DNA of 64,000 nt. It comes from Rhynchobatus australiae (taxonomy: Eukaryota). The DNA lies in assembly GCA_034780895.1 (NCBI GenBank), contig JAUZTB010000001.1, forward strand, positions 52,644,749 through 52,708,748. Reading direction: 5' to 3'. The notes beneath the pieces were generated by a model, which worked only from the letters and a program-made list of their open reading frames with translations, made no database searches and was not told where the DNA came from. This document shows, piece after piece, positions 1-64,000 of this stretch (position 1 is its first letter; each line of letters begins with the position of its first letter). Made by a program: the position numbers and the translations under genes.

Positions 1-1984
1 GAAGGGTCTTGACCCAAAATGTCAAGTTTTCACTGTATGAGAAACCACCATTTCTTACCTTTGTGATTTTATGGGCTATTATAAAAAACAGTAAGGTGTA
101 GGGAGTGATCCTGAGGCTGGAAAGCTGAGAATGATTTTGATTGCTACAGCTAAACAGGTACTCATATGAAGGAGTTAACTGGATTGCAGAATAAAGAATT
201 TGAAATCATAGATTGTCACGGGTCTGAAGGATCAAAGATTAATTTGAGTTCTTGACTTTTCTGTAAAGAGAAATAAGTGAAATAAAAAAATAAATGTTTA
301 AAACTTCAAGAATTTTAATGAAATTTAGCAAAAGATTTAAGTTTAAGTCCCTGGCATATCAAGACAGGGCAATTACAGAACTAAATGGATGAAACTATTC
401 ATGATCAAAAAGCCTGGTGAAGCTACATGAAACAATTTCCTCCAGAAAGTGGAAGAGCAGTGTTATTGCACTATTGATGCAAACAGTCAAAAATGATGTT
501 CTTTTATATTCCTCCAGAATGTTGGTTTACATGCTCCTCCAACCTAGACTTATTTCTGATAGCATTTATTTTACTTTGCACCAAGCATGTTTGTACAGGA
601 ATGGCATTAATTTTTAGGCAAAGGGGAAAAATAAGGAAATAAAAGATTCCTAATAACTTCAATATACGAGTGGTCTTTCCTCCCACTCATCTGCCACCTG
701 CTCCATTGAGGTCCCACTTTGTTTGCTTCTTCAATTCAACCCAAGATTACGTCCTTGTCATGGTTCTGAGTTCTGGCCCTCAATTTGGCTCCTTTAATGC
801 CTTGTTGTCCAGAACATGGATTCCATGCTGGACTGATTGTNNNNNNNNNNNNNNNNNNNNNNNNNNNNNNNNNNNNNNNNNNNNNNNNNNNNNNNNNNNN
901 NNNNNNNNNNNNNNNNNNNNNNNNNNNNNNNNNNNNNNNNTGATTGTATAATGACACTCACCTGAGCCCCATTAGGGGCCTAGCATAAGTACCTGTGTTT
1001 CTCTGGCTCTAGTTGCCAGAGTATTGGTCTACCTTTGGTTCCTAGTTGTTTAGAGTGGTCTACTCTAGAGCAGTCCTGTGTTCTATTCTTTTGTGAAGAT
1101 CCAGTTTGCGTTGGGATTCCTCTTCTGATCTCAGAGGCAAGATTCCTTCCAGTTGCTACCGTGTTTGTCCTGAGGAAGTATCCTGATTCCAGTCTTGTAC
1201 TGGTGTGCCGCATTTGGGTTCTGAGTTCGCTCAACATTGTGACAGTCCTGCCATGGTCTTTTCTCAGTAATTCAATCTTCTCAGTCTCAAAAGATGAGCA
1301 AATATGTTCTCTTCCTTGTATTGATTTACCCCATCGACCACAGTTCCTTTTGTGTCTGCCCCCGAGGTAAGTTCTTTCCCAGTTTAGTTACAGCACTTCA
1401 AAAATCCATCTAACCTGTGATCCTCCATTCACCACAACATTCTACAGTTATTGAATCAGCTCAGCCGATCCCCTGCTCCAACTTTGACCCCAGGCCCTGT
1501 TAAAACTACAGCACTTTCTCAGTATAGCTGCCCCCGGTAGAATCCTAATTCCTGCTTCCTGAAGTGCAAAGCAACACAATCTTGAACAAATATGGAACAG
1601 AGAAACAATTTTTGACTTTGCAAACCCTTTCCACCACTTACATGGCACAAGTCAGGATTGAGAAAAATTGTTCCCTACTTGCCTTGCAATTCCAACCACA
1701 CTGATCACACAGCTTCATTCAGGACAACTTGGGCACCATCCCCATCATGAGCTGTTAACCATTGTAAAAGCCCTTTGCTGCATGTGCCATCTACAAAATT
1801 GCTGGCACCAACTCAAAGCTCCATTGACAGCATCTGGAAAACCAAGCAGAAGGAATAAGGCAGCAAAAGCACTTACAAGGTGGCAGTCTCCAAATCACAC
1901 ACCATCCTGACCTGGAAATAATGTTACCAGTCCTCATAGTAACAGTTCCCATGGTACCTACCCTATTTTATCAATTTGAGGCAC

Positions 1985-2710
1985 AAGAGATTCTGCAGAT
2001 GCTGGAATCTGGAGCAGCAACACAAAAATGCTAGAGAAATTCAGCAGGTTAGGCAGAGTCTGTGGAGGGAAATAAACAGTCGACATTTTGGGTTGAGACC
2101 CTTCCTCAGAACTGGAGGGGAAGAGGGCAGAATCCACGGCCTCCTTTACTGCCACGTTGAGGCCAGACGCAGATTGGAGGAGCAATACCTCATATTCTGC
2201 CTTGGTAGTCTCCAATCTAATGGCTCCAACATCGATTTCTCTAGCTTCCAGTAATCCCTCCTCTCTTCCTGCCCCCCACCCTTGATTTCTTTATCCTCCC
2301 CTTTATTTTCCCTCATTCCTGTGACCCCCTCACCCNNNNNNNNNNNNNNNNNNNNNNNNNNNNNNNNNNNNNNNNNNNNNNNNNNNNNNNNNNNNNNNNN
2401 NNNNNNNNNNNNNNNNNNNNNNNNNNNNNNNNNNNNNNNNNNNNNNNNNNNNNNNNNNNNNNNNNNNNNNNNNNNNNNNNNNNNNNNNNNNNNNNNNNNN
2501 NNNNNNNNNNNNNNNNNNNNNNNNNNNNNNNNNNNNNNNNNNNNNNNNNNNNNNNNNNNNNNNNNNNNNNNNCCCCCAACCTTCTTATCCTGGCTTCTGC
2601 CCTTTTCCTTTCCAGTCCTGATGAAGGGTCTTGACCCAAAATGTCAACCATTTATTTCCCTCCACAGATGCTGCCTAACCTGCTGAGTTCCTCCAGCATC
2701 TTGTATGTTG
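1985..2710 (+). mobile_element. Penelope-like element 3' end with inverted pLTR pieces and hammerhead-like motifs
   Basis: GIY-YIG C-terminal peptide HGLLYCHVEARRRLEEQYLIFCLGSLQSNGSNIDF (2135-2254). Oppositely oriented terminal repeats at 1990-2115 (-) and 2611-2710 (+), the latter with CTGATGA-A-GGGTCTTGACCC-AAAATGTC. Confidence 0.75.
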
Positions 2711-4154
2711 CTCTTTTATCAATCATCTCACTGTCCGCTTGTTTACAGAATGAACATGATCCACAATAATAACTGAATGTACACAATGAATCAAGATTAC
2801 CCAGGAACCAGGGTGTGAACAGCTTTCAGGGGATGCAAACATTTTTAGGATTTTAAATCTTAACTTTGCATTGTTGGACATCTGGCAATGAAGCCTTTGT
2901 AAACTGAATATAACCATTTATCAATTTCACAATGAAAACAAAATTACTTCAAGATCATATAGGTAACAGTCCCAAGATGTTAGAGCAAGTTATACATGAG
3001 ATTCTCATACTCCTGTACAATAGCAAGATCCTGGTGCAGAGCCAGATGTTGAAAGTTTGATTAGAAGCCCTCAGAATTTCTTGGAGGATCAGGAGATTCA
3101 TAGAGTAGTTGGCTTGCTGGATCACAGGGTTGGGAGTGAGATTGGTTTGTTTGTGGGGTTGTATGTCACATTGGGTAGGGGTGGGGGAGGGCATGGAGAG
3201 GACTGAAGATAAAGAACTTAACTTACAGACATCCCAATATAGTACTGCTTTAGTGAGACACAGTTGACTCAGGAGTGCCCACCAATGATCACTTCTGGGA
3301 CAACTTAGTCTAAGGTCCTCCACAATGCTCCAAAGGCAACATTAAATAAGTAACACCTCACCCCATACATGGTTGACTTATAAATTACAGCAGTCATTGA
3401 AGGCTGGTGCCAGGGATTGCATGTTCAAGTTCCTTGAGTGACTTCACATGACCCAAAAAAATATTCATTTATAGAAACACAGAAAAACTACAGCACAATT
3501 TAGGCCCTCTGACCCACAAAGCTATGCTGAACATGTCCCTACCCTAGAAATTACTGGGCTAAATTACTAGGCTATTACTCATGCATTTCACTCTGGACAG
3601 GTCAGTTTTCAATTACATAATGCTGATACTGTCACAATGTTGAGCAAACTCACAGAGAACCCAAATGCAGCACACTGATACAAGACTGGAGTCAGGAAAC
3701 TTCCNNNNNNNNNNNNNNNNNNNNNNNNNNNNNNNNNNNNNNNNNNNNNNNNNNNNNNNNNNNNNNNNNNNNNNNNNNNNNNNNNNNNNNNNNNNNNNNN
3801 NNNNNNNNNNNNNNNNNNNNNNNNNNNNNNNNNNNNNNNNNNNNNNNNNNNNNNNNNNNNNNNNNNNNNNNNNNNNNNNNNNNNNNNNNNNNNNNNNNNN
3901 NNNNNNNNNNNNNNNNNNNNNNNNNNNNNNNNNNNNNNNNNNNNNNNNNNNNNNNNNNNNNNNNNNNNNNNNNNNNNNNNNNNNNNNNNNNNNNNNNNNN
4001 NNNNNNNAGACAGAGTGCTTCACTGTTCTTGGGCAAATAAGCAATATAGAGACAGCAATATAATTCTGGCCTTTCAGTCTTTCATCACAAGAGTATGCAA
4101 AAGAGTAGCTCATCTATTTCCCCTCTCAATGGTTTTATTCCTTTTTGTGGTAAT

Positions 4155-4510
4155 AGAACATAAGAAATAGGAGCAGGAGTAGGCCATTTGGCCTATTGAG
4201 TCTGCTCTGCCATTCAATAAGATCATGGCTGATCTGGCCGTGGACTCAGATCCACCTGCCTGCTTTTTCCCCATAACACTTAATTCCTCTACTATGCAAA
4301 AATCTATCTAACTGCATCTTAAATATATTTAATGAGGCAGCCTCTGCTGCTTCCTTGGGCAGAGAATTCCACAAGTTCACTACTGTCTGGGAAAAGCAGT
4401 TCCTTCTTCTCTCTGTCCTAAATCTACTCCTCCAAATCTTGAAGCTATATCCCCAAGTTCTGGTCTCACCTACCAGTGGAAACAAATTCCCTGACTCTAT
4501 CTCATCTATC
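4155..4510 (-). mobile_element. CR1-type LINE 3' end
   Basis: Minus-strand peptide LFPLVGETRTWG...FRTERRRNCFSQTVVNLWNSLP...IFKMQLDRFL, the typical CR1 ORF2 C-terminus, with the (AGAACATA)n-type tail. Confidence 0.85.
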
Positions 4511-5989
4511 CCTAGCACACATCCCCTTGTACATCCCTTGTACAAATCTGCCTGATGTACAAAGCAGATTTTTTCAGTTTTTCTCAGGGAGATTGTTTTA
4601 CACCAAACATATTTACCCTCAACAACGTTTCCCTNNNNNNNNNNNNNNNNNNNNNNNNNNNNNNNNNNNNNNNNNNNNNNNNNNNNNNNNNNNNNNNNNN
4701 NNNNNNNNNNNNNNNNNNNNAAACTGGGGCCCTGCCCTGGGGCTCATTTTGGGTTAGGAACATGGAATCATGGGATTTCAGGAATGTGTAACTATATATG
4801 AGAAAACCATCACAATCACACATATTTAGATAAATTTTACTTCGAATTTGTTGCTTTGAAAGAAAAAAAGTGTTAAAGAATTGAAATAAGATTATATATA
4901 AGATAAAATAAAAAGAATTAAAATAAGATATCTTGGTTCATTGTTATTATGTGGGCATTGCTGGCAAAGTCATCATTTAGATGTTCATCCCCAGATGCAC
5001 TTGAGATTTAAGTACTGAGCCACCTTCATGAACCATTCGTAGCTAATTGATGCAGAAGTGTACGTAGGGTAGACCTAAGCAGAAACACAGCCACCACCAC
5101 CCCACCCAATAATGACTGCACCTTAAGTACACAAATGTATGAGTATATGTATGTAATATGTCTGTTTAACATGTGACTCCAAGAGCAATCAAATTTAAAT
5201 TCCTGGTCCATTCATTGTCTTCCCAGACCACTTCAAGGGGTGGTTAAGAATAACCCATGTTCCTCTGGGTCTGAAGCTGCATGCAGACCAGACAAGTAAA
5301 GATGATCTATTTTCCTTTGTAAAGGATATTAGTGAGTCAAGTAAATTTTTACAGCATTGTACTGGTTTTATGATAACAACACTGATATCAGTATTTAATT
5401 CCAGATTTAACTAATTAACTAAATCTAAGTTTGTCAGCTGTGAATGGATTTGAACTCTTGTCTCAAAAATAGTTGAACCTGGTTTCTGGATTACTATCCC
5501 AGGGACATAACTGCTATCCTACCATACCCCAAGCATAATTGTAAAATACACCTTGATATACTTTACTTATTAAATCTGTTGCATTAAATTAATTAAGAAT
5601 AACTGTACAGCTCCCCATTGATTTAATATGTTTATAATGTCAGTGACTGAGCTATACATTATCAGAAATGTCTCAGCATGATTCACTCGTTCATGTTAAA
5701 AAAGTGGCTCAAGATGGTTTGGCGTGGCTGAAAGCTTGATCAAAGAGAGGTTAATAATTAAGAATCTCCACAAATTCTGGCTATTTTGTAGAAGATTATG
5801 GGTTCACAGAGGTGCACAAGAATTGGTTGCAAATTGTCTTTGAACATCCTGAAGTTGTAAAGTACCTAAAGTGTAATCACAATTGTCATGTGCAAATTGC
5901 TGCAACAACTTTGTGCTACATAAACTTCTGCAATAGAATGATAATAATCAGCTTTGGTAATGTTGATTGAAGATTAAGTATTGACCAGG

Positions 5990-6065
5990 TCACTGGAGAT
6001 AATGTCCTTCCTCTTCTTTGAAATTGATCACTGGAGATAATGTCCTTCCTCTTCTTTGAAATTGA
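5990..6065 (+). repeat. Perfect 38-bp tandem duplication
   Basis: TCACTGGAGATAATGTCCTTCCTCTTCTTTGAAATTGA at 5990-6027 and 6028-6065. Confidence 0.95.
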
Positions 6066-8974
6066 GCCATTGGATTTCTTGCACTCACCTAAGCAGGTAA
6101 AAAAGCCTTGGTTTAAAATCTCATGGCAGAGCCAACAGTGCAGTACCTCTTCAATTTTGCACCAGAGTGTCAACCTAGACTTTTGTGTTTAAGTTAAAGT
6201 GATATTAACCGCACAACAGCTGTAAAATTGAGATACTGGGTAGGAGCCAGAGTGAGTTTAGCTGCATTCCTCATCTTCTTGATTAGTGTGTTGACACTTG
6301 TATAAACATAAACCTTTTCATGTGAGCAAGAGCAGTTTCATGATGTTATAGGTCAGGCTCCACATAACAATGTAAAGACCATGACAACGGTCAGGACTTT
6401 CATTGGTTGAGGAACAGCTCCAAGTAAATGTGTAGCCAAGAGGAAGAAATTGTTTTATCAGTAAAAAAATTGTGTTAGGGTGGTGTTGCCTGTTTTGGTC
6501 AGGGCCGTACAATGGAATGTTCTAGCACATGGACATGCAAAGTGTGCCATACATAAACTGTGTGTGAGTAGGCAGGTCTGCTCAACAAGCACAAACGTTT
6601 ACTAGCTCGTGGCAGGAGCTATTAAAGCACCAGCTGTCAAAGGGAGGCTGTGTGTGAAGTTTACCCAGGAATAGCAGAGGAGAAGTGAAGAGAAGCTTCA
6701 TTCCTCTCCAGTGATTGTTGGCACATCATATTGTCAGAGGTAGGCTTCTGGGCCAGGCATTTTGGTGGTGGGGGTTTCCCCACAACAAAACCAAGAACAA
6801 AAATATAAGAAACTAGGAGCAGGAGCAAACCATCTGACTTCTTGAGCCTGCCCTGCCATTCAATATGATCACGCTGATCAGTGCTGGCCTCAATCCCTCT
6901 TCTATGCCATTTGCACATAACCCTCAATTCCCTAGCCTTTCAAAAATGTATCAACCTTCACCTTACATGCTTCTAAACTGCAAAGGAGCTTGGGACCAGC
7001 TGGGGCAAATGAAGTCATCAGTACCAGATCACCTGACAATCATCTATGAAGGGATGAGTACTTTAACTAATGGAGGGCAAGGTCATCAGGTCATGTCTTG
7101 CTCCTACATTCAAGATCCTTGCCGCTTGCAAAGTCAAATGCCCGCAGCAGCTTTGTAATGGTGCATCAGTCTTACTTGGCACACTGACTAACATCACTGC
7201 TGAGTGTCCAAAAGTCTTTATGCATAAGCACATCATATGCACAGAGGCCAGAGTATAGTGTCCCAAAGCACGATGACACCAATCACAAACAGATCTGTTT
7301 TCAGGTAAAATTCTATTGTATAGCACTTAAAAATTTTGTGTTACACAACAGATTTTTTCCCTCATGTCTTTATAACAGGAGACAGAGAAAAATGATGGAG
7401 AAAGTTGGAATAATACATAGATTTGATAGATCATTGACTTGAATTCATGTTCTGACTGAAGCCATTGTAACTGAACTCAGAGTTTAAATTGGAAGGATTT
7501 ACTTCATCCATCAAAACATGACAGCAAGTACCAGTAGGTGCCAAAAACAGAAGTTTCTTTGGTTTTTGTAAACAGGTTAGTTAAAGTATTCCTTTGATAA
7601 GATTGTAGCCATGTTAGCGTTATATGGTTTTGAGGACATAAAGTTAATCTACCTAGAAACAAGTCATTCACATTTTCACTTAGACACAAAAGCCTCTCCA
7701 AATCAATTTGATAAAAAAAGCTTTTACTCTGCCAACAATTGAACATTATGTTACCAGCTGGAAGATAGAATTCCAAACCCCACAAGCTGGAAATCTGAAA
7801 TAAAACTGGAAAATGCTGGAAAAACTCAGCAGGCCAGGCAGCATCCATGGAGAAAAACCAATGAAGACACAAGAGACTGCAGATGCTGGAATCTGGAGCA
7901 ACACGAAAGGCACTTGAGGAACTCAACGGGCCTGGGAGCATCTATGGAGAGAAATAGACAGTCACCATTTTAAGTTGTGACCCTTCACCTGGACTGTACA
8001 GAAAGGGGGTGATAGCCAGTATAAAATGGTGGAGGGAAGGGGTGGAGCAAGGCTAGAAGGTGATAGGTGGANNNNNNNNNNNNNNNNNNNNNNNNNNNNN
8101 NNNNNNNNNNNNNNNNNNNNNNNNNNNNNNNNNNNNNGATAGGTGGAAGTAACAAAGGACAGAAGATGCTAGAATATGATAGGAGAGGACAGTGGCGGGT
8201 GGAATAAAGGGAGGGGATGGGGCGAGGAACCAGTGGGAGGAATGTGTGAGTGATGGGCAGATGAAGGGAGAGGGAGGGAGCGGGGGAGGGGAAAGACATA
8301 GAGTGATGGGGACCAGGTGAATCAGGAGGAGAGAGGAAAAGAAAAATTTATTTCCTCTAAAAGGAAAAATAGGGGAAAAGGGACAGAGGGCGAGTGGTTA
8401 CCAGAAGTTTGAGCATTCGATGTTCATGCTGCCAGGTCGGAGATTGCCCAGGCAGAATATGAAGCGTTGCTCTTCTAATTTTCAATTGGCTGTGACCTGG
8501 CAGTGGAGGAGGTTGTCGACAGACATGTCAGTGTGGAATTGAAATGGCTGGTCACAAGGAAATTCCAGCTGGCACAGCAGAGAGAGAAGAGGTGCTCAGA
8601 GGTGCCTGCCCTCATCTGCCTATCACCCCCCCTCACTTGGATCCACCTATCACCTGCTATCTTTTATACTGGCCGTCTCCCCCTTCCTTTCTAATCCAGA
8701 TGAAGGATCTGGACCAGAAATGTTCATTTCCCTCCAGAGATGGTGCCTGACCTGCTGAGTTCCTCCAGCACCTCTTGTGTTGCTCCACTAAACAATGAAG
8801 GGTCTTGAGATATTAACTGTTACTCTTTCTACTTATGCTGCTTGACCTGCTGAATTTTCAGGAATCTTCTGTTTTTATTTCAACAACGAGACACCAATTA
8901 TTCCAAATATCAGCATCAAGGTAGAAACAAAGTAATTGTGAAACAATATTTGGATGATCTAATAAGATTTCTTT

Positions 8975-9150
8975 ATTAGTCACATGTATATTGAAACACA
9001 CAGTGAAATGCATCTTTTGCGTAGAGTGTTCTGGGGCAGCCTACAAGTGTCGCCATGCTTCTGGCATCAACATAGCATGTCCACAACTTCCTAACCCATA
9101 TGTATTTGGAATGTGGGAGGAAACTGGAGCACCCAGAGGAAACCCACACA
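8975..9150 (-). mobile_element. V-SINE 3' half
   Basis: Reverse complement of the V-domain and tail seen at 20040-20330. Confidence 0.8.
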
Positions 9151-9527
9151 TCTAAACTGGAGACTATCTTAAAATGTTCCAGAAACAAAACTACAAACTG
9201 TCTCAGTATCCCCCNNNNNNNNNNNNNNNNNNNNNNNNNNNNNNNNNNNNNNNNNNNNNNNNNNNNNNNNNNNNNNNNNNNNNNNNNNNNNNNNNNNNNN
9301 NNNNNNNNNNNNNNNNNNNNNNNNNNNNNNNNNNNNNNNNNNNNNNNNNNNNNNNNNNNNNNNNNNNNNNNNNNNNNNNNNNNNNNNNNNNNNNNNNNNN
9401 NNNNNNNNNNNNNNNNNNNNNNNNNNNNNNNNNNNNNNNNNNNNNNNNNNNNNNNNNNNNNNNNNNNNNNNNNNNNNNNNNNNNNNNNNNNNNNNNNNNN
9501 NNNNNNNNNATAAAAGGATAGATTTCT

Positions 9528-10120
9528 TTCTAGAATTTTTTGAACTGTTAAGCTGACAGACTCTTGGACCATATAAACTATTTTTAAAGGTCATACAAAC
9601 ATGTTAAGACATGTCTGTCTTGGCTGAGGCAGATCGCAATCCACTCATTTGTTTATGTTACAGCAGTGAAATATTCATTTATCAAACTATGTATCAGCTT
9701 ACAGCAGCTTAGTTGCTAAATAAATTCCATCACATATAACATTTAACACTTGTAAGATAGCATGCTACCCGGATTATATTAAATCTCTGTTACTATTTCC
9801 ATTCAATTCATTTTCTATAAACACTGTTAATTTCATGCAAAAACCTATTCAGGGTTTTTCAATGATCAATTTATTGTAGCATAACATTTTAAACTCCATG
9901 GTGTTTTTGTAATGTTTCATTAATATTACAAGATTGACCATAATCCAGGCAGCAAGCTGCTTGTATAACGTAAATAAATGAGTGGATTGGAATCTGCATC
10001 AGCCAAGACAGGCGTGCCTTAACATGTGTTTTTGTAATGCTCTTTAAAAGTATGTTACATTGTTCAAGAGATTTTGATTCAGTCTGTTAGCTTAATTGCA
10101 GTTACTTGATGTTTCTAAAG
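9528..10120. repeat. Long imperfect inverted repeat (arms ~9528-9670 and ~9955-10120), MITE-like relic
   Basis: ACATGTTAAGACATGTCTGTCTTGGCTGAGGCAGATCGCAATCCACTCATTT versus AAATGAGTGGATTGGAATCTGCATCAGCCAAGACAGGCGTGCCTTAACATGT, with weaker pairing extending outward. Confidence 0.8.
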
Positions 10121-11259
10121 TATTGCATTAGATTGTCAACCAAGATTGTCTTCTCCAGCCAATGGGCTCAAACAGAATATGCTTACAAGGAAAATAAGAG
10201 AGCTCCCAATTGTTTAAAGTTATGCTAATCATTTTGAACTTGACTATTAGCTTNNNNNNNNNNGCAGCACTGTGTTGGCTCCTAATTCTGTTCACTTCTG
10301 CTCATTCACTATTATTGGAGTCAGTAGAACACTAAGTGTGGAGCTGAGTGGAACCGATGGTCTACACTCTTGCATGTATTTAGTGTTAGCCTCCAGGGAC
10401 AAAACTATCCCTCCAAGCATTTAGTAGTAGTTACTTGTTTCACCCAGAAACAATATATACTTTGGGACAATTTAATTGGTTCGCAGTTTTAAACTCTTCC
10501 GTGTTATGGAAAGTTTTGAATTTTTTATGAATAGTTACTTCGTAAATAAATAGGACTGGCGTGGCCTTTTCTAATTTGACTGGAACGTTTTGCACTGCTT
10601 AATTTCTAATGCTTCAGTTTCTTTTTCCTTTGAGTATAACCAGGTTAATGCAGCTTTGACCCCAAGACAAGCCAATTTCCTTCCTGTTTTTTTTCTTGAT
10701 GATCAAGTAGTTACGACAATGGATTGAAGCATCATATAGGCAATTCAGTTCCAGATTTTGAAGGTTGTCTTATTTAGGTGAACTATAACAGAAAATTCTC
10801 AAAACAAGTCAGACAGCAACAGAGGAAAGAGAAATAGAGTTAATGTTGAGGTCAAAAACTGGGAAGCAGAGAATAAAAGAGTATTAAGTTGCAGGGAGGA
10901 TAGAGGAGGGATGAATAGGATAGAGGGAATATCTATTGTGCTCTGCTGTTCCACTTTATTCTTCATTGCATTTGGTGCTGCAACAAATTACTTTTTTCTT
11001 TCCTTTCAAGTAGCAAAGATTGCAAATTCCAACAGCGTTTGAATTCCAGTACCTCTCTGGATCTTTCTCTCTTCTCACTTTCCTCTGACCCCATCTCTCT
11101 CCCCCCCCGTCCCATCCCTTGCTGTATTTTCACTATGCCTTCTGATCACCCCCTCTCTGATCCTGGACAATCAGTTCTCAGCAGAAGCTTTGGCTTCATT
11201 CCACCTCCCTCCTCCCACAGACCCATCAAAGTGAAATCTGAATCCAACATGACATTGAA

Positions 11260-13350
11260 CTCTTAAATAAAAACAGAAAATGCTGGAAATATTCAGCAGG
11301 TCAGGCCACATCTGTGGGAAGTGAAACAGAGCTAACATTTCAGGTTGATGACCCTTCGCCAGAACTGGAAAGGAGACAAAAGAAGCTCGTTCAACTGCAG
11401 GGAGGGTGGGGGAGAGGATGTCTCTGATAGGTTGAAATTGGGGTGACCCTGAGGATAAGCTGTAAACAAGGTTACCTGTTCAGTGAGTGATTGGGAGCAG
11501 ATAGAGATTGAGAACACAGACAAGAGAACATGGACAAAAGAATAGAAAATCCTGGAAATACTCACAGGTTGGGCTGAATCTGCAGGAAGAGAAACAGGGT
11601 CAACATTTCAAGTCAAAGATCCTTCATCCCTTTCCAATCTGAAATGTTGACTCTGCTTCTCTTCCCACAGATGTGGCCTGACCTGCTGAGAATTTCCAGC
11701 ATTTCCTACTTTTGTTCCAGATTTCCAGCAGCTGCAGTTTTTTTCTAATTTTCATTGCCCAAAGAATTTAGGAATTGCAAAATACTGAGCAGGAAGCCAT
11801 GCCCAGCAGAAAAAATGGGTGGGGGTGATGAGGGGTCGGGGAGGTTGCAGAAAAACAAACAATCCTGGTCAATATCAAAGATGGGTGATTGATACTGTCA
11901 GAGAAATCAAGTTACTTGAAACTGTAGAATTCGGTATTAAGTCCTGAAGGCTGCAATATGCCCACATGGAAGATGAGGTGCTGTTCCTCAAGCTCGCACT
12001 GGGTCTCATTGCAACAGTACAGGAGGCCACAGACTGATAGGTCTGAGTGAGAGTGGGATGGAGTGGCAGGCAATGAGAAGCTCAGGGAGAAACTCCTGAG
12101 ATCCACGGGACTGTCTGGGTGGATCCATTGTGTCAGACTGCTCTTGCCCCACCTAACTCATTTGTTCCTACCTGGACTCCATCTTTACTCCTTGGTCCAG
12201 TCCATTCCCACATTCATCCATGACATCCCTGATGTCCTCTGCTACTTCAACAGTTTCCAATTCCCTAGTCCCAATCAACTCATCTTTACCACGGACATAC
12301 AATCCCTCTACACTTCCATTTCACATCAGCATGATCAGAGGTCCTTCTGCCTCTTCACCAACATACATTCACCTGGCTGAACTCGTTCTCACATTGAACA
12401 ACTTCTCCTTCGACACCACTCACTTTTTCTTGATCAAAGGTGTAGCAATGGGAACTCACATGGGGTTGAGCTATGTCTGTTTTTCTTATATGGAATACAT
12501 GGGACATTTTTTATTTCAGCCTTCCTTGGGCCCCTTCCCTCAATTCTTTTTCTAGTACATTAATAACTGTATTGGTGCTGCTTCCTACACACATATGGAA
12601 CTCAAAAAGAATCAGTCCTGTAGCAGGGTTTCAACCCAAAGTGCCAACAATTCCTTCCTCCCACAGATGCCTGACCCGCTGATTTCCTCCGGCAGATTTT
12701 TTGTTGTTCCTGTTCCCAGCATCTGCAGTTTTTTATGTCTCAAAAAATCATTACCTTTGCTGCCAATTTTCACGCTGCTTTCACTTTCNNNNNNNNNNNN
12801 NNNNNNNNNNNNNNNNNNNNNNNNNNNNNNNNNNNNNNNNNNNNNNNNNNNNNNNNNNNNNNNNNNNNNNNNNNNNNNNNNNNNNNNNNNNNNNNNNNNN
12901 NNNNNNNNNNNNNNNNNNNNNNNNNNNNNNNNGCACAGTCTGACTAGTTGGGTATGCCATACAGGCCTGTACTTTGCAACTTCTATATTCCTTTGTCCAG
13001 CTGCCTTTTTTTCACAGCCTTTTGTGAACATGGTACATGTTTTCTCTCTTTGACTTTCCACATTTAACCCATCCACTGATTACCACATTTACAGCCTATC
13101 CCCAGGGCAACCCTGGTCTCACCCGATCCATGATATTCCCTTTATCCTATCCATTCCCCCACCACCACCACCGCCACCCATCTTCTCTGCAGCTTAAAAC
13201 CAATTTGTTTTCACTCATTCCCAATTCTGATGCAGGGTCTTCAACCTGAAACATGAACTCTGTTTCTCTTTCCGCAGTTGTCTCACTTGATAAGCATTTC
13301 CAACATTTTCTGTTTTTATTTCAGATTTCCAGCACCTGCGGTTCTTTTGA
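11260..13350. mobile_element. Cluster of Penelope-like fragments (RT and GIY-YIG remnants, pLTR pieces)
   Basis: Plus-strand RT remnants FTTDIQSLYTSI and LAELVLTLNNFSFD...KGVAMGTHMG (12280-12470); minus-strand GLLYC...LEEQHLIF (11912-12050); repeated CCACAGATGCTGCCTGACCTGCTGAG-like termini. Confidence 0.75.
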
Positions 13351-13659
13351 TTTTTATTTAAGTAACACTTGATATTTATATTTTTGGTTTTTATTCAAAT
13401 AAAACAGAAATTCATTCAATGAACATCATACTTTATACAATAGTTTATATTTTTGACATTAAAAATCTAAGGATGATTAAGAATCAGGCTTAGGTAAAAT
13501 GATTGACAAGTGTTTATATTACCAGGATATATATGTATATAGGTGGTTATGTGAATTTTGGAAACCAGAGGCTCTGTCACACACAAGGGAGACTGCAGAT
13601 GCTCGTATCTGGAGGGAAAAAAACCGCTGGATGGTCGGGCAGCATCCGTGGAGGCAAAG

Positions 13660-14300
13660 GGATGATCGACGTTGCAAGTCCAGACCCTGCATCAAGCCCC
13701 GAGGCGCCGATGCTGAGTTCTTCTGGCAGTTTTGGTCTTCTTGCTCTAGTGCACAATTCAGTTCCCATTTCCACAATAAACACGAAGTAGCAATCCGGAT
13801 TGAAATCCGACCCTGCTTCAGTTCGTCACTGGAGCGGGAGCCGTGCGTTTCGAGGTAATGCCTCCTCCCGTCCTGCAGACCGCCGAGGGCGCTGCGGAGG
13901 TCGGTCTGCCCCCCCGTCGCCGCCACTGCGCTTGCTCGCAGTGGCTTCAAGCACTTCCGGGAGGCTCACATGGTCTCCAGTCGGTGGGGGCGGGAGGTGG
14001 TCGTCTGGGGTGATGGAGCCACCTCGGAAGGAGGCGTTGAACAAGCAGGTATGGTTCTCACCCGGGTAGCCTGGTCGCCGAAATTAGGGATCGAGGCGGA
14101 GCACCTGTCCCCCGAGGAGCCTGTTATGGTGAACGGTTGCANNNNNNNNNNNNNNNNNNNNNNNNNNNNNNNNNNNNNNNNNNNNNNNNNNNNNNNNNNN
14201 NNNNNNNNNNNNNNNNNNNNNNNNNNNNNNNNNNNCCTCAGCACCCCCCCCACCACACACCCACCCACACACACACGCGGCTCGCCCCGCTGAGTTCCTC
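13660..14300 (+). promoter_or_regulatory. CpG-island promoter and first exon of ASDURF-ASNSD1
   Basis: Locally GC- and CpG-rich in an AT-rich background. ETS/GABPA motif CACTTCCGG at 13952-13960 and GC box GGGGCGGG near 13987, just upstream of the ASDURF ATG and the donor CAG|GTATGG at 14048. Confidence 0.8.
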
Positions 14301-17300
14301 CAGCAGATTGGTCGTTGGTCCAGATTGCAGCATCTGTAGTCCCTTGTGTTTCCATTGCAAACTGTTTTGTCTGACAATCAAAAACTGCAGATGCTGCAAA
14401 TCTGAGATAAAAACAGCAAATGCTGGAAACACTCAGCAGGTCAGGCAATGTTTGTGGAAAGAGAAGCAGGGTTAAGGTTTCAGGTGGAAGAGCCTTGATC
14501 TGTAATTTTCTTTTGTTGCTCCAGAGTCCAGCATCTGCAGTCTCTTGTGTCTCTCTCCATCTGTAATCAGTTTGAATTGGTTCCTCAGATTTAGCTCATG
14601 GTATGAATATTTATTTTTAAAATATTTCTGGCAAAACATTTAAGTCACGAAACATGGTGGCTTGGATATTGCACATCATAAGCACAAGATATTGCTGATT
14701 CTTACAGCACTTTAGATATCATAAGATACTCTGGCAGTTTGCTAATGAGTTTGCAAACAAAATTTGACATTGAGCAAAATTTGACATTGAGATAAAATTA
14801 AGACAGATGAATAACAGCATGGTTAGTGAGCTTTTTTTCGTGGAAAGACAACAGTTTTAAGAAGGGAATTTTGAAAATTGGGGCCTGAAATAGCTCCAAG
14901 CATATGTAGTAATGGGGTAAAGATCGGGAATGCACCTGAGATTGCAAATGGTTATAGAAGATTTGAGATTCGAAGGGAAAACCAAGAAAGGATTAGAATA
15001 CGAAGATGAAAAGTCTAAATTGGAATTAGTTTATTATTGTCACTTGTACCAAGGTACAGTGAAAAATTTGTCTTGCATACTGTTCATGAAGATCAATTCA
15101 TTACACAGTGCATTGAGGTAGTACAAGGTAAAACAATACAGAATGCAGAATCAAGTGTCACAGCTACAGAAAAAGTGCAGTGCAGGTAGACAATAAGGTG
15201 CAAGGTCATAATGAGGTAGATTGTGAGGTCAAGAGTCCATCCTATTGTACTAGGGAACCGTTCAATAGTCTTATAACAGTGGGATAGAAGCTGTCCTTGA
15301 GCCTGGATATACCTACTTTCAGGATTTTGTATCTTCTGCCTGATGGGAGAATGGAGAAGAGAGAACAGGGTGCGTGGGGTCTTTAATTATGCTGGCTGCT
15401 TTACTGAGGCAGCGAGAAATATAGACAGAGTCCATGGAGGGGATGCTGGTTTCTGTGCTGCGCTGTGACCCCAACTCTCTGCAGTTTCTTGCATTCCCAG
15501 GCACAGCAGTTGCCATACCAAGCCGTGATGCATCTGGGTGGGATGCTTTCAATGGTGCATTGATTAAAAATTGAGTGTCAAAGGGGACATGCCAAATTTC
15601 TTTAGGTTCCTGAGGGAGTAGAGGCGCTGATGAGCTTTCTTGGTCGTGGTATCTACGTGGGTGGACCGGGACAGGCTGGTTATGTTCACTCCAAGGAACT
15701 TGAAGCTCTCAACCCTCTCGACCTCAGCACCATTGATTATAGACAGGTGCATGTGCACCACACCCCTTCCTGAAGTCAATGACCAGCTCTTGTTTTGCTG
15801 ACATTGAGGGAAAGATTGTTGTCATGACACCATGCCACTAAGCTCTCTACCTCCTTCCTGTACCCCGACTCATCATTATTTGAGATACGGCCTACTACGG
15901 TGGTATCATCTGCAAACTTGTAGATGGAGTTAGAGCAGAATNNNNNNNNNNNNNNNNNNNNNNNNNNNNNNNNNNNNNNNNNNNNNNNNNNNNNNNNNNN
16001 NNNNNNNNNNNNNNNNNNNNNNNNNNNNNNNNNNNNNNNNNATCATCTGCAAACTTGTAGATGGAGTTAGAGCAGAATCTGGCCACACAGTCATGAGTGT
16101 ATAGGGAGTAGAGTAGGGGGCTGAGAACATAGCCTTGTGGGGCACAGTGTTGAGAATAATCTGCCGGAGGTGTTGCTGCCTATCCTTGCTGATTGCAGTC
16201 TGTTGGTCAGGAAGTCAAAGATCCAGTTGCAAAGGGAAGTTGAGTCCCAGGTCTTGGTGATGAGTTTGCTTGAAATTATAGTATTAAGGCAGAGTTGCAG
16301 TCAATAAACAATTTCTAATGTAGGTGTCTTTGCTGTCCAGATGCTCCAGAGATGAGTGTAGGGAAATGGCGTCCACCGTAGACCTGTTTCAACAGTAGGC
16401 GAATTGCAGTAGGTTGAGGTTGCCTGGGAGGCTGGAGTTAATGCGTGCCATGACCAGCCTCTCGAAGCACTTCACAATGGTGGATGTCAGAGCCACTGGG
16501 ATGTACTCAATAAGGCATGTTACCTTGTTTTTCTTGGGTACCAGGATGATAGTGGTCTTCTTAAGGCAGGTGGGAACCTCAGATTGAAGCAGGGAGAGGT
16601 TAAAAATATCTGCAAATACCCCCACCAGCTGATCTGTGCAGGATCTAAGGACATGGCCAGGGACACCATCCGGGCCAGATTCTTCCCACTGGTTCACTCT
16701 CTGGAATACTGATCTTATGTCCTCAACTTGCATCCATAAATTGAAAGTGTTACTGAAGTTTGAATCATAAGCTTTGCTCTTAAAATGGCTACTTGTATTT
16801 TTCTCATCATATGCCTGTGGGGCAATTTTCTGTTTATGAGAATTGTTTTTATAGATAATTTCTAGAAATTTATTTTTTGGATTTTTGATTAAAAGTAAGG
16901 GAAGTATTGTTTTAAAGTAATGAATAATTGTATTAGCTTTCATCTTTAAAAGTGGCCTGGATTTTACTGAAAATTGCCACAATCCTACATGAAACTGCTA
17001 GCATTTCCCCACATAATCCAGAGTCCTGAACTTTCTCATTTCTGATTGCTAGTGATTTCCTTAATGAACTCTTCAAGGAACTCAGTGACAGAACACTTTC
17101 CTGAAGCTTTCCAGGAAAATCTGCCCATACAGTTCGTGCAGATATTAGATGTGAAGCAAGTACAGCAGTTCCATTATTTCAACAGAGATGAATAGCTTTG
17201 GGGAAGAGAGGAGCATTTAATGTAACTTACTTTTTTGATAATTCAGTAAAAAATTTAAATATTGTGTCTTCTCATTTTTAACTGTTAAATTGTCTATTGT

Positions 17301-20300
17301 CTTGTTTTTAACATTTAATAGTATTCATTTTAATGTTTAAATATTTTTGAATATATCTGCATGTAAGATATATTCAGTTTATGGCCAGAAGGGGCAGGGC
17401 TATGCTAAACAGGTTAGAGATGGTTTCCAGGGCCAAGTTGCCTCTGAAAGGTCCACTCAAGGTTAATGTGGACTTAATGCCAATGGGGGAAAACAGTGCC
17501 GGTAAATGCTGCTGTGAAATTCTGGGCAAATACAGGTAGATCTGCTATGACACAATAGTTGCATTCCTAAGAAACCTCGCATTACAGAAAATGGTTTTAT
17601 AAAAACAATTGTGTCAATGGAAAAAAGAGGGTTAGGGGTTAAACCATTTTGGGCTTGCAATAGCAAGGTTATTTTCCTGCAAGATTTTAAATATAAAGGT
17701 GTTTCTTAATAGCTCTAAGTTTATTTTGTTACTAGCTAAAAATACTAAAGACTGTATGTTACATAGTTTACTAAAGTATCCTTGTATATTAATGGAAGTG
17801 ATTGCTTGTTAATTTCCAATGGCTATCTGTGGTGAAACTAGCAGTCTGTGTTCTTAAGAAACAATGGTTTCTGATTACTGGAAGGAGGTTACATTTAAAC
17901 AGGTTCTTCTCCCCCAAGAATTTTTTCCAAGATAGCGCATTTTTCTGCTCATGAACTTCCAAAGGAGTAATTAAAGTGGTTCTCTAGTTCCAGATTGAAA
18001 TCGTGTTAGAACCAATTCAGCCCACGTAATACAAATAGTGTTCCGTAATTCATCAGTTGTATTATATCCAATTCCCATATGGAAATGTGTGTTATTTGCA
18101 GAACTACCTGTATTCTAAAGCAAACTACTTCCTCTTAAGTTAACTAAGCAAAAATGCAACATGCATGCAATTTTTTCCCATATGCCTTTCCAGTGTCCAA
18201 TGTAACTTTTGTTTTATAGATTAAAGAACAAATTGTTCTCATTGATGAACTCTCCAACCTGAAGAAAAATCGGGTAAGTTAATAAAATGAAAATCTCAAG
18301 TTCAAGTCAAATTTATTGTCATGTGCGCAAGTCCACTGAGGTATAGGTACAATGAAAAACTTGCTTGCAGCGGTATCACAGGTGCATAGGTACAGACAAC
18401 TCAGAATACATTTGGTTAACATTTGTAGAAATTAGATACTGCCATAACCACAATGATACTCAGTCATTTTAGATATATGTTATAAATTGAAGTTACCACT
18501 CAGAAAGATGGAATACAATTTAAAAGTTAGTGTTAAGTAAATTTTGAACAGATGCAAGGAAAATTCTTAAAAGTATTTAATGTTTGGAATGATTTTGCAA
18601 TTCAGATACGAGGCTAGTGCTTTGGACTTTCTCATAAAGGGCATATGATTTTTCCTTGATCATGGCTGCTGAGGACGACAGTTGTTGACCTATAGCTCAT
18701 TCTGAGCCCAAAGATGTTTCAGTATCTTTGGGCTCAGACAAATAAAAAAAAAATCAGAATTTCAAAAGGGGTTTGTGTGTGTCTGTCTTGGCAAACATTG
18801 CAGGATTATGAAGATGTAGGTTATTGCGATCTGGAGTATTCAAAAATACATTTCAGAGTGGAATTGTATTCATACTTAGATGATTAAAATTTTCAAGTCT
18901 TTGGAGAAAGAACATGAGTAAACTGGCTGTCTTCCAAAGATATGGCACAGGATAATAGGCTGAATAGCTTGTTTTTGTGCAGTTTCATAAAACTTACCTA
19001 TAGCCTGTGATTCTTGAATGGCATTAATGTTGTCATTGAATTTTCTTTTGCTATTCACATGATGTGATCATTGCTGGCAAGGCTAACAATTACTACCTGT
19101 GGTACTTTTGGTGAATTAGATTTCTTGGAACATTGCAGTCTTTTTTCAGTGTATTTGGGTAAAGTGTCCAGGGTTTTGACACATTAGCTGTGAGACTTGG
19201 AGGGAATCTCAGGAGATAGGTTTCTATTGTGCCCGCTGTCCTACTCCTTCCACTTGCTAGAAGCTGCAGGATTTCTGATGCACTTAAGACTTGCAAAGTG
19301 GTAACACTTTGTATTTTGTAAATGGGACATGTTGCAGCTGCAGTGCACTGTTAGTGGTGAGAATGAATGAATGAAACGAATGCAGCTGTTGGCTCATCTT
19401 TTAACTTAGCACTAGCTTCTTCCTCCTATCTGCTAATCCTTTGATTCCCTTAAATCTGATAGATTTTTGGATATCGTCTTGAACATATGGAGCCCTCTTG
19501 TTATTTTTTGTGACTTCCGTATAAAGACCAAGACCTATCAATTTCAAACCACTTAAAAATACTCGGCACTTTTAGTTTTTTCCACCAGACTGCATTTCTC
19601 CACATGATATTCCTTCTGCCACATCCTGGCCCAGTCACTTAACTTGTCTATATTTCCCTTAAGCTCTTTGCATGTTCCTCATATCTCATGCTATCACCCT
19701 TCTTTGTATCATCAGCAAACTTGGATATATCACACCTGATTCCCTCATCCAAGTAATTAATACATATTGTGAATGGTTTAGAACCAGGCATAACCCCTGC
19801 AGCACACCATTGTTATAATTTCCAGTTCAGAAACTACCTGTTTATTCCTACTCTGCTTTCTGCCACATTAATCTTTGTGATTCATTTGCTTTCTATGTAT
19901 TTGTAGAAGCTTTTGTTCTCTTTCCCTTTCCTTATCAATGCCAATCTCATTTTCCCAATTCTCAGACTTCCAGTTCTGGCAACATTATCAATCCTTTCAT
20001 AAGAACACAAGAAATAGCTGCAGGAGTAGGCCATCTGGCAGGCACGGTAGTGTAGCGGTTAGCATAATGCTTTACAGTGCCAGCGACCTGGGTTCAATTC
20101 TGGCTGCTAGACTGTAAGGAGTTTGTACGTCCTCCACATGTCTGTGTTCGTTTCCTCCGGATGCTCCAGTTTCCTCCCACATTCCAAAGACGTACACATT
20201 AGGAAGTTGTGAGCATGCTATGTTGGTGCCAGAAGCATGCCGACACTTGTGGACTGCCTCCAGAGCACTCTACACAAAAGATGCATTTCACTGTGCGTTT

Positions 20301-23300
20301 TGATGTACATGTGACTAATAAAAATATGTTATCTGGCTCCTCAAGTATGCTCTGCCATTCAGTATGATCATGGCTTATTTGCCTCATCTATACATAGGCA
20401 TTAACTGTCCGAGTGCTAAAAAATTTATCTTCCACCTCTTTAAGTACCTCCTGTGATCTAGTCTCCATGACCTTCTTGGGCAGAGAATCGCCATTGTCTG
20501 CTAGAAACAATTCCTATGCATCTCTATTTTAAATGACCACCTTCTTGTAATTATGTCTGGTTAGAGACTCTCCAAAATATCTCAACATCTATCCTGTCAT
20601 ATGCCCTTAGCATCTTAAGATCACCCCCTTTTACATTAAAGCTACAAAGAATACAGATCCAGCTCTTTTAACTAATTATGATAGGACAACCTTCTCATCC
20701 CAGGAACTGGCCAAGTAACTATCTTCTAGGTTGCCTCTAGTACTGGTATGTCCTGTCAGAAATAAGGGGACCAAAACTTTATACAGTACTCCAGGTGTGG
20801 CTTTACCAACACCCTTTTTGAAATTCTAACCCCCTTGCAATAGATCATCTTTCCTTTTTTTTGTCTTTAAAGGATTGTAAACTGTATTTTAATTATTTAA
20901 AATAAAGGTATGACAGCTGATTTCCTGTCATACCTTTTAAAATAGTATCCCTGTTTACCATAGCCAATTCATGCCTTGTGGCCTTTGTAGCTTTATGTAG
21001 ATTTAAGACCTTTGTCTTAGATTAAACTAAATCACTTTCAATTTTGTATATAAAATTCTGTCATTATCATTTTAGGCTCCTTTACTCTCAGATCATCAAT
21101 TAACCCTTTCTTGTTACACAGTACTAATTCTATAAGAGCTTTTTCCCTTGCTGGTTTCTCATCAGGTTGATCTAGAAAACCATCTCCAATACTCTCCATG
21201 AATTCACCTCCACACTATTGTTGCTGATTTGGTTTTGCCATTCTGTATGTAGACTAAAGTCTCCCATGATTACATAGTCCTCTAATTTCCTGATTTAGAT
21301 TATACCCTGCATTACCACCATACTGTGGGTGCTTTTGTACAACTTCCAGCTCTATTTCCTGGCTTTTGCTGTTTCTTATCTCCACCTAAATCGATTGTAT
21401 TTCATGATTTGTTAGTGCCAAGATTGTCCCTCTCTTAAGCTTTTATCCACTTTTTAATATCAGGGCCACTTTCCCTCCTTTATTTCATTTTGGCCTATCT
21501 CTTCTGGAGGTAAAGCATCCTGTAAAATCTAATTCCCAACCTTGGTCGCTTTACAAGCACATCTCTGAAATGGCATTTATTAAATTATACACACTTATTT
21601 GTGTTGTTAATCTGCCAGTGGTTTTATGAATGCTATGTGAATTCAATTGCAGATCCTACAATTTTCTTTTTGCATTTCTTTTCCCTACTATGACTCCAAG
21701 TGAAGGTGAACTCCTATATTTGTATGCACTGTCCTACACTGATGGGGCTTTGGTTAACATTACCTTTTTTTTACCTTGCACCTTAACTTTGTCCTTTCTC
21801 TTTAAATTTTCTAAATTTCCCATGGCCAGAATCAGCACCTTGCCCACCATCAACTAAAGCCTTAGGGTAGTGTATGATGTGCTTGTCAAGTGAGTTTGTC
21901 CTGAGTTGTGTCCAGCTACTTGAGTATTTTTGCAACTGCTCTCTTCTCAGCAAACAGAGAGAATTTCATCACAGCTATAGTTTCGGGATGGTGGAAAGAA
22001 TTTAGGGAGTCAGGAAGTTAGTCACTTTCCAGAGAATACCCAGCATAGGATCTAGTCTTGTTGTCACAGTTTGTATTGTGTTCAGTGATGACCCCTAGCA
22101 ATTTGCTAATCCTGATGCCTTGAATGCAAGTGCAGGTTGTTAGATTGTCTTATTGGAGATTATTATTGCAAGGCACTTGTGTTGTTCAACTGTTTCTTGC
22201 CATTTAGTAGTCCAAAGGCTTAACAGGATCAGATTCTAATCCAGTAGGTTGCAAATAGAATTAAACACTCCAAGTTTATTGAATATCCACATGTGATGGT
22301 GAAATATGTATTGGCACTTTACATTCAGCTAATGGAATTTCCTTCAGAAATGATGGGGGAGGATTTCACAATAAACCAAATTTCCTTTTTTTTAAAACAA
22401 CGCAGAAAAATAGATCGAAACAAATGATTTGATGAAAGCGTGGGGAATGAGATTTAATATAAAACTTGTTTAGGGACCAGCTGCATTCATAGAGCATTTG
22501 GCTTCATAAAGTGATTCTGTGAATCATTTTTCTGTTTTTTTTAACAATAATTGTTACCCATTCTATTTCAGAGAGTTTATAAGCAGCAGCCCAATAGCAA
22601 TATATTTTTCGCAGCAGATCAAACACAGACTCTAAGTGAATGTAAATGTAAGTTATTTGTTTAAAGGATATTTTGTAAAATGAGGTCGGTGAATGTGATG
22701 TATAAGTTAGTAATGTGGAAAATGTGATTCATGTATTTTTTGTTTCCAAGATTTTTATATTTGTAAAAAAACTCTATTGTGATATTTTTGTATTATGCAG
22801 TTCCCTCTTGCATTTTTAATTTCTTTTTTTCCTCACTTCCAAAGTTTTCCCTTTGCTCAGTCCTTTAACTCTTGTTCACTTTTGGTCACCTTCATGAGTG
22901 GCCATTATATCTGCATGGGTGGAATAAGATAATTTAATGATATCCTGAGAGAAGCAAATAACTTTTGCTGGCTGTTTTCTATAACTGAGATGAAGTTTGT
23001 GAAATTCACCATCTTGCTACTCAATGGTACTGAATTATAATTTTGATGGGGTCCACATGATAAATATAGTTGGCTATAACTCCATTTCGTTTGTATCACA
23101 TGGCTCTAAAACCTGATAAATGTGTCAAATTAAACAGTTAATAGCAATTTTTTTAACAAAAGATTAACTGTTATAGATATATATTTTAGAAATTATATTG
23201 GACACTTAAAAGCTTGAATGTGTTTAAATATCTAAATCTGTGGAGCAAACAGAGTATATGGCAAGAGACTTCTTTTCTCCCACTCATATAATCCACAACG

Positions 23301-23684
23301 TAATAAAATTCTTCTCATGATTGAATACGGAATTTATTCATTATTCTATCCAGCCTTGGTCCAAGTCTTTAGCCTCTGAGGAAAAAAAATTGTTTGTTCT
23401 CTGTGTTAATCATAAATTTAATAAGATGGCAGTTTCTGTTTTCACAAGAATTTTTTTAACTGTATGGATGTTTTAAAAAACACATTAGGAAGTTTAAATC
23501 AATTTGGTACTACTTTGTATTAAATTTGTTATGAAAGTGATAGTTACAGTGTGTTGCTTTGCCACAGAAGGTTAGATGAACTCTCCAAAGAATCTAATTA
23601 TCAGTGTGTAATTTTACAGGTTCCCTTGATGAGATGAGAAAGGAATACCAGGAATTGGAAAATACTGAGAAAGTGAAGAAGTAA
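14013..23684 (+). CDS. ASDURF: ASNSD1 upstream ORF protein (prefoldin-like PAQosome subunit), 76 aa, join(14013..14048,18220..18273,22572..22647,23620..23684)
   Basis: Hand splicing with GT-AG sites and consistent phases (0,0,1) gives [76 protein letters not shown]. This matches the recalled human ASDURF core ([34 protein letters not shown]...). The ATG has G at -3 and +4. The last exon continues into the ASNSD1 start. Confidence 0.93.
15026..16730 (-). mobile_element. 5'-truncated Rex1/Babar-type LINE
   Basis: Minus-strand RT peptides GPDGVPGHVLRSCTDQLVGVFADIFNLSL...PVALTSTIVKCFERLV, YKFADD, FKFLGVNIT, KKAHQRLY and IIKDPTHP, plus the 3' UTR ending TCACTGTACCTTGGTACAAGTGACAATAA. Confidence 0.9.
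19420..21860 (-). mobile_element. Degraded CR1-type LINE fragments
   Basis: Reverse-strand remnants such as cagtactccaggtgtgg (PHLEYC) and tcatcagcaaactt (KFADD), plus a 3' tail at ~20000-20030 and 20340-20560. Confidence 0.6.
20040..20330 (+). mobile_element. tRNA-derived V-SINE, near full length, with 7-bp target site duplication
   Basis: A box TAGTGTAGCGGTTAG, B box GGTTCAATTC, V-domain TGTAAGGAGTTTGTACG...TTTCCTCCCAC. ATCTGGC is repeated at 20033-20039 and 20331-20337. Confidence 0.85.
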
Positions 23685-23746
23685 TCAACAGCAGTGTCAA
23701 AATATATGCTATTGATTAATATGGATGGATAAATTAAAAGCACAAA

Positions 23747-26700
23747 ATGTGTGGAATTTGTTGTGTGTTAGTTTTAGTCCCCCAAGATGTTCCTGTTATT
23801 TTGGGAGAGGAAATGCTTGAAAGCCTTCAACGGAGAGGTCCTAACTGCAGTCAACAATTATCCAAAGTGGTGCCTGAGCTAGGCTATAACTGTTGCTTTT
23901 CTGGTCACGTGCTGCACATGAGAGGGTGTCTAAATCCACAGCCCATGCAGGATGCTCAGGGAAATCTCTTCCTTTGGAATGGGGAGGTCTTTGGAGGTAT
24001 TGAAATTAAACCTGAAGACAATGACACTCAGATTATTCTTCAGCATTTGTCTTTATGTAACAGTGAAGAAGATATTCTATCTGTCTTTTCGTCTATTCGA
24101 GGACCATGGGCTTTTGTTTACTACCAACCGTCCACTCATTGTTTGTGGTTTGGTCGAGACTATTTTGGTCGCCGGAGTTTATTATGGCAGTTTAAAAATC
24201 CACGCCTTACTCTTGTATCAGTGAGCACTTCTCTCCCAAAATATGTAAGTGCCCCTTGGCATGAGGTACCAGCATGTGGGCTTTACAAAATTGACCTACA
24301 AAAACAGCCCGATGCCAGCTCACTGGCAATAACATGGTATCCATGGAAACATACGTCAACTGAATATGAATTGGCTTCTCACCTAGAAGCTCAGTTCACT
24401 GAAGAACTTCCTGATTTTGTTTCTGTGTTTTTGAATGAATCAAAGATTTTCCTTGTGGCCCCCATCATTCCTATGAATTGCAGTATTCCAGATCCATATA
24501 CAGATAAAAAATATTCTGCAACAAATTTGACAAATGTTGACATGTATCTTTCAGATGAACACAAGAAAAAAATTGTTCATCAATTTATTGATATTTTGAG
24601 TGAATCTGTTAGACAACGAGTGCTTTTTTTACCAAGAAACCAAAATCCATCTGATTGTGCAGCTCATGTAATAAATTCTGATAAAGCAAAAGTAGCAATT
24701 CTTTTTTCTGGGGGTGTTGATTCTATGGTTCTTTCTGCCTTGGCTGACCGACATGTCCCACCAGATGAACCTATTGACTTACTGAATGTAGCCTTTGAGC
24801 AGCGAGAAAGGAAATTGCAGAAGATCTCCAAGAAAAAGCAGTGGCAAAGCAATACTTCTGGTGCATCAGAAGAGGAGACTTCAAAAAATGGCAGTGGTGG
24901 TATTGAAGAGAGCACTGCTTTTGACGTGCCTGACCGGATCACTGGCCGGTCTGGTTTAAAAGAATTGAAAAATATAAACCCTTCCAGACATTGGAATTTT
25001 ATAGAAATCAATATCACATTAGAAGAGCTGAAAGAAATGAGACAGTACCGGATTAGCCATTTAGTACAACCCCTGGACACAGTTTTGGATGACAGCATTG
25101 GCTGTGCAGTATGGTTTGCTGCAAGAGGCATTGGTATCAACACCAGTAATGGAGAAATCCAGCCGTACATCAGCACTGCAAAGGTGAGGAGTGACATTTT
25201 CAAAATAAATTATTTTGCACTCTCCATTTCAAATACAAACATTCATCAGATGTATACTTTAATGGAGGAGTCATGGCATATTTCTTGTGTGGTCCCTTAA
25301 CTCAGCATTTAAAGGGAATGTAACAGTAAAACAAGACATTTCCCTGGAAAGCAGGTTCTAAGTATTCGACATCACTTGGTGGAATTCCAGTTCTCCAGAC
25401 TTTAAAATAATCCTAACCTCAAATGTGGCCTGATGTACGAATAGAATTGGAATAAATTGGTCGAGTATTTTTGCGCTTAGGACACAAGTGTTATTCTTTC
25501 AGCAGGTTTTCCGTTGTTCTATCTTGTGAAGGCTTTGTGTTTTTTTTAAGCTTAGCCTTGGGCATTTAAACTTTACATTCTATAAGGTTGAGTTGATCTA
25601 CTGCTNNNNNNNNNNATCCCTGCATTAATTCGTCAGTGATCTCTGGTCACTTATCCTTATTGTGTTTTTTTTTGCTTCCATCTCTTACTGTATACCCACA
25701 TATCCTTAAAGCAAATGCTGCTTGGATGAAATACTTTTATTTTCTATCTATTGGATTTTTAACCAAACTCTGCTTTCTATTTATTTTTCAAATGCCTCGA
25801 CACTGATCCACATTGATCTTTGCTCATAACACAGACCACAAAGTATTACAGACAATAGTAATATGAAATAAATACAGAAAATGATGTAAACGTTTGAGGT
25901 CAGGTATCACATGACCCAGTTATGCTACAATTAACTTTTGGTTGAAATGTGATATTTTGTAAACTTAAGTTCTATTAGCCAAAATTAGCATTGCTCTTTT
26001 TGTCCCAAGTGCATATAGTATGGTTAAATGAGAATTACCTTGATTGTCCAAAGTACAGTAAAATTCCATTAATCAGGCACACTTGGAACTTTGGTGCTGG
26101 ACTGGCAGGTTTTTGGTATTTTATTCCAATTAATAGTTCAACACACTTTGAATTAACTTTCTTTTAAATGTTACACAGTAGTATAAATTTCCAGTGAACC
26201 TTGCATAGTAATGGGAGAATGGGAATTGATGTCCCAAATGAGTTAGATGCTAAATCATCAGTATTTCCAAACATCTGGTAGCAAATTATTAGAGTTTTAC
26301 TATTATATGGGGCAGTACAGTGCAGTTTCATTTAACTGGTGTTATCAGATTTGGGAATGAAAAGCTGTTAAATGTTTGCTTTTAGGTGGTGTTGACTGGG
26401 ATAGGTGCTGATGAACAACTTGCAGGTTATTCCCGTCACCGCATTCGCTACAAAACNNNNNNNNNNNNNNNNNNNNNNNNNNNNNNNNNNNNNNNNNNNN
26501 NNNNNNNNNNNNNNNNNNNNNNNNNNNNNNNNNNNNNNNNNNNNNNNNNNNNNNNNAAACATCGGGATTTGTAGGCCTGGTCAAAGAACTGGAGATGGAA
26601 CTTGGTCGCATCTCTTCGCGTAATCTTGGAAGAGATGACAGAGTCATCGGTGACCATGGGAAAGAAGCAAGGTGAGTTTTGCCAACTTTTTGTAAGTGCT

Positions 26701-27924
26701 CAGATATTAAAATGTAACGAAAATGCTGGAACCACTCAGTAGGTCAAGCGAGATATGTGGAAAGAGGAACAGTTCAGGTTGATTCATCAGACTGGGAAAA
26801 GCAGGTTAGTTTTGAGATACAGATAAGGTGGGGAGAAGATGCACAGGACAACAGGAGTATCTGTGATTGGGTGAGGTCAGGGTTGTCAAGGGGATAAGTT
26901 GTGCTATCTGGTCAAATGGGCTAAAGATGGCAAATGGAGAGTGATAATACAAACAAACAAGCTTAATGTGTTGCAAACAGTGGGGATATGGGACATACAT
27001 AGCAAGTCAGATTGTGCTGTTGGAGAAAGAAAAACTGAGCTAATACCACACACGCATGGGTGTCTTACAGCATAAAATAGCCAATCCTGATGTAGACAGA
27101 GAAAGTGAGTTACCTGAAAATAAAAAAAAACTGCAGATGCTGGAAATCTAAAATTAATTACTTGAAGCCGGAGAATTCAATATTAAGTCCAGAAGGCTAC
27201 ATTGTGCCCAGATGGGTGTGTTCCTCAGGCTTCCATTGGGCCTAGTTATGTCAGTGCAGTGAAAGGCAACTTTAATTCTCCATCCCACTCTGGCATATCA
27301 ATCTGGAACTCAAACTTCTCACAGTTTTTGTACTTGATTGATTAATTCAAATTACCATTACATAATGTTGTAAACAAATACTTGATAGCATAATTTGTAG
27401 CATAGATGGGAGTGGATTGGCATAAAATCAGACTGCTTAATCCAGTAGTATTAAGAAGAAAGGCTGGATGGGACTGTCACTCAGGAACTCAACTGGCATT
27501 GCCTGGTGAATAATGACAGGCTTTTGTCAGGGCCAGTGATATTTCACATTTAACAGGGCCCAGATAAGCATGAGGAAAAGATGTACAAGTTACATAGGTG
27601 ACCAGGAAATTCTATGTGACCATTGGAATAAAAGTACTTAAATCATTTTTATATTTTTATCATTTCAGGTTTCCATTTTTGGATGAAGTTGTTGTTTCTT
27701 TTCTAAACTCGCTTCCTGTGTGGGATAAAGCAGATTTGACTCTGCCTCGTGGGATTGGAGAAAAGCTACTTCTACGAATGGCTGCAAAAGAATTGGGTCT
27801 CTCAGCATCTGCTGTTTTACCAAAGAGAGCAATGCAGTTTGGGTCTAGAATCTCAAAGATGGAAAACCATAAAGAAAAGGCCTCTGACAAATGTAGCAGA
27901 TTATTGCAAAACATGGTAGATTAG
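23747..27924 (+). CDS. ASNSD1: Asparagine synthetase domain-containing protein 1, ~624 aa, join(23747..25183,26386..26671 with a spurious 100-N gap,27669..27924)
   Basis: Motifs: N-terminal MCGI (Ntn glutamine amidotransferase Cys), [22 protein letters not shown]-loop [47 protein letters not shown]. Donor AAG|GTGAG at 25183, acceptor TTTAG|26386, donor AG|GTGAG at 26671, acceptor TTTCAG|27669. Confidence 0.97.
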
Positions 27925-30900
27925 TTGTCTTTGTTGTTTAACATAAAAGTTTTAGGGAAGGTAGAGGGCTACAATAATTACAATATTTAATTATTACATT
28001 AATTCCAAACAAAAATTGGAGGATTAGTTACTTTTGCTCGAGACTCCAATATAGTATATAATTATGCAGTTTAAACAGGTGATGAGACATTCAGGAATAC
28101 TTAATTGTTGAAANNNNNNNNNNNNNNNNNNNNNNNNNNNNNNNNNNNNNNNNNNNNNNNNNNNNNNNNNNNNNNNNNNNNNNNNNNNNNNNNNNNNNNN
28201 NNNNNNNNNNNNNAATAAGAGTTATAGTTGCATTTTTATGTTGCATTAATTTTTCTTTCTCCAGTCAAGCAACCAGAAAATATTAACTACCCTCTAAAAT
28301 GGCTACTTCAAACCAATTTTGACAAAAAGTGTTTAAATATGTTTAGGTAAACTTTATGGCTATCTAAGGAAATCAATTAGTCTTACATTTCAATAATTAA
28401 TGTAATATCTGTACCTTTAATTTGTGCCTTTAATCTGTACCTTTTAATCTGTACATTTAATTTGTGTAACTGGGAAGTCTGGCACTTAGTTTTAAAATAT
28501 GGTCAAGGTACTTCAACATTTTAATACATTAGTGACACAGATATCCCACTGAACTCCCAGTAGAACTTCATTATAATTTTGGTGTTGCTATTGAAAGCAG
28601 GCAATGTTATCTTCTAATGTTAAACAGTTTCATACTTCCACTGTTTAACAGATTTTAAAAAATGGGTACTGAAGATATTTCCTGGTACACAATTTGTGCT
28701 GGGAAATAAATGAAGGTAAGATTATCAGCACTTGCTGTTCTAATTAGTGTGCCAAATAGTGTTAAACTGCTGAGTTATTTTACAGCTATCAACTAGTTTG
28801 CTTGACAGTATCAATACAAATATTAATTTACAAAATTAGCCATGCATGAAATGTTGTTTCATATATTATAGTGGTAATCATGACAAAGCCTATTGGTGTT
28901 TGCCATTATTTACACTGTGAAACTGACAAACTCTGGTATTTTTGCACATGCATTCTTTAATGCAGAAATACCAAATCAGTTGTCATAATTCAGCATGCTG
29001 TCACACGCCATACTCTTTGCAACTTCCATTGAATTTAAGCTCCTTATGAACATATCCCACTGTAACATATCTGAAAATCATATGTTTAGTTACATGGTCT
29101 GAGCAAGTTTTAGTGGAACACCGATTTTTAACTGCTGTTTAGCAAACCATTGAACCCTAAGAATAGATTTTCTTTTGTGTATTGTTAGTTTCCTGAAATG
29201 TTTCACGTACACAAGTTAAAATTAAAGTATTTATTTTAGTGAGTAAATATTTTAAGTGAGTGTCTGTTTATGTGTACCTGAAACTTTCTGATCTCCTGTC
29301 CATCAGAATTATTTAATGAAATTGGTTACTCAGCCAGCTCAATATAACAGCTGCCTGGTCCTGAAGTTCAATAAAGCTGATGCCAGCAGCAGGCATTGGA
29401 GTACAGGAAGTTCTTGTCTCAAGAGATTGCTGGATCTCCATAGAGTTTTTTCCTGAGATCTATGACAAGTACTATCACATTGCTGATTGTAATTTCTGAC
29501 CAATAAAGATGAAATTAGGTTGTAAGTCTGTGCAACAATTTATGCAGCATTTTCCTTTTTTTAAATCTAATTCATAGCTTCCACAAAATATGATCCAGTA
29601 CATTTAATAGTAGTGATTCCATGAAGCTGTGTTCAGAGAAGGTGAACCAGAGATGGAGATACAACATTGTAACCTCCATCTTTGAAGTTCTTAATCCATC
29701 AAAAAATAAAAATGCTGTTACTATGGAATCTCTTCTGTATGTCATTTCAGAATAAGGTAGAATAGTTGAGTAAGGTGCTGAGTTAGATATAAGAAAAACA
29801 TTTTCAGTAGTTGGGGTTTTATATCTGGTAGTTAAAAAAACTGTAGGTAATATGGTGTGAATAGCACATTATTAGCAAAGGAGCTGCAGTAGAAATTGCT
29901 TGTCAATTCATGCTATTACTACTTGTAAAATTTATAAAATAATTAAAATATCTCAACAATAATGGTCTGGAGTTTTGGAAATGAAAATATTGAAGTATCT
30001 TTTCAAGATCTTTTGCATCCCTTGGTTTCCTCTCAATTTCAAATGTATACTAAAGGATGTATTGCAGACAGCATGAATGTCGTGCTACCACTTTATTTGA
30101 TCCAAACATTTTTGCATGAAATTTGGCACCTCTAAGGTTGGCCTAATCATATTCAGCATTCCTACAAACTGGCAGTACTCTGTGTTGTAAAATAGATTTC
30201 ATTTAATAAAAAATACTGATGATAGTCAAACATGTTTAGTTTAGCTACATACAGTTCGCTTCCAGCAGAATTTAAATTTAGCTCTTACTGGTTTGATACA
30301 AAAGGTTTGTTGAAATTGTATCAATAAACCTCAAATCTAGAAGTCTTCCAGTCAATTCTGCCTAAAGAATTTGAAAATAAGTATTCTGAATTTCATTAAA
30401 AAAAACTCATTGATAATATACAAATATGAAATCTGTTCCAAAGTAATCTCAGCAATTGAGTAACAATTTCAAAACAAGTTACATATTGTTGCTGTTATAG
30501 CCTTGTGCATAATGGAAAGTACACCTAAGAGAAAGACCAGTCAGGTTTTTGCAGGAATGATGCAGATTAACTGACTGGTGTTTTCATCCAACATGAGCCC
30601 TATATTTTTTGACTGTAAAGGCAGAAAAACTCTTGTTTCACTTCATGTTCTCCAAAGAAATTGTCTTATAAAGTGATGTAATTTATAAACACCCTTTCAT
30701 TGCATCATTCAAAAAGCATAAGGATTATACAATCACTTCAGAAATGTTATTTTAAAAGCTGAGGATATCTCATCATTGTTTGACTCTATCACTGGTCAAC
30801 TGAATAAGAAATGCATTATTTTCAAAATGACTACGATGAGAAATCTATGACTGTGCATTTCTGGTTTGTATTTGCTCAATGCTACAACAATAAGAACATC

Positions 30901-31057
30901 TATTTTGAACCATAATGTCAGAACATGTAATCAGAAGGTTTCATTAAATGTATGGTGCCAAACCATTTTCTTTGGTTCCACTATTAGACAGTTCTATTTA
31001 AAATATTAACAAAAGAAATGGTCACCACAGGTTTAAAAAAACTTAATTGGAATCAGA

Positions 31058-34000
31058 TTACGTATCACAAGACTTCTGGAAGTATTTGGTACATTCAATG
31101 TATGATGGAAGGTTTCCAACATCAAAACGGCCACATACATGATGGACAAACACTGGTTTCCTGCAATACAAAAAAACAAAAGTAGTAAAATGGCATAACA
31201 TTTTAAAATAATTTAAAATAAACACTCTTACCTTGAGTAGACCCAAAGTAAAAAATTTCCAGGCGCATCTCTCTCTTCCAAGGGTGAATTCTATTGAAGA
31301 TAAATATTTTAAAGAAGTTTTTATATAAACTGCTGAAATTAACAATTCTTGTATTTTGCCAAGAAATTATGAATTGGTAAATTAAATGAAAAGAAAGTTG
31401 GGTCATTTAGATAGGTATAGATGTCATCAGCATATCTGATTCAAGCACATCATTTCAATACAGTCCTCCCCATTTACAATATGTAACAAAAGTGATTAAT
31501 TGGCTTTAAAACATTAACTGCATATTTGAACCATGCTGTGGACTTGTTTATGTGAAAATGTAGTCCCTACTCTATATTCCAAATTAAAGTCAAAATTTTA
31601 ACTATAAGTACTGTTCAAGTGTATCAATATATTAATAAGTCTTAAACAGGCAATGTAGAATATTATTTGCCTACAATGATTAAATGCTGAACTAATAACT
31701 AAGTGGTACAATTCATTAATTTGACAACTGCCTAACATTTATCCAGTTACAACATGACTTAAAAAATGTACTTTTTAAAAAAAAAATAGATTTAACGATC
31801 TTATTAATGCCAGCACTTGCCTGTTTGTCTTGAAGAAATTTTGCGATTAATGGAACTGTATTTTTTGAGTATATGTAAAAGCATGGGCACTGGAAGATAG
31901 AAAATTGTGGATAAAAAACTCTGGTCAATATTCAACAAGACAAGTAGTATTGAATCTGCTAATTATTTTAACTGAGAGAAATAGAAATCCAAGGTGAGAA
32001 TGTTTATTTAGCTCCACAGTGATGTTTTCGAAGTAACTTTTTCCAAAGAGGCTTTTTAAGAAAAATTATACATGGTCAAGAAATGTCAGGTCAAGAAAGA
32101 AAAAATCTTACTGCTCGGCGAGATGTTGTTTCATTGGAGCTGGGTTTTTCTTTAAATCCAGTGACTTGGAACTTTTCGTTTACTTCCAATATGCCAAACT
32201 TTGCAGTTTCTGCTGAAAGAAGATATTACGTTAGTTTTCCCAAAGATCGGTTCAAGAAAGAAACCATCTTTGTAATAAATTTTTGAATTGACCTTCATCT
32301 TTGCATAGGTATGACAAAACCAAACTGCTTTCGCAGTTAATATTCTGAAGCTCATCAAATTTTGCAAGGATATCCGAAAGACTGAAGTCCTCATAGAACA
32401 ATGTATCCCTGAGAAAAATAAGTAGTCAAAGTGAAAGCCAGAACAATTTATTAAACATGTAGTGGGTTAAATTTATTGCAGTTTTTTTTTGTCATCTCCA
32501 AGTTTAACTATTCCAAAATTCTATTCTTCTCCACCTTCTGTGAATTTCAGTTCAAGTTAAATTCTGAAGCCCATGTCCTGACATGGACCAAGTTCTGTTA
32601 GCAATGACCTAAATTGGTTCCAAGTTCCTGAGAGGTTCTAAATGAAAGCTTTCATGCTGTCTCTATCTCCAATCTGCCCTTTTTTCTTCCCCCCCCCCAA
32701 CTCCACCCCCTCCAAACTTTTCATTTCTGACTCTGCTCTGAAACTCATGCTTCAAAATTCATCTGCTTAATCCTTCCTCTCTATTTTTGTCATTTCACCT
32801 CCCTCTCCATTTTTAAAACTTATCTTCAACTAAGCTTGTAGTGACATCCAATGCCCCCTTAATAAATACTTTCATGCATATTGTTGAAGTTTTTAAAACA
32901 NNNNNNNNNNNNNNNNNNNNNNNNNNNNNNNNNNNNNNNNNNNNNNNNNNNNNNNNNNNNNNNNNNNNNNNNNNNNNNNNNNNNNNNNNNNNNNNNNNNN
33001 NNNNNNNTATCTTGAACCATTGGCAATCCTCTAAGTCCAGACTATTTTTAGGTGGGGGGGGGGGATTCCAGAATTTAGAGCAGGGACAATGACAGCACAC
33101 TGATATGTTTCCAAGGAGGATTAGAACTAGCAAAAGAAAATGGACGGTAATGTGGTAATGAAGCAGAAAGGTAGATTATGAAAGCAATGGATGTCAGACC
33201 TTAAGTGATATTTGCATAGGTTAAGCAGACTCTGCCTGTGCTTTCTTGAGTTTAGAAATATGAAAGATTACCTTATTTATAGACCAGACAGATACATTGA
33301 AGGTTAAATGAGGAAGAAATAATACAATACAAAAACTACAATTTGATGACTAACATTTTGTTCTTCAAATTGTTTATCACAGGGTACTAATGTTATTAGC
33401 TAATGCTACAGAATAATAGCAGCTACAGAATAATTCATTTTAAATATGAAGATACTCTGTTGAGTTTATATGGTAAATTAAAATACATGTTAAATATTGC
33501 ATATTTTAAGCTATTTACCTTATTTTTAAACCTTTAATAGCCATTTAATGTATTTTTTATTATTGCTTACCCGCCTAGAACCAATATATGATCATTGATG
33601 TTAAATTGAGTAATGGCAAGCTGAAGACAAGGAATTGCACCCAAACGTTCCTATGAAGAGAATAAGCTTAATTTTTAAAAAAATTTTTCCATAAATTTGT
33701 AAGATGTATGTACAATATAACATTTTAATCACAATTTGTTCAATACTTATGTTTATAAATGAAAATCCTGTAAAAATGGGGAGACCCCTTTTATTTCTCT
33801 CCTTGGCACTTTGAGAAAAGGTTACTTAGATAATTGAGATTTGCAAAATTCCTTCTGTATTTAAAATTTACAGATATTCAATATGTGTAATGAACTGACC
33901 TAAGACTTGTCAGATGTCAGCATTATTATTTTCATTACAATGATAATCTCCAATCAAAAAATACAGTTAACAAGTTCATAACTACTGCATTTGATGAGGT

Positions 34001-36646
34001 GGATGCAGAGTCTATACTCTCCTGGTTTGAGTATCCAGAATCAGAGTCATGCCTCAATGTAAGGGGATGATGGGACAAGAGATGAAACTACTTTGAGGGT
34101 ATCAAGTCTATGGAGGGCCCAGAAAACTTAGTTGCTGAACACTTAAGATTTTATCATTCTATGCTTAAGATAGAACTGGATATATTTTTAGATATCAAAG
34201 AGAACTCATTAGTGCAGAAAAGTGGCACTGAAGTAGAAAAGCAACCCTATTCGTAATGAATGGTGGACCAGACACAAGGAGCCAAACTTTTATTTTGTAT
34301 GTATGTATTTAGATAGTAGTTGAAGTTCTAACATTTAGAATCAGCTCAAAGACATCAATAATGTAGCTGAGGATCAATTTTAATTGTGACTTAATTTATA
34401 CACGTAGATCTGTTACAACATTATAATGCTCTATCCAAGCATTACCTATATACTAATAGGGAAAAAAATTGGAAACAAAAGAATAATTGCATTAACCAGG
34501 CATTAATAAATGCATTTTATCACCATCATTGCTGATAAATACTCATTTTCTGAACGTATTTTTCACTTTTACGAAGGAATTAAAGAGAAACAATAATCAG
34601 TGTAAGCTTAATTGTATCTAAAAAGTGTTTGTAATTTCCATGGTGATCCAATGCTTTTGAAAGTCAGCAATTCCAAATCATTGACTGAAAAATCCTGGAT
34701 ATAGTAGAGAAGAATACCCACCTCATTGCTTCTTGTTCCATCATTTATGACTTTAACTAGTTGGAACTCCTTTGCCCAATCTTCAAATTTTGCATAATAG
34801 AGATCGTTGGTCTGCAAAGATCATTAGCAATCAGTGACATAGTTAGAAGGATGATACATCTACATTATTCAATAGTTATAAGGATCAAAACAAAGTTTTA
34901 ATTAACCCCAATTATAAATGTAAAAATTGAAAATGATTCAATTTTCTAGCACATGAATTTTGCAGACTAAAAAAGATGAACTATATTGGGAATTAAAATG
35001 GTGAATTTGCATTTGGAATAGTTGAACAAAGCACAAGAAAAAAAATCAATTACTTCCAAGTAATCCCTCATGAATAGCAACTATGTCCAATTCAGTGCCA
35101 AAAATCGTACAATGATCAAATTTTAAGCATTTACAAAAAATTCTCTTTATAAACTCCAGTACAACACCTTAGTACTGCTCTGTGTCCTTGTACTTTTGGA
35201 CAACAATTATTTTAGGCTGGTACCGCTCAATAATTAAGCTCCTGGGCTGGCATCACTGTTAATGTGGAAATCTTTGGTTTTACTTTTAAAAAGGCTCACA
35301 TGCTGTTATTTTTTTTAAAAAAAGGCGGCACTGATGCTCCATTTTCTGTTCATTTTGAATAAGTGCAAAATCATTTCAGTAACAGGCCAAAAACCAATGA
35401 AAATTTCAGCCCAACTTTTATACTTGATTCTTATCAATCTGAAATGTATAAAATAGGAAAGTGGTATATTTAATAATCTTGGATTTCAGGAGAATTACAG
35501 CTTAAACAGCACAGGAGGTAGCTCTTTGGTCTATCATGCCGGTGTCAACATGAAGTTAACTTCTCCCACTCACATTCAGGCCTGCATTTTTTTTCTGTTT
35601 CAGTAGTCTACCAATTTCTCTTTGGGAAGTTATTGAATTTGCTTCCAACACCCTTTCTGAAATTGTAACAATTCAGAACATGAATTCTATGTAGTCACCT
35701 CTGATTTTATATTTACCTTGTATCTATTTATAAAATGCAAAAAATAATTCCTTAAATCGTCCTCCGACATCTCGCCACTGTTATCACACTGCATGGAAAT
35801 CGTCCTGCTTCAGGTGACATTCTAGTTCCTTTTACAGTTACCTTATATCTGTATCTACCAAATCTGCTATTTATCACAGGTCTTCTTCATTTAGTTCATC
35901 AAAAATCTTCACAAAACTCCCTGCAACTTTCTCATCTTGAACGAGAAAAATCCCATATTTTCCACCCTTCCTTGATATCCTTTTTAAGGTCTGGCATCCA
36001 GAATGGAACTATATTCAGGTGAGGCCTAACTTGCTTTTAATATTTTGTATCAACCTTACTTAATACTCTATTCATATTATTTAGAGCCAAAGAACATTTT
36101 AGTGGTTCTTTTCAACATTCTACCACCTTCAAAGGCTTTGTATACACACAGGGTTCATGTTGCTACACCTCTCAAAATTGTACCATTCTGTTTATATTGC
36201 CTCTTCTACTTTTACCAACATGCATCAATTTACAATTTTTCTGCAATAAACTTTATCTACCAATATCAACAGTCTCTTTCTACATCCATATGATGCATGT
36301 TATTATGTTCCTTGATGTTTACTACATTTCCAAGTTCTGTGTCATCTGCAAATGTTGAAATCATGCCTTGTGTGGCCAGGTCATAATCTTAGCTGAACTT
36401 TTGTAGTCCAAACACATAAATTTTCGAAAGAAAAAAATCAAAATGTAGACGTACAATAACATAAACTGCATCAATAGACTTGATCTTATTTATTGTTGTC
36501 ATCCAATGACTGATGAGTGGCTGATCTCCTACTGGTAAAAGGGGTTTAGGGATGCCGTGGAGATGCTTGAAATCTCCGCTGTTATCGTTCTGTAGATCAC
36601 GGCTGAACCTTGTGCCATAGCCAGCGGCGAGAATAATAGCCTTCAT
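31058..36646 (-). CDS. Single-domain sugar-1-phosphate nucleotidyltransferase (NTP_transferase / GT-A fold), 268 aa, complement(join(31058..31160,31232..31290,31821..31889,32112..32209,32293..32408,33571..33650,34722..34811,36455..36646))
   Basis: Eight exons total 807 nt and splice into one open frame. It begins MKAIILAAGYGTRF...PKPLLPVG, contains GGDTLF, KFGILEV, FKEKP and CPCFY, and ends GRFDVGNLPSY...KSCDT*. All introns are GT-AG except one GC-AG (CAG|GCAAGT at 31820). Confidence 0.92.
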
Positions 36647-36873
36647 AGTATTCGTACAATATATCCTACTGCAGAAATTAAAGCATATGTCACCAATATT
36701 TTAAGCAATGTGCTTATTTGCCATAAAAGTTCGAGGATTTTTATTCTATAAAGGCTTTTCCTATTTATCTTATGTATAAAATGCAAAAGATAATTCCTTA
36801 AATCCTCCTCCAACATCTCGCCACCTTTCTCTCACACTGCGCGGAAATCGTCCTGCTTCGGGTGACATTCTAG
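35729..36873 (+). repeat. ~100-bp direct repeat pair (35729-35825 and 36775-36873)
   Basis: Shared TATAAAATGCAAAA.ATAATTCCTTAAATC.TCCTCC.ACATCTCGCCAC...GGAAATCGTCCTGCTTC.GGTGACATTCTAG. Confidence 0.9.
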
Positions 36874-37239
36874 GACCATAAACTGGGAAGAGGTGTTTTT
36901 GTGCCAGCACAGTCACAGGATGTCAGTTTCACCAACTAGGCCAATCAAACTGGGGGGGGGTCACAGATTACCCAGAGCAAGGCTTCCTTCTCTAAAATAC
37001 GTTAGTGATCTAGATGGGTTTATATCAAGGGTAGAGGGCTGGTGACGTTGGCAGGGTATTGCTGAGCTTGGTGCAATGTCAATGAGGATGAAGAAATCCT
37101 TAAGTTCGGAGAATTTTAGCATTGCTGCTGCTGCTACTGCTGAGATTGGTAGTATAATTGAAGCTGAAGGAGTGTTACGATTGTTAGTGTCAATAAGGAC
37201 GGAGGAGTTCTTATGATCACTGCTGCTGAGCGGAACATT

Positions 37240-37850
37240 TCTTTAATGCAGGTTCGCCCGCAGCTCTGCTGGGAACCGAACTCGTGTCTCCCGCGGTAAA
37301 GAGGCGGCAGCCCATTCCGGGGCGAGATACGGGTTCGCAATGCGGGGGGGGAAGCAGCCACGACCAACAGAAAGAGCCGCCCGGTGGGGGAGGAGGGATG
37401 AAGGGCTGGGGAGGGCCTGGAACCCAACCGCCCCGACTTCGCTTTTACCTTCCACCCGCTGCTCGGCGGAGGCGCCAGACACCGGAAGGGGGAGGAGGAG
37501 AAGCGGCGGCTTGACGCGCAGGGGCTCATGGTCGGCCGGCTGCGTTGTCAAGGAGACGGCGCCCGTTAGTAACAAGGGGGCGGGCGGGAGGGAGGAGAGG
37601 CGCCGGTGGGCGTGGTCGGCCGGCTGCGTTGTCAAGGAGACGGCGCCCGTTACTAACGGAGGGACGGGCCGGAAGAGAGGCGCCGGTGGGCGTGGTCGGC
37701 CGGCTGTGTTGTCAAGGAGACGGCGCCCGTTACTAACGGACGGGCGGCCGGCGACATCGGGGCACCGGCTCCGCAGCAGGGTCGGCCCCAGCATTACTGC
37801 AAGCTCGGGAGACAGACGGCTGGCTCCAGCGACTTGATTCCCCAGCTGCA
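37240..37850. promoter_or_regulatory. CpG-island bidirectional promoter between the nucleotidyltransferase gene (-) and ANKAR (+)
   Basis: CpG-dense segment between two divergent genes. Candidate minus-strand non-coding exon 1 ends at 37449 (GAAG|GTAAAA). ETS motif ACCGGAAG at 37481, GC boxes and three X-box-like motifs. Confidence 0.75.
37529..37741 (+). repeat. Three-copy ~80-84 bp tandem repeat in the CpG island
   Basis: Core TGGTCGGCCGGCTG(C/T)GTTGTCAAGGAGACGGCGCCCGTTA(G/C)TAAC starts at 37529, 37613 and 37693. Confidence 0.95.
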
Positions 37851-37859
37851 GGGTCATTT

Positions 37860-38880
37860 TACAAACCTCACTCTAACTTTACTCATCTCAGTGCTCGCTT
37901 CAGCGACGCCCTATCAACCTCGGGTTCCCTCACCAGTAGAACTACTGATTTCATCTCCAGCAGGCTTGCTCTGCCTGTCTCAAAGACAACTCAACCACCC
38001 CACCCGCACCACCCCCTTCCCTCAAATGACAATCGTCTGACTTCAGCGACAGTCTATCAGTTACAGGGACAACCTCACCAGGATAATTATATCATTTTCA
38101 CTGATGGTCTTGCTGTACAACTCCACTAGTTTTAATTACAGTTTCCTGACCTCAAAAGCAGCCAACAACTTCACTACCAGCTGCAGAAACAGTCTGTGAA
38201 ATTCAATTAACAGTCCACCAGTTTTAAATGGCAGTCTGCTAATCTTGGTGATATCATTAAGTATATCTACCAATCTCTCTGTTTACATCTTCGTGGCATT
38301 CTACTAACCTTGGTATAATTCTACCAAGCCAACAATGTTCTAACTTTAATTGAACTCTACCAATCTTAGTGACAGCCTCCATTTCTTAACTAGCAATGTC
38401 AGTACCAACTCACCATTTTCAATAACACTTTACTTTCAACAGAACTCCACCAATCTTCAGTTTTACTAAAGTCATTGACAGTCTCTGGTAATGTTCGACT
38501 AACCTTCGTAATTCTCCTACAAGTCTCAGTATTGCTCTATCAAGTTCATTATACACCATCATTCTCAGAATTGTGCCAGCTGCAGTAATACAACTAACCT
38601 CAGCAGAACTCCTCTGTCCTTATTGACACTGACAATTTTAACACTCCTTCAGTTTCAATTATACTATCAATCTCAGCGGTAACACAACAGCTATGCTAAA
38701 ATACTCCTAACTTCAGGATTTCTTCATCCTCATTGCCATTGTACCAAGTTCGGCAATACTCTGCCAATGTCACCAGTCCTCTACCTTTGACTGAAATCTG
38801 TCAGTCACAGAAAAATGTTGCCAACCTCAACATCACTCTATCAATAGTACAAATTTAGTAACTGCTCCAATAATATTGGA
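37860..38880 (+). repeat. Highly degenerate G-poor minisatellite-like array (~20-23 nt unit, approx. AACTCTACCAATCTTCAGT)
   Basis: Recurring variants aactctaccaatcttagtgac, aactccaccaatcttcag, agtccaccagttttaa, attctactaaccttggt and tatctaccaatctc, with strong C over G skew. Confidence 0.6.
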
Positions 38881-41800
38881 GCTGTATCCAAAAACACTAT
38901 TTAGAAGGGCGTAATATCCTACATAATTTCAGCAATCAGGTTGAAAGGGCTTTGGCTGCTCTTAAAGTTAATGAGCACTGGGAATGAGCAAAGCTGTTTC
39001 CTCTTATCTTCCTATTAATACACCTATAATTTGTTATCTTCTGAGTGCTCCTTTTTTACCATACTAATTAATCTATCCTGATATATTGACTCTTAGTGTA
39101 TGCATAATAAAGTAACTTTCATTGTCAACTCTCAAGAAGATATCAATTGGAGAACCATTTCTTATGAGCTTCAATGGTATGTATTTTTGTACAATGTGAG
39201 AAACAATATTTATGAACTACACTGGCATACTCTGAGTGAGCCAGATGGCTTCCTGTGTTGTAGGAAATTCTAGGATTTGGAGTGCAGTTTGATAAATTAT
39301 TTGATTTNNNNNNNNNATGAAAGAATGTTTCTTTTTCTTTCAGTGAAAACCAAGTTTTTATATATGCTGATGTAGATTTAATTAGCTGACATAGTTTAAC
39401 AAAATTTATTTTCACTAGATAGTGGTGTTTTCACATACAGAATTGGTAGTACACAACAGGTCAAGCAGTATCAACGAGGAGAGAAACAGAAATCAGTACT
39501 GGAAAAGTGTAAAAAAAAGCAAGCATGTTAAGTTGCAGAGATGGGGAGGAGTGGAGAGAACATTGTCTGTGAGAGGATGCAAACCAAAGTTATCACACTA
39601 ACAAGCCAAAGTTATCAAGGTAACTGAGGATAGAGAAAAGAAACAAATTGACACAGGGTGGTTCAGCCACATCGGTGAAATGAGAAAAAAAAGTGGTTAT
39701 CTGAAATTGTTTAATTCAATATTAATTATCAAGGTCTTCAATGGAAAATGAGATGCTATATCTCAAATTTACATTGGGCATTGTTGGAGCAATGTAGGAG
39801 GTTGAAGACAGAGGACAGAGTGGGGATGGAGTGGAGGATTAAAGTGACAGGCGACTGGAAGCTCTGGGTTATCCATGCAGACTATTATAATACAACTTTA
39901 AACATTTGCATTCAGTTAATGTGAGACCAACTCAAACCGATCACAAAATGAAATTTAAAATCAAGTAATGTATCCAATGCTGAATCCTTCACATGTTTGA
40001 GATCACAATCATAAGTAGTTTATCCAGGTCTATGTGGCTGCAAGAGCAGGACGGGGAGTCATCTGTGGCCTTTCAAAATCTTTTCTCCATTGTGTAGGAA
40101 GTGTCATGAAGTAATTGCTGTTCATTTGAATGGGTGCAGCTGTAACTAAGAGATTTGACACCATCTAAAATAGAGTACCCCACTTTATCATTTCTGGTAC
40201 AAAACTTGTTATTCATCATTCCCCCAACAAATGCATATTGAATACTGAATGAGATTCACTACTGCCACTCACCCAAATATAGAGATACAGAGGACTGCAG
40301 ATGCTGGATGAACTCCACAAATCAAGCAGCATCTGTGGGAGGAAAGGAATTGATGCAGCATTTCGACCTGAAATGCCAACAATTCCTTTCCTCCCACAGT
40401 TGCTGCTTGACCTGCTGAGTTCCTCCAGCAGATTGCTTGTTGCTCATCCAGGTATGTTTTGATAGCATCTCCCAAATCTGCAAACATAGCGCCATGGACA
40501 AGAATGTAGTGGTATGGGAATGCTAGTCCATCCCTTCCAAGATCAACTCCAAATCACAAACTATTTCTGGCTGACACATGGAATGGCATTCCTTTATTAC
40601 TGTTGGTCAATATCCTGAAATACACTATCTTAGCCCACCGTAGAAACTACATGCTCATAAGAACTGTAGTAATTCAAGAAAGAGTCTGTTGCCTTCACAA
40701 AACAGCTAGAGGTCAAGGTTAGGTAATAAAAATGTCATACTGTTTTCATCTGGAACAATTATTTTGAAATGGATAGAAAAGTATAGATATTTAAGGTCCT
40801 AGTGTATTTGTTGATATTATTCCATATTTTAATTAAGGATTAATTACTGTGCAATGCACTGTGTAAGAGTTCCCTAACTTTCTTCATAATGTGCCTTGAG
40901 AAGTGGAGGAGTTTATGTCCCATCTGAAAATGGTTTAATCCCTTGTTAGGGAGTTGAAGGAAAAATGCTAAAACCATTAAATCTCTCTGCTTCAAGCATA
41001 TCTCTTCCAACTCCATGTAATTATTTTAAAAATATATAAGTACATAATATTTTGTTAAATATCATAAGAGGCAATTTAGCCCATTGAGTCTATGCTGGTT
41101 TACAGAGCATTCCTATCAATCTCATTCCCCCACTTTTTTCCCTGTAACCTATTTTTTTCCCCACATGTGCCCATTACTGCCCCCAGAATCTCCCATCAAC
41201 TACATATACTAGGGGTATTTTTCAGTAGCCAATTAATCAAACAACCATGTCTTCAGGATGTGGGGGGAGCTCCATATGGCCACAGGAACAACAGACACAA
41301 AACACCAGAAGTCACAATTGAACCTAGTTACACGTCCTGAAGCACCACTGCACCATCTTAAGTGTAATTTGTTTTTGTCCAGAAGTTTATGCTGGAACAC
41401 CGCTTATTTTCCTCTATCTCCTTTCCTTTTGCTGCATCAGACTTTTAAGACCTAAGTTGACCTTGTGGCATTGGCCTTGTAGCTTTTCCTGGCTCTCTCT
41501 CTCTCTATATATACACATATATATAAAATATAAATATAAGTGAGGCTCCAGCTTAAGTATTTCCATGTGTGATTTTCATATCCTCTCTTATCTAAAAGGT
41601 CAAGTGAACTTGATCACAGACTTGCACCAATAATTTCTGAAAGTAGTCACCATAAAGTGTATTTGGAGCCCACAGTGAATCAATGTTACTCATTAACATC
41701 CCCATCATCCCTTTATCTCACTGCCTTACTGATGCATATGGTTTAAAATGTCCCCTTATCTGCTCCCACCCCATCCCCTTCAACATGTTCCACCCTGGAC

Positions 41801-43368
41801 TTTTCTCATTTGATATACCCAAGAAATACCATCTGTAGAGTCTTTGGCCACAGAGCTGTACGTGGTGAGACAACAGGCAAGAGTGGACTATAACTAGATG
41901 AGGCAAAACTAGATGAGTGGCTTATATTACCAGTTCAGCTTAAAGCAAAAACACATACAAGTTGTGTTTTAGAGACTAAGATGAGAATATAAATGGGCAG
42001 TTTATAAGCAAAAGCAGATAAACTTCCACACAATGCGTGGGACATTCTCTAGACTGCACAGAGGTCCAGGGGAGATGTCTAGAAGCATGGAATGGGTAGA
42101 GAGATCTGGTTCATCCTTGCACATGGATTTAAGCAGACCTGAGAGCCAATCCTTCCCAGCATGAAAGTGGTGACCAGCTCCATGTTAATATTCTTGGACC
42201 TATTGTGGTGTAGTATTCAAAAACATAAGTCATGTCCCACTTTGCAACTTAAGCAGAAATCTATCAGTATGTGAGTAATGTACTGGTAGCTCTGATTTCT
42301 ATCATCATAGCTTTGGATTTGATGCAAAGGCTTTGAGGATGTCAGGGTGCTCCAGCTGACATTTACTAAGCTGGTTGCCCTATGGAGGGCAAGTCAATTG
42401 ACCATTCTCATTTCTGCCAATCTGGCAATGCCCTCTCAACTGATCAACATGCAACTGAACCAAACTCCTCATAGCACAAGCCAGAAAGGAAAGTTGGTGA
42501 TTAGGTCGTAGTTTGCAAAAATCGAAGGGCCAAAGATGTTCTATTTTAATCTGAAGAGAATGTAATGATGGCAGAGTTGAAAATGAAGGGTAACAGTACT
42601 AAGGGAGAGGTAACCATTTACAATATCAGCTGGTATGAGGGCTAGGAAGGAAAGTTGCTGGGACAGCAATTGAGTGGGAAGAGGGTAAAGATAATAGGGG
42701 GTAGGTATTGTGCTAAAAATGATTTTAGAAAGGCTATGAGGACACATAGGTGAGAATCTATTGAGTTTACTAATAGAGATACCTAGCGAAACCTTGGGTA
42801 GGAGGGAAAATGGTGAATGGGGGTGGGCAAGGATACAGCTAAATTGACAAAGAATTCTATAGGAACTCATTACATCTGTTGAAGGTAACAATGATAAGAG
42901 CAGAGCAAAATGATGTTAAAAAAAAGGCAGTGAATGGTGAGGAAAAGAAGCTGAAAGTTAGTTCTGTATTCAATGGGTGTGAGCAGTTTTGGCAGAAGAG
43001 AATTGGATTTAGTGAAATCCAGCCGGATATGCTGATGTTAAAGTTGTTATCTGCCACATAAATTCCACAATATTTGTACATAATGGATTAAACTTGATGG
43101 TCACACTAGGAGAAGTGAAGGAAAAAACTATAAATAAACCTATCAATAGTTTTAATTGGCAATAAATAAACTTTTAAAATATTTAAACTCTTTTCCACAA
43201 AGGCCTGCTACAATCTACAGTAAATAGCAAAATAATGGTTGAGGAAATGTATGGGCATTATGGACACACATTAATTTTAAGACCAATGCACTAAAGTGGT
43301 ACCTTTTCTTGCAGGAAGAAACTCATAGAAAGAAGAATCGCGGCGAGTTGGATTCCTTTAAATTAAAA

Positions 43369-46300
43369 ATGGGCAAGCAAAATAATGTGGAAGCCAATTT
43401 GGAAGTGCTGATGAATGCAAGTGCTAACCTTGGAAAATATAATCTGACTGATCTGCAAGAATTACTCGCCACAGCCACCTGCAGCTGGCTTCAGCCCGCT
43501 GAAGAATTTCAGTATCCAGTGGACTTCCCCACTGGATTGTCAAGCCAAATGAAAGATTTCAATCATTCCAATGTTATTGTTCTTGCTCCAGTGGTACCAG
43601 ATGCTCCATTTAATTATAAAGAATTCCAACAAATTCTGAGGGAATTAGTGGTGGGTATTTATGTTATGAATCAAGTTCCATCTATTTATATAGATGGCAA
43701 TTTTGATCACAGTTCCTCATGCCTTTTGTCGCCTGCTTACCATGATACACTAATTGGGCAAATTTTGATAAACGTGGACTACACAATGAAAGCACTTTGG
43801 CATGGAGCCTACATGTCAAAGGAAAAAAGGATGCGCTTTTCAGAACACTGGCGCTCAAAGGAAGATGTCCTTTCCGAATTTCTTAAAGCAGGTAATGAAC
43901 ATTTGCATTTGTTGAATATAATATTTTGCCAAATACTGAAAGATGTGCAGCAGTAGATATGGAAAAATCTATTGCTCGGGATAATCTTTAAAGCATGCAT
44001 ACAATTGTGCAATTAATATTTTAGAAAATACAGAAACATTTTGGTTTACACATATTTCATTCTTAGACAGGCTGGAATTCAGATGAATGTGTGCCCTGGA
44101 AAATTGTTTTGAGGAGCATTAACTTTGAGTTCATAACACATTTACACATAGTAAAAATTCTCACAAAGGCAGATCACAAGAAAGTTATTGTGGAAAACCA
44201 GAGACAGATTATGAAAAATTGGGGTTCACAACAAAGTTGTGGACTGTATTACCACAATAAAATATGAATATATCAAATGCCTTAATATATAGTGACATTA
44301 AATATTTTACACAGTGCATTAATAAATAAAACCTAGCATGCAATATCAAATTTTACCACACACATCTAAATTAAACAACTACTGCAGGAAGATAATTCAG
44401 ACACATGAGTATTTTTAATACATATTTCANNNNNNNNNNNNNNNNNNNNNNNNNNNNNNNNNNNNNNNNNNNNNNNNNNNNNNNNNNNNNNNNNNNNNNN
44501 NNNNNNNNNNNNNNNNNNNNNNNNNNNNNAATACATATTTCACAATGTACCTACACCACAGCAAGTGGTTGTAAGAAAAATATAGGCAATACTGATAGCC
44601 TCAAGCTCAAGTCTTGACCTTAGCTCCACCTTCCTGCTATTCCCTATTGCCCTTGATTCCCCTATAAACTAAAAATCTGTTTACCTCAGCCTTAAGTATA
44701 TCCAGTGATTCAACCATTACAGCTCTTTGGCATAAACAATTCCAAAGATTCAACATCCTTTGAGAAAAGAAATTATTTTGCCGTCTAAATTTCCCCCACA
44801 TTGGAAACATCCTTTTGGTATCTACTTTTTCAGCCCCCCTCAGAATCTTAGATTTTTCAATATGTAAGATTCAATCCTATCAACTCCAATGAGTAGAGGC
44901 CCACCTGCTTAAGCTTTCTTCTTATGTCAACTCTTTTATCTTAGGAATCAAGCAGGTGAACCTTCTCTGAATTGCCTTCATTGCAAATGTATCCCTTCTT
45001 AACAAAGAGATTGAAACTATCTGCAGTACTCCAGTTGTGTTCTCACCAAAAATGTTGCAAGACTTCTCTGCTTTTATACTCAAATGCCTTTGCAATAAAG
45101 GTTAACATTCCACTTGCCTTCCTAATTACTTGATAACTTGCATGGTGACTTTGTGCTTCATGTACAAGGAGCTGAATCTTTTTGTGGATCAGCATTCTAT
45201 GGTCTCTCCCTAAACAGTATTCTGCTTTATATCAACTACCAAAGTGGATAATTTCACATTTCCCTACATTGTAACACCACAGTTTTGCCCATTCACAAAA
45301 ATCCATATCCCTTTGCTGACTCTGTTGTCTTCCAATAATTTACCCTCCCATCTACCTTTGTTTTTTCAGGTCATTTGTCTAAAACACTGTAAATATTAAT
45401 GTATTGCAGTGGCTCAAATCCCATAAGTCATTCTTCAATTTGCCCTCTTATTAACAAATCTGAATACATTTGATAAAACTGATGTTAAATCCATAGTCAT
45501 TGAAAATACTTGACTCTGCAGTTCAGCTACTATTGTATGTTTAACATTCTGTCCCATCAAATTAATGAATTTAATTTCACAAGTATTTGATGAATGGTAA
45601 GAAGGATTACCTTTGCTGTCTTGTACAAATTTAGCCATACGATCAGCTAAAAGTAGATGAAGTTGAGCAATCAACACTGAAGTAAATTGTAAATTGTTGT
45701 CACATGTACCGAGGTACAGTGAAAAACTTTGTTTTGCATGCCATCCATACAGAACATTTAATTACAATAGTGCATTGAGGTAGTATATGGGAAAACAATA
45801 ACAGAATGCAGAATAAAGTGTTACAGTTACAGAGAAAGTACAATGTAGGCAGACAATAAGGTGCAAGGCCATAACGAGGTAGACTGTGAGGTCAAGAGTT
45901 CATCTTATCATGCTAGGGCACCATCCAAAAGTCTTATAACAGCAGGATAGAAGCTGTCCTTGAGCCTGGTAGCAGGTGCTTTCAGGCTTTTATATCTCCT
46001 GCTTGATGGAAGGGGTGAGAAGAGAGAATGTCCAGGGTGGGTGGGGTCTTTGATTATGTTGGCTGCTTTACCGAGGCAGTGAGAAATATAGATAGAGTCC
46101 ATGGAGGGGAGGCTGGTTTCTGTGATGTGCTGGGCTGTGTCCACAACCTTCTGCAGTTTCTTGTTGTTACGGCAGAGCAGTTGCCATACAAAGCCATGAT
46201 ACATCTGGATAGGATTCTTTCTATGGTGCATCGATAAAAATTGGTGAGGGTCAAAGGGGACATACCAAATTTCTTTATCCTCCTGAGGAAGTAGAAGCAC

Positions 46301-49300
46301 TAGTGAGGCTTTCTTGGCTGATATTCACTTCTAGGAACTTGAAACTCTCAACCCTCACAACCTCAGCACCATTGAGGTAGACAGGAGCATGTATATCGAT
46401 TAGCGTAATGCTTTACAGCGCCAGCAACCTGGGTTCAATTCCAGCTGCTGTCTGTAAGGAGTTTGTATGTTCTCCCCGTGTCTGCATGGGTTTCCTCCAG
46501 GTGCTCTGGTTCCCTCCCATGTTCCAAAGACGTACAGGTTAGGAAGTTGTAGGCACACTACATTGGCATAAGAAGCGTGGCGACACTTGTGGACTTCCCC
46601 CAGAACACTATGCAAAAAGATGTATTTCACTGTGTGTTTCGATGTACACATGACTAACAAAAATATCTTATCCTATCAATGACCAACTCTTTTGTTTTGC
46701 TGACTTTGAAGGAAAGGTTGTTGTCATGACACGGTGTCACAAGGCTCTCTATCTCCTTCCTGTGCTCCAATTCATTGTTATTTGAGATTTGGCCCACTCT
46801 GGTGGTATCATCTGTTAACTTCTAGGAGTTGGAGCAGAACCTAGCCATGCAGTCATGAATGTATAGGGAGTAAAGTAGGGGGCTGAGGACACAGCCTTGT
46901 GAGGCACCAGTGTTAAGGATAATTGTGGCGGAGCTGTTGCTGCCTATCCTCACTGATTTCATTCTATTAGGAAGTCAAGGATCCAGTTGCAGAGGGAAGT
47001 GTTGAGTCCCAGGTCCAGGAGTCTAGAAGCCTCCAAGTTTCTATAATGTGATGATCCTAACTGTTCATCATGTCTGTGGAATGCAAGTCCACATTCAATT
47101 AAGAATTTGCTAACTGTTACAACATTTTAAGGGGCATCGTTCTATTGATGGTGTTTTGATTGAAATTGCCATCTTTGTTTTGCATCTACAGTTGACTGTT
47201 GCCTTTACATACTGTATCCATGCCAGTGTACACTTCTGATGTTCCAGGCTTATCTCATTTCTTGATAGGTATTCAGGTTGTTTCCATTTGTTAAATGCTA
47301 TGATGATTGCCTGTGCTTTGGTAGGGAGAAATTAGCAGGAAGACCATTATCATTTCAAATAGATCATGAATAAACAAAACCAGTCCCAAATTCAAGATTC
47401 ACCATTGTGCAGTTGACAAAATATTCAGGTAGCAAACTCATCTTTCCCTCCAATCATCCTAGCAAAAGAAGAGAATATTTCACTGTTTTTGTTTTGACAA
47501 ACTGCTGAATCATTAGCAAAACAAAAAGTGCTGAAACTATTGACAATAATGCTTTAGTTATTTTGTTTCATCTGCACAATTTGGTCCCAGTTCATCTCTT
47601 TCCAGCTGTTCGTGGTCTGTGGTTTCAACCTCATGTTCCAGGCCTATCTTGTGAGAAATAGTCATACAGCACAGAAACGGGCCTTTTGGCTCATGCCGAC
47701 CATCGAGCCCTTCAGCTGCTGCTCCGGTACAGTAGTCTTTAGGTAGGTCTGTGCTCCTTGAACCCAGGTCCTCGTAGCCTGTACATCTATCTGCCCACAA
47801 GGAAGATGGAAGTTTCACGTAAGTGTGTTAGAGGAACAATTTTCAGCTTGGAACACAGTGGGAAAAGCTTTACTGTGTATCTATTTATACAATATGTTAT
47901 GCTGCGATCATGATCAAATTAATAATATGTCTGACAATACCATGTAAATACCAGATGCAAAATAAGTATAAAATGTTATGGAAACTATTAATTAAAATAA
48001 ATCACAATATAAACAAGTCGTATTATAGGTAGTTAAAAGATTTACTTCAACAAAATCTGGGACACTAAACAATGCACATGGACTGAATAACCTCCTTCTG
48101 TACTGTAATTTCTAATAGATTCTATGTTCGAAAAAGATAAAACAAAATAATATTTCTAATTAAGAATTTATTCTTTGTAAAATAGGTCTTATAGATATTT
48201 CAACTGATCCTGACTTTGAAGGAATCTATAGTGCTGATATATGCACTGATCCTACATATGATCCCAACAGCTGTGCAGAAGTGGAGTTATTTATGAAATA
48301 TGTGAACAATGTTTTACTTCAAATCAATCCTTACGTCACAAGTGTTAAGCAGCATCAAAATTTGTTCACATATGATGCAGCTTATGTTCTTAGTAATGCA
48401 GTTAGACTTACAGAAGAAGAAATTGATCTAGTAAAATATCAGAGACTACAGCAGAGACTGACTCTTCACAAGAAGCTTGTTGAGAAGTATTTGATGAGGA
48501 AAGCAGAGATCCACAGAGACATCACCTACCTCAAGTTAATTGCCTTCCTTGTGCCATTTTTTATTGCACTGAAGGGGAAGGGGAAAATTCCAGATTTGAG
48601 CAGACTCCTACCTCCATTTTCTGGTAAGGGTTNNNNNNNNNNACCATTAATATCATGTTTGGTAAATTTGAAAACTTTATACATAACGTTAGAATTGGCG
48701 GGGGGGGGAGGGGGAAGAATATAAATATTAGCACATAGTTTTCAAAAGTAAATCATTAGAACATGTATTTTTAATATTTACTGTCCATTTATTTTATTAA
48801 ATCTCTTTGTTCTACTTCAGCTCCTTCTAGTCATTTATCTCTTACTCTTAGAAAATGGGACAGGCTGCCCAGGACCCAGACCGAAAGAAGTTGCAAGCAA
48901 GCAATCTAGCAAATGTCTCCATATGACGTTTTTTCCAATAACTTTGCCTTCTGTTCTCTACCTTCTGTAGCAGAATAGCTGAGAACAAGAATGTGGACAA
49001 GTCATTGAGTCAAACAGGACAGAATTGGCCCTTCAGCCCACCAAATCCAGGCCAACCATCAAACAGCATTTACACAAAGTCTAATCCCATTTAAATGAGA
49101 AAACTGGCGTTGTACTCCACTGTTCTTACATTACCATTCATATTCTAGCGTATCAGACCAAAATTATATCCCAGCTATATTAGTGAGTTCTTCACCTTTA
49201 CAGCATTGATAATTCTCCTCATTCAAGTTTGATCTAAATAGATAACAAAGTTAAGAAGAAAGTTTTCAAACTTAATTAAATTTCTTCATTGGTTTTATTT

Positions 49301-52300
49301 TAAAAAGGCAGCCTGATGAAATTGCTTCTCAAACAATCTCTCATTAATATCATGAGTCAAAATTGATCCTTTTCTGTTTTTATTCACCAAAAGTTCTAAA
49401 AGTGCTATTGGGTACGTTAAGCTTGTAAACCTCAAATTTGAATGGACCTTCCAAGGCAGAGGGAGGTTGCCCAAATTCCAGAGGGAGAGCAGCTTGTACC
49501 AAACACCATGGTGCCTTGATTATCATGGAATCTCCATTTAGCCAGCACATAGTTATCTGTGAAGGAGCATGTGCACCTAAAACATTAATGTGGAGTCCAT
49601 CATTTACAAGAAAGTATGTTAGGCCCCTCTGAAGTTGTATACACTGATCTCTATTTTCAATGGTTTGTTTGCTTTGGAGACAGTTTCTTTACGCAGACGG
49701 ACAGAAGCCACTCCCCAGAACCTCTGTCACACACCCACCACAACCAGCCTCAATGAGGTAAATTTGCTAGACTTTCTGGAAATGTGCTTGAGGCCACAAT
49801 GATAAAACTGCACTCTTTCTAAATAAGACATACTTATCAAAAATAAAATTTGCATCTCTTGGACTGAAAACAGTGCATAATGGCACAGATGTTTACCAGT
49901 TTTTACATTTAAGGTAACTTTCCANNNNNNNNNNAAGTCCAAATATATTACATCTGCTCATTCAACCTTATTTATTCAGCTGGTTACCAGTGATGTCACA
50001 GTCTGCAGTTGCAGCAATTCAGGTTTGACACTGTGCCAACAGGAAGGAAGTCTGTTTAATTGATTGTCAGCTGTTTGGGCTGCGTCAGCTCAGTGAAAGT
50101 GAAGAAACTCTACTGAAGTGGTGACTGTGATGAATTAGAAGTTGCTATGCATCTGCACAGCACCAAAATTTCAGGCATTAATAACCTCTTAAGCTTCCAA
50201 TTTGGCAGGCAGGAAGTAAACACACACTTGTAACTGTGAATATGTTGCTCATATTGGATTGGTGTTTTCCAGTGGCATCAAGCATTTGGCAGAAAAATTG
50301 TAAACGAATAATTGTTAGTTAAATTACAGTGCAGCACATCTTGTCAGATCCATTCCGAGTTTAATCTGCCCCATTGCCATTTTTTATTCATTTACAAAAT
50401 TTGGGGAAAGGCAAGCGTCAACTATGCATCCCTATTTGCCCCTGAGAAGAGCTACCTTCCTAACACAGCAGAGCCACATAACCCAATTTCTAGACTCAAG
50501 TTCCTCAGTACTTTTGTCATAAGTCAGACCCTTAACACTGGCAGACTTTTAATTCAGGCATGTAACACACCTGCTCCAGTGCGTGAATGTTTCTTTTTAT
50601 TTTGGCAACCACAGTTGAAAGTAATCAAGGTGCAATCTGACTAAATTCTGAGTATGTAATTTTCAAGAACCCAAAGCTTAAAAGTGAAATTGGACAAATT
50701 TTTTAAAATCGGACAACAAGGGTTAATTTCCACATCAATAAATTAAATAAACTCAAATGAGAGAATTTATGATCTTAAAGATGATTTAATATTAATATGG
50801 GTATAGGTAATGTTAAAGCACTACATTAGGTTAAACTCTGGAAGTAAAACAAAACTTATGAAAGGTATATTAAGAACACATATCGGTCATCTTTTTCACT
50901 ATGAGTGATCAATATGTGGAATAAACTTTCTGACAATAGAGGAAAAAAGAATCCTGGAAACATTTAGAAAACAGCTAATTCCCATAATCAAGGTCATTTT
51001 AGAGTTTAACTGAATGAATTAAAATATTCAAAATCATTTTTCAACTGATAATTATTTGATCTTGCAAATGTTACGATTAAGAACTGTTTGCAGTTTGACA
51101 GTTGTAGAATTAAGTAGTTTAGAAGAATGAAGAGCTTTTTTACTTACAAAATTAATTGTCTTTAATTTCATTTAACAATATGAGGAAAATTTAATTTCAA
51201 AACAACAATGTGATATTTCAACATTATTCAGAGGTTTTCTTCACAATCACCATTTGAAGGGTGTGATTGAAGCACTATCACCATTCACGATTTCCCCTTT
51301 CTTTATCACAGATGAAAAGTTAAGAACTGAACGTGAGTTTCCACCCCTTCTTCTGGGCCCAGACTTCAAATGTAGACATTTTCAGTACAAAACAAATGAA
51401 TACTTCCATTTGCATGGTGGAATTGAATTTGACATAGGAACTCCTGCACTTGAGGACATGCCCAGTGCTATAAAGGTACTTCTCTATAGCTATGGTGTCT
51501 TTTCTCTGAATAAAGAAAATAGTTAGAAGCACATGACTGGGAAAATAAGTGCACATATCAAATTTCCTGATACAAGTCCTGCCCAGTTTACGAACACCCA
51601 ACTTATGTACAGTCCCAACATACAAACAAGCATTTGAGAGACCAGCAGGATGGATTTGCTGGCTGCTGCAGGCTGTAAGTGACTGTACTTTACACTAGCT
51701 GGAACTTTGCCATACTGAACCCAAGAAGAATACATTCTAGTTAACATATTGATGTCCATTTCGCGAATCCTATTTAGTGACACACCATCCCGGCCAGCAG
51801 TAGTGTCCTTTTTAAAACCATCAATAGCATTTGAAACCTTGTCTGCATTAAAATCTTTTGAAAGAATATTATTATCAGCCCAATATAAGCTTGGGCTAAA
51901 TTTGTTCATATCAACTTTATTATTAAGAATGGCAAAATGAGATTTAAAATGCTTCCCTAGACTATTCCTATGGTATAACTGACCTCTGCAGGCATCCACT
52001 GCCATGTGGGAACTCAGTTCTCAGCCACATTTCTGACTTGCGAACTGTTTGGGTTATGAACAGTTCTCAGGAGCAGAACCCTGCTGTAACCGGGAGGACC
52101 TGTANNNNNNNNNNNNNNNNNNNNNNNNNNNNNNNNNNNNNNNNNNNNNNNNNNNNNNNNNNNNNNNNNNNNNNNNNNNNNNNNNNNNNNNNNNNNNNNN
52201 NNNNNNNNNNNNNNNNNNGCTCCAAAAGGATTAGAGGAGAGGGTGAGGAAAGTTATCCCAATCCCAATTGCTGTTCACTGGTCCTTGCTGAGATTCTGTA

Positions 52301-55300
52301 TACTGTGATCATCATGTGTTAATTCAAGTAGTTTAGGGTGAATTGATCCTTGTAATCAAAATGCGTGCTGATTCTGTCTACGTAGATCTAGGAGGAACAA
52401 CTAGAGATTTTTTGGTGTCAGGAGTAAAAAGTGGAAATTTCCTTTTTATATCAAATATTTAACCAGTACCTATAATGCTGCAAAATTTCCCAGACAGATG
52501 TGTATTTTAATGTAACACAAATAAGAAAGTCCTGATGTATTACTATGAGAAGCTATGGTGTTGTCTATCACACCATAAACCTCTTGCTTTGGAAGGCATA
52601 ATGAGGTCAAAGGCCATAAAAATTGCCCCTTTTTCCACTGGTTCATTCCAGCTGGTGTCAAAATATGCCTTTCCAAATTCTCCCTTTTTCTTGGGCTTTG
52701 AAGAATCAAAAAAAACACCTCTGGGTAGTGTAAAAAGAACCAGTCCGGTCTTGGTCATTGTCTACCAATTTGATTTAGATTATGAAGATTTAGATTATGA
52801 ATATATAGATTTTGTACCAATGAAAAACTGAGCTTGAGGAAAAGGCCAAATAATTATTATTGAATCTATTTAAACATGTAACAATTATCAAAAGTTACAG
52901 GGAAGGGCAAATTTAACAGCATAATTATTTATAGAAATGTGATTGATTTTTTGAATTTATGTTTAGAACACTGCAAATAAAACTTTATTATACATTGTAT
53001 AATCATTGCTGATTTGTTACAGATTGCCTTTGATGATATCTGTTCCCAAGCTGTGCACTATTTGAAACATTTATTCAATCCTGACATGTTACTCAGAGGC
53101 CAATATACCATACCTATTATGCAGTTTAATGGGAAAAGGTAGGTGGGAAACTGACCAAAAAAAGTTCTCATTTTATTGCAAAAACTGAAATGCACATACT
53201 ATAGTGTTTACAAAGATTAATAACTTTTATTCCAGCTCTTTTTTAGAACTCTCCAGTTCTTTTCTCTCTGTGAACAACATATGCTAATCATGTGGCTCTG
53301 CTAATACTACTATTAAATTTTGTTCTGATATTGTGGCACACAATTAAAAAAGAATTCCTTTGTCATTTTGTCACTTAGACAAATGAACACAAAAGAGTAC
53401 TGTATTAAAATAAAAAAAATGAAATATATTCCTTAATTGTGTGGCACTTTCAAATATATATTTCATTTATTTATTGAAGTTTATACTGATTAGAATATCT
53501 CTTCTGAATTGCTATAGTGATCCATCACTAATTATACAGATTGGTATGATTTTAATTAACAAGATTTAAAAATAAAATTATTATTGATAAAACAAGTGTG
53601 TAACTTTTGTTGAATCAATGTATTTATTATTTGTTGTTTATGATCTACATCTGCTTCTGTCTAATCCTAATTCTTATTGGGACAGAATTAACTCATTAAG
53701 CCAATCTATGTAAATTTACATTTAATGGGAAATTGCACAGAAGATTTCATAATTTATAATCCATCACAGTTACATTAAATTTAGTCAGTTCTAATCACTG
53801 TAATTGTGTATAATGCTATTTAGCATCCCAGCAGACTCAAAGTACTTTTACTTTGAAGAAGTGCAAGGAGCAGAAGATATTAATTTCTTCAAATATTAGA
53901 TGCACTTACAAATATAGCTTTCAGAAAATGAATATTACCACCAACACACAACTACAAAATTTTATCAATCTGTCTTCTAGGTAAGCATTTGCAGATGGTG
54001 AAAATTCTTTGTTGACCCATCTTCCAGGATGAATACTGTCAGATTCCTGACTAAATTACTTAAGTAATGATGCATTTGATAGCATCATAATAAGGATTAG
54101 AATGCTTGTTCTAGTCATTTCTGTGTTAGTTGATTCTCCTGAGAATCCAATTTATTCTGGTTGTCATTTTGAAGAATGATCTAACTGTGAGAATTATTAT
54201 GGATTTCCATAGCTTAAGAGGGAATCTTGAAAGTATTATAATGATACAGCAGACCATTGTAATCATGCAAGGATATCACACCCTAGTAGAGAAAGACCCT
54301 CAAGCATTCCCACCACAAGAAAGGGTAAACTTGCATGAATGAAAACAAGTCACAAACAAGGGAAAATCACACAGCTGGGTGACTGAATTGAAGAAATGAT
54401 CAATTAGATGTTCCAAGGACAATCTGTCCTAATTGCTGATTTAATTTGGAATCAGGGGTTCTGCTGCCAGCTGGTTTTAGCTAATACAAGTTTTTTTTAA
54501 CCATTGTTCTAGAAAATTTAAAGATTGCTGAGCTCAAAGGTCTTATTGCCTGTACTGCCAATTTCTACCCTACTCTTACTTTCTAAAGGTCCTTGTCCGA
54601 CAATTTCTCTTCCCTTCCTGACTCCTGTGTCTCTATCATAGGGAATGGGTTATCAAACAATATACTTTAAAAGCCCACAAACTCCCACATGTATTCATCT
54701 ACATCTCTTCTTCTACTCTACATCCTGTAAAGATTCTAATCCATTCTCCCAGTTTTCAGCTATGTCATATCTGTTTTCAGTTTCCACTATCTGAAATGTC
54801 TCCCCTTTACCTTGACTTCCCCTCCAGCATAATTGACAGTGCTGGAGAAGGCAACGCCCACCTCACAGGTGAGCGCGGTCAGGCCTCGGACTGCAGGCCG
54901 CCTGGGGATCAATGGCGCTGCGGGAGCTCGAGCGGCGCCTGGATTCGCTGGGCTTGGAGCAGGGCAGCAAGGTGGGCCGGGTGGCGAGGCTGGAGGCGGG
55001 CAAGGCCAAGGAGTTGCACTGTACCCCGGTGCAGGTGCTGGGCCACGGCGCCTTTGGGGATGCCACGCTGTGCCAGCGTACCGAAGACTACAAAGGGCCA
55101 TTCGGCAGGAATGAGAGACTTGTGTTTTTGTTCTTGCTGGAACATGGCTGAATGACAACATCCCGGACACTCTATAGAGCCGACAGAATAATATTGTTTT
55201 TTGGCAAAACCTGCAGAGGTGGCCCCTTCCTGTGTATATCTAATGACTGCTTGGACACCCGCTGTATCAGCATGTTCATTTTGAGCTGCTTTTGTTTGAG

Positions 55301-58300
55301 TTTTTTTTATGCTGTTGTCTTTTTGTCTTTTTGTTTTCTTTCTTCTTTTTTTTTCTTAAATGTGTTTTGCACCTTGATCTGTGGAGTATGGTATTTTGCT
55401 CCCATGTGTGCTGAACGTATATGTGGAAGTGACAATAAAATTGATTCTGATTCTGATTCTGATCTGTTCCATTTCCTGCAACTCAACCCTTGACTTTTCT
55501 CCTCCCACCAGAGTAAGTACAAGATTTCCCTTCTCCTCACCCTCCACCCAATCAATCCCTACATTTAATGGATTACTCTCCATAATTTTGTTCTTTGAAA
55601 AACTCATTTGCTCTTCCATCTCCACTAAAATCCTCTGCTCGCAGCTTCATCCCATGTAATTTCAGGAGATGCATAATCTGTCCTATGACTTCACCTCCCA
55701 CAGTACAGGGACCCAACATTCCTTCCAGGTAAAGTAGTGATTTACTTGTACTTCCAATTTGGTGCACTGCAATTGTTGTGTACAATATGGGCCCCTCTGT
55801 ACTGGAGAAGCTAAATGCTGATTGGGTGAGCACTTCACAGAACAACTACATTCAAACTAAGGGAGACCCTGACCTTGCAATCACTTTAATTCTCCATCCT
55901 AATCCTAATCTGACCTCTTTGCATTTGGCATCTGATAGTGTTCCAATGAAGCCAAATGTAAATTGATGAACAATATCTCACCTTCTATTTTGGCACATTA
56001 CAGCCCTGAATGCTGAAATCACCCAATTAAAATAATCCATCATTCAAGTCTGAGTCAGAACTGCCAGAGTAGTGTAGCAGTTAGCATAATGCTTTACAGC
56101 TCCNNNNNNNNNNNNNNNNNNNNNNNNNNNNNNNNNNNNNNNNNNNNNNNNNNNNNNNNNNNNNNNNNNNNNNNNNNNNNNNNNNNNNNNNNNNNNNNNN
56201 NNNNNNNNNNNNNNNNNNNNNNNNNNNNNNNNNNNNNNNNNNNNNNNNNNNNNNNNNNNNNNNNNNNNNNNNNNNNNNNNNNNNNNNNNNNNNNNNNNNN
56301 NNNNNNNNNNNNNNNNNNNNNNNNNNNNNNNNNNNNNNNNNNNNNNNNNNNNNNNNNNNNNNNNNNNNNNNNNNNNNNNNNNNNNNNNNNNNNNNNNNNN
56401 NNNNNNNNNNNNNNNNNNNNNNNNNNNNNNNNNNNNNNNNNNNNNNNNNNNNNNNNNNNNNNNNNNNNNNNNNNNNNNNNNNNNNNNNNNNNNNNNNNNN
56501 NNNNNNNNNNNNNNNNNNNNNNNNNNNCCAGTTAATCTCTTTTGGACTGTCTCCAAGGCTACCATATTCTTTTTTAGGTAAGAGGACCAAAACCATGTAC
56601 AATACTCCAGGTGTGGCCTCACCAACATCCTGTACAATTATAACAAAACTTCCCTATTTCTAAACTCCAACCCCTCTGACATTAACAGTTTTCCTCTCTC
56701 TTGGCAGGCGCTACCTGACCTGCTTTGTAGTTCAAGTATTCTCTTTTATTTCAGATTTCTGGCAACTGCAGTGTATGGATCTCACAGTTCCAGGATTTTT
56801 TTTTCTTTTTCCTCTGTTATCATTCATCTCCTTCTTTTACATCTCCTCGATCAGCTCAAAATACCAACCCTCACATTCTTTACCAGTTGGCACCATCATT
56901 CATTTTCTCTTGGTCCCCACCTTATCTCTCCACCCTTTCCCCTTTTCTGCAATTTAAAACATGTTTGCTCTCCAGCTTTCTCCAGTTTGATGAAAAATCA
57001 TTGGTGTTAACTCCTTCTCCACAGATGTTGCCTGACCTGTTAAGTATTTCTGGTATTTTCTGTTTTTATATCAGATCTTCAGCATCTGCATTCTTTTGTT
57101 TTTGAATTAAATATTGTTAGTTCTTATCGCACACAATTTTTAGTTGAAAATATATCACTGGGTCAAAGTTTTGGCACAAAATAATGTGATGGGAGAGTTT
57201 TCACATTCCAGGGTGCAGCAGTTCAGAAAAGTCACCTGAAATGGATGGCAAGGAAATTGTCAGTATGATTTGAATAACCCTTTCAAAGAGTTGGCACTGG
57301 CACCTTAGCTAAATGGCCATTTTCCATGCTGTGCAATTTTATTCATTCTATGACAAGGTCAGTGAATTAGACAAGGCTGAAAGTACAGGTTTTCTCTAAA
57401 TTTCAGATTAATATAATCTTAGCAATTTTACACAAAGGCAATCACTGATTTCACAAACATCATGTACAATGTATTGCAACCCTTTATGGCAACTTTGAAA
57501 GTACAGCTGTTACATGAAATAAGAGCTCATGAGGTTGGAGAAATGTATTAACATGGATAAAGAACTTACAGAAGAGAAAATAGACTGTAAATAAATGGGT
57601 CATTTGTCAGGTTGGCAAGTTGTTACCAGTGAGTGCCACAGAAATCAGTACTAGGCCCTAAGCAGTACACCATTTACATCAATGACTTAAAAGTGTAATG
57701 GATTCAAATTTTCAGAGAGAAGACTGAATATGAAAGTAACTTGTGAAGAAGACTGAAAGAGTCTACAAAGGAATATAATTGAGTGAGAAGGTAACAAATG
57801 GAAAATAAGGTGGGAACGTGTGAGGTTATACACTTTAATAAGGACAGAAAAACAGTGTATTTTTTAAACAGCAGGAAACTAATCAGTGCTGATGTATGGA
57901 GGAACTTTGGTGTGCTATTTCACAGGGTGCAGAAAGTAAACATGTAGGACAACAAGCAATCTTGAATGCAAATGGTAAATTGACCTCTATTGCAAGGGGG
58001 TTGGAATACAAAGGTAAGTCTTGCTGAAATCTTACAGGGCTTTGATGAAGCCTCATTTGGATTAGCTAAAGAAGGATGTATTTACCTTAGAGGTAATTTG
58101 GCCTAGGTCCAATAAATTGATTATTGGGATGAGGAGGTTATCCTTTAAAAAGAGATTGACTGTGATTGAAAATTGAAACATTGAAATCTGAACTAAAAAA
58201 CAGAAAATGCTGAAACATTCAACATGTCAGGCAGCATCTATGGAAAGACAAATAGAATTAACAAGAAGACTTAGTCAGAACCAATTTCTCTGGTTTTATA

Positions 58301-61300
58301 ATTACCCACAGCTATAGTATGAACTAGTGATGGGTCTTCAACTTGAAAGAGTCATTCAGAACTGAGGTGAGAAGACATTTCTTCATGCAGAGGATTGTAA
58401 ATCTGTGGGATTCTCTACATCAGAGATGTTCAGTCACTGAATATGTTCAACTTTCAGCTTAACAGATTTTTCAACATTAAAGGAATCAGAGGATATGGGG
58501 AACAGGCAGGAAAGTGGAATTAATGTATGTGGAACAAAAAACAAATCTGCATCTGTGGAGGAAAAGGAATGGTCGATGGTTCAGGCCAAGACTCTACATC
58601 AGGATGTGCTTGTGGCTTGGGCATAAATTCACATATACATATTTGTCACATATTTATTGGGAGCAAGGAATCTGCTTCTACTGGTACCCCACCTTGCTCT
58701 TGCCCCTCAGCTAGTGCATGCTCTGCCTTGTTATCCTGTTCTTTCGGTCATTAGGAGAGGAAACAGATCTCTCTTAAAACAGCAGGTTGGTGCATTATGG
58801 AGAACAAATTTGTCAGTTTTTCCACCTCAGACAAAGCTTGAAAGATAACAATTAAACTGTGTAGTCTTTGGAAATGCTAGAAGATCCTTAAAATTGAGTA
58901 GATCATTTCCTATTGGACTGCTTTCCTGCCAAATCTGAGCTCCAGAAATAGTGTTCTTCATTTATTGCCAAGGTCTGCACATGGATTTGGTGACACAGTA
59001 GCAGATTTTGTTTGCCTTTAATGAAACTTGAAATCTCGAAACCCTTGTTTGATCCTATTCATCATTCTCTACTAGGTCAATGTCATAAACTCTGAAAGAT
59101 GTCTTCATTGCAGTGAACTATCACTAAACTTAATGAACTTGTTTGTTGGAAGGTTCTTTGATATTAAAGAAGACCACAACTGGATAATAGATAAAGTTAT
59201 ACAAATGCATGCATTTCAAACCAGATTCATGGGACCTAAGATTGATTCTTCTGCATCTTCGGTAGCCCAGGGCACTAAAGCTAATAATAGTTTTGTCATT
59301 TCTATTCTAGCAAAGATAATGTGATTCAAACCAAAGACTGAATGTGTGATTTTGTGATTTCAGTAGCTTAAGGAAACTATGTGCAACATATTTATTTGCT
59401 GATATCTTTTTATTTTTAAAATAAGCACAGAGAATGCTGGAAATACTCAGCAGGTTTAGCAGGACTATGGAGAGAGAAACAGAGTTAACAAGGCCAGCCA
59501 TTGATTTATGGAAAAAATTCAGTCATTCACCTGAAGCATTAACACTGTTTCTCTCTCCACAAACATTGCCAGACCTGCTGAGTGTTTTCAGTGCTTTCTA
59601 TTTATATTTCTGATTTACAGCATCTGCAGTGTTTTGCTTTTCTTTTAGACTTTACTTGGTTTATACGAAATTTATGTTTCAAATTTTGTTCATTTTTGAA
59701 GTGTCTTGTGTTATTTTTACAGCTATTATGTAATCTGTATAGAACTAGAAAACCTCCTTCGGACAACTCAGAAATTTCAGTGGTGGGGAAGCATGAGTGA
59801 AACAGTCAGCATGCTCAAATCCAGCAAACTACCATTAAATGAAGACCAGATAACTGAACAAATAAAAAAAAAATTTGGTGCCAAAAAAGCTGCAAAGTGC
59901 AAGGTGCGTCACTTCTTTGTATTCTCAATTGATAGCACCTTGCCTCTGGGTTGTAGATTAATGTCACACTGCAGAGACTTGAGCAGAAATCTCTGGTTGA
60001 CAATCCAGTGCAGTGATGGGAATGCACTGCACAGTAGGAGGTAAACTTTTGGATGAGATATTAAACAAAGTCCGGCCTGCTTTTTCAAGTACATATAAAA
60101 GATCCATGTAAAAAAATATTTTGAACAATGAAAAGCAATTATTTCACATGAATAGTTATGGTGGGAAAGGTAGTATTGAAGCATTTTCTTGAATTGTTGC
60201 AATCTGTGCAGTGAGTTTGCAAGTAGTGTTCCAAGGGTTTGTCTCAGTATCATTAATAATAAATCACAAGATATCGGCCTAAAAATGTTACATTTTTTAA
60301 TGTATTTGAGTCCAATATCACCATCACAGTTGATACATTATGCCACAAACTGTGGAGTTCTTTGCACATCACATATGCACATCAATAGTATGGAGAGGTG
60401 GCATCAATTTTGTGCGATATTCATTTAATGCCACATTCAGATCCAAAAATAAACATAATATAAGCAGAATAACTGAAGAAGCGCTACACTTGTGCTATTT
60501 AAAGGGATTTTTTTTTTAGCAAGCATGTGTTTGTGGAGAGCTTGTTGTGCTCAACAAGGTTCAACTTTAGAACTTTTGAAATTCCGAGCATTTAATTTTC
60601 ATTGATGAGGTGAGACTGCTATATTTTTTGTACAATAAAGCTGCATAAATAATGGTGCCATTAGGACTCTTGGATGATCAAGAGCTGGACAAAAGGACCC
60701 AAAGGAAATCCCAGAAGGACAGAGGATCTCCAAGGTGCAGGAAGAAAAGAGCTCTGGTCACATGGATTTCTACCCTATGAATCTTCCTGCCTCTTGTTCA
60801 AGGAGCAATGGTTTCAGAGGATAAGATTTTCAAAGCATGTGCTCACTGGGATCTGCCTCCTACCTCAGGCAGATATTTGTACCACTTTGTCGATTGCTCT
60901 GCCTGTGGAGATGAAGATCGCAGTGGCCATGAACTTCTTAGCTTCTGTATCATTCCAGTTGGTGGCAACTGATGTACACTGCCACATGCTGCGGTCTGTA
61001 GAATATCACTGCATTTGTAACATCACAGAGGCTGTCTACTCAAGGATAAAATTTGTTTCCTCCTCTGAACAGAGAGCAGCAGGCAGTGCATGCTTCTGGA
61101 TTTACCTTTATATCAGGCTTCCCTAAGTTTTCAGGAATGAAAGATTGTGCACGTGAACCTAAGTCTCCATATATGAACCTTAATCTCTAAACAAGAAAGG
61201 ATTTCGTAGTGTGGAGTAAATGGGATGTGAGAACAAGGATTAGCATGGATCTTCACTATCTGCACTCCATTGCTAGTCTTTGTAACAGCGGATCCCATGA

Positions 61301-63082
61301 TCAGCAGCACCCTCCTCAAAATTATTTAGCCTGTGGAGAGGGAAGTCGGTTACAATGTGTCTGAGAGATGTGCTTGCAATGACTGAATTTCTGGGTCTCT
61401 GTCGACTGTGAGATTTTTTTGTGAGTATTAGAGTGGTGGTAAATATGTAAGTGTATATTGGTGAATATAAAGATATAGAAATGATCAGTGGAGATTGTTG
61501 TTAAATAAGTATTGAAGGTGTGGTGCATGGAGCAATGTGTAGATCTATTTGTGCAGTCTCTGATGAATGGGTTGTTTGCACTCAATGAACTTCACCACTC
61601 ATATGACGTTATTACATTTCTGCCAGCAATGGAAATGGGTCCTTGGGGCATGAATCCTGTCAGAACCATGCATAAAAATGTCCAGCGTCAGTATAGGGCT
61701 CCCCTACTCTCCTCCCCATCAATAATGGCCAATCATATCGACACATATAATATGTGTCTGTTTAAATTTCCTATAAAATGCATTAAATTCTCATGCATGT
61801 CTCTATCAGACACCTTCCTCATTTCCCAATGAGGCTTCATCTCTGATATTGAAGATTTCTTGGCCACCTAAGTGTACAATTGTATGTTTTCTCTGCTCAG
61901 ACATTTAATGCAGAGTTGGAAAATCAGAAGTTTTGCTTCCATGCCTGGTAGTGAATGCTCCCCAAGTTGTTGAATGACATCCAGCAGTGGTTGCAGCCAG
62001 TGATTATCTCATGCCAGTGAGTAGGCATGAATCAATCAGCTGATGTACAGGAAGGCAGAATTTGCTTCCACACTGAAGTCAAAAAACAATGTTACTGCCA
62101 CTGTTTAAATACTTGGCGAGACTCCATGAATAACAGTAAGGGAAACTATTGGAGATCCCTCACATTGCCATTTCATTGAAAATCTTCAAGCCCAATTGGC
62201 AGTCCTAATGAAGGGGCTCAGCCTGAAACGTCGACTGTTCATTTACCTCCATAGATGCTGCCTGACCTGCTGAATTCCTCCAGCATTTTTTCTGTGTTGC
62301 TCCAGATTTCCAGCATCTGCAGTCTTTCTTGTGCCTGGATTTTTAGTTTATTGTGCTGAGCTTTAAATACGATCCTAGATTCAGTCATCAATATGTTGAA
62401 GTGACTGGAAAATTTAAAGTATCAATCCATTCTTAATTACTGCCTACAGTTCTAGAAATGGACCACAGGTCTTTTTTCGCAGAATTTCCCGATTCACCAA
62501 GCCAAGAGTCTTTGCACAACATTCCTCTCTTCTGTTCCCAGTCATGCATATATTCTAAGATTTAGAGCTGTCCTGCTCTTTGTCTTTCTCTAGTTTATTT
62601 TAATTGTGCAATTTTTTTTAGAAAGCTGTAAACTGATAGTGATTTAAGTGATCAGTTGGCCATTGAGGTTTTCTTACATGGAATGTGCAGCATGGAATTA
62701 CACCACAATTTAGATGGACATCAGTATACCACATCTGCATTCTAAACATATTATTAAAAAATCATTCAATAAGCATCCATAAATCTGTTCTTTAAGAGTA
62801 TTGTGCTGAAATGTAAATGCCATGAAATTGTCCAAGTTTCTATATTTTTTTTCATGCAGAATTTGCCCTTTGGTCTACTGTCTGTAACTGACNNNNNNNN
62901 NNNNNNNNNNNNNNNNNNNNNNNNNNNNNNNNNNNNNNNNNNNNNNNNNNNNNNNNNNNATGAAACTGGTTATGGACTTGTTCATCATGCTGCGATACAT
63001 AACCATGTGCCAATTATCTGTCAGCTGACCACAATACGTCTGAAGGTCAACCAGCCTCGCAGTGCCAATTTCGAGAATTCGG
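43369..63082 (+). CDS. ANKAR: Ankyrin and armadillo repeat-containing protein, 5' part, join(43369..43891,48186..48623,51312..51475,53023..53138,59723..59903,62860..63082); continues beyond the window
   Basis: Exons splice in phase (1,1,0,2,0,1). Peptides PAYHDTLIGQILINVDYTMKALWHG, DPTYDPNS, YQRLQQRL, YLKLIAFLVPF, TEREFPP...YFHLHGGIEFD, QWWG and NLPFG...GYGLVHHAAIHN (first ankyrin repeat) match recalled ANKAR, which neighbours ASNSD1 in human. The frame is open from the acceptor at 43315, so the true start codon is uncertain. Confidence 0.93.
45690..47022 (-). mobile_element. Second Rex1/Babar-type LINE fragment, interrupted by a SINE
   Basis: Peptides IIKDPTHPGHSLFSPLPSSRRYKSLK...RLKDSFYPAVIRLL and LTNFYRCTIERIL; co-linear with the 15-16.7 kb copy. 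Confidence 0.9.
46398..46672 (+). mobile_element. V-SINE copy inserted in the Rex1 LINE
   Basis: Same B box, V-domain and 3' end as the 20040 copy. Confidence 0.85.
51573..52102. mobile_element. Tc1/mariner-Tigger-like MITE (TA-flanked imperfect TIRs) carrying an R2-like RT fragment
   Basis: Left end TA-CAAGTCCTGCCCAGTTTAC; right end reverse-complements to TA-CAGGTCCTCCCGGTTAC. The internal minus-strand peptide ADNNILSKDFNADKVSNAIDGFKKDTTAGRDGVSL...SWVQYGKVPASVK resembles domain 0 of R2-type RTs. Confidence 0.65.
54844..55085 (+). pseudogene. NEK9: Retroposed fragment of the NEK9 5' UTR and first coding exon
   Basis: ORF from ATG 54912 reads MALRELERRLDSL...KELHCTPVQVLGHGAFGDATLCQRTE, against recalled NEK9 MSVLGEYERHCDS...[26 protein letters not shown]. 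It includes the kinase Gly-rich loop and stops before the catalytic Lys. CpG-rich, unlike its flanks. Confidence 0.82.
55086..55463 (+). mobile_element. Internally deleted LINE (APE endonuclease remnant plus 3' tail) fused to the NEK9 fragment
   Basis: Frameshifted RLQRAIRQE.MRD.CVFVLA.TWLNDNIPD...LYRADR...GKT.RGG resembles the APE domain of Rex1/L2-type LINEs. It ends in GTGACAATAAA followed by a (GATTCT)n tail at 55443-55463. Confidence 0.7.
56528..56680 (-). mobile_element. CR1-type LINE fragment
   Basis: Peptide YRMLVRPHLEYCTWFWSSYLKKNMVALETVQKR. Confidence 0.8.
57500..58515 (+). mobile_element. Degraded CR1-type LINE RT/3' region
   Basis: Remnants of W.VVTS.VPQ.SVLGP, F.I.INDL, PHL and F.QRIVNLW motifs. 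Confidence 0.65.
59990..60140 (+). mobile_element. LF-SINE-like ancient SINE relic
   Basis: TCCAGTGCAGTGATGGGAATGCACTGCAC...TTTTGGATGAGATATTAAAC...TAAAAGATCC resembles the recalled LF-SINE core. A reverse-oriented relic lies at ~5960-6190. Confidence 0.55.
60770..61650 (+). mobile_element. Degraded PIF/Harbinger (HARBI1-like) transposase
   Basis: Peptide EQWFQRIRFSKHVLTGICLL...ALPVEMKIAVAMNFLASVSFQ...HCICNITEAVYSR matches the HARBI1-type helix-turn-helix region. Downstream sequence is frameshifted. Confidence 0.7.
62200..62335 (+). ncRNA. Degenerate minimal type-I hammerhead ribozyme motif in a Penelope-derived repeat
   Basis: CAGTC-CTAATGA-AGGGGCTCAGCCT-GAAAC-GTC-GACTG at 62200-62237. Helix I (CAGTC/GACTG), GAAA and the GUC cleavage triplet are intact. 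The core CUGAUGA carries a G>A change, so this copy is probably inactive. Confidence 0.55.
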
Positions 63083-64000
63083 GTGAGCTCCTAAAGCTGT
63101 TAAATGTGTAAAAAAGATATATTTGAGTATTAATTTTCTATGACTAACATCTTCCAATTAATTAATGGTTTCCAAACCAATGTCTGTTCATTTTATTCTA
63201 AGACATTATATTGCAAATAATATTAGAAAAATATTATTTTAATGTGTGGTATTACTTAATTAACAAAGTATTCTAGTATACAGTTAATGTACTTCATATT
63301 TTTACCATGGAATAATAGAATCCAGTTGACTTTACCACCTTTAATCCACATGCCCTTCACTCTGTTGAGGTTACATATTAAAAACATATTAAATCTTAGT
63401 TTTAGTAATTAACAATGTTGAATATGTATATTATTGGATAGTCTCTTGCTCATAAGTGTTCCAAGATCTTTACTATTACATTTTTTTTAATATCTGTTTG
63501 AACTAACATTCCTTTATTTTGCTGCAATTGGAGTTCTGAAGTTATTTTCCTGGTAATTCCTCGATGTCGATAGTTTCCTTCATTATCACTGACTAAGGCA
63601 GCTGACTTGTATTAAGTTCATATCCTGTATGTGGGAACTTTATGCATTCTTCTCTGGTTGGTAAAATAATATCATAATGTATTGCCTCTGCCCCACATAG
63701 AAAGCAATTCCTTTGTTATACATTTGCCTTTCAGCATTTGAGGGCTGACAATAGAATTTGGTAAGCTAAAATGGACAGCAAGACAAACAATGCTGTTGAA
63801 TAGCTATGGCAAGTGTTAAATAGAGTGTCATTAAAAAAATTTCAGAAACAGTATAGTCTTCTAATAAGAAAGAGCAAATTAAATGACAATAAGTTATCAT
63901 GGCTGATGAAGTGGTACTGAGAGTAAAGAAAGAGTTGTACTGTAAGAATATGAAAAACAGAAAAGATATCAGAAGGCTAACGGCAGATTATAAGTCTAAA

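Follow-up and report, generated by a model that had tools for sequence, protein, structure and literature searches.

The window analyzed here (the whole stretch of 64,000 nucleotides of Rhynchobatus australiae DNA) contains, within an intron of ANKAR, a 5'-truncated and decayed copy of a non-autonomous, NEK9-bearing, LINE-derived family, and not a one-off spliced retrocopy of NEK9. In the explanation that we consider probable, the short family arose from a LINE, probably of Rex1 type, with NEK9 5'UTR and exon 1 in frame, the mRNA having been captured by reverse transcriptase (RT), and the autonomous chimera would have mobilized the short forms in trans. Known host-exon capture is 5'-terminal, made by splicing, and found mostly in single L1 copies or non-coding SVAs. 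Here the captured exon sits within the element and in frame, and it became fixed in a lineage of protein-coding LINEs with later purifying selection.

A decayed family copy in an ANKAR intron

The sequence-only reading had placed the insert in an intron of ANKAR, which is borne out by a 96% match to Pristis ANKAR. The intron lies at 53137..59720 (+), with approximate boundaries taken from flanking tblastn exons at about 53017-53136 and 59721-59864. The insert, correctly sized at about 620 bp, occupies 54842-55463 (+) in the sense orientation and breaks an older dispersed repeat (54555..55796, +). Both flanks of the insert match L179, L180 and L185 in order, the left flank also matches L181-L184, and the flanks are roughly colinear across the insert, as one older repeat would be. 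The split element had been called a Penelope fragment; the interruption is real, but none of five flank segments has Pfam support for Penelope, and the repeat is Penelope-like only by a sequence motif.

The insert begins at position 174 of the family consensus, so that about 170 nt at the 5' end, among them the CAAGATGGCG start, are missing from this copy. The remaining 3' part of the GC-rich LINE leader (54842..54877, +) is defined by a 41-copy alignment and has no match at the NEK9 locus; the leader had been described as CpG-rich, and upstream of 54878 it belongs to the LINE and not to NEK9. It is followed by a NEK9 5'UTR-derived segment that has a private 11-nt deletion by comparison with the consensus (54878..54911, +) and by the decayed coding part of NEK9 exon 1 (54912..55085, +), where the 58 codons from the ATG at 54912 to ...QRTE cover, as had been read, the N-terminus and the kinase Gly-loop and run to RTE. 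Consensus positions 210-427 match the NEK9 locus at 87%, and a profile of nine family copies has batoid Nek9 as its best match (E 1e-20), in agreement with the original identification. Pfam and PDB scans of the NEK9 peptide gave nothing useful.

An AGAC microhomology at 55085..55088 (+) sits at a 313-nt deletion, recognized from the long copies L059 and L070 and from the consensus. What had been taken for a splice junction (AG|ACTAC) is this deletion within a longer chimera, and it took out the true NEK9/LINE junction together with the LINE N-terminal linker. A contig of run X1 shows the same 313-nt skip, although the contigs of that run have low coverage and could derive from DNA. The apurinic endonuclease coding remnant (55089..55239, +) is genuine, as indicated by comparison with L059, L070 and the consensus and by a homologous frame in L123 against P0108. 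Near 55169 it has lost 26 nt, a 2-nt deletion is private to this copy, and a deletion of the RT region joins the remnant to a LINE 3'UTR of lineage A type (55240..55442, +). The same 3'UTR stands behind RT coding sequence in the 5'-truncated copies L087 and L115, and a B-type 3'UTR does so in the full-length L147. The AATAAA (55434-55439, +) and the (GATTCT)n tail of 3.5 units (55443..55463, +) are LINE-derived, as had been proposed, with no evident target-site duplication (TSD). A hairpin in the last 109 nt of the insert was no better than in shuffles (z -0.92).

Retained CpGs had suggested that the insert is young, but it matches the family consensus at 558 of 607 aligned bases (92%) and keeps 24 of 50 CpGs. 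The fused 79-codon frame is open, as described, but it carries no coding signal, because the 313-nt deletion leaves it out of frame with the endonuclease and the private 2-nt deletion shifts its end.

The short forms and their copy number

The guess that the insert belongs to a NEK9-bearing non-autonomous family was right, and the family has roughly 100 copies. A NEK9-like piece is present at 74 distinct fetched places, comprising 57 short forms, seven lineage A copies, nine lineage B copies and the gene. The short-form junction, allowing up to two mismatches, was matched at 72 places (control 1; about 96 estimated), and the 3'UTR with tail gave 120 exact matches (control 0). Mis-assembly was rejected because the same chimera recurs at dozens of places with different flanks.

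The short forms, S1 and S2, arose from lineage A by microhomology deletions; both keep the two LINE ends, have the coding region deleted and occur as dispersed insertions, as is the case for non-autonomous internally deleted LINE derivatives. About 200 nt of 3'UTR is kept by every short form with an intact 3' end, and it is likely that the chimeric LINE mobilized these forms in trans. A TSD test across 34 copies of the family was negative: the longest flank repeat averaged 5.1, against 4.6 for shuffled pairs. A SINE was rejected, since Rfam found no tRNA-, 7SL- or 5S-derived head in four loci and the head is that of the long LINE copies. So was a processed pseudogene or retrocopy, given the LINE ends on both sides, the GATTCT tail, the approximately 100 copies and the missing TSD signal.

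The parent LINE and its relatives

The long copies consist, in order, of the LINE 5' end, the leader, the NEK9 UTR and exon 1, GACAGCTC, a LINE-native GKYVYS-QFLL linker, the endonuclease, the RT region, the 3'UTR and (GATTCT)n. The captured piece, about 45 nt of NEK9 5'UTR plus exon 1, is in frame between the LINE 5' leader and the endonuclease, and about 210 nt of the element precede it. All 22 LINE-linker candidates were examined: the 16 that keep the upstream region all have NEK9, five are truncated and one is from a sister family. No NEK9 sequence was found at 12 loci of two sister families, and where their 5' end is intact, most of these loci open with a CAAGATGGCG-like start and continue to the same linker. 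Lineages A and B form one clade (support 100/99 in a tree without a non-Rex1 outgroup), and their linker is 42-53% identical to that of families C and D.

The consensus sequences were built from seven copies (A) and nine copies (B), the latter heterogeneous. The B copy L147 spans 4.1 kb without a gap and includes RVT_1, PF09004 and the same tail, with no separate upstream ORF; it is frameshifted and has a private minisatellite. The frame of L123 is 60% identical to P0108, whose own Exo_endo_phos match is weak and below the cut-off. An open frame of 328 amino acids crosses the junction in L117, L121 is gap-free from the exon into the RT N-terminal region, and both the A and B consensus frames are open through the endonuclease. 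In L141 and L142 an A 5' part is joined to the tail across a 100-N gap, and no gap-free full-length A copy was found.

Rex1/Babar LINEs are described in the accessible parts of two reports as encoding endonuclease and RT without ORF1, ending in a conserved 3'UTR and oligonucleotide tail, starting with CAAGATGGCG, and being abundant in rays (PMC13343379, PMC6274825). The NEK9-bearing parent LINE shares these features: endonuclease and RT lie in one ORF in L147, albeit frameshifted, and a conserved 3'UTR precedes the repeat tail. By eye, sister family D matches PriPec_Rex1-4 over the visible first 400 nt of that entry. Among the first 400 characters per cell of PMC13343379, neither the five PriPec Rex1 entries nor a motif search of the supplement contained a NEK9-bearing consensus. 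No prior description of a NEK9-bearing LINE was found in a literature search that covered few subscription journals.

Origin of the NEK9 piece

The parental NEK9 gene is located at G000:C1:145.05-145.10 Mb (-). Its exon 1 closes after the RTE codons at a GT donor, and the NEK9 homology of the family ends at, or within one base of, that donor, as had been anticipated. The GACAGCTC that follows exon 1 in the long copies matches the GACAACTC of exon 2 at seven of eight positions (chance about 4e-4 at a fixed position); an NEK9 mRNA contig of run X2 aligns across the same exon 1/exon 2 point. Beyond the donor, the similarity thus continues into exon 2 rather than intron 1. NEK9-free LINE relatives read R-D-N-(T/A)-G-K-Y at the junction, so that the target and the NEK9 mRNA would have shared this microhomology. 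GACAGCTC recurs 267 nt upstream in the same frame of the A consensus, possibly as an 8-nt duplication.

It is likely that the NEK9 piece was copied from spliced NEK9 mRNA by RT at this short microhomology. RT may have been inserting into a genomic copy of the LINE and have primed on the mRNA where exon 1 meets exon 2, or it may have switched template twice during LINE reverse transcription; the junction fits either route. No pre-capture copy of the exact LINE lineage was found that would show the 5' junction or the source of the approximately 130 nt of GC-rich leader. A metagenome scan for NEK9-free close relatives gave 30 pattern matches, none confirmed.

The reading had proposed instead that a NEK9 transcript was spliced into an intronic LINE. 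In its surviving form, NEK9 exon 1 was spliced in cis or in trans to a cryptic LINE acceptor, in the manner of SVA_F1, and a later recombination or template switch supplied the 5' end of the LINE. Such an origin, which we judge unlikely, has precedents (PMC6139936 and 10.1101/2025.02.02.635956, in their accessible parts) and would account for the end of homology at the exon 1 donor; had AGA been the native codon in front of GAC, use of an acceptor followed by loss of one nucleotide would yield the observed junction. However, in the full copies LINE 5' sequence stands ahead of the NEK9 piece, which a transcript initiated at the NEK9 promoter and spliced to an intronic LINE would lack. Two events are needed, and the exon 2 match, which favors RT capture of spliced mRNA, would be a coincidence. 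Neither junction appears to join the exon donor to an AG acceptor: that of the short forms is the later deletion, in which the skipped part reads AG..AG, and that of the long forms continues with the exon 2 match. Of the 29.7-kb NEK9 region 13 kb are sequenced, and apart from exon 1 these gave no LINE match, nor did the sequenced part of intron 1, although most of that intron (3,889 of 5,535 nt) is N.

Microhomology junctions are also typical of end-joining repair, and entry of NEK9 cDNA or gene sequence into a genomic LINE at the DNA level, by double-strand-break repair or gene conversion and not via the LINE's RT, would fit them too; we think this improbable, more so than splicing. The kinase half of the captured piece is closer to the gene than the N-terminal half, which later conversion could explain; polarized counts are 5-6 vs 0, and a half-versus-half Fisher test on the unpolarized counts (9 vs 1) overstates the contrast. 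Because the match runs into exon 2, such an entry would still need a cDNA, and a start within the 5'UTR is what an mRNA end would give. The piece also has an A>G excess (5 of 22 A vs 12 of 185 other bases changed, p 0.02). RNA editing is an unlikely cause, since a 5' G, a context that ADAR disfavors, precedes several of these sites.

Selection and the start codon

After RT capture of the mRNA, the chimera would have gone on replicating and split into lineage A, with the full exon, and lineage B, to judge from dN/dS. Between the A and B consensus sequences the endonuclease has a dN/dS of 0.15 (19 synonymous and 10 nonsynonymous changes, Fisher p<0.0001), compared with 0.77 and 0.58 for copy-private changes; values for the RT are 0.28-0.34 for single copies. 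With purifying selection acting as A and B diverged, it is likely that the chimera was still autonomous once the capture had taken place. That all NEK9-bearing copies were passengers of another Rex1 LINE and never encoded a working protein would suit the stop that lies 12 codons after the 5' AUG in the A consensus and the long copies, most of which have gaps or deletions and none of which has an intact full-length ORF, but it is very improbable given this selection, the NEK9 piece in both lineages and a reading frame kept by compensating indels.

The first AUG in frame with the LINE ORF of lineage A is that of NEK9, and its use as the start is predicted. The LINE's own AUG would be reduced to an 11-codon upstream ORF, with endonuclease-RT translation starting at the NEK9 AUG. 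The NEK9 ATG is present in five of the six A copies covering that site and in none of nine B copies; lineage B has an 87-nt in-frame deletion, a change of this ATG to GTG and, in eight of nine copies, a new ATG in EMHY. In L129 and L147 the leader frame continues from the position of the LINE's own start, and hence the NEK9 AUG may be dispensable. We put forward only tentatively that an autonomous vertebrate LINE may have made a host kinase 5'UTR, start codon and first coding exon into the functional start and N-terminal part of its endonuclease-RT protein. One sublineage would then have kept the Gly-loop segment under constraint, while in the other the lost start would have been replaced by a new AUG within the exon.

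No chimeric protein from another species was found among 616 candidates, and, judged by best-stretch coordinates, none of 89 profile hits covers both the linker and the NEK9 part (13 of the 89 examined individually). In runs X2, X7 and X11 no contig joins NEK9 to the LINE, X2 and X7 containing NEK9 mRNA only, which is not evidence of absence.

Relation to known chimeric retroelements

By analogy, the closest precedents of the NEK9-bearing LINE are the human SVA_F1, with MAST2 exon 1, and the chimpanzee pt_SVA_D6, with STK40 exon 1 (PMC6139936, accessible part). These too hold GC-rich first exons of Ser/Thr kinases within a retroposon subfamily, at similar copy numbers (84 and 94, vs roughly 100 here). 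There, however, the exon was gained by splicing and forms the 5' end of a non-coding element, whereas the element here is a protein-coding LINE that keeps its own 5' end, with the NEK9 exon placed farther downstream, in frame within the 5' coding region.

The available portion of another report describes 17 cases of mRNA/LINE-1 5' chimeras, mostly single insertions and often at splice donors, with four copies of RAP1GDS1-L1PA2 (10.1101/2025.02.02.635956). The likeness is that a host mRNA first exon is fused in sense to a near-full-length LINE, there proposed to alter LINE regulation; in contrast to those 5'-terminal chimeras, the NEK9 piece lies within the element and became fixed in a lineage that gave rise to sublineages. 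Tripartite chimeric retroelements made by double template switch (PMC2104539) and tailless retropseudogenes primed inside an RNA without a tail (PMC5322556), again as described in the accessible text, exemplify RT-mediated joining of different RNAs and tail-less internal priming, the two routes that fit the NEK9 junction. Unlike those individual retropseudogenes, the NEK9 product founded a replicating LINE lineage.

All stages are preserved, from the gene through both long lineages and both short derivatives to sister families free of NEK9, which makes the gain of new leaders and start codons by single-ORF LINEs testable. If the start-codon takeover holds, a reading about which we are equally tentative, GC-rich kinase first exons would, with MAST2 and STK40 in SVAs, be a recurring source of retroposon 5' modules. 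The approximately 100 NEK9-like kinase fragments in the genome may cause errors in gene annotation and in the mapping of reads to NEK9 exon 1, and insertions common to several rays could be used as markers.

The window insert and its short-form family

The insert at 54842-55463 (plus strand) is a real feature. It consists of a GC-rich segment, an ATG at 54912, 58 codons running to RTE, an endonuclease-like remnant, AATAAA and a (GATTCT) tail, all as described in the sequence-only reading. It lies in sense in an intron of ANKAR, the host gene already named there, between exons at about 53017-53136 and 59721-59864. A profile of nine copies of the peptide retrieved Nek9 proteins, with those of batoids best (E 1e-20), in agreement with the earlier assignment. 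The insert's left and right flanks match, in order, one older dispersed repeat; a Pfam scan of this repeat gave no family name, and the Penelope label is thus not supported by Pfam. The window copy had been thought young for its retained CpGs; it is not, because just 558 of its 607 aligned bases agree with the subfamily consensus, with 24 of 50 CpGs remaining. The copy is dead, and the interest sits in its parent lineage. We think it probable that it is a 5′-truncated copy from a Rex1-type LINE which likely captured spliced NEK9 mRNA by reverse transcription and was likely autonomous afterward. Elsewhere in ANKAR introns there are further decayed non-LTR retrotransposon fragments (51523-52020 and 45908-47126, both minus strand), one of them Rex1-like in translation, and a GC-rich tandem repeat (37529-37751; period 80, 2.8 copies) lies 5′ of the first ANKAR coding exon found.

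Membership in a NEK9-bearing retroposon family, also suggested earlier, is borne out by multiple dispersed copies. Among 111 candidates for a head query, each of the 40 that were scored proved a match; 30/30 fetched loci matched on both sides of the short-form junction. A 24-nt junction pattern allowing up to two mismatches gave 72 matches, against one for its control, and correction for a sensitivity of 42/56 fetched short copies puts the assembly total at about 96, which is probably an underestimate, as N gaps coincide with many of the repeats. Complete short copies are ~800 nt long and start with GGGCAAGATGGCG; the window copy starts about 170 nt further downstream. At non-CpG sites the median copy shows about 5% difference, and the 34 copies with both ends gave no TSD signal. 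Two short copies (L048 and L055, G000:C79:10.487-10.488 Mb) are separated by ~1 kb and share one orientation; an N gap cuts into the upstream copy.

Long forms

Two loci have about 310 extra bases at the short-form junction. A search with the linker, the LINE-native GKYVYS-QFLL stretch between the NEK9 piece and the endonuclease, gave 22 candidates (22/22 scored): seven of lineage A and nine of lineage B, both carrying NEK9 inside the 5′ coding region, five truncated before the NEK9 region, and one of another family. Lineage A has the order LINE 5′ end, leader, NEK9 UTR and exon 1, GACAGCTC, GKYVYSWQFLL and endonuclease, and in one copy (L117) a frame is open for 328 codons across this region. 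Another A copy (L121) runs gap-free into the RT N-terminal region, and the A-type 3′UTR follows RT sequence in L087 and L115. The NEK9 piece of lineage B is shorter and more diverged, ending at E-M-H-Y. Compared with A, B lacks 87 nt with TACA on both sides, and because this gap includes the LINE-native GKYV, the A-like structure is ancestral. A gap-free 4.1-kb B copy, L147, contains RVT_1, PF09004 and the same tail.

Lineage A gave rise to the short forms S1 and S2, which have lost 313 nt at AGAC, a further 26 nt, and the RT region. What had been taken for a splice acceptor at the junction is this 313-nt deletion inside a longer NEK9-bearing LINE. A shallow contig of sequencing run X1 contains the same skip. 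Since the organism code of X1 differs from that of the run in which 95% of the NEK9 query words occur, a second species likely has the short form too. Because DNA may be present in X1, its contig is no proof of transcription.

Several B copies are rearranged. L147 (G000:C65:38294700-38301700, minus) has a private minisatellite of ~33-nt units within the LINE ORF, at about 1790-2355 of the element strand, which reads in frame as ILKLD(K/Q)PAQR repeats and is absent from other copies. In L124 (G000:C5692) the 5′ part joins a segment of this family that runs from RT to tail in inverted orientation, an arrangement like that of 5′-inverted LINE insertions. The NEK9 5′UTR/start-codon segment is tandemly duplicated in L126, L129 and L132, with up to four units in L129.

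Parental NEK9 and the route of capture

The parental gene is at G000:C1:145.05-145.10 Mb, where the donor of exon 1 reads ACCGAG|gt and the acceptor of exon 2 reads ag|GACAACTCG. Family homology to this locus is limited to ~45 nt of 5′UTR plus exon 1 (consensus 210-427, 87%), as anticipated for the exon, although the junction originally named is the later deletion. The first 209 nt of the family consensus have no match to the locus. Outside exon 1, the 29.7-kb NEK9 region, with 16,581 bases as N, gave no hit to a full-length LINE copy or to the lineage-A consensus; intron 1, in which 3,889 of 5,535 nt are N, likewise gave no hit to the proposed LINE in its sequenced part. A GC-rich tandem repeat array adjoins the NEK9 5′UTR (L081 1750-2460; G000:C1, just upstream of exon 1), and similar arrays lie in intron 1 beside both exons. 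A separate locus, L074 (G000:C127:69157703-69158527), has an uninterrupted 452-aa frame that is 41% identical to the NEK9 kinase domain over residues 39-310, and is an intronless kinase gene or retrocopy.

In lineage A the GACAGCTC after exon 1 is identical at 7/8 positions to the start of exon 2 and is unlike intron 1, and the alignment of a NEK9 mRNA contig (run X2) extends up to this junction. These bases may be LINE-native as well, because LINE relatives that come from other sources and lack NEK9 have R-D-N-(T/A)-G-K-Y there. Whichever their origin, the junction lies in microhomology that exists only with the spliced mRNA. The simplest reading is RT-mediated capture, in which a nicked genomic LINE copy would have primed on NEK9 mRNA or, alternatively, the mRNA would have been joined by a double template switch; internal priming (PMC5322556) and double template switches in RT joining (PMC2104539) are known routes. 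Splicing of NEK9 exon 1 into the LINE would not by itself account for a LINE 5′ end that precedes the exon; a second event would be required. In the A consensus a second GACAGCTC lies 267 nt upstream in the same frame (a probability of about 0.3% by chance for such a leader) and may be a target duplication; it is suggestive only, because the leader has internal repetition, as seen from a third, 7/8-matching copy nearby.

Coding capacity after the proposed RT-mediated capture

Both lineages carry NEK9 sequence, and their divergence therefore postdates the capture. Between the A and B consensus sequences, built on 7 and 9 copies, dN/dS is 0.15 for the endonuclease (19 synonymous, 10 non-synonymous, p<0.0001) and 0.51, not significant, for the linker. 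Single copies compared gave 0.28-0.34 for the RT, and copy-private changes 0.77 and 0.58. The A/B indels in the NEK9 segment (+1/-19 and -87) keep the frame. From the divergence after capture, the low dN/dS and these indels, we infer that the chimera made a working protein. No copy found has an intact full-length ORF.

The 5′ AUG of the A consensus opens an 11-codon ORF, and the next is that of NEK9, in frame with the endonuclease. It is kept in 5/6 A copies covering the site and in 0/9 B copies, eight of which carry an ATG newly arisen where ELHY had its Leu. This retention in A and gain in B suggest that in A and B alike translation may start within the captured segment. However, neither consensus sequence has its frame closed further upstream, and in L129 and L147 this upstream frame extends unbroken from the site of the LINE's own start.

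Relative to NEK9 exon 1, the kinase half of lineage A (EELHY to RTE) is essentially unchanged at the protein level, whereas in the N-terminal half 5-6 residues that rays conserve have changed; this weak contrast could be constraint, later conversion or chance. In S1, YIP later became CTP. Changes from exon 1 at A bases in the lineage A consensus are all A>G (5/5; 5/22 A versus 12/185 other bases).

Sister families and published captures

Twelve loci of the sister LINE families C and D have the same linker motif and, up to an E value of 1, gave no match to NEK9. Where the 5′ end is intact, the leader is in most cases short and begins at a CAAGATGGCG-like start. A 28-row tree places A and B together in one clade (100/99), separate from C and D. 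Family D corresponds by eye to the visible start of PriPec_Rex1-4, over the first 400 characters of that sequence. PriPec_Rex1-4 is classed as Rex1 in the supplement of PMC13343379, where another Rex1 consensus begins with CAAGATGGCG; Rex1 is described there as without ORF1 and most abundant in rays. Rex1 features (PMC6274825) and stringent 3′ recognition by LINEs (PMC3747384) have been described.

Paper searches listed no NEK9-bearing LINE, and none was seen in the first 400 characters of each Rex1 supplement sequence. Splicing gave SVA_F1 and pt_SVA_D6 their GC-rich Ser/Thr kinase first exons, and the two reached 84 and 94 copies (PMC6139936), and 17 mRNA/L1 5′ chimeras are described (10.1101/2025.02.02.635956). 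In the passages compared, internal in-frame capture of a host exon in a selected LINE lineage is not among the published captures, which are terminal or single-copy, whereas the NEK9 capture is internal, in frame and fixed in such a lineage.
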